The notes beneath the pieces were generated by a model. That model made no database searches. It saw only the letters and a list, made by a program, of their open reading frames with translations, and was not told the origin of the DNA. The position numbers and the translations under genes were made by a program. Shown here piece by piece: positions 1 through 64,000 of a DNA stretch of 64,000 nt. Positions within the stretch are counted from its first letter, which is position 1, and each line of letters opens with the position of its first letter. The DNA comes from Hyaloraphidium curvatum SAG 235-1 (lineage: Eukaryota; Fungi; Monoblepharomycota), in assembly GCA_025558095.1 (NCBI GenBank), contig JAIVFI010000029.1, positions 248,001 through 312,000 on the forward strand, in the 5' to 3' direction.

Positions 1-345
1 GGCGTCGATTTCGGCGAGGAGGGGGGAGGCGTCGAGGTGGCGGCGGACGATGTTGCGGAGGACTGGCGGTAAACGGGGTGGAGGGCAGGCGGTAGACAGG
101 ACGTTCAAGTCCGCAGTTCCGAGACCACGTTTCGGCGTCGTTCAGAGCACGGAGGACATCAGACGCCCCGTCTATCCTTCATTGGCATTGCGACACGCAC
201 CATTGTCGTCCTCGTACTGGTTGCCAAGCTCCGGAGGGGCTTGCAGGAAGCCGTGGGTCCCCGAGGCAAACTGGCGTGCCTGGGCTGGGGGAGCCTGAAG
301 AGCCGGCGCCGGTGCCGGAGCCGACTCGTGCGCAACTGCCGCCAT
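1..345 (-). CDS. Acyl-CoA dehydrogenase, AidB-like family (5' part only; runs off window start)
   Basis: ATG at 345; intron 200-63 (GTGCGT..CAG). Spliced N-terminus FLQAPPELGNQYEDDNVLRNIVRRHL resembles the F-Q-x-P-P-x-L-x-N-Q-Y-x-x-D start of eukaryotic AidB-like ACADs. Confidence 0.65.
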
Positions 346-518
346 GCTTTCCGGACTGGAGCAAGGAGCCGAGGAAGCGCGGGAGACGAGTGAGCTGCAC
401 GTAAGTCCCCCAAGAGGACGTTTGGCAAGCCGGACTTGGGCCGGACTTCGCAAGTCCGGACGCCACCCAAACATTCGGCTTCGGCACAATCCTCGAATCG
501 GTTCCGCGATCTAACAGA

Positions 519-1511
519 ATGAGCAAGCCCAAAACCGCGTTCATCACGGGTGCCAACGGCTTCATCGGCAACGCCGTGGCCAAAGCCTTCCGCCGCGCCG
601 GGTGGACGACGTATGGCCTCATCCGACGGCAGGAAGATGCAGCGGACCTCGCGATGCACGAGATCTACCCGATCATTGGAAATCCCGGATATCTCTCGTT
701 CTTCGACGCGTTGGACGCGCTCGGAGCTCCTGCGTTCGACGTGGTCGTCTCGAACACCGAGGACTGGAACGACCTTGGGGGACACCTCGCACTAGTGCGG
801 GCCATGCTCCAGGCGCTCCTCAGCCGTGACGTACAGAAAACAAGTGGAATCACGCGTCCCTTGGTCATGTTCACCAGCGGCTGTAAGGACTACGGGGAAA
901 TGGCCGAGGTGGACGGGGATCCTGGCCTTGCTCCACACACGGAAGACAGCCCGACCAACCCTCCCGAGGCCCTCGTCCCGCGGTGCTCGTTCGGACTGTC
1001 GCTCCTGCAACAGCGCAACGAGCTCTACGACACCACAGTCTTGCGTCCGACCATCGTCTACGGCCATTCCTCGAGCCTTTACGGCCTCCTCTTCAAGCTC
1101 GTATCCCAAGCCGACTCAATCTTGATTCTGAGGGCGAATCCAAAGGCCATCATGCACTCTCTTCATGTGGATGATTGCGGCGAAGCCTACGTTGCGCTGG
1201 CGGAGCATTCCGATCGCGCCGCCGTGGCCCAGCAGGCCTTCAATCTCTCGAACGCAACCTACGAGACGGCAAAGCAAGTCGGCGAAGCGCTCGCGCGCAT
1301 CTACGGCTTGAAAGTCGAGTTCAGAGCCCCGGATGCCACTTTCGGACTCGGTGACGTCGAGGGGTTGTTCAATTTCTCGCAATGGGTTGGGTCCGACAAG
1401 GTGCGGGCGCTAACGGGGTGGAAGGAACGGCGCCCGAGTTTCGTGGACGGGATTCGCGAGTACCGGCTTGCTTCGGAGGCGTTTGCAGCGGCCAAGCAGG
1501 GTCGCCGTTAG
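519..1511 (+). CDS. NAD-dependent epimerase/dehydratase (atypical SDR), intronless
   Basis: TGANGFIG Rossmann motif, LRPTIVYG, LHVDDCGEAY; 330 aa. Confidence 0.9.
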   Translation: MSKPKTAFITGANGFIGNAVAKAFRRAGWTTYGLIRRQEDAADLAMHEIYPIIGNPGYLSFFDALDALGAPAFDVVVSNTEDWNDLGGHLALVRAMLQALLSRDVQKTSGITRPLVMFTSGCKDYGEMAEVDGDPGLAPHTEDSPTNPPEALVPRCSFGLSLLQQRNELYDTTVLRPTIVYGHSSSLYGLLFKLVSQADSILILRANPKAIMHSLHVDDCGEAYVALAEHSDRAAVAQQAFNLSNATYETAKQVGEALARIYGLKVEFRAPDATFGLGDVEGLFNFSQWVGSDKVRALTGWKERRPSFVDGIREYRLASEAFAAAKQGRR

Positions 1512-1547
1512 ATTGCTTCGGACGCCTTTGTAGTTTGCACCCTTTGC

Positions 1548-1590
1548 GAGGGGAGAGGGAGAGAGGCAGAAAGAGAGAGAGAGAGAGAAA
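1548..1590 (+). repeat. Imperfect (GA)n microsatellite
   Basis: gagggagagggagagaggcagaaagagagagagagagagaaa. Confidence 0.8.
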
Positions 1591-1740
1591 GGCACTCCAC
1601 AGTTTGGAGGGGTGCTTCACCAGCTTCCGCCGTGCTTGGGAAAGCTAGGGAACCTTCGATGACGCCGCCTGTCAACAAGCGGTCTCGCCCATCGCTTCCC
1701 CCGGAGCCGCATCGCTGCCGCTCCCCGCCCTCCGACCGCG

Positions 1741-2150
1741 ATGCACGCCCTCCGCCGCCTCCCCTCCCTCTCCCGCGCCCTCGCCCGCCCGCTCTCCTCG
1801 ACCGCCGTCGCGCGGGACCGCCCTTCCCCGGCCCCGGTCTCCCCGCCCCCGGACGCGTCCTACGACCCGCGGGAGCGCGCTATCCACGAGAAGCTGGCAA
1901 GGGAGCTGGAGCCCGTCACCCGTCTCGTGGTGCAGGACATCTCCGGTGGGCCCTCTTGCGCCGTCGTCCCCCGCGCGAACGGCTGACGGTCGGGAAAGGC
2001 GGCTGCGGCGCGCAGTACGCGATCGAGGTGGTCTCCCCGCGCTTCGCGGGGCTGACGATGCTCAAGCAGCAGCGGATGGTGAACGAGGTGCTCAAGGAGG
2101 AGATCAAGGGGTGGCACGGGCTGCGGCTGTCGACGAGCGCGCCAAAGTGA
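1741..2150 (+). CDS. BOL3: Mitochondrial BolA-family protein (Bol3/Aim1-like)
   Basis: Arg/Ser-rich presequence; intron 1946-1998 (GT..AAG) restores DISGGCG; C-terminus QQRMVNEVLKEEIKGWHGL. Confidence 0.85.
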
Positions 2151-2243
2151 CGGGCCGCGGCGGTGGAGGGCGCCGATCTCTATTCGAGGGCGGACGGCGG
2201 GACGCGTGGGGCTCCGCCGCAAGGGAGGATCGCCGTTGGCCGG

Positions 2244-3686
2244 CTAGAGGCCCGCCGCGGCGCGTAGCAGCGGGAGCACCGTGGCGTCCCAGTTGGCCTC
2301 CCACCTCCTCGCTGACCCCGGCGCGTACTCCTTCAGGACGTTGCTGCGCAGCCGATCCAACACGGTCGCGTCGCCGGGGAACCCCGAGAACAGTTCCACG
2401 AGGCACACACCCAGCGTCCTGCCCTCCCTCGCAAACACCACCCCGTCTACCCCGTCCCTGACCATCTCCCGCTCCAGGACGGAGTACCCCAGCGCCGCCA
2501 CCGGCACCCCCGCCCCGAACATGTCCACGACCTTCATCGGCAGGTCCAGCCCGCTCGAGCTGGCGTGCAAACAGACGCCGAGGTCCGCGCACCCGAGGAG
2601 GCGGGGGTAATCCGCCGGCGCGAGCCACGCGGTGCGGACGGCGCAGCGGCGCAGGGCGGAGGCGCGGAGGCGGGACTCGTACATGGCCTTCTGGGGGCCG
2701 CGGCCGGTGACGATGACTTCGAGGCGGGGGGCGGTCGGGGGGGCGCGGGCGTCGTAGTGCTCCAGGGCGGCGAGGAGCAGGGAAAAGTCCTCGTCCTCGG
2801 TCCAGGAGGTGGACGAGACGACGAGGGCGGGGCGGGTGGGGGAGCTGGGGTCGATGAACAGGTCAGGGGGCGCATCCGGGTTGAGCGGCGGTGGAAGCGA
2901 GAGAGAGGAGAGGAACGGGGCGATTTCCGAGGCGGGCAGGCGGGAAAAGGTCGACGGCGGGCGGTCGTACACCGTGACGACGGGCGCCCGCACCCGCATT
3001 TCTTGCCTGAGAAAGAGCCCCATGGCCTCGGTCACGGTGAGGTTGGCCCCGTCCGCGGCGTAGCGCCCCACGAGCCGCTCGTACGCCTCGGCGACGCGCA
3101 CCACGGGGCTGCCCGCGCCCATCTGCAGCGCCATCAGCGTGTACCCGAAATTGTGCCAGTCCACGATCAGGGGTGCACCGCGCAGCCGCGACACGGCGGC
3201 GAGCAGCAGCAGCGTGGGGATCGCGGGCGGCGTCTGGCAGAGCACGGCGTCGGGGCAGCCGGCGGCAAAGAGCAGCACGTACGAGAGCTGCAGCAGCTGC
3301 CCGGCCACCCTGGCCAATGCATGTGCCACGTAGCGCAGCTTGGAGGCGCCCGACGAGTCCAGACGCCTCGGCTGCGCGACCAGGAGGGCCCGGAGGGTGC
3401 CCTTCGCCTCGGCCTCAGCCAGATCGTCCAGCAGCGGCGAGCCGGCGTAGCCGACGAGGTCCACGGCGAACCCGTTGGCCAGCAGGCTGCGAGCGTGGTA
3501 CAGCATGCGCGGGCTGCGGCCGACGTCGCCGAGCACGACCACGAGGCAGCGCGGGCGGTGCCCTCTGGCGCGGCGTGCGGCGCGGGCGCGGGAGTTCCAC
3601 GCGCGGAGGGCGACCAGGAGGACGAGCAGGCACGCCGCGACGAGGAGCGCCGCGTTGGCCGCCAGGCGGAGTGCGGCGGGCAGCAT
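2244..3686 (-). CDS. ALG1: Chitobiosyldiphosphodolichol beta-1,4-mannosyltransferase
   Basis: VVVLGDVGRSPRM, DWHNFGY, SSTSWTEDEDF, SSSGLDLPMKVVDMFG; N-terminal TM helix after ATG 3686. Confidence 0.95.
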   Translation of the reverse strand: MLPAALRLAANAALLVAACLLVLLVALRAWNSRARAARRARGHRPRCLVVVLGDVGRSPRMLYHARSLLANGFAVDLVGYAGSPLLDDLAEAEAKGTLRALLVAQPRRLDSSGASKLRYVAHALARVAGQLLQLSYVLLFAAGCPDAVLCQTPPAIPTLLLLAAVSRLRGAPLIVDWHNFGYTLMALQMGAGSPVVRVAEAYERLVGRYAADGANLTVTEAMGLFLRQEMRVRAPVVTVYDRPPSTFSRLPASEIAPFLSSLSLPPPLNPDAPPDLFIDPSSPTRPALVVSSTSWTEDEDFSLLLAALEHYDARAPPTAPRLEVIVTGRGPQKAMYESRLRASALRRCAVRTAWLAPADYPRLLGCADLGVCLHASSSGLDLPMKVVDMFGAGVPVAALGYSVLEREMVRDGVDGVVFAREGRTLGVCLVELFSGFPGDATVLDRLRSNVLKEYAPGSARRWEANWDATVLPLLRAAAGL

Positions 3687-3908
3687 TGGGGCGGGCGTGA
3701 TCGGTGGCCGTCTGCCGCGCGTCTGCCGAGCAGCACCTTCCCGCCGCCCCGCCCTCCGCATCGGCCATCCGGGCCCGGCCGCCCGCCGCCGCTTCTGCTG
3801 CTGTCTGCCGCTGACCCGCGGGGAGCAGGTGGGCGGACTGCACTCTCCGCCCGTCTGCCGCCTGACACCCTCCCCGCACCCCCCGCTGCGCGGCCCCCAC
3901 AACCAGCG

Positions 3909-4118
3909 ATGCCGCTCCTCCCGCCGCCGTTCCTGCGCGTGGCCACGCCGCCAAACTACAAAAACCACTGGGCGCGCCTCGACGCCTGGCGCTACCACCC
4001 CTACTGGCACCCGACTCGCGTGGCAATGAACGCCGCGCCGGGCTTCGGCATCGCGCTGGTCATCTTCGGCGGGTACCTGGCATACGAGCGCATGAACCCG
4101 GACCAGGGGCACCACTGA
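3909..4118 (+). CDS. NDUFB3: Complex I accessory subunit B12 (NDUFB3/NB2M)
   Basis: 69 aa; WARLDAWRYHP, PGFGIALVIFGGYLAYE TM segment and HH end. Hidden at the end of a long spurious ORF in the track. Confidence 0.85.
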   Translation: MPLLPPPFLRVATPPNYKNHWARLDAWRYHPYWHPTRVAMNAAPGFGIALVIFGGYLAYERMNPDQGHH

Positions 4119-4211
4119 TCGGACTTTGGGGGGGGATTCGGGGGGGATGGCCGGGATGCTGCGGGGACGCCCGCGGGGGTGGATCGTGCGTGGATGGCCG
4201 TCGTGGCTGCT

Positions 4212-5844
4212 CTACAATGCTCGTGCTCGTGCTCCGGCCGGTTTGCCGCGTGCCGCCTCCCTGTCTGCTCCTCCCATGCCGCCCCTATCCCGCGATCCGG
4301 CCCAGCCACCCGCGCAGGCCCTTGCCCCTTGTTGCCTCGCCCAGCGTCGCGTCCGACCCCTCCGTCTCGAGCGGCCTCTTGCCCTCCTTTGTGCCCGTCG
4401 CCCGGTCCCCGTCCCGCTCGCTGGGCGGGAGCAGTCCGACAAAGGGGTGCGCGGCGACCTGCTCGATCCGCGGGCGCCGCGAGGGGTCGCGGTCCAGCAT
4501 GCGCGAGAGGAGGTCCTTGATTTCTGGAACCGCGGTGCGTCAGTCGACTGCCGATCGGGAGCATCGGTCCACCCACCGCCGTCGTCGGGCATGGAGTCGG
4601 CCGGGAGCACGACCCTCGTGGCCGCACCCGCCTGCGCAAACTCGGGCTCGCGGTCGGGTCCGTACCGAAGCATGTACAGGATCACACCCAGCGCCCTTTC
4701 GCACGGACCGACGTCAGCCCGCCCGCCTTGCGCCTCCCCTGCACACGGCGACCCACCAGATGTCGTTCAGCTCCCCGTCAAAGTCGCCCCCCAGCGCCTC
4801 GGGCGCACCAAACATCGGCGCCCCCGCGAACCTCCGCACCCGCCCCTCCCCGGTCCCCCTCGCCGCCGAGAAATCCGCCACCTTGACCCCGTACCGCTCG
4901 TCCACGAGCAGGTTCTGCGGCTTGAGGTCGCCGTGCGCCACGCCCTTTTCGCGGTGCAGGAAGAGCACCGCCTCGGCGGCGCCGCGGAACAGAGTGCGCA
5001 GGGCTGTGGGGGGCAGGGATTCGTGCGAGCGGAGGCAGCCGTGCATGTCCATGAGGTTGATGCGCTTGTGCGTAGGCGACGGGGGCCGGAAGGAGAGCGA
5101 GGGTATGCTGCGGAGGAGCGGGTTGTCGGCCGTCCTGCACATGCGGGGCGAGAAGGGAGTGGGGAACGGCAGAAGCAGTGGGCAAGGAGCAGTGGGAAGG
5201 GCGGATGAGCGAAGGAGCAGAAGCCTGACGGCGTCCAACCCACCAAGGAGTCCCGCCGAGCTCCATGACGAGCATGCTCACGCAGTCGTCCCCAAAGTGG
5301 TCCAACAGCTCGACCACGCGCGGGCCCTGGCAGTGCCGCAGCATGGCGAGCTCCTGCGCGGCGCCGTACATGGCCAGGGTGACCTTGACCGCGACCTGTC
5401 ACGGCCGGCGCTCAGCCGAACAGCGGATGCACCCCACCCGCGGACGCTCACCGGCCGGCCGGAAGCCAGAGCATGCGACCTGAACAGCCTCCCGTTGCTC
5501 CCGCTCCCCACCACCCCGCCCTCCGGCCTCGCGTACTTGTCCGCGAACCCCTGCGGCAGCGGGTACCCTCCCCTCCCAACCTCTCCCACGATGTCGTCCA
5601 CCAACTGCTCGTACCGCGCATCGACCCTCCCTACGCGGCGCCACTCGGCCTGCAGCTCCGCGAAGCGGCGGGAAAAGTGCACCCTGCGGTCCTCCTTGGC
5701 GGGCGACGGCGGGGGGGCGGCGGGGCGCACGCGGGGGTTGCGGAGGGAGGGCGGCGAGCACGGGGGGACGGGCGTGGGAGGGTGCGGAGGCAGGCCGGCG
5801 GCGTGCGGGCCGTGCGGGGCCTCGCGGGCGAACGGGAGGCGCAT
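4212..5844 (-). CDS. Divergent Ser/Thr protein kinase (multi-exon; start uncertain)
   Basis: GSGSNG loop, VAVK after a GTGAGC intron, HGDLKPQN, ADFS, GAPE, DIW. Confidence 0.8.
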
Positions 5845-6213
5845 GGAGCGGGATGCCGGGGTGGACGGGGGTGCGACGGGGGGCGGGCGGGCGGGCGCTG
5901 GTGCGAATCCCGCTTGCGCGATGCAGCCGAATGCAATGCGCCGCGTGCGTCCGCGCGCCGGCAGGGGTCGCGGCGGTCGGCTGTGTGGCCGCGCGGGTTG
6001 GCCGCGACGGTGCGCTTCACTCCGCGGCCGTTCGGGCGACCGCCGCTCCGCGCCCCGCCATCGCCGCAGCACACCGCCCAAACACTGCTGCGGGGGAGGC
6101 GCGGCTGGAGAGACCGCGCGCCGCGCGATTCGCGGGGATTGCTTTGGCACAAGAGTTGTGTTGTTGACTTGATACGGAAAATCGGTCGAACCTTGAACAC
6201 GCGATCACGGAAA

Positions 6214-6678
6214 ATGAAGCCGGATCCGTACAAGCGCCAGGCGTCGCGCCGCTACCAAGCCAAGGTTCGCGGAAGAGGCGGCAGCGCGGCTCCCGCCCGG
6301 GGAGGCGCCGGGCGCGGCCGCGGTCGCGGGCGCGGGGGAGGCGCCCGGGCCAACCTCGGCAGCAACGCGTTCCGCTTCGAGGACGAGAACGAGGGCGGCG
6401 AGCAGCAGCCCGACGAGGGGCTGGGCGAGAAGGAGCTGCTCAGGCTGGTGGAGGACGTGCTGGACGCGAACCGCGCCGGGGACGCGTTCTTTCGGCTCAA
6501 GGACGAGCTGGACTGGGGCAACCCCGGCGGCGGCGGGGACGCGGGACCGTCGGAGCTGGATTTTGTGGACATCGACTACGCGCTGGTGTGCGAGATGATC
6601 AACAGGCTGCCGCTGGAGGAGCGGTACGCGGGGATGGGCGAGACCAAGGGCGAGGCGGCGCGCGCACCCGCGATCTGA
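6214..6678 (+). CDS. Hypothetical RGG-rich protein
   Basis: ATG in AAAATG context; MKPDPYKRQASRRY, RG/RGG tract, LGSNAFRF; GC3-rich codons. Confidence 0.65.
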   Translation: MKPDPYKRQASRRYQAKVRGRGGSAAPARGGAGRGRGRGRGGGARANLGSNAFRFEDENEGGEQQPDEGLGEKELLRLVEDVLDANRAGDAFFRLKDELDWGNPGGGGDAGPSELDFVDIDYALVCEMINRLPLEERYAGMGETKGEAARAPAI

Positions 6679-6731
6679 TGGCTTGACCTGCTGGTCGCGC
6701 GTCTATGTTCTCGGGCAGAACCACAACGGGC

Positions 6732-9700
6732 TCACTTGAACACCAGGCGATCCATCGCCTCGCGGATAGCCTCCAACCCGCCCTCGTCGGCCCCGTCGCC
6801 CTCGAGCGCAGCCACGATCCTCCGCCGGTACTCGTGGAAGTTCCTCACGCACCCCGCCATCTCCCCGAGCGGATACGCCGGGCCCGCCTTTTTCTTGTGC
6901 GCATTCTGCGCCACCGCGGCCTGATCGGCTTCGCCCGGCTGCAGCCGCACCCCCCTCTTCCGTGCCGAATCGAACGCCGCCTCCATCACCGCCACCGCGC
7001 ACTCGAGCCATGGCGTGACGGACCAATCGTCGTCCGGCGTGCCATCGGCGGGCATCCCGCGCAGCGAAAACAGCGCCGGCATCGCATCCGGGCCCAGCGC
7101 CACCATCGTGTCGACCAGCATGGGCAGCGTCGCCGTGGTGTTTTGCGGCAGCGGCCAGCCCAGCACGCCCTGCGCCGTGCGAGCGGCCGACTCGCGTACC
7201 GCCTCCGAGGGGTCGAACAGGAGCCACGCGGTGCAGGTCAGGAGCAGCCCCTGGCCGGGCAGATCGCCCGCTATCGCGGGCTCGCGCAGCGCGGCCGCGA
7301 CGGCGGCACGGGCGTCGTCCTCCTCCGAGTGGACCAGGTCCCACATCAGCTCCGCGAACCTCGCCCGCTCCGCAGGCGTCTGAGCCGGCCAGGTCGACGC
7401 CAGCAACACCGCGAGCGGCACCAGGAGCTGGTCCGTGTCGCGCGGATCGGCGCCCAGCCAGCGGTACAGCACCGCCGGCGGGGGCAGCACGTCCGCGGCG
7501 CTTTCCCGCGCGCCGGCGAGGAAGTCAAGCACGACGGCGGCAAAATGCTTGGGCAGGTCGCCGGCCAGCAGCCCGCCGCACGAGCGGGCGAGGTTCCTCC
7601 GTGCCCCTGCGGATCGGGGGCCGGCGGCTTCGAGGATCGCCCTGCATGCCTCCCAGTCGGATTTTGCGGTCGTCTCGTCAAAAACGTGCGGGGTGTCGGC
7701 GTCGCTGGCCCCGCGGACGAGCGCGATCTTGACCTGGTCGGCGCCCGGCATCGGGCCGGGCTTGGAAAGCACGGCGAGGGCGGCGGAGGAGACACGGTCG
7801 TCGGGACCGAAGCGGCGCGAGAGGCGGAGGAAGAGCGCGAGGTTCCACGGCGCCAACTGCGAGGGGTCGACCCCGGAGCACGCATCTCGGACTGCGTCTG
7901 TTCCACGCGTAATGTCAGTTCGATCCCCCGCATCCGATCCCCTTTTGCACCCACCGTCATGTCCGGGATCCATCTCCGAAAGCAGGTACTCGAATGCGTA
8001 CAGGGCACCGTGCTTGGAGTCCTCCCTTCCCTGCAGCAGCGAAGCCAGCGAGCGCACCCGATCCGCCCGCAGCGACTCGGGCGTCGTCGCCCACAGGGCT
8101 TTCGCCGCCATCTCGCGCACCTTGGCCGCCCTGCTCCCCGCCAGGACGGCCTGGACCAGGTCCGCCAGCTCCGTGAACGGCGCGGCGCGGTCGGGGTCCC
8201 CGCTCAGCGAAGCTTCCACCGCCGGGGGCTTGAGCCGCGAGAGCAGGACCAGCGCAGCAAACAGGTCCGACCCCGAAAGATCGCCGCTCTCCGCTGCGCG
8301 TGAGAGTATGCCGCGGATCGAAGCGAGCAGCTTCGGGTTCTGCTCGAAGAACGCGTCCGCCGCACGGATGCCGTACCGGTGCAGGCCCATGTCCGTGAAG
8401 GCGCGCGGGATCAGGGCGTGAGCAAAGAGGAACGTGGCGACGCGGGCGAGGACGGTCACGTCCGAGGACATGGCCTCCAGGGCGAGGATGAAGGCGCCTT
8501 CGAGGGGGAAGAGGGGGCCGATGATGGTGTCCTTGAAGATCCAGATCAGGACATTGAGGGCGTTCACCTGTTTGGCCATTGCGTGAATATCATGTAGGGA
8601 GCACGAGCAGGACCTCCCACCTTAACGGACTGCGCTTCCAGATCATCGTCCGTCGCCATCTTCCAGATCGCGTCCCTGCAAAAGTCCGCGACCTGCTTGC
8701 TCTTCTCTGTTCCCTTCATGATTCCCAGCAGGATCCGCGAGATGCCGGCGTACCGGTGATCGAGCCGCTCCACCCCACGCGAACGGAGCATGTCGATCGC
8801 GCGCTCCGCCGAGGCAAAGATCTTGGGGTGGTACGCCACGGAAGCCCGCCATGCCAGGCCGCAAATCGACGTGAACGCGAGCTCGAGGCTCGCGGCGGCG
8901 CCCCAGTGGCGGATCGTCAGCATGCCGTCCATGAGGAGGTCCATGAGCTCCAGGACCTCGGGCCTGGGTCCGGCATCCGTGCCGCAGCTGAGCCAGTTCT
9001 CGACGCAGAAGGTGGCCAGGGCCGCTGCGGCCTTGACGCTGCGCCACCAGATGTTGGTCGAGATGAGCCGCGTGTTCTTGAGCGCGCTCTGAAACGAGAA
9101 GCCGTTCTGCGCGTTGCCGTTCGGCTCCGCGTCACCGTCCGTCGCTGGCGCCTCGCCGTCCTCGTCCGCATCACTGTCGTCGCCGTCCTCGTCCTCGTCA
9201 AAATCGCCCTCCCCGACTACGTAAGAGGTCGACCCAAAAAAGGACATTGCCGTCCGAAGCGTCCCAAGCACAGGCTGCATCAACCGCTCAAGGACCCACG
9301 TCGGCGTGTCCAAGCCCAGGCGCCCGTCAATGATGACCGCCTCGCCTCGTCGGCGCTTCTTCCCGAAAGGAGAGCGCGGGTGCAGAAGAATGAGCTGCAT
9401 GGAATAGAGCAGCCCGTGCAGCTTCGGGTTTATGGATTCGAGCGGCGCGTTCTTCTCGGTCGTGCCCTTTGCTTCGTCGGCCACGTCGGCGACGAAAGCA
9501 AAGAGGGCCTCGCGGGCCTGTTCGGTCTGGGCCTTGCCAACCGGACCATCCTGCTCTTTGCCGGCGATATAGAATGCGATCGTCCGGAACAGCATCGCTC
9601 CTCGCAGCCTCTCGAGGCTCCTGCGATGCGACATGAGGGAGCGCGCGTATGCCGTCCACGCTTCCAGATTCAATCTTGGTCGCACGGCATTGAAGACAGA

Positions 9701-11467
9701 GTCCCGGCATTCGCCCGAGGCAAACCCGACGAGAAGGTCGCAGGCCATGGTCCTGTTGATTTCCAAAAGATCGCGCGCCACGACGTTCAAAAGCATGTCG
9801 ACCAGACGGTGCTCCGCAGGGTCGAAACCGATAATGCCGAGAAGCTTCAGCGCCACCGTATGCCGCCTCGGGTCCGCGGTCGGCCGCGACAGGATCCGAA
9901 CGGCAATAGAGCGCAGCGCGGTAGCGTTTTGCGCCGTCAGCTTCGACGAGGCGTTGGACCACCGCTCCACGAACTTCCAGAACGCATCGCTGTCCAAAAC
10001 AGCGACATCATGCACGTTGCTCTCCACAAAGCCGGCCAGCCCGGTGACAAAGGTGCGGATGTGCTGCACTTGGACCGACATGGCATGCAATCGCATCGCC
10101 CGGCTCGGGTGCAAGCACGCTGCCCGTACCATGGCTGCGGGATCCACGTCCCCGAGGAGCTGCGCCATGGTGTCCCAGTCCTTTTCGAACAGCCGCTTCA
10201 TCGCCAGCATGGCGCAAAGGGTGCCGGCTTGGGAGCCCTCGCCGTGTCCGCTTAGCTCGAAGAAGGTGAGAATGATTGCGGCGACGGCATGCGGTCCCAA
10301 GGAGGCCGCATGTCGGATGATTCGCTCGTCGAGCATGGTCAGCATGTGCTCGAAACGGCCGTCCGATTCGTCGGCAGGGAATGCGGCCACGACGCTCCTC
10401 ATCCACCGCGCAGCCCATCGCCGTGCAGCTTCCAAAGTGGGTTTCCCGTCCCCGAACGACATCTCTTGCTCCCAAAGGTGCAGCAAAAGTGCTTCCGCAG
10501 TGTCCGAGACCCTACCGCTGGCGCTATTGTGGGAAGCCGACGACTCGACGAGGTATTTAAGCAGGTCGTCGAAAGCCACCTGATCGTTGGCGTCGGGGGG
10601 GATCTGCAGGTTCGATTTGCGGGCTGCGGCCACCAGGCCGGGAACGCCGATGAATCTAAGCGCATGTCCCCACAAGCCGACGCGCGTGAAATCCCAGTCT
10701 ACGGTCCTCGTGACATGTTCCACCAGCAGCTCCCTGGTCCCGGTTTGGTCGACCTTCGACATGTTGAGCAGCAGAAGCTCCGTGCAGGTCTTTATCAGCG
10801 ACCGGTTGGAGCCCGTGCCGTCGTGTTCGCTCGGCATCCAGAGGATCGAGTCCAGGAGACGGCCCAGGTCCTGCGCTTTCGTGTCCGATTCGAGCCGGTG
10901 CTTCTCCAGAAAGACGGCCAGATTGTCGAGCGCCACAATCCGGAACATGGGGTGCTCCAGCCTGTCCACAATGTCCCTGGAGATGTGGGCAAACATGACC
11001 TGCGAATGGTCGGCGCCTTCCGCGTCGCGGTTGCACCAGGTGCCCAATTCAGCCAAGGCAGCCCGAATGAGGCAAAGACGGGCCAAAGCAGGCCACGACT
11101 CATCGTCCAAGAGGGCCAAAATCCGCGAATGGCCGCCGTCGTTTCTACCGTCCGGCCCGGGATCATCTGCGGCAACGGGCGTCCTCGACTCGAGGGCAAT
11201 GGCTCTGGCCAGCAAGGAGCAGACCAGCTTCACGCTTTCTCCCCACTCAGAATTGATTGCCGGCGACCTCAGAAATCCTTCCAGGGCCTCCCGCACCTCC
11301 CCAAGCTTCGGATTAGGGGTGGCCGCCTCCCCGGCCAGGTCCGTCCGCATTGCCGCATGGAGGCGCCGCAGCGGCTCCAGCCGCATGTGCTGCTTGTTCC
11401 CAGCTCGCCCATCGTAGGATCTGAGAAAGGCTAGCACGGCTTCGTAGGGATCCGCTTCGCCTGGCAT
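6732..11467 (-). CDS. THADA/Trm732-like armadillo-repeat protein (DUF2428)
   Basis: ~1560 aa helical protein with WRSVK, TIRHWGA, RYAGI and, after intron 8620-8568, VNALNVLIWIFKD, resembling the DUF2428 region. Confidence 0.8.
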
Positions 11468-11531
11468 TATTGTTTGTTCTCTGTTTACCGCCCGGTTGCC
11501 AATCAGATTCGAGCAAACGGAACTCGCCAAG

Positions 11532-13464
11532 ATGGGCAGGCACCGGAAAGCCAAGCCGTTCATCGACGGTACCGATGCCGGCACGCGGCACTACCGCCTC
11601 GTGCACCGCTCGCAGCGGGACCCCCTCCAGGCGGACGAGACCGCGAGCAAGATGGTGCTCCAGGCCGTCCCCCGCTCCGCCAACCTGCTGTCGGGGAAGC
11701 GGGCGTGGCAGGACGCCAGCGGCCGGGTATTGGAACCGGGGACATTCGAGGAGGAGGAGTATGTGGAGGGAGAGGGCCCGGACTACGAGGTGGAGGGCTC
11801 GGAGGACTTTGACGACGAAGACGGGTGGGAGGACGAGGAAGGCGAGCCGGCCGGCTCCGACGGCGACTGGGAGACCGATGAGGAGGCGGAGGAAGAGGGG
11901 AAGGATGCGGAGTCGGCCAAGAAGGGGCCTGCGGAGGAGCCGGCCCCAATGGCCAAGCCCGACACGAAGGGCAAGGGCAAGGGGCCCGCCGTCGACGAGG
12001 ACAGGATCGGGCAGGCCCCGCTCTACGGCATTTTCCTGGACGACCGAGAGTACGACTACACGAAGCACCTGAAGCCCATCGGCGAGCACGGCGACGCGGT
12101 GTTTGTCGCGGCGCGGAAGGCCGAGCCGGCCCGCAAGACGGGCGGCGCGCTCGAGTTCAGGGAGGAGGAGAGGAAGGTCCGGTTTGAGCTCCCGGAGGAG
12201 GTGCTGCCGAGTACCGTCGAAGACGAGGTCGGCCTGCTCAACCGGGCGGCGGAGAACAAGAGTAAGTGTTTTGATCTTTCAGTGCGGTCCCATCTGACGC
12301 TTGATCCTGGCAGACCTCATGCTGGAGGTTGATCCCGACGTGCGCGAGGTGCTGTATGCCCTCGAAGACGAGGCATACGTTGACGAGGAGCTGGACGACG
12401 ACTTTTTCGGGCAGCTGGACAGCGAGGAACCCGTTCCCGGCGCAGGCCCCGATGGGGAAGCTGACGAGGAAGAAGAGGACCCGGTCTGGGGCGACGTCAA
12501 GCGGTTCAAAAAGTCGGGCAAGGCGGCGCCGGCGCCGAAAGCAGCCGGCTCGGGCTCGGAGGACGGGGAAGAGGAGGACGGCTACTCGTCCGAGGGCAGG
12601 GAGGACGGCCTGTCCAAGTTCTCCATGACCTCGTCGGCGCTGTTCCGCAACAAGCACCTGACGCTGCTGGACGATCGCTTCGACAAGATGCTACAGGACG
12701 AGTACGACGAGGAGGATGAGGACGAGGAAGACGGCGAGGAGGACGATGGGAGCGGGGACGGCGACCACGCCGACAACCCCGAGCCGACTACCTGGACCCG
12801 CGCCCAGATGACGGAGCACATCCTCTCCCAGTTCCTCGCCGAGACCTCGCTCCAAGGCCGCAGCCTGATCCCGTCTGACGATCCGATGGAGGAGATGGAC
12901 ACGATCCGGACCGAGCTCAAGGCGATGCTCCGGCCCGCGGACCTCGCGCCCGCCGCGGCAGCACCGTCCAAGGCGTACGAGCTCGTTTCGGAGGACGAAG
13001 AGGACGAAGAAGAGCGCCGATGGGACGTGGAGACTGTGCTCACCACCTACTCGAACGCGTACAACCACCCGGCGGTGCTGGACGCCTCGGCGGCGGCGCG
13101 GAGAAGGCGGGACGGGGCCGAGAAGATCGAGATCGACGCCAACGGGATCCCCGTGTCGTGGTTGGAGAAGCGGAGGGAGGAGGAGCGCAGGAAGAGGGAC
13201 GCGAGGATGGGCAAGGCGGCGCCGGCGGCCGAGTCGGACGGTTCGGACGGCGAGGAGGAGGCGAGGGTCAACAAGGGGGCGGCGCGGACCAAGGGCGAGA
13301 GCAAGGAGGAGAAGAAGGCGCGCAAGGAGGCCGTCAAGGAGGAGAAGCGGGCGGCGCGGGAGCAGAAGAAACAGCTCAAGGAGGCGTTCAGGTTGGAAAA
13401 GGGGGAGATGGCCAAGACGGCCAAGCAGCGGGCGGGGGAAAAGGGCCGCATCCGGATCGCGTGA
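11532..13464 (+). CDS. LTV1: Pre-40S biogenesis factor Ltv1
   Basis: YRLVHRSQRDPL, YDYTKHLKPIG, FSMTSSALFRN, WDVETVLTTYSNAYNHP; intron 12262-12313. Confidence 0.93.
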
Positions 13465-13496
13465 TGTACTGGGCCAAATTGCCAGCTCCTACACCA

Positions 13497-15448
13497 CTAT
13501 TTGCCGTTTGCCTTGTCGATATCACTCGGCTTCAAGATCATGCCTCTCCGCTTGACGACCTTGCCCTGCAGCATCTCGTCCTCGAGCGCGCGCTCGTCAA
13601 ACACAGGGTTGGGCTGCGTCTTTTCGTACGCCTTTGCCAGGAACAGCGGCTCCTTCTCCGCCGCCTCTGCGTGTTTGAGGAACGCCTCCCTGGCGTCCTC
13701 GAACGCGCGTGGGTTCTTGGGCACCACGGTGCGGTACAGGGCCTCGCTGAGCGAGGTGCCGACGTTGCCGCCCTTGCCCTGGCCGGTGATCGGCGCGTCG
13801 GGCCGGCGGGCGACGCGCGAGGCGCTGTAGGCCTTGTCGACCTTGCGGGGCTTCTTGAGGAGCATGGCTTCCTCGTTGATTTTGTCGCCCGTCGGCGTGA
13901 AAATCGGGCTGCCGGCCGACGGGTCAGCGTGCGAACTCCAGGATGACGTGGCCGCCAGATTACCCACCCGTCGTATTCGACCTCGTCCACGGCCCGCTTC
14001 TTGGCCGCCTTGCCCAGCGCCTGCTTGACGCCCTTCATCGAGTAGACCGGGTCGTACCTGACCCTGACGGCTGCGTCGGAGCACCCGACCACGATCTGGT
14101 TGATCTTTGCGCTCCAGAGCACCCGCACCGCGGAGCCCTCGGGGACCGCCTCGACCTCCCCCGCGACCGAAAAGTCCTCGCGCCGCAAAAATACCAGCTT
14201 GCCCGCGCCCTCCTTGCGCGCGGCCGTGCCCAGCAGCACCGTCCGCTCGTCGGGCGAGAAGACGGCGTTGTGCTCCGGCGCCGCCGCGGGCAGCTCCCCC
14301 CTCTTCAGGAGGGGCGCCTTCATGCTCCGCAGGTCCCACAGCTTGACGGTATCGTCCGTCGCCCGCGTCAGCAGCGTCCTCCCGTCCGCGGACCACACCA
14401 GCCCGCCGACCTCTGCGCCGAGCATGTGCGCGCCCTCGACCAGGTGCGCGGGGTTGACGAACGGGCCGCCCGAGGGGAACACGCGCAGGGTGCCGTCGAC
14501 GGCGGCACCGGCGACGAGCTTGCCGTCGGGGGAGAAGCACGCGGCGGTGACCTGGGTCCGCAGACCCGCTGGCCCGCCGGCGCCGGCGCCGCGGGCCTTT
14601 GATCGGAACACGATGACCTCCTTCTGGCTGCGCTTGCGCTCGGCGTCCCATATGCGCACCGTGCTGTCGGCGCCCGCGGTGACGAACAGCGCGGGGTCGA
14701 AGGGGTGGAAGCGCGCCGTGGCCAGCGGGGCCACGTGCCCCTTTGTGTTGCGCATGTCGGCCAGGTACATGTCGCCCTTTGCGTACTCGACCAGCATCTC
14801 GCCCTCGCGGTCGAACAGCTTGGGCACGGCCGACGTGGTTGCGGCCAGGAACGAGTCGCCCGACGGCGACCACGACAGGTCGCGCACGGGGCAGCCCTCG
14901 ACGGGCTCGATGCCCTTGAACGAGCGCAGACCGGCGTCCATCCCCGCGAAGTCCCAGAAGCGCACGGTGTAGTCTGCCGAGCCGGTCAGGAGGCGGTTGC
15001 CGGCGGGGTCGAGCGCGGCGGCGACGACGGCGCGGGTGTGCGCGCGCAGCACGGCCTGCTCGGCGACGGGCAGCACGGAGAGCGCGTCGACGTCGTCGGC
15101 GTAGTCGCCGTCCGACGCGTCGTCGTCCGAGTCGTCCGCCGGCCCAGGGGCGCGTCCGTTCCCGCCCGCTGCCCCGCCCGGCGGCAGCGGCCCCACGACG
15201 TCGCCGTCGCTGTCGTCCTCCGGCTCCGCGCCGTCCTCCGCATCCTCCGCCGGTGCTCGGTGGCCGTTTCCCGGCGCCGCATCGCGCGCGGGTGCCGCGC
15301 GGGGCGGTTCTGCGCGGGCCGCGGCTGCCGGCGCCGGGGCCCTCTCGGGCACGGCTGGCGCGCTGGGCGTCGGAGCGGCGGCCGGCTTCCTTTTACCGAA
15401 GCCGCCGTTCACCATGGCAAGGAGCGAGTCCCACTCGGACCCGGACAT
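13497..15448 (-). CDS. WDR70: WD40 protein WDR70/GAD-1
   Basis: FWDFAGMD, KGDMYLADMRNTKGH, PITGQGKGG, FLAKAYEKTQP; one intron near 13910-13968. Confidence 0.9.
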
Positions 15449-15683
15449 CGTGAATGAGGTGGAGGTGGAACCGCCGGACGCCCATCACTTCCCGCCCTTC
15501 CCACGTCTCGTCTCGTCCTAGAACCGCCAATCGGAAGGTGAGCCACTCTAAGGCATCGCCAGACATCTGGCATGCACACTGCATGGACCGTGGCCCGCCG
15601 GATCGGCCCCAAGATGCCCAGCACCCCTCCAACGAGCCCCCACAGAGGTTACCGCCTCCCGTGGCCAGCCTCCCGTGGCCAGC

Positions 15684-16205
15684 CTAAGTATCAGACAGCA
15701 GCAGCTCGCTAATGTCCCAGTCCTCGTACGAGCCGTCCGGCAGGTACCTGCGCACCATGAGCGGCAGCGTGCCCTCGCGCAGCTCCTTCATCGCAATCTC
15801 GAGCGGGTCCGTCTCGCCCTCGAGGTTGACGGTCACGGGCGCGTTCATCGAGATCTGCAGCGCGCGCGTGCCGAGCAGCCGTGCGCGCTCGTACTTTGTC
15901 AGGTACGGCGTGGTGGTCCGCTGGTCCTTCGGGATGGCCTTGCCTGCGCCGGGGTCGGCGGGCTTGCCGGCGCCGGCGGCGGTCTGGTGCGTGCCGGCGG
16001 TGCCCTGGCCGCCCTGGTCGCCGTCTGCCGCGTCGGGCTCCGGCTCGTCGAACTGCGCGCCGTCGTCTGCCGCGTCCGCCCCGCCGTCCGCCGCCTCGGC
16101 GCCCTCGTAGTCCTCCGGCTCCTGGTCCTCCTCGTACTCGATCACGTCCTCCTCCGCGCCGCCGTCCTCGTCGAAGCGGTCGTCGTCGTCGCCGTAGTCG
16201 GACAT
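15684..16205 (-). CDS. RPB6: RNA polymerase I/II/III shared subunit Rpb6
   Basis: [38 protein letters not shown]; acidic N-terminal tail from ATG 16205. Confidence 0.97.
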
Positions 16206-16511
16206 CGCGGGGAGCGCGGGAAGGAAAGAAAAGAGGGGAGGGCGCCTCGGAGGCCTCCTAGGGCGCCTCAGGCCGGCAGCGCACCGCCGCCGTGCAGAGG
16301 AGTGCTCTCTGCTGTTGGCACGCGGTGCCGCGGGCTGCCGCTGCACGCGATGGCCGCGAGGGGGACGGTTGTTCAAATGCTGATGATCGCCGACTCGACC
16401 GCAGTTGTTGCCCCGACGCGTCTTCCGCGCTTCCGGCTTCCGCGCCGCGGATCGCCCATGGCGGCGATACGGACAGCTCTCTATTGCGCCTGAACACGCC
16501 TTCCGCACCCA

Positions 16512-19500
16512 ATGGCCGCGCAGGACCGCGCCGCCGCGCGTGCCTCCCTGGTGCGGCTGCTCCGGCCCGCGGAGCGCCCGCGCGCCCTGGCTCCCGTCAA
16601 ATACGTGCTCCTCGACGGCGAGCGCAAGAACAGGCTGGTCGCCGTCGTGGTGTCCACGGAGGGCTTCGGCGACGAGGCGAGGTGGGCCGCCCCCCGAACG
16701 ACCCCCGGCAACGGCCCCGGCACTCACCGCGCAACCCGGCCAGCGTGTTCGTGTGGAAGCGCATCGATGACCAGAGGGCCGTGCTGTACCTGGTCATCCC
16801 GATCCTGAAGGATTTCAGGATCGGCGTCGGTGGGCAGCACCCTCCCACCGACCCGCAGGAAGCTGACCCCCGGCAAACCCCCGCAGCCCCGGCCTTCGGC
16901 TCCTCCTCGGCCTCGCAGCAGGTCGTCCTCTCCATCGGCCGCGTGTCGGTGATCCTCGAGGCCGCGGACGCGTCGTCGGGGCTGCAGGAGATCATCGCCG
17001 AGGCGACGCTGTACCGCAAGTCGGCAGAGGCGAGGGGATACGCGCGGGAGGGCTTCAGGTGGGGCCCGTCGGGGTGCTGTGCAAGTGGAAGCGCCGGCTC
17101 ACAGCTGTTTGGACGCACGCCTCGCCTGCTTGCGCCCTCCCAGCCACCGGTGGATCCAGTACTACGCCCTCCGCACCAACCTCCTCCTCGGCCCCTCTTC
17201 CGTGGAATGGGTCCGCCCCCCGACCCCCGCGACCCCCTCGGCCGCGACCGGCTCCGCCGAGGACATGGACGCCGGCGCCCTGGCGCAGGAAATCCAGGCC
17301 CCGATCACCACGACCACCACGACCGCCCGCGCGGCGGCGCTGGACCCCAACGCGTACAACCCCGCGGTGTACTTTGCCTCGGCGGTGCCGGCGCGCGCCG
17401 TGGGGCTGGTCAGGGACACGTGGGTCGCCAAGGAGCTGGCAAAGACCGAGGCGTCCTTCACGGGATGGGAGGAGCTGCGGGTTTTAGTGGGGACGTACAA
17501 CGCGGGGGGGAAGCTGGTGTCGCAGCCGCTGGCGCCGTGGCTGAAGGCGCCGGAAAAGGACAAGGGGGCGCCGCCGGACCTGCTGGTCCTGGGCCTGCAG
17601 GAGATCGACGCCTCCACCCAGGCGTACCTCTACAACGACGCCACCATACCCAACTACTGGCTTTCCTCAGTCTCTCGCGCCCTGGACGACGCGGGGTACA
17701 ACTCGGCCAACTACCGGCTCGTGGCGCAGGCCAAGAACGTCGGCATGTTCGTCGCCGTGTACGTTCGGCTGCCACTGCTGGACGCCGTGCGCGACGTGTC
17801 TACGACCTACGTAGGCACGGGCCTGCTCTGGCGCATGGGGAACAAGGGCTGCGTGGCAGTGCGCATGCGCGTGCACGACTCGTTCGTGTGCGTGGTGAAC
17901 GCGCACCTGGCCGCGGACGTGGAGGCGGTCGAGAGGCGCAACGCCGATTTCGCGGACATCATCCGGCGGGCCGAGTTTCCCTGGGTCCGGCCGGGGGAGG
18001 TGCTCGGTGCGGACGGGTACGTGACGGGGGTGTCGCTGGGAGAGGGGGTGGGCAGGGAGCGGTACGGGTTGCTGACGGCCGCGACGAGGGAGTGGCGCGA
18101 GATGGGTATTGCGGCGGGGCCGCCCAGGCCGGGTGGGGGTGCGGGGGTGTTTGACGCCGAGTGGGTTCCATCGTGCTGCCTGCCCGATCGAATGCTCACG
18201 CCCGGAAAGCCACCTGATCTGGCTCGGAGACCTCAACTACCGCATCGCCATGGGGTCCTCCGACATTCGCGCGGCATTAGCGGGCGGCCGCCTCGCTGAC
18301 CTCTTGGCGGCGGACCAGCTGCGGGCGCAGCGCGCCCGCGGGACCGCCTTTGCTGGTTTCCGGGAGGCACCGCTCAGTTTCCCCCCCACGTACAAGTTCG
18401 ACGTGGGCACCAACACCTACGACACGTCGGAGAAGCAGCGCGCGCCCGCGTGGCCGGATCGGATCCTGTGGTGCGACCCACCCCCCGCCGACGGCGAGGG
18501 CGGCCCGGCGGTCGAATGTGGCTGGTACCGCTCCGCGCCGGAGCTCACCGGGAGCGACCACAAGCCCGTGTCGGCGATGCTTAGGCTGCGAGTGCGGAGG
18601 ATTAACAGGCCCGCGTTCGACGAGCACCACCTGCTCATCAACAGGCTGCTGGACAAGTACGAGGTCGGTCGGCCGGGCGGTCGCGCGGGCCCGAAGCTGA
18701 CAGCGGAAGCAGAACGACGCCTACTCGGACGTCTCTTTGTCAACCAACATGGTCGATTTCGGCGAGGTCAGGTACCTCGCGGAGGCATCGGCCGAGATCA
18801 TCGTCGAGAACGTCGGCAAGATCGCCGCGAACTTTGACATCCTCTTTCCCAGCGAGCTGCAGGCCCCGCCGGATCCGCAAGCCCGAAAGCCGGCGAGCAC
18901 ATGGCTCGCCCCGACGCCTCAGACGGGCACGCTGCTGCCAAAGGCCTCGGTGCCCGTCAGGCTGGTGGCGGCGCCCGGTGCGGAGGCGCTTCGGACGCTG
19001 AACCGCGGGGAGCCCATGGACGAGGTGCTGGTCGTGCGCGTGCTGAACGGGTCGGAAAAGTTCGTGAGTGCGTCGGGGCGTTTCCTTCCTTCGTGCTTCG
19101 GGGTAGGTGGACTTGGCGCCTGCACTTGAAACCTCATAACGACGGACCCCCATCGAACAACAGCTCTCGCTCCGGACCTATAGCGCCCTGGCTGCTTCTG
19201 GCAAGAGCGTCCGCGAGCTGGGCGCCGCGGCGCTCCCCGGCCTTGCACCGACCGGGAAGCGGGAGATCCCCGAATCCCTCCCGACACCCCTGGTCCGGAT
19301 GGTCAACTGGCTCATGCAGCACGGTATGGACGTGGCGGGCCTATTTTCGGGCTCCAGATCGGCGAATCCGAAGCTGGAGCTGTACATCCGCGAATGCCTG
19401 GACCTGGACATGGAGTGGAGCGACTCGTTGCTCACCGGGCGCGAGCTGGGCCGCAGCGATTCGCAGCTGGCCGCCCCACGGAGCGTGTCGGACGACATCC

Positions 19501-20048
19501 TGGCCGGCGCTTGGGAGGCCACGCTGGCCAAACCCAACGACAAGGCCCTCGCGGTGCACTGCATGTCGGGGTGCCTGCTGCGGTTCCTGGCCGACCTGGA
19601 CGAGGGCGTAGTGCCGTCACGACTGGTGCCCAGGCTGGTCACCGACGGATCGAGCACGGTCACCTCGGCGACGATGCTGCTGCGGCAGCTTCCGGACCTC
19701 AATTTCAACGCCTTCATGTTCGTAGTGCAGTACCTCAAGGAGCTCCTGGCAAACTACCCTTTCCCGGACCAGATGTCTCCGGAGCTGCTCGGTAGGTGTT
19801 GGATGTCCACGTCGCGATGCTGCATGCTGATCGTGGCCGGCCCCTTCGACGCTGCAGCGAGCACTTTCGCACCGGTGCTCATCAGAACACCGGCTGGGGC
19901 GGCGAACGATTTCCAGCTCCCCAGGAAACTGGTGACGTTCTTGCTACTGTTCCTCGCGGATGGCGGCGATGGCGTTGGCCTCGGGATTACGCAGGCCGCT
20001 TTGCCTTTGTACGGTAGTGGGGCTGTATTAGCAAACCGGACTTTCTAA
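16512..20048 (+). CDS. Inositol polyphosphate 5-phosphatase, OCRL/INPP5B type (5-phosphatase, ASH and RhoGAP-like domains)
   Basis: [35 protein letters not shown]; downstream VDFGEVRY and FLPSCFG, then a RhoGAP-like helical region; about 7 introns. Confidence 0.9.
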
Positions 20049-20998
20049 CCGATGTCTGACCTAACAACCAGATAGGTCTGACTGACCCGGCCGTGCTTTG
20101 CTTTTGGTGAAAGACCGTTCCATCCAGGCCATGGCGTTTTTGCAAAGCAGTATTTCGGAGTGTCCGGATTGTGTCCGGAGGCTTTGTAAATACACACACG
20201 TGGCGCCGCTTACGTGGCGCTCGTCGCAAGAACTACAAAAGCGGCGCCCGGGTGAATCGCCCGCGGACACCATCACCCACAACTCGGCCCCTTTGCTCCC
20301 CAGCATAGAGCGATGCGGGCCCGCAAGCGCAAGAAAAGCTTCCCGGTCGCGCTCTCGCTGTTGGGGGCGCTGTCCTGGTGGGAGCGCGAGCGCCGCGTGT
20401 GCCCCGTCCCCGTCGCCTTCTCACGGCGTCTTTCGACAGTGCCGGTGCCGTCAGGCACAGGAGCCTCATCCACGACGGCCGTGTTCTCGGCTCATTGAGA
20501 GAAGTAGGTCTCACGGGGTCGCGCCGGAACGACACACCGACCTGACCATTCTCCAGCACCCATTTTCTCTTCTTTTTTTCGCTTCTTTCTTTCTGTTACC
20601 GACTGCAACGACGGAGGGGCGACGAGCGCACGGGCGCTGCGCGGCGCCGAGGGCCGGAGACCGCCGATCGACTCGAGCTGGACTCCACGTGCATCCTCTT
20701 GCACCCCTTGGCATTGCGCGCAACTGTGGGGCTCGGAGCTCCATCAAGCCTACCTGCATGTGCACTATCCTGCCCGTCGCCCATGGATCTCCAACGTTGC
20801 CTTGGTGGTGAAACAACGTGTGGGTGCAAGCCTGCATTCGCCCTGCGAGCGTGCCGGCCAACGCCTTGCAGATTGATCTGGAGAATTCGTGGGCAGGGAA
20901 GGGATATCAGGTGGCAAGTCGTTGATGACAGTAGCCAGAAAACTAGTAGCGGCGTCGAGACCGTCGCAGGGAATAACACTGAGTGATCTCAACGCCAA

Positions 20999-23900
20999 AT
21001 GTCCATTCTCCTGGGCGGGTCGGACGCGTCGGAAGAGCCCCTTCTCGTCGAGTCTCGCACTATCCGGACTAGAAATGGCACCGATGCCGACCTGGAGCGC
21101 GCCCAGGTCCCTGCAGGGGACGCCGATGCCCGGACGCTACTCCTTCGGTCGATGGACCGAATCCGGAGCGACCTGTCGCCGGAGGAGAACAATGTGCCCG
21201 AAGCAGTCGATGCGGCATTGTCGGAACCCTTGGACTTTCTCATGGTGCCGGTCCGGGACCTGCGGGTGACACAGGCGGAGACCGCGTCGCGTCTGGCGGA
21301 GTCCAGGTACTTCGGCGACTTTGCCTCGCCGGCCCGCTTTCCGGAGGACTTGGTTGCCGCGCGGACAGTCTTCTTGGATAGACATCTGCCTCAGCACCTC
21401 CATTTCCTTTTGGTGGACCGCTGGGCTCTGAGGTCTGCCGCCGGCGTTTCCTCGGATGTCACTCGGCTTTTGAATGCTTACTTCGGTGGGAACCCACGGC
21501 TCTGGCACCGAAGGTCATTTGATTGATTGGTGACTTGGCGCGCCCAGTGGGCCCGTCTGCGAATCCTCATGCTTCGCTTTCCGTGCTCTCGGCTGCTCTG
21601 GTGCGAGGGGCAGTGCAGGTCCATTCGACCGTGGTTGTCACCGCGATCGAGCTCCTCTCCCAACTGATCCGAAGATTCACGGTGCTGGACTTTCTTCTTT
21701 ATGCCGAAGCACTCGGGAGCCTCGGTCAGCAAAGCATCCGCCCTTCCGGAACCGCTCCAAAAGACCAAGGAAGCAAGAGCCGCGTCGTGCAGCGGAGCCG
21801 GACGTTGTGGTCGGATTGTGTCGACTCTCTGTGTGCTATCCCCGACAGGGTTGCGGGCGCATCTTTTGGGAAGAGCTCCGACGAGAACCTCTGGCATGAG
21901 TGAGTGCGCACGCAGCACAGTTGGCCGTTCACCGCCGATCTCCCCTCGACAGGAACTTCTTCGCTCGGCTCGCCTTGGATTTGGAGCACGCCGTGCACTC
22001 GTTGTCGTTTGGGCCGCGGTCCACATCGTCGGAGGGTCTGCTTGCACTCGCGGAGCTGGTATCGAAGCTTGCGCGACTCAACCGCCTGGACACCGTCTTC
22101 GAATCCTGCTTTCCCGCGATTTGGAAGAGGGTCGTGGGAGATGGCGGGCGCGAGTACCTTGCTGCGTGGAACGCTGTGCTCGGAGACGTCCCGGAGCTGG
22201 ATCGCGTTGTGGAGGCCATCTTCCGGGCACTGGAGGTCCGCGTTCTCGCGAGAGACACCTCGGGCTCGACAGTTCGCGAGCTGGCGCAGCGATTCGTGGT
22301 TCCCATTCTCGACAACGTGCGGAGCGGCGACAGCACGTTCCAGCGGTTGCTGTGCGAGAAGTTCCTGCTGCAGCGAACGTTTTCGACGGCCGCCCTGCGA
22401 CTCATCTTTGCTGCTTGCGACGTCCGTCACTTGGAACGGGGAGACCGGGGACAAGAGCGCTCCGCACAGTGGACGGTCCCTGTTGCGGAACTTCTGCTCC
22501 GGACGTGGACGTCGCGGGACTGGATCGCAAGAGTCGGCGACCACCAGCACAAGTGTCAGTACCGTGCGTCGTTGGAAATCACCCCACACTGACGCGATCC
22601 ACCAGATGTTACGTGCGCTCTTCTTGCTTTGCTCCCGTACTTTGGCGCTCGAGGTGGCCGAAATGGTGTCCTGTTGCCTTCTTCGGCCCGATCCTGCTTC
22701 GTGTCGGGTTTCGGACAGTACCTGAGTGCAACGGAGCCGAGGATCAGAACAAGGGGCATGGTCGTCGGGGAGGAAATCAGCAAGGTCGTGGCCGCCGGCT
22801 TTCAATTGGAAGCCGCCAGCGGTCCCACAGCGCCTGACGCATGGCCGGATTCCCGGAAGATGCGATTGGACTTCGGCCTCGCGGACGAGGGAGAGGTCGC
22901 GGACCTGCGTGCGCTCGCCAGCGAAAGCTTTCCGGACGCGCCCTCTCCGACCGTATTGGACACCCTCTTTGGTGGTCTTCGACTCTCTTCTGGACCTTCA
23001 GAAGCAGCTGCTCGCGAAACTTTGCCGGGTACCAGCTTGCCCTCCAGAGCTGCAGAAGTAGCATCTGACTCCGATGACGACGACGACGGGGCGGCCGGCG
23101 ACGAATGGGACGATCTCGAGCCGTACGACTTTGATGCGGACGAGTTTCCCGGGTCGAAGCAGACCGCCCCGGAGACGAAAAGCGGCTCGTCGCAGTGGTC
23201 CAAGAGCCTGACTCCGCCATCCACGATGGCGGTGAAGGATACCAACAACGTCAAGATCATGCCGCCCGTGTACGTCAGGGAGCTGCTCGCTTACCTGCGC
23301 GCATCGTCCGAGGACGTCACCAAGCAGGAGCTGGCTCTGCAGCACGCCGTGTCGGTGATTCGTGCGATGCACGACATGGATTGGACGGATCACGGCCCCG
23401 AGCTGGCCTTGTCTCTCGTGAGGTTGGACGATTCTTACGAGCTCGACGACTTCGACAAGCTCCGCGGCACGGCCTTGCGGGAAACGGTCTCTCGCGGAGC
23501 CAAGCACGTCATCCCCGCGCTGGTTTCCGCTTTCTACGACCGAAATTTCTCTCTCTCTCAGCGGCTGCTGTTGCTGGATTGCTTGGCTTCCGCTGCACGG
23601 GACCTCAGCTCGCTCGATGACGATCCTGCCCTGGACGACCCTACCCTCGTCTCTGTATCCGCTGCGACATCCAAAAGCCTGGATGGAGTTCCGTCGGGCC
23701 GCGCGGAAAGCCTGCAGGCCTTGTCTGAACGCATCGCCGAGAACACCAGGCGGTTCTCGCGCAAGTCGGTCGTCGATCGGGCCAAGAAACCGCCGAAGCC
23801 CAACCGGTGGACCCCGCACGCGGAGGCGGCCATTCTTCCCCTCATTGGGCGCCTCGGTTCACGCTCTAACGCATGGGACCCGCTGCGAAACGGCGGCTCC

Positions 23901-24350
23901 GAGACTCCCCTGCTCCTCGATCGCCTGCTGATGTGCGCTACCGCCATGGTGTGGTGCTCGGCACATCTTTTGGCAATGAGGCGACTGTGTCGAGAGCTTT
24001 TTGACTTTGCGTGGAGCCTGCGGACACTCCCTTCGTCCGCCCGCGACGCCGATGCCGCCTCGGCAGAAATGGACCGTTCTGACGTGCCTGCGACCGTCGC
24101 CCTCGCGATCACCGTGGCTTTCTCCATGCTATCCCAGGTCTCCTTCAGCAAGAGTTCCTCACTGGCCATCTTTTACGACGCCTACACCGATCGCGAGGTG
24201 GATGCCGTCGCAGAGTGGGCGATGGACCTGCTGGACGAGGGCATAGGCGGGGAAGACCACCGAATGCGGGCCAGCACTCTGATTGCGACGATCAGAGACA
24301 TACTCGAGGCTCGTAGGGCGGAGGTCTTTGGCAGCGAAGCGTTGTACTGA
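20999..24350 (+). CDS. TEL2: Telomere length regulation protein Tel2 (TTT complex)
   Basis: RTRGMVVGE, acidic SDSDDDD linker, DLEPYD, PPVYVRELLAYL, FSLSQRLLLL, TRRFS; 3 introns near 21514, 21900 and 22553. Confidence 0.88.
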
Positions 24351-24435
24351 TTGAGGAGAGAAATGGGTGATGACTTTGACTGATCGCAAACAACTCGACA
24401 AACCTTCGTTTTCGGTTCGGGCCGGGCCTTTCGGG

Positions 24436-27221
24436 ATGAGGAAGAAGCGGAAAATCGGCAAGCGGGCGCCGCTTCCGAAACGTTCGAAGCCTTCTAGCGG
24501 CGCTGCGGAACCGGAGGAAGATGTGGAGCTGTCTGGCGACGACCTCGAGTTCCTCGCCGAGTACGGCTCCGGTGCCGGCTTCCTGAACTCGATATCAAAG
24601 ACGGACCTGGAGAAACCGCTTCCAAAGAAGAAGCTATCGGCGCCGAGGCGAGTCCCCGAGGACTCGGACTCTGCTTCGGCTGCATCGGACGAAGAAGCTG
24701 CTTCGGAGCTCGAGAACGGCGAAAGCGATATTGCGTCGGACTCCGAAGGTGCTGCGCCGTCGAACGATGCCGTCGAAGAAAACAAGATATCTGCCAGTGT
24801 GGTGTCGTCGGAAGATGACGAGGTTCCCGAGCCGCGGAAGCGCCGCAAGGCTCCCCCGGACGACGATCAAGAGCGCGACTTTGAAAAGCTGCCTCGCGCC
24901 GCGTTTCGGCCAAAGAACCTTTCGAATAGGCTGCCGATTAAGCTGGCCGACGGTTCCATTGCGTATCAAAACGAACCGGTGCCGGTGGAGCAGATCCCGT
25001 CGGCCACTGTCGAAGAGCCATCGGAAACGGACAGCGAGCCTGGCGGTGCGACAGCAGACATCGGAGCTGCGTCAATCGACGTGGAAGGTGCCGACAGTGA
25101 CGAGGATGTCGACGATCCCGAGGTAGCATTCGCGACGAAGAAGGAAAAGCTCGCTCGCCTTGCCTCTGGGATCCTGGAGGATCCGGAGGGCAAGGTGGCC
25201 TCGCTCAAGGCCCTGCTTTCGCTCACATCCTCGCCGGATGGCCGGATCAAGAGGCTTGGGATGCTCACGCAGCTTGCCGTTTATCGGGATATTGTGCCTG
25301 GGTACCGGATCCGACCCCGAACGGAAGCCGAAAAGCAGATCAAGCTGAGCAAGGAGGTCAAGAAGCGGCAGAACTTTGAGGAGTCTATCGTGTCGTCCTA
25401 CCAGTCGTATGTCCAGCTGCTCGAGAAGACCGCCAAAGGTATGTTGCGATCGCCCTACGAGATGGGCAGCTGCAACGGAGACAAGATGAGACACAGGGAG
25501 AATGACGCGGCGAATGCCTCAACTCCCCTAGGGGGATGGCACGCCGGACTGATTTCATTCAAATTGTTCCTTCTGATCTCTCGGCATCGATTTGTGTTGC
25601 AGGGACGAAGTGCGCGGGAATAGTTGCTAACGCGGACCGCCCGCCACAGCCTTCTGTTCCCTGACTCGGCAAGACATCTCACAGCTGAACCCCAACACTT
25701 TGGCCGACTTGAAGGAATCCGCCGTGGTGGCGGTGCGATGCCAGACTGCGCTCCTCATTTCTCTGCCGCACTTTAATTACCGTTCGGAGCTCCTTCATTC
25801 CGTCGTTGCCCGCATGGCCAGGGAGGACGGGACTTCAATTGGTGCCTCTTCTTGCGCCGCGATAGTGCAGCTGTTCGAGAATGACGTGTCTGGGGAAGTG
25901 TCGCTAGAGGCGGTGAAGGCCATCGCAAAGATGGTCAAGGAACGGCACTTCCGTGTGGGCAGGCGGGTTTTGGACACCTTTCTGCACCTGAAGCTGGACG
26001 CGGCGCGCCGAAAGGGCGAAAAGGACGATTCGGTGGCCGAAAAGAAGCCGGCGTCCAAGCCGAAGGTGCATGTTTCCAAGTTCCAGCGCAAGATGGCGAA
26101 GCAGCAGAAGGAGGTTGAGCGCACTCTGAAGGAGGCGGAAGCAGAGGTCAGCATGGAAGAGAAAGCAAAGCAGCAGACGGAAACCCTTAAGCACGTTTTC
26201 CTGGCGTACTTTCGAGTGCTGCGGGCGTGCCGAGATCGCAAAATCGCCTTCTGGACAGATACTTTGGGGATGGATTTGGTGCTTTCTACCCTCGACGGGC
26301 TTTCCCGATACACCCACATGATCGACGTGGACTTTTTCACCGATCTGCTCGGCACGCTTAAGGACATGGCGGCCCGGGCGACGGAGATTCTGCGGAGTGG
26401 GGACCAGGAAGTGACGCAGACGGCCAATCAACGACGAGCGGCGCTGCTGGTGTCGATTCGAGCCTGCGTGGCCGCGATCCAGATCCTCGGCGGGCAGGGT
26501 GAGGCACTCAACATTGATCTCAAGGACTTTGCCGACACCCTGTACGGTGCGATTTGCGACGTTTGCTTCGTCTCGAGACGTGGCGATGGTTCCGGGGGGA
26601 ATCAGGACGATCCGCTCGTGCTGCTTCTGCGGGGACTGGAGCTATTCCTCTTGAAGCGCAAGGAGCCGGCTCTCGACCGCGTCGCTGCGTTCGGAAAGCG
26701 TGTGCTGACGGCATCGCTTCAACTTGACGAGCAAGGTGCTGCCGCTTGCCTAGCTTTTGTGCGCTCGTTGCTGGTGGTGAGTGACATCCTTCTTTCCGCG
26801 GCGCAGCGTCTAACAGGCGACTTTTCAGAGATACCCTAAGCTGGCCAGCATGATGGAGCCGGACGACAAAGTGGCAGGCCAGGGGGTATATTTGCCCGAG
26901 ATTCCCGACCCCGACATTGCACACGGTCTGTCATCGACCTTTTGGGAGCTCGCGCTGCATCACAAGAGCTTCCACCCGGCCGTCGGCGCCCCTGTGGCCG
27001 CTGTTTCGGACGCCGTAAGCAGCCACAAGGCTAAGTCCGGGCCGGCCGCCTGGGCGTCGGACCCCAGTTCGTTCTTGACGAAGCCCCTTCATTCCGATAC
27101 CGGAAGCTTCGACCCCCCTGCCTTCCCGAAGCAAAGGTGGCGCGAGGCAGGACCCGTGACGGCCGGAACCCTGGACGATAGTGCCTTTGTTCGCAGTCTC
27201 GAGGTGTTGCTCGCCCAGTAG
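24436..27221 (+). CDS. NOC3: Nucleolar complex protein Noc3 (CBF/Mak21 family); alternative in-frame ATG at 24370
   Basis: RLPIK, VYRDIVPGYRIR, PHFNYR, GVYLPEIPDP, FWELAL; introns 25439-25649 and about 26777-26829. Confidence 0.92.
25496..25582 (+). ncRNA. Intronic box C/D snoRNA, predicted guide for 18S rRNA (snR41/U62-like site)
   Basis: Terminal stem GGGAGA/TCTCTC flanks a box C variant ATGACG (25502) and box D CTGA (25573); AATTGTTCCT upstream of box D is antisense to conserved 18S AGGAACAAUU. Confidence 0.7.
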
Positions 27222-27245
27222 ATGGCCAATCCCGCAAGCATCCGT

Positions 27246-27446
27246 CTAGACTTTGCTAGCATTGGCCGGCTCCTCGGCTTCGGGCTCGTCGTCCGCCGCG
27301 TCCTCCAAAGGGACGAAGCTCGCCGCGCTCTTTGAGCCGCTGACGTGACGCCGGAAGCCGCGCTTCTTCTTGCCGCAAAAGAAATATGCTCCCGCGAGAA
27401 TGGCGACGACAATCAACGCGATTACGGCGTAGGCCCCCGTGCTCAT
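27246..27446 (-). CDS. Small single-pass membrane protein (66 aa)
   Basis: MSTGAYAVIALIVVAILAGAYFFC TM segment, then a basic stop-transfer KKKR and FVPLED acidic tail. Confidence 0.6.
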   Translation of the reverse strand: MSTGAYAVIALIVVAILAGAYFFCGKKKRGFRRHVSGSKSAASFVPLEDAADDEPEAEEPANASKV

Positions 27447-27777
27447 TGTCCGATTCAAGAAGGGGAGTGAGATGGGTCCGGAGCTCGTGTCGGGGAATAG
27501 AGGGGTGTAGAGACACCACGCTTCCCGAACACAAAAACTGAGGCAAAAGGGCGCGTCTGCGTCCTCTCGAACGCCTCCGACCTGAGCTAGAGGCCGGTGG
27601 CAAGGGGGGGTTCGTGCGCACGTGGCCAACGGCAAAACGATCGTCAACACAGGGTGGAGACGCTCTGTGGAGACGCTGGCGGGAATCACGCGTCACCTCT
27701 CAACTCGAGGGCTTGCAGAGCTCCGAAAACGCACGTCCGGGACCTCTTTTGCGCTTCCGTTGCGCGGATTCGGCAAT

Positions 27778-29090
27778 ATGGCCGAAACCCCGGACGGCCT
27801 CTACGGCATGCCGCCGTCTGCATTCGAGGCTCTGAACTCCATGTACGCCGACAACCTGGCCGACAAGTGAGGAAACTATTCGATGCTCGATTCGCCTTGC
27901 TCAGTCCCGTTCCCAGGCTTAAGCCATTGGAAAGCTCCGTGGACGCTGCGGTGCCTCCCACGCAGCCCTTTGTGATCCGTCTCGACGGTGTAGCTTTCTC
28001 TACCTTCACCAAAGGACTGCCGCGGCCATTCGACCCGAGGCTGACCGAAGCCATGGTCTCCACGACTGTCGATCTGCTGACAAAGTTCAGCGCCACGCTT
28101 GCGTACACTCAGAGCGACGAAATCAGCCTCGTCTTTCCGGCACAGATGGGGCCGTTCACGCCGTCTGACCTGCAGCAACGGGACGAGATGAAGGCAAAGG
28201 GTCGTCGTGGCGTCAAGCGCAAGGCCGCGGGCGACGACGGCAAGGAAGAGGAGGGAGCGATGGAGACTGACTCTGCGACAGCCGCGGGTCCCGGGGATTT
28301 GGCCGCGGATGCAGGTGCAGCCAATGGATCCACAGCACCTGGTGGGGAGCAGCAGACAAAGCGAGTTGAAGTGCAGCGGACCCACCCCTACAACGGACGG
28401 GTCCAAAAGCTTGCGAGCTGCACCGCTTCGTACGCTTCGGCCAGGTTGAACTACTATCTGCAGAAGAAGGACTGGTCGCATTTGGATCCTGCATCGCAGG
28501 CGCGGATGGTTTCCGCGACGGCCTACTTTGACGGTCGCGTCGTTCCCTGCCCGACGCCTTCGGACTGCGCCGACTGCATATTTTGGAGGTCCAACTTCGA
28601 CGGCTTCCGTAATGCCATTGGCCAGGTCGCCCGGGCGTACCTGTCGAACATTCCGCGGTCCACCGCCGGACAGAAGGACGCTCAGACGAAGCTGCACGGC
28701 CGGGGATCTCGGGAGATGCTCGGACTGCTCTGGAACCAGGCCAAGCTGCGCGTGTTTGGGGAAGGAGCCGTCGTACCGCCCCGGTTCTTGTTCGGCACGT
28801 GGATCAAGAAGGAGAGGTACGAACTGCAAGGGTGCGTGAACCCCAAGACGGGGAAACCTGTCGAAGGACCGGTCTGGAGAACGCGCGTCCGGATTGGCAG
28901 CTTCAACTGGGCCGATTGGAGCGAGCAGGAAAGGGCCGAGTTTGCGATGTGTGAGTGCTTCAGATGTCCGCTGTGTGCCGTTTAGATGACGTCGATCGCA
29001 GCGAAGTTCTGGCCCGGCGGTCCCCGTGCACCTCCAAGGGATCCTTTGGAGGGTTCGGACGTCGAAGCGGACGCTGTTGCAGCCGATTGA
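27778..29090 (+). CDS. Thg1-like protein (TLP), 3'-5' nucleotidyltransferase; possible CUG-initiated long isoform from 27676
   Basis: IRLDG, PFD, YTQSDEISL, YNGRVQKLAS, FDGR motifs; introns 27867-27916 and about 28950-29001. Confidence 0.9.
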
Positions 29091-29111
29091 CAAATGCATA
29101 TATTCGGCCTT

Positions 29112-30941
29112 TCAGGGGGTGAAGCTCATGTATCGTAGCAAGTCAATCTTGGTGACGACGTGCACCACGCGATCGCCCTCTGTCATGACCATTCCGCTCG
29201 AGTGCTTCTCGAAGAAGGACTCCAGCGTCTCTAGCCGTGTCTCTGGCGTGATATCCACGAAAGCGTTGCCCGACCTCTGGAACCGGAACATCACGGAACC
29301 AGCTTTGTCATCTAGGCCGGCCAGCTTGCGCTGGACCTTCGAGAGAATGTTGCCTGGCGGATGGGATGCTCAGATCGGCAGCCAGGCGATCTAGCGAAAG
29401 CAACGTACCAAGTGTGATGAGTCCCACGACCTTGCCGCTGTCCTTGACCACAGGCAGCTGGTCGAAGCCCCCCTTCTCGCATATCGAGACGCACTCCCGC
29501 AGAGGCGTCGATTCCGTGACGGTGACGGCCTGAGGCAGACCCAGATCTTTGACCTTGGCCTCCGACCACGGCACGACAGTCTTGACCGGAGATGCCTGCG
29601 GCACGCTCCCTCGGCGCACCACTGGCGTGTCCATGAAACCGTTCGCCATCATCCATTCGTCGCTGAGGAGCGTGCATCAGCACAATGCCGCTTCGCTCGA
29701 CGGCGGACGAACCTCAGGAACTTTGTCATGTAGTTGCGCACCGAGTCTGGGAGAAGAACCACGCAAACCTGATCCTCAGAGAGCGATTTCGCTGTCCGCA
29801 GAGCGCCAACCATAGCCGTCCCGGAAGATCCACCTCAGGTGGGTAACAGTCAACCTCACCAACGTGGGCTTGCAAACGGCGAGCACACGTACCGACCAAC
29901 AGGCCTTCTTCACGGATCAGGCGCCGCGCCATCACGAAAGCCTCTTTGTCATCCGTCTTGACCCACTCGTCGACCCACTGCCGCTCGAGCACGTCTGGAA
30001 CAAAGTCGTATCCGATACCCTCGATCTTGTAGCTGTGTATGCCCTCCTTGTTCAGCGACTCCGGCAGCGCGAGGATAGAGCCGTTGGGATCCACGCCGAC
30101 GATCTTGACGTTCGGGATCTTCTCCTTGAGCTTCTTTCCGACGCCGGCAATGGTGCCACCGGTGCCGGCGCCGGCGACAAACATGTCCACCTTTCCGCCC
30201 GTGGCTTTCAAAATCTCCTCGGCCGTCCCATCATAGTGCGCAAGCGGGTTGTAGATATTGCTGTACTGGTCCGCTGGCGAGCAAATCGGGCTTCAGACGA
30301 TGACGAACTGCGAGCACACGCATCTCACGGATCCACGAGTCGGGTATTTCCTTGTTGAGGCGGCGCGCGACCCCGATATGGCTCTCGGGAGCATCCCAAG
30401 CTGCTTCGGTAGGCGTCCGGATGATTTCCGCACCGAGGCCCTTCAGCACATCGACCTTCTCCTTGGACATCTTCTCAGGAAGAGTAATGATGGTTCTGTA
30501 GCCCTTTACTGCGCCGGCGAGGGCCAGGCCGATGCCTTCGGGTGGTAGAGATGCCGGTAAGTAAAGTGAAGAAAGTGGGACCCGTCGCAGGCACCTGTGT
30601 TGCCCGAGGTGGGCTCGATGAGAGTGGTGACTCCCGGCTTGATCTTTCCGGCCTTCTCCGCCTCCTCCACCATGCGCCTGCCTATACGGTCCTTGACGCT
30701 TCCCCCCGCATTCATGAACTCGCACTTGACGTCTGGGGCAAAGGTCCGTCAGTCCTGGTGGAGGGAGGACCCCGCAGGAGGCCTCTAGACACCAACAGAC
30801 TTGGCATTTTATGCCTTCAGACTGAGGAATCCTGTTCAGGCGCACCAGAGGCGTGCCGCCAATGGCCTCCAGGATGGTGTCCAGGACGCGCCCCGTCCTT
30901 GGGCAGGCCGATGCCTCGGAATGCGCCCCGTTTGTCGCCAT
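29112..30941 (-). CDS. CYS4: Cystathionine beta-synthase
   Basis: [11 protein letters not shown] lysine, [28 protein letters not shown]-terminal CBS pair ([14 protein letters not shown]); 6 introns. Confidence 0.96.
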
Positions 30942-31307
30942 TTGGCGCTAGCAGGCTCCCAAATGCGACCTCTGATTCAGATGAATGTAACGGGCGCTCC
31001 CCTCCCTCTTGGTGTGGCGGGCCGGTCGCGGAGTCTCCGCGCGGTAGGTCTGCCCTGCAGTCGTCACACCTGAACGCGCACATCCCACGCCGCCGTTAAC
31101 GGCCCGTGTTGCGAGAAGCACTTCGCTTAGCAGCACCTCGGAGCCCGTGGTGGCTCGTGCCACGGAGGGAACGGCGCGGGGTATCTCCCATCCGTGCCTA
31201 GTCGTTCTCGAACCGCGAAGCTGCGCATCGGCCACTACCGACCGTGCAACCTGCTCGTCGGCACTCTATTGTCGTTGCTCTGCCACGATTCGTCATAATC
31301 TGGGAAA

Positions 31308-32598
31308 ATGAGCGGCAACCTGGACCAGTGGCTCGCGACCATCCGGAAGGGCCAGTACCTTCCCGAGCAGGACATGAAGCGCCTGTGTGAAATGGTCAAG
31401 GCGGGTGTCCTGAAGCCAACGGCAGCACTGCGCGGCTCCTAATACGTTCGCGCCGCGATTCGTTCCTTGTCCGCCCTCGGACCACGTTGTCAACACCGGC
31501 ATTGCGGACAACAGGAGATCCTCATCGAGGAATCGAACGTGCATTACGTGTACTCGCCCGTCACTGTCTGCGGCGATGTCCACGGGCAGTTCCACGACGT
31601 CGTTGAGCTCTTCCGGGTCGGGGGTGAGGTGCCGGACACCAGCTACATCTTCATGGTAAGTCGGCTGCTTGGCAAGTAGGATGAGATGCTGACGTACGTG
31701 GTCGCCGCGTCTAGGGAGACTTCGTCGATCGCGGGTACTACAGCTTGGAGACCTTGACTCTTCTCATGGTCTTGAAGGCCCGGTATCCGGACAAGATGAC
31801 GCTGTTGCGTGGTAACCACGAGAGCAGGCAGATCACCCAGGTCTATGGCTTCTACGGTAAGCTTTCGAAAGCCGGATGTCCTTTCAAGCGTGACGGACGG
31901 ATGGTCCACCGCAGATGAGTGCCAGAACAAGTACGGCAACGCAAATGTCTGGAAGTACTGCTGCTCGGTTTTCGACTACCTGGCTCTCGCCGCGGTACGT
32001 GCGGGCGACGGTTGCGCTTTGTTGCAGGCCCTCAATGCCGCGCGTGTTCGCAGGTGATCGACGGCAAGATCTTGTGCGTCCACGGAGGCCTGTCTCCCGA
32101 CGTCCGCACACTGGATCAGGTCCGTACCATCCAGAGATGCCAGGAGATTCCGCACGACGGGGCTTTCTGCGACCTCATGTGGTCGGATCCCGAGGACATC
32201 GAGAGTGGAACCTGGGCCACGAGTCCGAGGGGTGCCGGTTGGCTGTTCGGCAACAAAGTCACTTCTGAGGTCGGTGTTCGCGGCAAGAGGCCGAGACAGT
32301 TCGAAATCTTACCTCTTCTGCCGCCCGCGTTCAGTTCAATCATGTGAACGATCTAAAGCTCATTGCTCGGGCGCACCAGCTGGTCCAAGAAGGGTTCAAG
32401 TTCATGTTCGATGAGTCGAACTTGGTCACTGTGTGGTCTGCGCCGAACTACTGCTATCGCTGCGGGAACGTTGCCAGTATCTTGCGGGTCGAGGAAGATC
32501 TCGAGATAAAGGATTCCAGCTTCCGCATCTTCTCTGCGGTGCCTGACAACGATCGTGCCCTGCCGCCACAGCGGGCATCGACGGCCTATTTTCTGTAA
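31308..32598 (+). CDS. SIT4: PP6/Sit4 Ser/Thr phosphatase catalytic subunit
   Basis: [40 protein letters not shown]-terminal YFL; 5 introns, the first GC-AG. Confidence 0.93.
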
Positions 32599-32700
32599 AT
32601 GGCGATCCACGTCTCTCTGGCACGGTGCACGCGGCGGTCCTTGTTTGTATATGCTCTGTCTACGGTGTAAAGAAGGAAATGAAGTTGTTGATTCCATGCG

Positions 32701-34791
32701 TCACACTTTCTTTGCGCCGGTGGGAACGAAGTTCTCTGCAAACAGAGCGTCCAGGTACTTTGTCATTGGGGTGATTATTGTTGTCGTGTTGGAAGGGTCG
32801 GCGAGGGGAACGACGGATTCACCGGCAGACAGAGTGGAAGCTCGGCGGATGAGCGCTCTCATTTGGCTTTCGTTCATCGGATAGCTGCTTGTTGCCCAGC
32901 TAGATACAAATGCTTAGACGACCGCGGATCAACAACGGACGGTACGCACGATGACTTCTTGATCCCTAGAGCATCGGGCCGTTGAGCTGGCTCCCAGTTG
33001 AGAACACCTGGGCAGCGAGACGGTAAGCAAAGACTGCAGGAGTGCATGGCCACATGTACCTTGTGCAAGCGCAGTGGCAGAAAAGCCGTGGATGCGCTCT
33101 AGTTGCGCAAACAAGGGCTCCAGGGAGCTTGGGCCTGCGGCGGCGTCTTCGGGCAGGATGCCGAGGAGCATATACATCCTGCGCGCGCATTAGCACAGCA
33201 CACGCATTAGGCGACGAGTGCTTACAGCGTAATCCCGCTCGCCCAGATGTCGGCCTTGACGGCGGAGAACCTCGTTCCCACAACGAGAGTCTCGGGAGCC
33301 ATGAAGTGGTACGTGCCACCGTAGCTGCCGGTCAGGAGATCTCCTGCTGCGAACAAGGAGTATTCCTGCATGGGATGGCAAGATCGGTAATCGGTCACCG
33401 TGCCGGCTTTATCCCGAGTGAAAACACACCTCCGCGACCCCAAAGTCTGCGATCTTGAGAACGCCATTTAAAGTGATGAGGAGATTCGGTGGCTTGATGT
33501 CGCGATCTGTGCGGACAGTGAGCGTCACCGGCCATCGAAATCGCTCTGAAACCGACGGGCTATGTGTCGCGAGTGGAGATAATCCAGACCCTCGACAAGT
33601 TGAAGGTAGAAGCTGCGAGGTGAAGAGTTCCAGCAAAGGCGGAGAAGTACGCCGTGCGACCCACTGGTGAGCCAGCTCTACGGGGATGTTCTGGAGCTCG
33701 TCGAGATCAAGAAGATCCTGAACAGAACAGGAGCACAGTTCTTGGACGATGTACCACTTCTGAATGCGGATGGTCTGCGGCGATCCGATCTCCCCGGGAA
33801 CGTCGAGCATGACTGGTGCCTGCTCAATTTCCTCGTACCAATCGAAAAGCGCTGTACCCTCTTTCTCCGTCTCGACTTTGCAGAACACGTCGAGAAGGCG
33901 GACGACATTTCTGTGCCTCAGCTTCCTTATCATCTTGATCTCCCTAGGAAAGGACAAGGCAAGTTACGCAGTGCCCGGCTGGCAGCAGTTCAAAAGAGAC
34001 CTTATCGTGCTGGCCAATGCGTCCGGCATGTGCTTCAGGCGCTGGCGCTTCACGACCTTGACCGCGACCCGTTCGAGCGTCTCGGCGTTGATGCCTTCCT
34101 TGACCTTCCCGAACGACCCTTCCCCAATCTTGTCCCCGAGGACGTACGGGCCCATGACCTTGACAGGCGGTACCTCCATCGTCTCAAGTAGCTGGAGACT
34201 GTCCAGCTTCTGAATAAAGGCCGAGGAATGGCGGTGATGTGCACCCCGCGAAAGGTAGTCCAGGTAGCGTTCTCCCGTGTCCTCCGGAGCCGCCCGTATG
34301 CTGTACGTCGAGGAAAAGTCATTGGCCAGAGGCTGCACTTCCTCGTCGCCGGCAAAGAACGAGAACATTGACGAACGGGGTCCAGCTTCGTCCTTGGAGG
34401 GCGGCCGACCCGTGTCAGGACCTTCGCAGGCAACGCAACGGCACGGTCCTCCAACCGAGATGGACATCGAACCGAGGTCCAAGGAATGCGCAGCGTTGCG
34501 GTTCGTCTCCAGCGCCGTAGACCGACCGCGCCGCACGAGCGACTCCCGCAGCGACAGCGCCCCGCGGAGCCTTCCACCGGAGGCGTGGCGGCGAATCTCC
34601 ACGGCAGCAAATGAGACTCCAAGCGGTCCCTCGGTAGAAACATCGATTTGGCTTCCCAGAGAGCGGAAGGCCAGCTTTCGAGGCCCCGGCGGTAGGAGCG
34701 CTTCCTTGCCGAGAATGCCGCTTCCTTTGTAGCCGACCACGGAAACGCGCTTTCGCACACGGCGGCTGCCCTCGGGCGTGAGCTGGGACAT
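32701..34791 (-). CDS. STK11: LKB1/STK11-like Ser/Thr kinase (start uncertain)
   Basis: FIQKLDS..KVMGPYVLGDKIGEGSFGKVKEGINAETLERVAVKVVKRQRLKHMP..EIKMIRKLRHRNVV, DIKPPNLL, ADFGVAE; parallels human LKB1 [28 protein letters not shown]. Confidence 0.8.
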
Positions 34792-34902
34792 TGCGGCGGC
34801 TCTCCTGGGCGCTGAGCCAGGCCGAGATTCGGGGGTTGATGGAGACGAGGACGGGCCGGCCCAATCGTCAGCAGTCAAGCATCCCAACGCCCCGAGCCAG
34901 TC

Positions 34903-36186
34903 CTATTGCGATCGGAGCAGCCTGAAAAGCTCGGCTGCTTCTTTCGTGCGTGAATGCTCTAAAGCAAAGGATTCCAGCTCCTCGATCTGCCGCACCGCGA
35001 TGTTACCTCGCCGGACCAAGGACGCTGCGAAAACACTGAGCTACGGGCGGAAAGCGTCAAGATCCGTTCAATGAATGCACTGCGGGGTACTTGCCAGCCT
35101 CGCCAGTCGGTTCTGTTGGACTGGATCGCGCGTCTTCGACGTTTCCTGTATCCAGTTTGTCACGAAGATCGTTAGGAGGTCTGACGGCGGGTCGACGTCG
35201 GCAAACAGCCTGTCAATCAGCTCCATGAGATGCAGCGTGGGCTCGAGCGATGCAACTTGTTGAAGAAACCTGCGACAACGACTGTCAGTCCCAAGAGACA
35301 CCGGAGCGCGTTGAGCGCTTACTCTAGGCCGGCCGTGAACTTCAGAAGCTCCCGTGCAACAAAGACCGCGAGGTCGGGTGACTTTTCCACAAAGCCAGCC
35401 CACTGGTCCGTAGGTGGAGCGAGAATGAGGACCGCACCCGGCACCGCCTCCATCCCTTGGAGCAGTTCCTTTGGCCGCCAGTGAGAAACGCCCGAGCACG
35501 GACCCATCAGGACCGGAACCCACCTTCTCATGAGCATCACTGATCGACGATGATATCGCCAGGGACATCAGACCGCTCATCCTCATGGCGCGTCGCTCGT
35601 TGAAGCAAAGCGTATAGTCCCACTTCAGCCTCTCGGATGAAGGACGACGACGCCCGGAAGGAGGCGTGCGAAAAGCCAGCATCGACGTGCACGGCACGCG
35701 ACACAGGATCGCCTTTGCAAGGTCCAAACACGAGGCTCGATCGGGGGGGGATCGGGGCGCGTTCGCAGAGGCAACGGCGACCTGCTGTTCCGCAAGCTCC
35801 ACCGGGGCCAGACACAACACGAACTGATCCACGAGAGCCGAAGACGTGGAAAAGCTAAGCGTCCTTGACGGCAACAGGGCGCCGTCCTCTGTCCGCACCG
35901 GCGCAGCGTCCGAGTGTCGGCGTGACGTGTCATTCCCAAATAGGTCAACACTCAGAGCCTCCAGGACGCCCAGCAGCCATGTTTCCAAATCCGATGCTGG
36001 CAGAAGAGCTCGGCTTTCGTCCATGACCAGCAGCAAGGCGCAGGTTGCCGCGAAGAGACGCTCCGGTGGGAACGTCGACCGAAAGTCGGACGCGCAGAGC
36101 TCCGGAGGAAGGCCGGACGCGCGTTCGAGCCAGTCATAGAGCAAATCCACCTCGTCGCCAGACAGAACCGAGCGCTTCCTCGGCAT
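34903..36186 (-). CDS. CNOT11: CCR4-NOT subunit CNOT11 (DUF2363)
   Basis: PTLHLMELIDRL, QQNRLARL, FALEHSRTKEAAELFRLL C-terminal domain; about 3 introns. Confidence 0.8.
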
Positions 36187-36273
36187 CGGCCCTACGACGA
36201 TGATAAACGCGCGCGGCCGAACCGGATCTCGATCGAATCAACAGAGCGACGCGGACAAACAGCCACAGACAAC

Positions 36274-37582
36274 ATGTCTGCCTCGGTCCACCTGGGCTTC
36301 CTGAGCCCCGCAGAGGACCTGCAGGCCAACATCAATGATTTTCCGAGCAAAGTCGGGGGCCGCCCCGTGGGTTTCACTACCCTCCGCCGGTTCCGCGAGT
36401 TTGGGTCTCACGCCGGATTCGGGACAGATATGGCTCAATCCGAACCCCATGCCGGCCGAGAATGTGGTTTGCGGCGTGTGCGGGAAGCCGCAGGTGCTGC
36501 TGCTCCAAGTGGGACCGGCCTTCCGGGGGTCCGGGGCACACTTTTGACCTTGTCGCCCTCGCTGCTCCAGATCTACACTCCGGAGGACGATCCGCCAGAG
36601 GCCTATCACAGGGTCGTCTACGTTTTCTGCTGCAAGAACGGGAAATGTCACAAGGTTGAATGGAAGAAGAGGTTGGTCCGTCTCGAGTCGAAGGCAGGCG
36701 GGCCTCCAACCACCGTGCCGCAGCATGAGCGTCTTCCGGTCACAGCTGCCGCGCGATAACCCCTACTACCCCCCACCTCGCGACGACGCGGATGAGGACG
36801 CAATGGACACAGACGGAACCCCCGCTGCCGCTTTGCCGGACCTTCCCGCCTACCGGACATGTGCCGTCTGCGGCCTCGCCGGCACCAAATCCTGCGGCGC
36901 CTGCCGCGCGGCGCACTACTGCGGACGCGACCACCAGGCGGTGCACTGGTCGCAGGGCCGGCACAAGCAGCTCTGCGGGGTCGCGCAGCCCGCGGAGGAG
37001 GAGAAGGAGAGGGACGCTCGCTTCCTGCGCTCGTGCCTGTTCCCGGAGCACGAGCTCATATCTGAGGACGAACCCGACACGGATGCCGGCGCGGCCGATG
37101 CGGAGCTGGCGCAGTCCGAGGACCTCGTCAAGCTCGCCGAGGACATGGACGGATGGCCGGCCGAGGAAGAGGCCGAGGACTCGGAGGTCGGCGTGGACAA
37201 GGCCTTTCTCAAGTTCCAGAAGCGGATATCGAGGGAGCCGGAGCAGGTGCTGCGCTACACCAGGGTTTCGTACGATTCGGACGCCCAGGACCCGCAACCG
37301 CTCTGGGCGAGCGAACAGGACCGGCCGGACCCGGACACGGACATTGGGCCGTGCCCATCGTGCGGCGCCAGGCGGACATTCGAGCTGCAGGTCATGCCGC
37401 AGCTGCTCAACTCGCTGGGAATCGTGCATGCAGATCCAGACGCGCTGGATTGGGGCACGTTACTGGTCTATTCCTGCGAGGCGAACTGCACACCGCGGGA
37501 GGGGTTCTACCATCGCGAAACCATATGGAGGCAGATGTTTGCCGACCAGGGCATACAGCTGCGCGCGCCGGGACGCGAATAA
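36274..37582 (+). CDS. PDCD2: PDCD2/Tsr4-family protein with MYND zinc finger
   Basis: SKVGGRP, QIYTP, VFRSQLP, CAVC..CGAC..YCGRDHQ..HW..HKQLC, EQVLRY, FELQVMPQLL, DWGTL. Confidence 0.93.
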
Positions 37583-37611
37583 AGAGGTCGCAGAGGGCCG
37601 AAGCCCGGCCG

Positions 37612-38878
37612 TCAGCGCGACTTGAAGCCGTTTTCCAGCTGCTGCGGGCTGGTGTTGTTGCGCGAGATGACACGCTGGCCACGCCGCGCCGGGGTCCCGT
37701 TGCCCGTTTCCGGACCGAACTGGCCCCTCGATGTCCGCTGCTCCGAACCGGAGGCATGCCCGTCGCCATCCTCGGATTTCTCCTTCGTCTTGATCCCCAG
37801 GATCCTGGCACCTCCCAAATGCTTGAGCAGGTCCTCCAGGCAGACGCCCACAAACACGATCGCCACGCCCGCCCACTGGCCGAACGACAGCACGTGCCCG
37901 AACATCACGACGCTGAGGATAATGCTCAGCATCTTGCGGGTCACGGTGATGGTGACGAGCACCAGGCTCCCGAACGTTTGGAGCGTGTAGAAGATAAAGA
38001 CCTGACCGAGCGCCCCGCACACGGAAAAGAGCGCAATGTCCAGCCACACGGCCGGGTGGTCCGTGCAAAAGGCGAGGGCGCCAGAGAGCTCCCGCGTGAA
38101 CGGGTTGGAAAGGACGAGGTACGCGGCCATGAGCGTCGCGGAGCACACGTTCATAAAGAACATCATCTGCTGGCCCGTGACCTTGTGGTGGGTGAAAATG
38201 CGGTCCTGGGTCGAGTTGGTCACGCCGTCGATGACCAGGTTGGCCGTCAGCAGCAGCAATCCAAACAGGCTCGAGAGCAGCGTCCGCGGGGCGTCGCCGG
38301 GGCGGCCACCGCCGTGCCCGCCCTTGCCCTTCTTGTGCGGGTCCATGAGCATGAACACCGAGACGCCGAAGGTGATGAGGCCCACGGCCAGATACTTGGA
38401 GAGGGGGAAGCGCTTCCGGTAGAGGACCCAGCCCATGACCATCACGGGCACCAGCTGTTTCCGCGGGTCAGCGGACGCGGGGGAGCGGAAGTGGCTGCCG
38501 GCCCACCTTGCACGACTTGCCCAGGATCATCGTCGGGTAGTCGATGTAGCGCAGGGAGGCGTAGCCAAACGGCGACGCGATCGAGTTGAGGAAGGCGACG
38601 GAAAAGAACTTTGCCACGAGGTCCGGCTGCGGCCGCGATATGGTGAGGCCCTGCACCCGCATGTACAGCCAGGCGACGACGGCGGCGGCCACGGCCTGGC
38701 ACAGGTTGAGGAAAATGAACTGCTTGAAGTAGCGCGGCGGGGCGTCCGGGTCGTGTGGATCCGTGTACGGGGTCGTCGAGACCCGCTCCTGCAGGAGGCC
38801 CCACGTCAGGAACGTGGCGTAGACGCCCGCTCCGCAGACGAGGAGCTGGAGCGTCCCAGGGGGCGACGCGTGCGCCAT
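37612..38878 (-). CDS. HUT1: UDP-galactose transporter homolog (Hut1/SLC35B1)
   Basis: WGLLQER, YIDYPTMILGKSCK|LVPVM, DGVTNSTQD, GALGQVFIF, TVTRKM. Confidence 0.93.
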
Positions 38879-39117
38879 TTGTGCCAGAGTGGGACGGAAG
38901 GGCGGAAGGAAGTGGGGGTGGAGGGGGGGGAGGGGGCGGCAGGGAGGGACTATCCGAGGCCCCAACAAAAGAAAGAAGGCACGCCGCTAGCACGCAGCGG
39001 CCGTCATTTTCACTACTGCGGCGGCGGCGCCGAGGCAAGTTGACTGTGGGGTGGGCTCTCGTCCGTCCTTGCGGTTTCCCATCACAAGTAACGGTCCCCT
39101 CCATTCCACACGCGTCA

Positions 39118-41896
39118 ATGGAACCGGACGAGTCCGACGGCGGTGGACCCGGGCCTTTGTCGAGCCCGGGAGGCCGCGCTGTGCGGCGCGAGGGCGCGTC
39201 TCCGTACCGCCGGGATGCGCGTCCGCGGCCGGGCAAGAAGCAGAAGACGGACGTGTCGCCGACTTCGCGGGGCATCCTCGCCGCGATTGGCGGCCGCATG
39301 GCGGCCTTCTTGGGCATGACGCCTAAGAAGGCCCCGACGGACGACGAGGAGCCCGTGGAGCTCGCCGGCGCGGAGGACGCGGATGCGCCCGACGCGTCGC
39401 ACCGCGAACCGCCGCGGCCGGAGCTGCCCAGACCCGAGCTGGCCGCGTTCAGGGCGGCGCAGACCGCGCAGAACACGCAGCCGGCATTCGGCGCGCTGTC
39501 GGGCCCCGCGTTCGCCACGCCGTCGGGCCCCGCGTTCGCCTCGCAGCCCGGCTTCGCCGCCAAGGCCCCGCCCACGTTCGGCTCCTCCTCGTTCGCCGGC
39601 CCCGTCGCATCGGGCTCGGGCCCGTTTTCCGCGTCGGTCGCTGCGGCACCAAAGCAGGCGCCCGCGCCCTCGGACGACTGGGGATTCAACGCTCGGCCGG
39701 AAGCCGTCCCCAACCGCGGCTTCGGCACGCCGGCACGCACCCCGCAACTGCAGCCGCCGCCGCAGCTGTATGGCGTGACCCCTGCGAACCCCGCCGCGCA
39801 GAATCCAGAGTATACGGCCGCAATTGAGAGGCACAAACGCGCGGCCGCGCGCACTAAGGACATCCTCGAGGTGACCGAACGGGAGGGGCGCGTCGCGACG
39901 CCGGAAGAGATGGCCGAACTGCAGCAGCTGGCGAAAATCAAGGCTCCCAGTAAGAGTGCCACCGTTCATGCCGCCCAACCGGTCGCTGACGGTGCCGATC
40001 GCCGAAGACGAAGCAGATTTCCGCTCTCCCGCTCCCGGCTCCCCGTTCAAGTTCATCGCGCCTCCGACCCCCAAGCTGTTTACGCCCGTTCGGACCGGAG
40101 TGGCGGCGAGCCCGAACGTCGCACGGAGCGACAAGCGTGACGGGGCCGCGTCGGCCGTGCGCCGGCGCCAGGACCTCCGCTACTACGGAGTGGGATTCAG
40201 CCACCGCAACACCCCGCGGCGCAGGCCCACGTCGAACCTCGCGGGCCCAAGCGTCACCGCGGGTCGCACGCAGAGCTCCCTGTTCGAGAGTATGGACATC
40301 CAGGCGAACGAGCCCGTGGACTTTGGAACCGGTGCGGCTGCGGATCGCCTGCTCGAGGGCCCGCCGGCCCCGCAGCTTCCTGCAATCGCGAACGCCGCCG
40401 CGTCGGCTGCATCCGAGGATGTCTCGATGGCGATCGACGTGAGACGGACGCCTACCGCCTCGCGCCGTCCCAGCCTGTCCTCGCCGCTCAGCTCGGCCGC
40501 GCAGATCATACAACGGGTCATCGAGGAAACGAGTCCCCCGGCTAAGCTGGGTGCGCTGCCCGGACCAGCCTCCCGGAGCTTGGCGCCGAATCCGTTCATG
40601 CTCACCGAGAACGACGGCCCGCTCCCGCCGCCCTCGGCGCCTGCCAAGGTTCCTCCCGCGCCGGTGCGCGACCTCGGCGGGCTTAAGCATGCCTTTGCCG
40701 CCACCCAGCCGTCTGGAGCTGTGCCGGTGCCGGCGCCGCCGAAACCGGCACCGACCTTCAACTTTGCTGCCCCGCAAGCCCCCGCGGCAAAGCCGGCGGA
40801 CACGCCGAAGGCGGCGGCCAAGCCTCCCGCTTTTGTTGCCCCCGCTGCTCCCTCGGATGGACTTGCCACGCCTGCCAAAGGGGGCTTCACCTTCGGCACC
40901 CCCGCAAACGGGATCGCCGCGTCCGCGCAGCCCAAGCAGATCAAGCCGCCGGCAGAGACGAAGCCTTCGGAACCCTCCAACGGGGACGCCATGATAGTCG
41001 AACCAGCACCTTCCGTTTCTTCACGGCTTCCGAGCACAACCGCACCCGCGGAGCGACGGCCTGAGGGAGGCTTCACCTCGATGCCCAACGGGTTCGGGGC
41101 CGCAAAGGAGAACGTGGCGACCAGTGAGAACGGAACCACGCCCCTCGATCCTCTGGCCGCTGCCAAGTCCAAGGTTGGTCGATCCCACGACAGCCGGACG
41201 AGCGGGATGACTGATGCGCTGGGAAAGGCCAAGTCGTCTTCCGCTACTCCGCCTGCCTCCGCCTCGGCATTCGCATTCCAACCGCTTCCCAAACGGCCGC
41301 CGTCCCGGGACGAGGATCTGGAAAGGATCGCCAAGCGCGTGAGGAGCTCGACCAACCTCCCTTCTTTCGAGTTCAGGTCGCAGAACGGCAATCAGGGCGT
41401 CCAGGGCGGTCAGGGCGGTCAGGGCGGTGTAACCCAGGCCCCGACTTCGGGGTTCAACTGGGGAGCTGCCGGTATGCAGAAGCCCGCCGCGGCGGGATGG
41501 ACTTGCTCAGTTTGCATGGTCAACAATCCCGACTCCGCGCCGAAATGCCAGGCATGCGAGAACGACAAGCCGGGCGCGGCCAAGGCGACGGGGGGGACGG
41601 TTCCGGCGACTTTCGATTTCAAGGCGGCAGGGATGCAGCCGATCGTGCAGCAAGGCTGGAAGTGCCCGACGTGCATGGTCAGCAACGCGGATTCGGCAGC
41701 AAAGTGCCTCTCCTGCGAAACGGACAAACCACGGACGGCGGCTCCGACGGGGGCAGCGGCGCCAAAGGCGGCGTTTGACTTTGCCGCGGCCGGCATGAAG
41801 CCGCAGGCGCAGGCCGGATGGACATGCAACGTGTGTATGGTTCCCAACTCGGCGACGGCCTCGAAGTGCGCTGCTTGCGAAGCCAGCAGACCTTGA
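39118..41896 (+). CDS. Nuclear-basket nucleoporin-like protein with three C-terminal RanBP2-type zinc fingers
   Basis: FxFG/AFA repeats, basic NLS-like RPRPGKKQK, and three W-x-C-x2-C-x3-N-x6-C-x2-C fingers; introns near 39950 and 41174. Confidence 0.75.
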
Positions 41897-42008
41897 CTGA
41901 CAACTGTACATGACATTGTCTCTAAGATGACCGGCGGGCGACTGTAGTTTTTCCCTGTGCAGACCTCGACCCCGACCCAGAGCAAGTACGGCCAACCCTC
42001 CACACATT

Positions 42009-43188
42009 TCACGCGTGTGCCGCCGACACGCCGCCGTTTAGCGATCCCGACCTTTTTCGCTGCAGCGAACTGGACCGCCGGCTGCTGCCGATCCCCCCGC
42101 TCGCAGTCCTGCTCATCGACGTAGGCGAGTCCACCGCGTCCACAGGCGACACCGCCATTATTTGGCGGATCCGCTCCTCGCGCCAAAACTCCGCGTCCTT
42201 CTCGTTCCAAGGACCCAGGCCGCTGTGCTCGCAGCCTCCCGGGCACACGCACTTGCCCCCGAGGGCCTGCGGGAGGTGCTTCTCGTCGATGTTTTCCAGG
42301 AGCGTGGGCTGATATCTCGACCTGGCGGGAACGGGTCAGGCATGAAGATGGAAGAGAGTCCGTCGAGCCTACCCGAGGATCTGGATCTTTTGCACCGTCG
42401 CCTCGTCCAGAAAGAGCTTCACCACGCTCCAAACAGAGGTGAACAGCATCGGCGCGTTGATGATGTACATCCGCCCGAGCGTCTCCGGGTAGTAGTCCTG
42501 CGCCACGGCGCTGATGTGCTTGACGAAGCTGGACACGGAGGGGAACTGGGTGATGGCCACGCCCTTGAGGTCGATGATGGTGCACGACTGCTCGATGTGG
42601 CGGTGCGCCTTCCACGAGCAGGCCACGAACCGCTCCTTGAGCGTCTTTTCGTACTCGACGACGTGGTTTTTCATGAACCGCTCCTCCGTCGTCAGCTTGA
42701 AGATGGAGCGGATGTCGAGCTTGCCGAGGTGCTCGACGTAGACTGGCCGTCCCGCCTTGTCCGTCGAATGGTAGTAGCGCGGGTAAATCTTGTCAATCTC
42801 GGGCCGCTCGGCAAACACAAAGGTCTTTGTGAGCTCGTCCACGCCAAAGTCGTGCCTGGCGGCCGGGGAACCGGCGAAGCGGTGAGCGGTGAGCTGGCCC
42901 GGGCGGAACCGGGTCCCACCTCCACTTGAGGTAGTTGGAGAACATGAACTTCGTCTTGGGCACATCGAAGCGGCGCGCCCGCAGGAAGCGCAGCAGGGTG
43001 TACTCGTCGTGCTCGATCGGGTCGTAAACCCCCTCGGCTTTGAGCTCCGACCGGAACTGGTCGAGGGCCTGCTGCTGCTCCGGCGTGAGGTGGCCCAGCC
43101 GCCCGGCCGTCGGCATCGGTGCCAAGTCCAAGCTGGCCCGTGAACGCGAGGTTCCCGAGCGCTGCATCGAGGGCTTCGTAGTAGCCAT
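42009..43188 (-). CDS. SEC14: Phosphatidylinositol transfer protein Sec14
   Basis: LLRFLRARRFDV, YPRYYHSTDKAGRP, QDYYPETLG, INAP; 2 introns. Confidence 0.95.
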
Positions 43189-43304
43189 GGCTTTTGTGTG
43201 TGCTGGGCCCTTGTTGCCTCAAACGCGCGCCCGCGTTGGCCGTGCACCCTGCCTGCCACGCGAAACAAGAAGCTGGCGTGGTGCTTCCCACGCGCATCGA
43301 CGCG

Positions 43305-46300
43305 ATGCGGGCCGCGACGGTGCTTCCCCTGGCACTGATCGCGCTCCTCGTGACGGGCGCCCGTGCGCTGCACGAGGATGAGGCCGGCGTCATGGACTGG
43401 TGCGACGCGTCGGCCCGCTGGAATCCTTCGAGCCAACATCTGGGCCCTCCAGGTTCAAACCGTTCGTCGGCACGCCGACGCACGCGCATTTTGCAACCGT
43501 GGATCGCCAGCCTCGTGTCTTTGTGGCCACGAAACGGTCCGTGGTGGCTTCAATCGACGCCAAGAGCGGCTCAATCGGTCGGTCCGCCGCCGCTGCTGCG
43601 TAGCCCGCGCAAGTCGGCTCACTAACGATTGGGCAGATTGGAGGCAGCAGCTGCCGAGCGGGGAGGTGATCGAGGACTTTGCGGGCCTGAAGCACCTCGG
43701 TGGGATCCCGATCTGTCTGCCTTCATCGTACCTGGGTTACGAATCTCCGCACAGGACTGGTCACGATATCTCGCGCAGAGGATGGCTTCCGGGCCCGCTT
43801 TTGGGAGCCCGCCACGGGATCCGTCCGCTGGGATGTGGCTGCGGGGACGGTGCGGCCAAACTCTCGCGGAAACGTTCGGTTCGCGGCGTCCGGCAACGTC
43901 TTGATCGATACCGGGAGCCGGATGCTCCTCCTGGATCGCAAATCTGGGCTTGCCGTATGGACCGTCCAGCTTGCCGGGAAGGATGGGCTGCCGACGGTGT
44001 GGCACGAAGCCGGGGACTTTGTCGTCAAGATCTTCGCGACCGGTTCGCCCAAGGGAACCGCACTGACGGTCGTGCGGATATCCTTGGTGGACGGCAGTGT
44101 CAGGGAGGAGTACGTCTTGCCCGACGTCGTCGTCGACGTCAAGGAGCAGGGGCTCGAGAACCTGGTTCGGTTCGTGGATCATGCGGACGGGGCAGTAAAG
44201 ACGAGCTACCTGATCGTGAAGCCTGCGGGGAGCTCGCCTATCGTCACCCACAGATTCGGGACGCGGGATGCAGAGGTCGGTTTGCGCCGACATCGGGGTC
44301 CTAATGTTGACCATGTCCCCCCCAGACCCAGCCGCAGGCCGTGCCAGCTGGAGGCCCTCGCGCGATGGTCTTTGAAAGCGGGCCGTCGCAATTCGACAAG
44401 CACGTCTCAATCAGACTTTCGGACGGCGGCGTGCTCGTGGTTGGGGTCGAGGCTTCGGGCAGGTTGAAGCCCACGACTCAGGTCGACCAGCGTTCGAAAC
44501 CTATGCTGGCAACGGCGCGCACATTGGGCGCGGCCCAGAGCCTGCTGTGCCTCACGTATGCCCAGCCGTGGAAGGTATGGCAAGCTGGCGAGTAGGGCTG
44601 CGAGTCGGCTCAAAGCTTCCGCAGTCGACGTTGACCTTTGAGGTGATCAACATCATTGACGACAAGATCGAACCTTTCACGTTCAATTTCTCCGCACGCG
44701 AGAACGGGTTTCCCGTCCAAGTTGGTTCAGTGCTGGCCCCTGCCGCGGTGCGACTCATCTTTCCGAGCAGTCCTTTTTCGAGGTCGGGCTCAAGTCCGGT
44801 TCGAGCAAGTACGGGTTTCTCGTTGTTTTCGAGGACGGATCGGTGAATTTCTACGACACGGCGGGCCTGGTGTGGAAGAGGGAAGAATCCCTCTCCGAGG
44901 TCGCGGACGCAGCCTTCATCGACTTTGCGGAGGAGAAGCTGTTGGTTCAAGACACGGCAGAGACTGGTGAGTGGCCGGCGAGCCGTGCCCCGATTTCCGC
45001 CAACATTCCATTCCCTGCGCAGACAAGGGCTCCACCCTCAACGTTTACCTGCACCGTTTACGGCTGCACTTGAGGAGCCTTACGGTCCGTCCCTAGGCCG
45101 TGCAGCATATTGCGGCATCGTACTGAACCTTATATTGACAGGGTATCTTCGCCCTAGGGCGTGACCAAAGTGCTGGCGAGTGCTCGAGCAACTCCACGGG
45201 AGTCAAACAGATCTTCAGAGACGTGTTCGGGCTTCGCAAACTCATCCTGTTTCTGTCCAAGAGCGGCAAGCTGGTTGCTCTTGACAGCGAATCGGGGGCT
45301 GCCGTTTGGGAACGCTACATTGCAATGGAGGCTGCCGACGCCAATGCCATCTCGCAAACTGCGACCGTGGTTGGGCGGGAAATCCTGCTTGTGCGGAGCA
45401 CGGCGGAACAGTATCCGCCCATCGTAACGGTCGTACTTACGGCCAAAGATGCTGGAAAGGTGGGCTCGAAGTGGTCGTTCGAAGCAAGCTCGGCTGATGT
45501 CGGACATCAAGCACTTCACGATAACTCATAACATCAACGCGATGGATGGCATTGATTTTGGAGCTACTCCCATGACGATCCAGGCGATGGAGCTGGCCAG
45601 CGCCATCATTCTTCCCGAAGTGGACGGTGCCGACAGTCTCCATGTCATCGCCCTGGTCGATGCTGCCCACAACGTTGGTATTGCAGCTAAGCCTGTGCCT
45701 GCCTGTCTAACCTTTACCGCCAGCTGCGCATTCTTCCGGAGCGGGCAGCCACAGCGAACCTCGTGAAGGACCTCGCCGCCAAGCTCGTCTTTTTCGACGC
45801 AAAAGTCGGCGCCGACGGCGTTCGAGGGTTCCGCATCAGCGCGAACGGCGGCATCAGGTCCCCGATACCACCAGTGGAGGCTTGGCAAATCAACTTCCCG
45901 GAAGGAGAGCGGCTGGCGGTCGTTGGCGAGAAACCCGCATACGGTGGGTCACCAGCCAGCAAAGGGGCGAAACTCAGGTCTAAGCTGGCGTGCCTCCGGT
46001 ACAGAACGTGTCGCGTCCATTGGTCGCGTGCTGGGTGACAGGAGCGTGCTGTACAAGTACTTGAACCCGCACGTTGCCGTGTTTGGCACCGTCAGGGACG
46101 ACCCGGCTGCTTTTTCCGTTTACGTCGTCGACACGGTCAAAGGGGCGATTCTTTACCATGCCGTGCACCCTGGCGGCGGCTCCAATGGCAACACCGGCGG
46201 ACTGCACATTGCGCAGGCAGAGAACTGGGTGGTGTACACTTTCTGGAACTCTGGCGGCCCGGATGCATCAAGCCTTCCGGAGCCGGCAGCTGCCCCTCCG

Positions 46301-47115
46301 AGTGATTCGGAGGGCGCTGGAAAGAAGAAGAAGAAGAGAAAGGCCCGGCGCAAGGGACCCGTGAGCAAAGGGCAGGAGGTGGTTGCCTTGGAGCTTTACG
46401 AGAGCGGCCAGCCGGACAGCAAGCTTGCCCCGTGAGCACACTGTGTCATTGCCGCCTGATTCGGCGTCTTATGGACTTGATCCTGCAGCCAATCCTCGTA
46501 CCAGCTCGTGCGCCCCTACGTGATCGCACAGGCGTACAACTTCCTCACGGGCATCGATGCTCTGTCGATCACCACGACGCGGAGCGGCATCACGACTCGG
46601 GAGGCACTAGGTATGGCACGATGGGCATGCGTGGCACGCGACACTCATCGATGTGCCCACTAGTCGTGACTCCGGCGGGCCAGCTCCTAGGAATCTCGAG
46701 GCGGTTCCTAGATCCGCGAAGGCCGACCGCTGCGCTTTCTGCAGATGACAAGGAGGAGGGGCTGATCCCGTATCAGGCGGCGCTGCCATTCAATCCCCGC
46801 GATGTTGCCTCCTACACCCACAAGGTGATGCTGGCCGGTGGCTACGAAGTCCGCAGCTGACAGACAACCCCGCAGCTACTCGGCATCGATTCCATCAAGA
46901 CCGCCCCGGCGTTCTTGGAATCTACTTCGCTGGTCCTCGCATATGGGCTCGACGTCTTCTTCACGCGGCGGATGCCCTCGAAGGCATTCGACATGCTGAG
47001 CGAGGACTTTAGTCGGATTTCGCTGGTTGCGACGATGGTGGCGCTGGTTGTAGGGATCTTTGCTGCCCGACACTTCAGCAACAGGAAGCGGCTCTACGAC
47101 GCCTTCCAAACGTAG
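43305..47115 (+). CDS. EMC1: ER membrane protein complex subunit 1
   Basis: Signal peptide then LHEDEAGVMDW, WKREESLS, FGLRKLI, VLGDRSVLYKYLNP, LESTSLVLAYGLDVF, C-terminal TM; about 11 introns. Confidence 0.95.
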
Positions 47116-47148
47116 ATACCGGGGTATACCCGCTGCTTGTATTGCGTG

Positions 47149-48746
47149 TCACGCGCTGTACAAGAAGCCGATCGAGAACAGAGCAGTCGCCAGGATGGTC
47201 GAGAAGGCCCCGGCATAATACGGCCAAGCGGTCGTGAGGTACCGTTCGTACTCGTTATCTGCAATCCACGGTCGTTAGTGGTCCGAAGTCCGGCGCATCG
47301 CAAATAGGTGGAAGACCCACGTCTGAACTGCACGACGGAAATGGTTTCTTTCGCGGCGATGTAGGTATAGCCCCGTCTCCGGTAGTCGAGCTTGAAGGTG
47401 AAGACGCCGTATTGGTCCGGCAGCTGAAAAGCGCCCTCAAACTCGCGCGAAGTGGCGTCCTTCGCAACGGAGCGTCCCTTGAGGGTGGTGCGCACGTAAG
47501 GGTCCAACATAATTGCCTCGAACTGGATGTCGTCCGCCGTGAACGGGCGCCATTTGCCGTCGTGGAACTCGGCGATCTCCGCAACGTACACCTGTAGACG
47601 TGATCTGCCATCAGAGCCATTCACACGGCCTACAGTCGTCCGCGACGCACCACCCGGTCCTTGATCCGGTACTTGCCCGGCTGCACCGATTCGCCTTCCT
47701 TGTGGTGATTGACGCTCCGGATGTGCAGCACGCCACGTTCGTGGAATGTCCACTTGGAAATCTCCTCAACAAAGGCGGCATTGCCCGACTTGACGAGGCC
47801 AGACGGCACGCTGACTTGGGAGTCGAGGAAGCTGCGCGGCGTCAGGCTTATTGTGGCAGGTAACGACAAGGATGGAACGCACGAGTTTGTAAACATGTCG
47901 ATCGACCCCGAAACTGTCACGCGTGCGTTGTTGAGTGCCTGCAGGCAGCCGACGAGCACGATGTCCTTCCCAATCACGAAAGGGTTGGCCTCGGCCACGT
48001 AGTCGGCGCGCGGTTCGGCCGAGTACGCCGACGCGCTGCCCGTCAAAACCTTGGCAAGCAAGGGGTTCGGGGCAAACTTCATGGCCGTGCCGCGGTACAG
48101 GATCGGGGCGCCTTTTCGAATAGCCGCGCTGACAAATGGCTCGCCCGCCGCGTACGAGGATGCCCGGATGGTGGCGTGGTCCGCCAGCACGTTCTCATCC
48201 GAGGACGCGTTCCGCCCGATGTGGTCGACCACCACGGTTCCCTTGTCGTCGAGGGAGATCCCAAATTCGTAGACGAGGTCCCGGATCAGGTCCGACGCGT
48301 CCGAGGACGCGGCAACCAGCAGGTTTCCGCCATCTTTGACAAAGTCAACGACAGCGGTCAGCCGCACGTCTCCCAGCGCTGCAAAACCACGGTATCAGCC
48401 GGCACGGCGCTGGAGAACGGGACTACGCCCACAGTTGGTCCTTGGCGCGAAGAGCACGAGCTGGTCGTACGCCCTCGACCCAAAATCCAGCAGCTTCCAG
48501 TCCTTCCCCGCAGCGGCCTTCAGATCCAGCTGATACCCTCGATCTGGGTGAATACCGCGTCAGCGACGCGTCCATGTGCCCGGAAGCGCGGACCGCACCC
48601 CGCAGCTGGTCGAAGAAGGTGCTGAACTCGCCCGTGCTCGCATCGTCGAGCAGGACCAGAACGCGGTTTCCGGTCAGGGACTTGGCCGACGCTACTGCTG
48701 CCCAAGCTATGAGCGCGATGAAAGCGATCGCGGTCCGGAAAATCAT
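47149..48746 (-). CDS. WBP1: Oligosaccharyltransferase subunit Wbp1/OST48
   Basis: Signal peptide, QALNNARVTVSGS, YRIKD, DDIQFEAIMLDPYVR, LPDQYGVFTFKLDY, C-terminal TM. Confidence 0.95.
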
Positions 48747-48817
48747 CGTTGAAAGGCAGCAGGGAGTGACTTGGCCCCGCGGCCAATCAACCAACCAACA
48801 ACACCGGATTGACCGCC

Positions 48818-49139
48818 ATGGTCCAAGGCGGCCTGAAGAAGGCACCCAAGGCCTCATCGAACTCTAGTAACCACAAGAAACCGAAGAAGGGCCGGGTCAT
48901 TGCCCCGAAGAACCCGAGTCTTATCCAGAAGCAGAAGCTTGACAAGGTGCTTCGCTAGACGGCTCGGAACGGGCGTGGACTAACGCTGTCTGTTACGTCC
49001 CGTGCAGAAACTCTCGGCGACCATCAACCGCAACATCGAGGGCGTGATGCTGGCCCGTGCCGGAGGACACCTGACGATCCTCAAGAACGAGAGGGACGCA
49101 ACTGAGGAGACGGCGAAGAAAGGGAAGGCAAAGCCCTAG
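48818..49139 (+). CDS. Small basic UPF0390/DUF2462 (C19orf53-like) protein; absent from ORF track
   Basis: Spliced MVQGGLKK..KKGRVIAPK..QKLDK|KLSATINRNIE..GHLTILK; intron about 48947-49007. Confidence 0.8.
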
Positions 49140-49342
49140 GACTGTGCCGGGGCAACGAGGATGCGAGTATGCACCTCTGGAGACTGTTTTCAAGGCGGAG
49201 AATGGGCCGCCAATCCGTGGCGAGGCCGGAAGGGAGCTGGAGAACTCTGCACGGGAGGACTATACCCACGACGTTGTTCGAACTGGTAACTGCGTCAATG
49301 TCCAACGAATCTATCGCCATCAGCCAGAACCATGTACAATAT

Positions 49343-50154
49343 TCATTGGGATGCCGGGGGTGCGGAGGCGGCAGCGGATGCCAGGGGGACCGTCTCGCTC
49401 GGTGCAGCAGCGGCGTTCAGCTTCTGCTCGTCCTTGATCAGCTTCTGGCGGAGCCACCACTGGAGATTGGAAGGAGGAGGGTGAGCGAGAGGACGAAATA
49501 GGCCACGCCACGACGGAACACGAGTCCGAAACGCAGAGGAACCACGGCGGCCGCTCGTGGGACTTCCTGAACTCATGGCGAGCGACGTGCTCGGCAGGCC
49601 GGCCGCAGCCAGGCCGACCGGACCACCGGAACGCCGTGCTCACCTGGCAGCTGCAGCACAGAATGAAAAAGACGTCGATGCCCGCGGCACCGAAGCACGA
49701 GATGCCGATGGCCTGGTAATCCCGCTGCAGACCGATACCGCGGCGGACCATGTCCTGGCCCGTGTAGAAAAGCGCGCCCCAGATCACCTGCGATGCAGTT
49801 CAGGGTCAACACCTCTTCGCTGCGGTGCCCGCGCCGCCGCGCGCCAGATCGGCCGACACGCGACGCGACCAATCTCCAGGCCGACCAGGAAGCCATAATC
49901 GCGATCCAGATGGCTTATCCGACGAAGGTGTGTGGGGGCGACCGGCGCCGCCTGGCCCGTGGCGCCACCGCGCCGCTCTCCGTCCACACCCATCACTGCG
50001 CCGCGACGCCGGGGCCGGCGGTATAGACCACCGCGAGCACGCTGGAGGTGCCGACGCTCACCGCGAAGAACAGGCAGAAGATGCACATGATGATGCAGCA
50101 CATCGAGCACTTTGGCCCGCAGATGGACAGCCGCCGGTACGCCGGGCCCGCCAT
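49343..50154 (-). CDS. RNASEK: V-ATPase subunit f / RNaseK family two-TM protein
   Basis: Spliced ICGPKCSMCCIIMCIFCLFFA|VIWGALF..SCFGAAGIDVFFILCCSCQ|WW; introns 50061-49788 and 49643-49460. Confidence 0.75.
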
Positions 50155-50343
50155 GGCGCCTGCGGGGGGTCAGCGGGGTCGCGCTGCACGCGCAGGGCAC
50201 GCACTCGCTGTTCCGGGGGCTGCAGGGGAACGGGGCGTTGGACAGATGGCCTAGAGTTTGCGCGCGCCGGCGCGTATATGATCGAGCGGGGCAGCGTTAG
50301 CCCAGTGTTTAGGGCGAACTTCCTGTCCAACCATGCTCCGGTA

Positions 50344-53300
50344 ATGGCGTCCGTGTACACGCCGCAGGCGCGCAGCCGGCCGGAGGGCCAGCTGGCGGCG
50401 CTGCTGCGCGGGCGCGCCGAGTGGGAGGGGCCGCCGCCGCCGAAGGACGTGTCGCGCTCGTCGTCGGCGCCGCCCACGCAGCTCGCGCTGCCGCCCGACG
50501 CCGACGCCGACGCCGCCGACCCGCGCGCGGACCCCGACTACGCGGCATACTACCACTCGCACGCGCGGCTCGACCCGCGGCTGCCGCCGCCGATCTACCA
50601 GCCCGGCCAGAGCTGGCACGTGTGGTCGCGCGCAGACGCCGACAGGGACGACAGGGACGCGCCGGGGGACGGCGAGCTGCAGGAGCCGCAGCAGCCGCCG
50701 CCGCTGCAGGCGCGGGACGGCGGCCGGAGCCCCGATCGCGGTCCGAGGCGCGGCTGGGCGTCAGAGGCCGCCTCGCCCGCAAAGTCGGACGCCGCGTCGC
50801 CCAAACGGCGCAACCTGGTGGACCTGATCCAGCAGGTGGGCTCGCTGCCGTCCGTTCGCACGTCGGCCTGACCGTCTCCCGCAGGACTTTCCCCGGACGC
50901 CTTCGCCGTACTTCCCAAAGGGCCGCAAGCCCCTCACCCCGCTCGCCTACGAGGAGGCCGGTGCGGGCGGGCTGGAGGGCTGGTCTTCTACCACGGAGAC
51001 CGTACCTTTGAACGACGAGGTCCGGCGGTCGCCCTCGGCAGACGAGGCGCGGGGACCGCCCCGGCCCTCGTCGACGCCCCCTAACGGGATGCCCTACCGG
51101 ACATCGCTCGCTCCTTCCGCGGCCCCCTCGTCAATCGCCGAGGTCGACCTCGTTTCCGACGGCGGGATCGGATCCGACGTGCTCCTGGGGGTCAGGAACC
51201 TCGGCCTGGGCGCCGCGTCCCGGGCTGACGCGACCGGGCCGGACGATGTTCGACGATCGCCGGCGCGGCAGGCGCAGCTGGCTGCTCCGCCGCCGGAGGC
51301 GACCTACGAGGCCGCCGGCTATCCCGAACCTTCGCTCTCTACCTCGGGTCCGCCGGCTTACGGTCGCCCGTTCCGTGATCCCGATGGCCCCCTGCTCCGG
51401 GGGCTGGGATCCGAGAGCTTCGACGGCTTTGATCCGCGGGTACCCCCCGCGAGGATGACCTATGCCGAGGCTGCTCCCTACGCGGCCGCGTTAGCCATGC
51501 CCCAGCACTCCTTCGGATACCAACCGGACCCGAGGCGCGGTTACGCGCCGCCGATGTACCCGGACCCGAGGAGGGGTTACGCTCCACCGGCCCCCGTCGT
51601 CGCTTATGCAGGCCCTGCGCCGGATTACGGCGCGTACGCGGATCCCAGGCCTCGCGCAGGGGACCGGCGCCAGCGCGCCGCGCAGAGCTACGGGGCGCGA
51701 CCCGACCCACGGGACAGGGACTACTATCCCAGCTACCGGGACGGTTCTGGGCCCCGGGGACGCGATTATGGCTACGGCGGGCCGTCCCAGTTCTCGTACC
51801 CGGAAAGGCCGGACCGGGGAATGGATCCTTTTGGGGGGGCAGATCCGTACGCGGACCGGAATCTGGTGGACCGGGGGTTCCGCGACTACGGGAACCCGGA
51901 ACGAGGCGAGCGGGCAAACGGGTATGCCGCGCACGGCCGTCGCCAGCAGGGGGACGACGGGCTGGGTGCGGATGCGCACGTCGTGCGGAGTCCGGCATTG
52001 GAGGCTTTCCGGCAGAACAAGACCAAGAAGTTCGAGCTTCGGGTGGGTATCCATAGCTCTTGTCGCACCGAGTTGACGTCGAGACCTGACCCACCGCCTG
52101 CCGCAGGACATTGCCGGCTACATCGTCGAGTTTAGTGGGGACCAGCACGGTTCGCGCTTCATCCAGCAGAAACTGGAGACGGCTACGTCGGACGAGAAGC
52201 AGGCGGTCTTTGACGAAATGCTGCCGAGCGCGCTGGAGCTCATGACGGACGTCTTCGGAAACTACGTGATCCAGAAGTTCTTTGAGCACGGTTGGTAGTC
52301 CGCCGCCCGGTTGGCGCCTTCGGCGTCTGACTGCGGGCTCGAAAACAGGCAACCAGCTGCAAAAGTCGGTGCTGGCCAAGGGCATGAAGGGCCACGTGCT
52401 GTCCCTCTCCCTTCAGATGTACGGCTGCAGGGTGGTCCAGAAGGCGCTGGAGTACGTGATGCCGGACGAGCAGGCGTCGCTGGTGCGGGAGCTGGACGGC
52501 CACGTGCTCAAGTGCGTCAAGGACCAGAACGGCAACCACGTGATCCAGAAGGCGATCGAGCGGGTTCCCGCGGAGCACGTGCAGTTCATTCTGGACGCTT
52601 TCCACGGCCAGATCTACTCGCTGGCGACCCACCCGTACGGCTGCCGGGTGATCCAGAGGATCTTCGAGCATTGCACGGAAGAGCAGAAGGTGTGTTTGCC
52701 GGAGGCCCACAGCGCGGCTGTTAATGACTCTCGGGCGCCTTGTTTAGAAACCTCTTCTGGAAGAGTTGCACAGGTACACCCTGAACCTCATCCAGGATCA
52801 GTACGGCAACTATGTCATTCAGCACGTTCTGGAGCATGGCAAGCTGGTCGACAAGGCTGCGGTGGTCGGCAAGGTCCGCGGCCAGGTGCTCGTCCTCAGC
52901 AAGCACAAGTTTGCGAGCAACGTCGTCGAAAAATGTGTTGCCTATGGGAACAAACGCGACCGGCAGCTGCTCATCGACGAGGTCATCCAGACGCGGCCGG
53001 ACGGCACGTCGCCGCTGATTGCAATGATGAAGGACCAATACGGTAGGCGCCCATCACCGTTGGGTCGTTGGACCCGAGATCTTACCGTCGCGCGGTCAGC
53101 CAACTACGTCGTTCAGAAGATGCTCGACGTGGTTGACGGGGAGCAGCGCGACCTCCTCATTGCAAAGATCCGGCCACATCTCCAGTCGCTCAAGAAGTAT
53201 GCGTACGGGAAGCATCTCATATCCAAGGTAGATGCCTCGGATTCTCTGGTGGGGCTCCGCTTATGTTCCATGAACAGGTTGAGAAGTCGGTGCTCCTGCT

Positions 53301-53367
53301 GCAGACGTCGGCGGCGCGATACGATGCGCCGCAGGACCTCTACCAGCTCGCTATTCAACAGTTTTGA
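50344..53367 (+). CDS. Pumilio/PUF RNA-binding protein (Puf3/PUM class)
   Basis: Eight Puf repeats with SRFIQ, NYVIQ, CRVVQ, NHVIQ, CRVIQ, NYVIQ, SNVVE, NYVVQ; KYAYGKHL end. Confidence 0.95.
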
Positions 53368-53491
53368 TCAATTGACGATAAGTTTGCCAACGAGAGATCT
53401 AATTGTAAAAAGGCAAGTGTACAGCTCCTTCATCCCCTGTAAAGAACGAATTGACTTGATGCCACGAAGACTGCAACGCTCGAGCTCACCG

Positions 53492-53974
53492 TCATTGTTG
53501 CATCTCGTCGTCCGCGGCTCCTAGTAGCGAGTTGATCCGTTTCACGAGTTCCTCGTCGTTGTCCCGCGGTTCTTGCATCCAGAAGAAGGTCCTCGGTGCG
53601 TTTCCTGGGATACCGGGGGTTCATGACGAGACTTCTTCACCGCGGAAGCTGGAATCACCCTCGAAACGAAGCAGGTACACCCGGGAACCGCTCGGAGCTT
53701 CCGTGACGCGCTCGAGTTTCGCGTCGCCGGGGAAGAGGATGAGCTAGGGCCGAATGGAGTCCAGTGAAGCCGGGCATTATGGTCAACGCGTGGCAACATC
53801 GAATCTGCCGGCGCTCACGTCCTCATCGACGGTGCGGGTCGTGCGGTCCGAGTGCCATCGAAAGTGAAGCAGGCCATCGTCCTGCTCGCCAATCGTGACA
53901 AGACCCTTCCTCTCGTCGGCGCGGAGCATCTTGCCCTCGCGGACCATGCGACCGGCTTTGAATGAAATGGACAT
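53492..53974 (-). CDS. RPN13: Proteasome ubiquitin receptor Rpn13 (Pru domain only)
   Basis: FKAGRM, DERKG, DDGLLHFRW, LILFPGD, RVYLLRF, FFWMQE; 2 introns. Confidence 0.92.
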
Positions 53975-54036
53975 GCTCGGAGAAAAAGCAATTGCACGGT
54001 GGCGGATGTAGTGGTATCTCAGCGACACAGTCATCA

Positions 54037-56140
54037 TCACCGTGCGTCCCTCCACTCGGCGTACCGCGCGGCAAACATGTCCCGGCACGGAACGCGGGCC
54101 CGCAGCTTCGAGCACAGGAGAAAAGCGCCAGAAAGTTTGCGGTGCAGAGAGTAGGTGGGTTCCGGGGGAGGGGTTAGCCGCTCGCGCAGCATCGTGGGTA
54201 TCAAAGACTTGACGCGATCGGTGACGTCCTGCTTTCCGAAGTCGTAGATCTCCGGTCCCTTCGACAAAAAAGGCCTGGCGAGCGTGCTCACTGCTTGCAC
54301 GTGGGCCTCGATCATGGCCTGAGAATGTGACAGTTGGAATAACACCACGTGCAGCGGCCAAGACGTTGCAATTACCTCGGATTCTTTGCCCGTGAGGAAG
54401 CCGAGCCGCAGCGAGTGCGCAACGATGCCCTTCGTGTCCTCCTGGGCCGCAGCATGGAGCACCTCCATATAATCATCCAGGAAGCTGTCCTCAAAACCGC
54501 GGGCCGAGCCGAAGTCAAGGAGGACAATCTGAGCGGGTCACAGTGAGATGCCCGGAACCGCTTGTGCCCACAAAGAAACTCGCTTTTCGTGACGCTCCAT
54601 CGTAGAAGAAATTGGTCCAATTCGGGTCCGTCTGCATGAACTTGAAAACAAACAGCTCCCGCAAACAGAGGTCCAGCATCCTCGTGGCGATCTGGAGCCA
54701 CAGAATTAGCGTGTGGACCGTGCTCTTCCATCTTCCACGCACCCAGTCGCGCGTGCCCTGTGACTCCCGCTCAAGAATGTTGACTGGGACTCCCTTTGCC
54801 CAGGTCGTCGTCAGCACCCTCTTGGTGCTGAAATCCGCGATCACCGCCGGCACATCGAAGTGCGGGTCCTGCCGCAGGAGATCCCGAAACTTTCGGGTGC
54901 TGTCCGCTTCCCGCAGGTAGTCAGTCTCCCAAGCAAGCTCCTTCCTTGCGGCTGCCACGGAGCTTTCCAAGAACAAGCCACGGGGCAGCAAGTTTCCGAG
55001 AAGAAGCAGGCTCTTGAGGGCATCAAGATCGCTGTCGATGCTCTCTGCGACGCCCGGATACTGGACCTTCACCGCCACAGCCGCTCCGTCGCGCAGCACA
55101 GCCCGATGAACCTGACCAATCGATGCGGCAGCCACGGGAACGAGGTCAAAAGACGAGAATCGGTCTTCCCAGCTGTCTCCAAGCTCTGTGCTCAGTACTC
55201 GCTGACGTCAGGGGTGACGTGTCAGAGCGACCAGGAAGGTCTTTACGGCTGCTGTACTACCTGGAGCTGATAATCCGGCATGTAATTGGCGCTATTTTGC
55301 ACGCGCAACAGCAGTGTTTGCAACTGAGGTGGCAGAAAAGCATTGTCTAGATGATGACACCTCAGTGAGGGCACCACACGGCCGCGTTGAACCCACCCTG
55401 AATGCTGAGCATCTGGCCCAGCTTCAGCGCCGCCCCTCTCATGCGGCTGAGCGTGTTGACAAAGCGATCCATGTTCTGTTCATTGAGCACCACGCTCCCT
55501 AAAGGCCCAGGTCAGCGGAACCGATTTGCAATGGGCTTGCACCTGTCAAACCTTTCCCGCCAGACGAGCTGGGCGTAACGGCTCTACGCACAGCTTCGGA
55601 TGCAGTTCCGTAGCCGACCCCTATCGCTAAGCTGCCATACTGCAGTAGCCTGCCCAGCCGGCTGCTAGGAACAGCACTGGATCGCAGCACAGGACGCGCG
55701 CCCTCAGCCCCCGGTAAGCCCCGCTCCAAGGATGAATCTAAAGCAGCTGGTCCAGGCGCGGCTCCTACAGCCGATTCATTTTGTCCCTGTCTTGTGGATT
55801 GGGTATCTGGGACCTGGGATCGCTCTTCACGGACCCCGCGGTCGTCCATTGCCAGTCCCGGGCCCAATTTCCGTTCCAAGGGCTGATTGGAAACCTCACG
55901 GTAACCAATCCCGGTACTGCCATGTCCATCGAAGGGGCTGCCGGGGTCCAAAGACGTTCGGAACGCTGGCTGTGGAGCGAAAGAAAGCGTTGGTTCGCTA
56001 CCCAGATGGCCAGGCGCCTGGGCAGTCACACGGGCGGCTTCCGCCCCATCGGGCGGTCTGGACGCTACGAGAGCCCGAGCAACTCTCCCCATCGCTGACA
56101 GGAGAGTCGCGAGATCGGACGCCCGCCGCGCGACAGCCAT
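54037..56140 (-). CDS. COQ8: Atypical UbiB kinase Coq8/Abc1
   Basis: [54 protein letters not shown]. Confidence 0.96.
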
Positions 56141-56204
56141 TCTTGCAGATGATCGAAGCGGACTTTTTGAGACGCCGCGGGCCGTCCCGAAAACACAAAC
56201 GACG

Positions 56205-56986
56205 ATGCCGCCGCGGGAGAACCAGAAGGCCGTTGCCGCCAAGGAAAGGAAGGCGGCGACAAAGGCGGAGAAAGATGCCAAGAAGGCGCAAGAGGACGAG
56301 GTCCGCGTCGTGGAGGAATGGTCCAAAGGGGCCAAGTCGTCCGCGAAGAAGGACACGGAACAAGCGCGACGCGAGGAGGCGCTAGCCAAGAAGGCCGAAA
56401 GAGAAGCACTGCTCAAGGCCGTGGGTTCCTTGCGTCTGGACAAGGCTCCCAGGCCTCAAGTTGTTTTCATTAGGAGGAGGAAGGTCTTGGAGCTAAGCCG
56501 GCGCGCCCGGCGCGAGGCGATGAGAAGAAGGCTGTCAAGAGACAGACCAACCTCGATTCGGCATTGTCACAATTGGGATCCGAAGCTGCGGAGGAGTTTG
56601 CGGCCAGCGGCATAGACAGTGCCCTCGACCTGATGGCCGCGCTCGACGTGACTCCCGGGAGTCCGGCGGGGTCGGCAGCCTTGGAGCGGCATCCCGAGCG
56701 TCGGGTCAAGAGCGCGTACGCGGCTTTTGAGGAGGATGAGCTTCCGAAGCTCAAGGCAGAGAACCCCACCCTGCGACAATCGCAGCTGAAGCAGCTGCTG
56801 GCAAAGAAGTGAGTATGGCCCATTGCCCGCCATGACCTGCATTGACTGCTCTTCAGGTGGAAGAAGTCACCCCGAAATCCAATGAATCAGGCAACAATTG
56901 CACACAACGCCACTGCAGAGGAAGAGAGAGAGGCCTTGGGTTCCCTGAAGTCCCAGGTTCTGGAAAGCATGAAGGTTGAGCGGTAA
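56205..56986 (+). CDS. CCDC124: CCDC124/Lso2-family ribosome-associated protein
   Basis: ENQKAVAAKERKA, WSKGAK, ERHPERRVKSAY, LKAENPTLRQSQ, WKKSPENPMN; 2 introns. Confidence 0.92.
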
Positions 56987-57289
56987 TTGATTTCCATCAG
57001 AACTTGCTGTGTATGGGCAACACAAGCGGCACTGGATCTTCATGCACTTCGTGGCTCCAGAAGCTCCTAGGTTCAGCTGTGGCCCGTGCAGCACTTGCTG
57101 GGTCTTTGTTGATGCCTACTCCTTGGTGTGCATGCAGGAGAGAGGTGCCAAGCCACACGATGTGGCAGCCCTCTGCCCTGGTGCTGATGGTTGGGCAGAC
57201 AAGAACAGGCCTGTGATAGATAGACCTGTGCATATTGTGGTGATGTAGGAGCTGTCATGAAGATTTTGCCAAGCTGGGTTGTTGAAAAG

Positions 57290-57420
57290 CAGAACAGTAA
57301 GCTTCCCTTGTCCGCAAAGTGGTCCCCATCTTGTTTGCATGAGGTCATGGGTAGAGCAGGGCGGCTCCTGGACGTCCTCTGATGCTTCTCCACCCGGATT
57401 CAGTGTTTAAGATCAGCGAT
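57290..57420 (-). mobile_element. Degenerate LINE fragment
   Basis: Minus strand ccgggtggagaagcatcagaggacgtcca..tgctctacccatgacct closely matches the RVEKHRRDVQ..CSTHDL segment of the 59311-60545 element. Confidence 0.6.
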
Positions 57421-57469
57421 GGTGCAATGTGACTCATGTGGGGATAAGCGATGGATGGGAACAGCGACA

Positions 57470-58270
57470 TGCGTGGCACAAGCTTCCGAAAGCGTGTAAT
57501 TCGGTCAGAGCAGCGCACGGATCGGATCGGAGGGGGAAACAGCTGCTTGCGTTGTGCCAAGAGGCAGGAGGAGCTCGTGATCCTGAACGGCCGCCTCGAA
57601 CCAGGGGCAACAACCCGTGCAGGGAAAGACAGCGAGCGCGACTGCTCCTGTTCACAGCGCCTGGACGGATAGCATCCGCAGCTTACTCGAGTTCTACTTC
57701 AAGGAGGAGGGAACGCGAGCATGGGATGAGGGGAAGTTGTTCTGGTCAAACGAGGACATCGAGACCGCAATCAAGAGACGATTCCAGGAGATCTGCGCTA
57801 CACAGGTGGTGGATAACGGGAAACTACGGTTCTGGAGGATTGCGCGGATTGGCTTTGGACTGTGCGAGACCCTGCTCATGGATCGCATCGACCTGCGCAC
57901 CTCTTTGAACCGACTGCTCACCAGCACCCACGTGCTCAACGTGAAAACGCAGAGACAACAAGGCATCAGATTCTGTGAGCGGACTTGCCCCCACCATTTG
58001 GATCAGATCGAGGACGAGAAGCACCTTCTGTTTCACTGCTCTGCGTACGATGACGAACGGGAGATTCTTCAGACCCGGACCAGAGAGCTTGGGCGATGCT
58101 GGAACCTGGAGACGGTCATATGGATGTTGAGGAACAACGAAGAAGGTGAAATTCTGCGAGGAGAAGGAGACCTTCTGGCGGAGGAGACGGATCTTGGAGG
58201 CCGCCGGCACATTTATCTATAAGACGGTAGTGGCACTGGGACTCGAGGATTGGAAGGAGAACGCGTTCCA
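57470..58270 (+). mobile_element. Internally deleted non-LTR retrotransposon (APE endonuclease piece fused to post-RT C-terminus)
   Basis: RGKQLLALCQE/LVILNGR endonuclease motif, then directly the C-terminal CPHHLDQIEDEKHLLFHC region; frameshifts present. Confidence 0.7.
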
Positions 58271-58399
58271 AGGAGAGGAACGTGAGCGCGAACTGCTGGA
58301 GGGTTCCAGGAAGGCAGCACACGTGAATGCTCTCGGGGACAGGACCATGGAGGAAGATAACGCGTCTAGGAACGTGTTGGAAGTCGAAGAACCACTCTC

Positions 58400-59270
58400 T
58401 GGAGAGGATATTTGTGGCCTACGTGACTTTGGGACCGCGAAGGGATCGGCGACTGCAGGCGGTATTCAAACGACAAAACTGAGGTTCTTGACAAGGAAGA
58501 CCATCACTTTGATGGAGGATGCAAACACTGTAGATCGATCTGGAGCATTGCCATCGATTGAGAGCATGGTGAAGATGGGCTTTCAGGTGTTGTTGAGCCC
58601 GGAAGGTGGCCAGATTGTTTCCCCAGAGGGAGAACTCATGGGAACACTGTGTTTGCGCAATGGCGCGTATCAAATGAACGCAGAGATCGTGGAGGACGAT
58701 CCATACCTTGCAGAGGGAGCAAGAGGCTCTGATTTCGAAGGACATGAGGCATGTGACGTGACCAGTGGAGGGTCTGACTCTGGAAGTGGAAGTACTTTCA
58801 GCAGAGCTGAGATTCTGGACGCATCATGGGATGCAGCAGACACTCATGCAAGACGATTTGAACATGCCGGATAACCAGGGGGATTTGAATTTGGTTCAGA
58901 AAGGAGATGCCGAAACAGATTTTGTTGCTGACTTGGGAAAGGAGACTAAAGATGCGAATGGACAGCTGCTTTGCGAACTTGACAGGGACATTTTGATGGA
59001 AGATCACTCCGAACCAGACATGATTCAGGAGGAGGTGGAGCTGCAGGGAGAGTCTGTGAGATCTGATGCTTGCAACAAACTGGATTCTGAGGGTGGTGAA
59101 CCAGAGACAAAGGGTAATGGTGATACAGTTCTTGGGCACTGTACAGGCAACGATGCATTCCAACATAAGGCATTCAGGGCAAGACGTGCAAGGCCTGCTT
59201 TGAGAGGGGTGAAGAATAGGATAGTATTGGTGACCCGGACCTGCCCCTGGCTTGGCCTCTCTTACACCAT
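58400..59270 (+). mobile_element. Degenerate Ty1/copia-derived remnant
   Basis: LPSIESMVKMGFQVLLS..IVSPEGELMGT..RNGAYQM resembles the copia post-protease segment; purine tract TGAGAGGGG (59201-59209) followed by TG suggests a PPT/LTR start. Confidence 0.45.
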
Positions 59271-59310
59271 TAGTTTGCTGCTATTTGAAATTTGTTGTCG
59301 TGCATCTCTT

Positions 59311-60545
59311 TCATTTTCCCCGTTTTCTGTCGTTCATGGACTTTGAGATGAAGCTGGCAATGGAGTTGAGGGCCTTCTCCTTTTGCCGCCTCACTTTGAT
59401 CGTGGGCTCGAACTCCTTGATGCTAAGAGCCCAGAGCCAGGTCAACATGTTCCACTCGCGGCCCAGTGTATCCAGTCTGGTCTGCAGCTTCTGGCGCCGC
59501 TCTGCATTTGCTGAACAGTGGAACAGAAGATGTTGTTCGTCTCCAATGTGCTCAGGGTCATGTTTGCACATCCTCTGCTGCACCTCAAGTCCTTGGTGCC
59601 TGCCTGTCTCCACCTCCAGGTCGTGGGTAGAGCACAGCAACTTTTGGACATCCCTCCGGTGCTTCTCCACCCGGATCAGGGATGGTCCGATGTGGCCAGA
59701 GGTCATGTCACACATCCTCCAAAAGTGCAGTTTGTCGTTGTCCTTGAGCCTCTGGGCATTGATCTCCCTGAACTTGCCCTTCACAAGATTCTCCACAGTC
59801 TCCTTGGGCCATGAGAAAGTGTCCTTCTCCCACATCTCCCTCCCATCTTCGCCGCCATAGTATACAAGTAGTTCCCTCAGGAAGGCAGCCCAGTTCCAGG
59901 ACCCCTTCAGTGCCTCGATCTTGAGCTCCTTGTAGAGCAGGTACAATGCAGGATCCGCTGTTTTGATGCGCATGAGGAACTTGAGTGCCGACTCGTAATC
60001 ATGAACAGCAAGGGGGTACTGGCCAGTGATCGCATACAGACAGGCCAGGGAGGTAGACTTGGGCAGATGAGTGACGGCACGAAGAGCCATGCATGTCACT
60101 TTGTCCCTGGTGCTTTCCCCGGCAAGGTACTCTTCCTTCGGCATCTCAACAATGGACGGGTTCCCATATTGGCCCACTGCCTTGACCTTTGTGTTGTAGA
60201 GCTTGAGCTGGAGGTCAGGACTCATCCCAGGCTGCTCCCTGATGTCACGGAGCCAGAGCCCATAAGCAGCGTTCATCTTGGCCTCTCTGCCATGCACATG
60301 GTCCTTGCTCCGGCCGGTTGAGGTCAGCTGATACCCCAGAATTCTGGAACGAAGCTTGAAGCTGTCAACCCTCTTCAGCTCCTGGTCCCTGTACATGACC
60401 TTTACACGGTGAGGTATCCTCCTGGCCATCCACTCTGTCTTGCTGACGTTGATCTCCAGCCCATTGGCACTGGCATATGCAGACAAAAGATCCAGCTGCA
60501 TCTTGGCATCCTTCACCGTCTTCGAGATCAAAGTGGTGTCGTCTG
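59311..60545 (-). mobile_element. LINE ORF2 3' half (RT C-terminal part and Cys/His tail), interrupted by Copia
   Basis: ADDTTLIS, GLEINVSKT, VDSFK..ILG, RMCKHDPEHIGDEQHLLFHC. Confidence 0.88.
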
Positions 60546-60690
60546 TGTTGTGACGAGGTTGTTAGGCTGGCGGCAACTTAGGGAAGCGGCCCCAACTCCA
60601 ATCACAACACAACGGAATTCCCCACACACAGGGGTCACGCATCCTTCCGTCCACACCGGCTAGAGGCCGGACCAGTCGTCCGTCACAACA
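60546..60690 (+). repeat. 5' LTR, 145 bp
   Basis: TGTTGTGACG...CGTCACAACA perfect 10-bp terminal inverted repeat. Confidence 0.88.
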
Positions 60691-60691
60691 G

Positions 60692-60703
60692 GGTTATGAG
60701 CCC
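60692..60703 (+). promoter_or_regulatory. Primer binding site complementary to the initiator tRNA-Met anticodon region
   Basis: GGTTATGAGCCC one base after the LTR; complement of GGGCUCAUAACC, as in half-tRNA-primed copia elements. Confidence 0.85.
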
Positions 60704-61881
60704 AAACCTTCCCTGAGGCTCCCTTGGACGATTTGGGTGTTTGCGTTGACGCATGCACGACCCCGGCCGCCGTGCTTAGCCCCGCCAACCCCCTCACGAC
60801 ATCTCGCGTCCAGCGCCTCAGCGTGCTGCCAAGGGTGCTAATTGCGATGGAAACATCGCCGCTCCGCGATGCCAAGGTCGAGGTCCTGGCAATTCAGGGC
60901 GGCAATTGGGTCAAGTGGTTGCCGAAGGCCGAACAGTACATCTGCATGGTCAAACTTGGGCCTCTCCTCAAGAGCAACAACAGGCCTCAGCACATGAAGG
61001 AAGGAGAGTTCGAGATCGCTGTCAGCCAGGCAAAGGGGTACCTGCAGATGCTTGCGGACCCGAGCTGGCACAAGGACATTGAGAGCCGCACCCCGGCCGA
61101 CTTCTGGACGTGGATCCAGCAGAGATGCCAACAACTCAATCCGAATGAATGCCGCATGGCAAAGTCCAAGATTCAGCGCTGGGAGTGGAACCCGGAAGTC
61201 GATTCCGAAGCGAACGCGAAGGACTTCCTCGAGAAGGTCCAAATGGCAGAAATCGTCGGATCCCCCGTTTCAGACAAGGGACAGCTCGACATCCTTCTTG
61301 ACGCGCAGACGCGTGTCCCTGTCAAGTACATGTACCAGCTGCAGACCCTCTCCACGAGAATGAAGGTACCGGGCGCGTTCGACGCGAACGAAAGGAACGC
61401 GGCGGGCGACTGCACAGCGAAGGCCCTCTTCGACGAGATTCAACAGAGATACACCAAGCAGACGAACGAATGAAGCTCGAGAAACGCGAAGACGCGTCTG
61501 ATCAGCAGCGTGAAGGTTTTGGATTCGTTGCTCAAGGCGGACCGGAATGCGGGCGCGGAGGCTTCCGCGGCGCGTACCATGGCGCGCGTGCCAACGAGCG
61601 AGGCAAACGACGCGCGTCACCCTACTTCAACGGCGATTGCTACAACTGCGGGAAGCCGGGCCATTGCGCGGTGGACTGCTGGAGTGCCCCCACCGGGAAT
61701 AGGGGCCGTGGCCGTGGCGCCAGCCGTGGCACCCGCTTCCGCCTCACCGACTCAACCGGGAGGCAGTTCATGGCCGAGATGGTCGGTGGCACGGAGGATG
61801 GAGACGAAAAGAGGCAGACCGATGAGATGCAAGCTCCAAAAGCAAATGAAGTGATGGCGCCTTGGGTGCGCGTGATTGCAG

Positions 61882-62045
61882 TCGCACGGGAGCACCGGCG
61901 AAGAGATGAGAAACCACACGGGAGAACCGGTGGAGTTGAGAAGTCGCACGGGAGCACCGGCGAGAGAGGCAAAGACCATGCGTGGGAGAACCATGATGGC
62001 CCGCATGGGAGAACCGGCGGAAAGGCATGGATGGGAGTACCACCA
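61882..62045 (+). repeat. Degenerate ~24-33 bp tandem repeat inside Copia gag-pol
   Basis: Repeated cacgggag(c/a)accgg core, about 6 units. Confidence 0.7.
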
Positions 62046-64000
62046 TGGCCTATTGGGCGCATCAGCAGATTGCATGCCATGGCAGCAATGTGGCTTGCTG
62101 AGACGTGATTCATGGAATCGAACTAACGTGATATCCTCACAGAGATGGAAGATATGATTCCCACAGAGCCTTTCTTGCAGGCAACCTTGGCAGACATTGA
62201 TGATAGTGTCCCCCAGGTGGCAAGTTGGGATCCAATCAACCCTCCAGATCAATTTGTTCAGATCACAGCTGCCATGGAAAAGTTGCAGTTAGCAGGAATA
62301 GCCAAGCCTGACAAGCACCATGGAATCCTGCTCGACTCTGGTGCATCATTCAACTCGTCTCCAGACCTGTCTGATTTTATGGAGATGTGGCCTCTTTGTC
62401 CTCCAGTTCAAATCACCCAAGTCCAAGAGAAATTATTTGCCAACTACGCGGGGACAATCATGATTCACTTCAATGATATGAAGAGGAAATGTCTGGTATC
62501 AAACGTACTGTTCATGCCCCTCAGTGCTTGCCGACTCCTGTCACTTGCACATTTCCAACGCAAAGGTTTTGAGTTCAGCGCCAAACCTCCTCAAAACCTG
62601 ACAGATCCCTCTGAACCACTCTTTGCAACCCTGACATTTGGAAATGAACCACGTGCCAAGGCACAGGTGGTGAACAACGTCTACATCCTGAATGCAGACG
62701 TGCTGCAGGGCAACAGCAACACGGTCGGAGACACTTCTCATGGCAGACAGGTGATGGTCCTTCAAGCAACTGATAAGGATCAACGGCGCCTCATCCATGC
62801 CCGCTTCGGCCATGTGTCACTTGACATGCTCCGACGCATGAAACTGCACAACCTCATCCAAGGTCTTGACAAATTTGATCTGGGAGCCATAGGAGATCAT
62901 GAGAACTGCGACTCGTGCATACGGGCAAAAATGGTTTCAGAACCATACCCGCCTCACCCGGTTTGCACGGCAAAAAGGCCATTACACGTTGCACATACGG
63001 ATATGGCCGTGAATTTCCCTAGATCCCTAGATGGCAAGCGCCATCTTCTCATCATTTTCGACGATGACACTCAGTTTCTTGCCACTTTCAACTTGGCCCT
63101 TCGCTCTGAAATGTCATCGACAATCATCAGATTCAGCGAACACGCCAGGAATCAATATGGATACGTTCTTGGCAACCTCCATGCGGACAATGAAGCCAAC
63201 ACGAAGGAACTCCAGGAACACCTCCACAAGATTGGGGCTCAGTTCAGACTCATCATCCCAGGACATCCCCAAATGAATTCGGTTGCTGAACGGGGAGTTC
63301 AAAAGATTGAGAAAATGATCCGTGCAATGCTGTTAGGGGAACAGCGACCCTCTGAGGAATGGTCTTTTGCCGCGAGTCATGTAGGGCACGTCCTCAACTG
63401 CGTGCCAACCACCAAATCATGGAGAAAGAACGCCGTTCCTCTGACTTTGTGGAGTGGAGAAATTCCAACAGTCGAAGACTTCTATACATTCGGGATGGAA
63501 TGCTGGGCCCAAGTGCGAGACAGAGAACTCACTACCTTGGCACCACGCGGTGCGCGAGCAATCTACTTGGGGAGAGCTCCAAACACAAAAGGGCACATGG
63601 TTCGTTTGATTGATTCAGGAAAAGTCATGGCAGTCCGAACCATAGTGCCAAATGAGCGCTACAGCGCACGCACTATCCCTTTCCTTGCACCCACTTCCTC
63701 AAAACCAGGCAAGGAAGCTGTCGACAGCACGGCAACGCCACCTCTTTCAACGTTCGATCTACTTGATCTCATCCAAACGGATGATCTAGTGCCTCAGGGG
63801 GAGGAGGAACAAGAGCCACTAGATCTTCATGAGCAGCAAGAACAGCAAGAGCAGAATGGACAGCACGATGGTCATTGCCCTGTGCGTCATTCTTCTCGGG
63901 CACAGCAGCCTCCCCGGGAATGGTGGAAAGCCCCACAACTGCAAGCTGTAATTATGGCAGGAATCCATGGACCAGTGCACATGGACTTTGGGAGCCAAGG

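Follow-up and report, generated by a model that had tools for sequence, protein, structure and literature searches.

Editing of mitochondrial tRNAs at their 5' ends has been known in chytrid fungi since the 1990s, and to our knowledge neither the enzyme of this editing nor its route into the organelle has been pinned down in fungi. The 5' editing is documented in monoblepharids and in Spizellomyces (review PMC4284800), and tRNA editing is named in the title of the paper on the mitochondrial genome of Hyaloraphidium curvatum. In Dictyostelium, the physiological mitochondrial editing enzyme is a mitochondrial Thg1-like 3'-5' polymerase (TLP), DdiTLP3 (PMC5041481). Taken together, the tRNA editing of H. 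curvatum, the 5' editing of chytrids and the mitochondrial TLP of Dictyostelium imply that a mitochondrial form of the TLP is needed. The TLP3 and TLP2 of Dictyostelium discoideum are similar to the H. curvatum TLP in that all are TLP-type 3'-5' polymerases in organisms whose mitochondrial tRNAs need 5' repair. The two systems differ in gene organization: Dictyostelium maintains separate mitochondrial and cytosolic TLP genes with predicted AUG-encoded targeting, whereas the single TLP gene of H. curvatum lacks an AUG-encoded presequence. A search of the H. curvatum assembly for COX1 gave no match, and the mitochondrial genome lies outside the assembly.

The yeast genes ALA1 and GRS1 use ACG and UUG, respectively, as start codons for their mitochondrial isoforms, while the candidate codon in the H. 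curvatum TLP gene is CUG and the extension that it opens has a non-coding-like codon usage. Non-AUG starts are established for the mitochondrial isoforms of yeast Ala1, Grs1 and Hyr1, and isoforms of this type are predicted to be widespread (PMC6582344). ALA1 and GRS1 (as well as HYR1 and HFA1) and the cryptic N-terminally extended mitochondrial proteins of Monteuuis et al. 2019 (PMC6582344) share with the TLP gene the use of one gene and one mRNA, an AUG form free of a presequence and an in-frame upstream near-cognate codon that, with neither a stop nor an AUG in between, would add a mitochondria-targeting extension, basic and poor in acidic residues. The ALA1/GRS1-type cases were established through mutagenesis, localisation or ribosome profiling, whereas the TLP case is proposed from sequence and comparison. 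Vertebrate Thg1 enters mitochondria via alternative initiation (PMC5041481), and THG1L, which belongs to the same superfamily as the TLP, likewise pairs a long mitochondrial form with a short cytosolic form through alternative AUG starts (PMC5041481). HTS1 and VAS1 are the classic dual-AUG genes and follow the same logic of a long and a short product. The H. curvatum TLP gene lacks an upstream ATG in every frame over 306 nt, which rules out leaky scanning from one AUG to another.

The window covers 64 kb of the H. curvatum genome; its DNA is eukaryotic and rich in GC, and its introns measure some 50 nt. The TLP gene and its surroundings contain the following features:

27246 to 27446, minus strand: divergent neighbour, the gene of a 66-aa membrane microprotein conserved in two close relatives (L006 and L007)
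27586 to 27777, plus strand: in-frame upstream stretch whose 64 codons include neither a stop nor an ATG; 5' leader or candidate N-terminal extension
27637 to 27639, plus strand: alternative candidate start ACG (ggcaaaACGatc), with A at -3 and A at +4; would add 47 residues
27666 to 27695, plus strand: short DNA block around the CTG (GGAGACGCTGGCGGGAATCAC), alignable between H. curvatum and three close relatives
27676 to 27678, plus strand: in-frame candidate start CTG in the best context (gagacgCTGgcg); no other [A/G]NN-CTG-G occurs within 192 nt before the ATG; would add 34 residues
27778 to 27866, plus strand: TLP exon 1, opening at a strong-context AUG (ggcaatATGg) and kept in all relatives from the ATG on
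27867 to 27916, plus strand: TLP intron 1, 50 nt, GT..AG, seen in a spliced RNA contig
27917 to 28950, plus strand: TLP exon 2, Thg1 catalytic domain with a low-complexity insertion (Pfam PF04446, E=8.5e-28)
28951 to 29001, plus strand: TLP intron 2, 51 nt, GT..AG, seen in a spliced RNA contig
29002 to 29090, plus strand: TLP exon 3 with the stop codon, end of the gene

Both introns are skipped exactly by one spliced contig among the assembled contigs of one public RNA run. The initial annotation described the gene as a Thg1-like polymerase, and this identity was confirmed. In a Pfam search, exon 2 matched PF04446 with 97.3 bits against a curated cut-off of 29.2, and the same domain was recovered by a six-frame search of the genome. 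The TLP exons were searched one by one, and no exon matched the Thg1 C-terminal domain PF14413. The only solved chains related by sequence are the TLPs of Bacillus thuringiensis (4kgk) and Methanosarcina (5axk). The nearest named orthologues are those of chytrid fungi (42-49% identity to Gonapodya), and all chytrid orthologues carry PF04446 only. In the 31.9-Mb genome (55 contigs) the Thg1 family consists of this TLP and one canonical Thg1, with none further. Judged by domain content and nearest structures, the gene at 27778-29090 is assigned to the TLP branch of the Thg1 superfamily and not to canonical Thg1. Its product is a predicted reverse-direction RNA polymerase that probably repairs mitochondrial tRNAs.

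The upstream frame of the TLP gene was described correctly at the outset. It runs through 64 codons (27586-27777) without a stop codon or an ATG and is bounded at its 5' end by TGA 27583-27585. The CTG proposed as a hidden start lies in a strong context, gagacgCTGg, in which A occupies -3 and G occupies +4. It would add 34 residues that end in R-G-F-G-N, with 5 Arg, 1 Lys and a single Glu among them. The AUG form has the acidic start ascribed to it: the first 29 residues (five acidic, no basic) carry a net charge of -5, and the AUG forms of all orthologues are similarly non-basic. Presequence likeness was judged via composition and hydrophobic-moment proxies; by composition only, the AUG form appears to have no presequence-like N-terminus. 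A near-cognate codon in frame, with no stop or AUG between it and the main AUG (here CTG 27676 and ACG 27637), is expected by chance in 8-26% of cases, depending on the codon set.

In an effort to place these features against chance, we compared the leader with dinucleotide-preserving shuffles. A frame-0 run at least as long as that observed in the H. curvatum leader had P=0.32, and the shuffle P for frame-0 openness ranged from 0.1 to 0.66 per locus, with a combined value of about 0.13 for six monoblepharid loci. The other two frames of the leader likewise run without a stop, over 62 and 78 codons. Open-frame length was ruled out as coding evidence, given three open frames and these shuffle values. 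The T content of the leader is 17%, and in so T-poor a leader stops and ATGs are scarce in every frame. An in-frame [A/G]NN-CTG-G followed by an open frame of at least 15 codons occurred in 8-11% of shuffles, and an in-frame strong-context CTG combined with an open frame and a basic, acid-poor peptide in 2.5%; the peptide of frame 2 of the leader is equally Arg-rich and acid-poor. The strongest single feature in the window, and the one that exceeds chance, is the absence of ATG in all frames over the 306 nt before 27778 (shuffle P=0.027), which favours a long leader. By itself, the window carries what appears to be a mild signal only.

Codon usage was scored with a table for which 15 long ORFs of the window, all clearly coding, served as the source. 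The extension (27676-27777, frame 0) received a full codon score of -8.1 and a synonymous-only score of -6.8, compared to means of +8.6 and +3.2 for coding windows of the same length. Off-frame windows averaged -17.7 and -17.6 and antisense windows -3.5 on the full score, with a pooled synonymous-only mean of -5.0. Among coding windows, the synonymous-only score of the extension ranks at the 1st percentile, and frames 1 and 2 score no worse. Within the TLP gene, exon 2 has a mean synonymous score of +0.9, and the low-complexity insert and exon 3, where evolution is fastest, drop to -7.1 and -5.7. The credible AUG-started presequence of AlaRS from the same genome, the only presequence usable for calibration, scored -0.6; citrate synthase, SOD, MDH, MOD5 and CCA1 were left out for N-terminal introns or the lack of a clear start. 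The codon usage of 27676-27777 is non-coding-like and weighs against coding, and this weight is moderate and not decisive because the TLP gene is itself weakly biased and its fast parts score about as low. RNA structure 3' of the CTG was not unusual relative to shuffles (z=-0.68), and GC3 periodicity was uninformative (0.59 in the extension, 0.69 in the whole gene).

Ten orthologous loci (L005-L014) were compared with that of H. curvatum. L010-L014 are five other chytrids, from outside the monoblepharids. An in-frame upstream AUG that would add a presequence-like extension of 19-47 residues is present in four of these five (Spizellomyces 'palustris', Geranomyces, Polychytrium and Rhizoclosmatium), and the deposited TLP models of all four omit it. 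The deposited Cladochytrium protein includes a presequence-like extension, and the extensions of these four and Cladochytrium range from 19 to 95 aa, with openings such as M-L-S-F-Q-R and M-R-L-F-I-P. The remaining locus, that of B. dendrobatidis (L011), has an in-frame AUG extension of 7 residues only, which is not presequence-like. Upstream ATGs within 150 nt in the non-monoblepharid loci are in frame in 8 of 11 instances (P=0.009). A pyrimidine occupies -3 in six of the seven upstream in-frame AUGs (six non-monoblepharid, one from L007), and a purine occupies -3 of the conserved AUG in 10/11 loci. A weak upstream AUG followed by a strong downstream AUG is found in L010, L012, L013, L014 and P0011, and weakly in L007. 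The TLPs of those first five, together with H. curvatum AlaRS, have the dual-AUG layout of THG1L, HTS1 and VAS1. This weak-then-strong arrangement reads as the signature of dual isoforms produced by leaky scanning, and we take the pattern to mean that chytrid TLPs normally bear a presequence at exactly this position.

The monoblepharid set comprises H. curvatum and L005-L009. L005, L006 and L007 are syntenic close relatives with protein identities of 74-76%, and L008 and L009 are two Gonapodya species. None of these six loci has an upstream ATG in any frame over 194-306 nt (Fisher-combined P=0.002); in L007 an AUG stands in frame at -68 codons. All six have, in frame and without an intervening stop, an [A/G]NN-(CTG/ACG)-G placed 34-59 codons upstream, which reads CTG-GCN in H. 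curvatum and L005-L007 and ACG-GCN in both Gonapodya. Such strong-context near-cognates are present in frame 0 in 6/6 loci compared to 2/12 for the other frames (Fisher exact 0.0015), and with GTG and TTG allowed the counts are 6/6 and 4/12 (Fisher exact 0.011). The narrower combination of a CTG, a purine at -3 and a G at +4, which was set before the relatives were examined, recurs in three of the five other monoblepharid loci, with a chance of 0.03-0.04 each; L005-L007 may have inherited their three CTGs as a single element, and the independence of the loci would then be weaker. Acidic residues number 8 in frame 0 and 23 and 22 in the other frames. Over their first 30 residues the frame-0 peptides of all 10 loci have a charge of +2 to +7 with 0-1 acidic residues (+3 to +7 in the monoblepharids), and an R-x-F motif lies near the junction in H. 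curvatum, L005 and L006.

Other comparisons among these loci gave a different picture. Peptide similarity specific to frame 0 is absent, with a summed score of 369 for that frame against 366 for frame 1 and 339 for frame 2 (six loci, all frame pairs), and conservation among the relatives sets in sharply at the ATG. The YTGGC blocks that align with the block around CTG 27676 are off frame in L005 (-112) and L007 (-100), and this off-frame alignment makes a promoter or leader element possible. L005-L007 have a second CTG, in frame and farther upstream than the aligned block; the positional counterpart of the L007 in-frame CTG is ACG 27637 in H. curvatum, within an AACGGYAAA block. A scan of metagenomes by protein and by an exon-1 DNA pattern returned no extra relatives. 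Signs that the extension is selected as coding are divided: the in-frame near-cognate is present in 6/6 loci and acidic residues are depleted in frame 0, but openness does not exceed chance, the codon usage is non-coding-like and the peptides show no frame-specific conservation.

The canonical Thg1 paralogue of H. curvatum provides a second instance of a candidate CTG start. The paralogue is 99% identical to a deposited H. curvatum protein, and its relatives carry both PF04446 and PF14413. A CTG (aagCTGgcg; tccaagCTGgcg) aligns with Met1 of the orthologues (M-A-K-S-K-F-E-Y-V-K). The frame above it closes after 14 codons and contains no ATG, and the first in-frame ATG lies past the catalytic R-V-D-G motif. 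Among the exon combinations tried, no upstream exon restored an in-frame ATG. The deposited model begins at an out-of-frame ATG and excises A-K-S-K as a 42-nt intron with a GTCTGT donor, unlike the introns seen in RNA, which measure 50-59 nt and have GTGAGG and GTGAGT donors where inspected. The deposited model seems to have been forced onto the out-of-frame ATG. The alignment suggests, short of proof, that A-N-G-CUG-GCG is a working start in H. curvatum.

Three other explanations of the upstream stretch were weighed against a near-cognate start, and these readings may overlap and are not mutually exclusive. The region 27586-27777 may be a plain, long, ATG-free untranslated leader, whose open frame and Arg/Ser/Thr-rich translation arise from its T-poor, GC-rich composition and in which any starts at CUG 27676 are unselected noise. 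The TLP would then be imported through an internal or non-classical signal or by piggy-back, or another factor would do the editing. We regard this as a real possibility, although one well below even. It accounts for the openness of all three frames and of the shuffles, for a frame 2 that is just as presequence-like, for the non-coding-like codon usage of every frame, and for the lack of frame-specific peptide conservation with a sharp onset at the ATG; depletion of ATG is expected of any long leader. It leaves unexplained why the near-cognate is in frame in 6/6 loci against 2-4/12 off frame and why acidic residues are three-fold scarcer in frame 0, and it offers no visible mitochondrial route for the TLP, yet five chytrids have AUG-started presequences at this place.

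Alternatively, the block 27666-27695 could be a core-promoter or transcription-start element, with an mRNA that begins at or after the CTG, so that CTG 27676 is absent from it or too near the cap. The block is alignable in all four close loci, three of which have it some 100-112 nt ahead of the ATG, and its YTG falls in differing frames; leaders of about 100 nt are usual in compact fungal genomes. Little intergenic space lies between the TLP gene and the divergent microprotein gene: 332 nt separate the two ATGs in H. curvatum, which restricts the room for a TLP promoter and leader, and the candidate CTG lies 74 nt (L007) and 109 nt (L006) from the microprotein start codon, so that a separate promoter would be cramped and very short or overlapping head-to-head leaders would be required. 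Opposed to such an element is the avoidance of ATG on the plus strand to -306 in H. curvatum and to at least -194 in six loci, which indicates a leader longer than 100 nt, as is the second in-frame CTG farther upstream in L005-L007. An RNA contig also spans 26828-27866 unbroken and covers the entire intergenic stretch 27446-27778 without splicing; being unstranded and merging genes of both strands, it gives no information on the transcription start site. On balance we consider the promoter reading improbable. A last explanation is that the extension is made and has a role other than import, such as a regulatory leader peptide or nuclear or nucleolar targeting. Its basic composition would fit nuclear targeting equally, but the outgroup extensions open like classic presequences, R-x-F is found near the junction in H. 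curvatum, L005 and L006, and a mitochondrial TLP is biologically needed; we hold this reading to be very improbable.

Results for the near-cognate start itself are divided, and comparison with relatives supports it without proving it. In favour of a mitochondrial isoform of this kind stand the pattern in the outgroups, the recurrence of the codon in frame, the leaders free of ATG, the depletion of acidic residues, the biological need, the Thg1 precedent and the spliceless RNA cover; the codon usage, the lack of peptide conservation, the unspecific openness, the frame disagreement of the block and the tight promoter space argue against it. On this evidence a near-cognate-started mitochondrial TLP isoform is plausible, at a little under an even chance, and it is rather doubtful that CTG 27676 in particular is its start. 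The initial annotation had proposed that one gene provides both a cytosolic and a mitochondrial enzyme from this CTG. The TLP family membership, the acidic AUG form, the AUG-started extensions of five chytrids and the near-cognates of 6/6 loci agree with the proposal, whereas the frame-0 openness and Arg-richness proved unspecific, the codon usage is non-coding-like, the peptide is not conserved and the CTG block is off frame in L005 and L007.

Under a near-cognate start, most ribosomes would initiate at AUG 27778 and produce the acidic-ended form, which would stay outside the mitochondria. A minority would initiate upstream, at an in-frame near-cognate codon within the ATG-free leader, with CUG 27676 in the best context and ACG 27637 as the alternative. 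The 34-47 extra residues, basic and acid-poor, would act as a cleavable mitochondrial presequence, and the extended TLP would repair the 5' ends of mitochondrial tRNAs. The analysis itself establishes the gene model, the family to which the gene belongs, its sequence features and the pattern across species; from these we infer a leader that extends past 27676, initiation at a near-cognate codon, import by means of the extension and editing by the TLP. A broader and more tentative proposal, which we think unlikely rather than likely, is that the weak upstream AUG was replaced in monoblepharids by near-cognates (CUG in the Hyaloraphidium group, ACG in Gonapodya) and that both Thg1-family enzymes of H. 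curvatum depend on CUG, Thg1 for its sole start and the TLP for its mitochondrial isoform.

If the extension is not real, the locus serves as a caution that open, Arg-rich upstream frames are common in T-poor, GC-rich leaders and should not be taken for hidden presequences. The presequence appears to be missing from several deposited chytrid TLP models, which constitutes a systematic annotation gap, and if the CUG reading for monoblepharids is true, the N-termini of both Thg1-family enzymes have been missed or distorted in annotations. The TLP case, if real, would be a further example of the ALA1/GRS1 type and would introduce no new mechanism. A real extension would account for the missing targeting signal of the annotated TLP and would mean that a weak AUG and a near-cognate codon have been exchanged at one position across the phylum, with a single TLP gene of H. 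curvatum serving both compartments.

A CTG codon (tccaagCTGgcg) occupies the exact position of orthologous Met1 (M-A-K-S-K-F-E-Y-V-K) in the canonical Thg1 paralogue of H. curvatum, which is located as follows.

G000:C33 (contig of the H. curvatum assembly), locus L001:1507-1764, minus strand: canonical Thg1 paralogue, candidate CTG start at L001:1722

An inspection of L001 upstream of this CTG found no in-frame ATG, and the earliest in-frame ATG of the gene comes only downstream of the catalytic motif. In the database, the H. curvatum protein model (P0121) begins at an out-of-frame ATG and adds an atypical 42-nt intron, through which the conserved A-K-S-K is lost. The paralogue is probably a gene with a CUG start, or else a mis-annotation.

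The alanyl-tRNA synthetase of H. curvatum displays a dual-AUG layout, which differs from the ACG used by yeast ALA1.

G000:C32 (a second contig), locus L024: alanyl-tRNA synthetase, two in-frame AUGs, lying 47 codons and 16 codons ahead of where tRNA-synt_2c first matches

The two AUGs are separated by 31 codons; the upstream AUG has a weak context (T at -3) and opens a classic presequence, and the downstream AUG has a strong context. The N-terminus of H. curvatum MOD5 is obscured by an intron.

Analysis of the surroundings of TLP within the window identified a divergent microprotein and a catalytic-domain insert.

27246-27446, minus strand: 66-aa microprotein, divergent from TLP
L006, ORF start at 2666, minus strand: microprotein of a close relative
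L007, ORF start at 2566, minus strand: microprotein of a second close relative
28190-28375: low-complexity, Lys/Asp/Ala/Gly-rich insert splitting the TLP catalytic domain

The microprotein is kept in both relatives (75 aa in L006 and 72 aa in L007), and each of the three versions has a single transmembrane helix, the motif K-K-R-G-F-R-R-H and a tail of acidic character; a Pfam search returned no match. The TLP insert has a different length and a different sequence in each chytrid orthologue; its codon usage is non-coding-like (score -7.1). A single spliced RNA contig of 5566 nt (26400-30400) crosses a minimum of four genes, which lie on both strands, together with every intergenic spacer between them; seven introns, each 50-59 nt long, are absent from it. 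This compact genome is transcribed almost without a break; therefore, gene ends are not definable from assembled RNA contigs here.

TLP loci of four other chytrids contain in-frame AUGs upstream of the conserved strong-context AUG at which their deposited models start.

L010:1917: upstream AUG, Spizellomyces 'palustris'
L012:1860: upstream AUG, Geranomyces variabilis
L013:1890/1902: upstream AUGs, Polychytrium aggregatum
L014:1944: upstream AUG, Rhizoclosmatium globosum

The context of the upstream AUG is weak in three of the four loci. Because these AUGs encode presequence-like extensions in every case (19-47 residues), the deposited TLP models of all four species appear to be N-terminally truncated.
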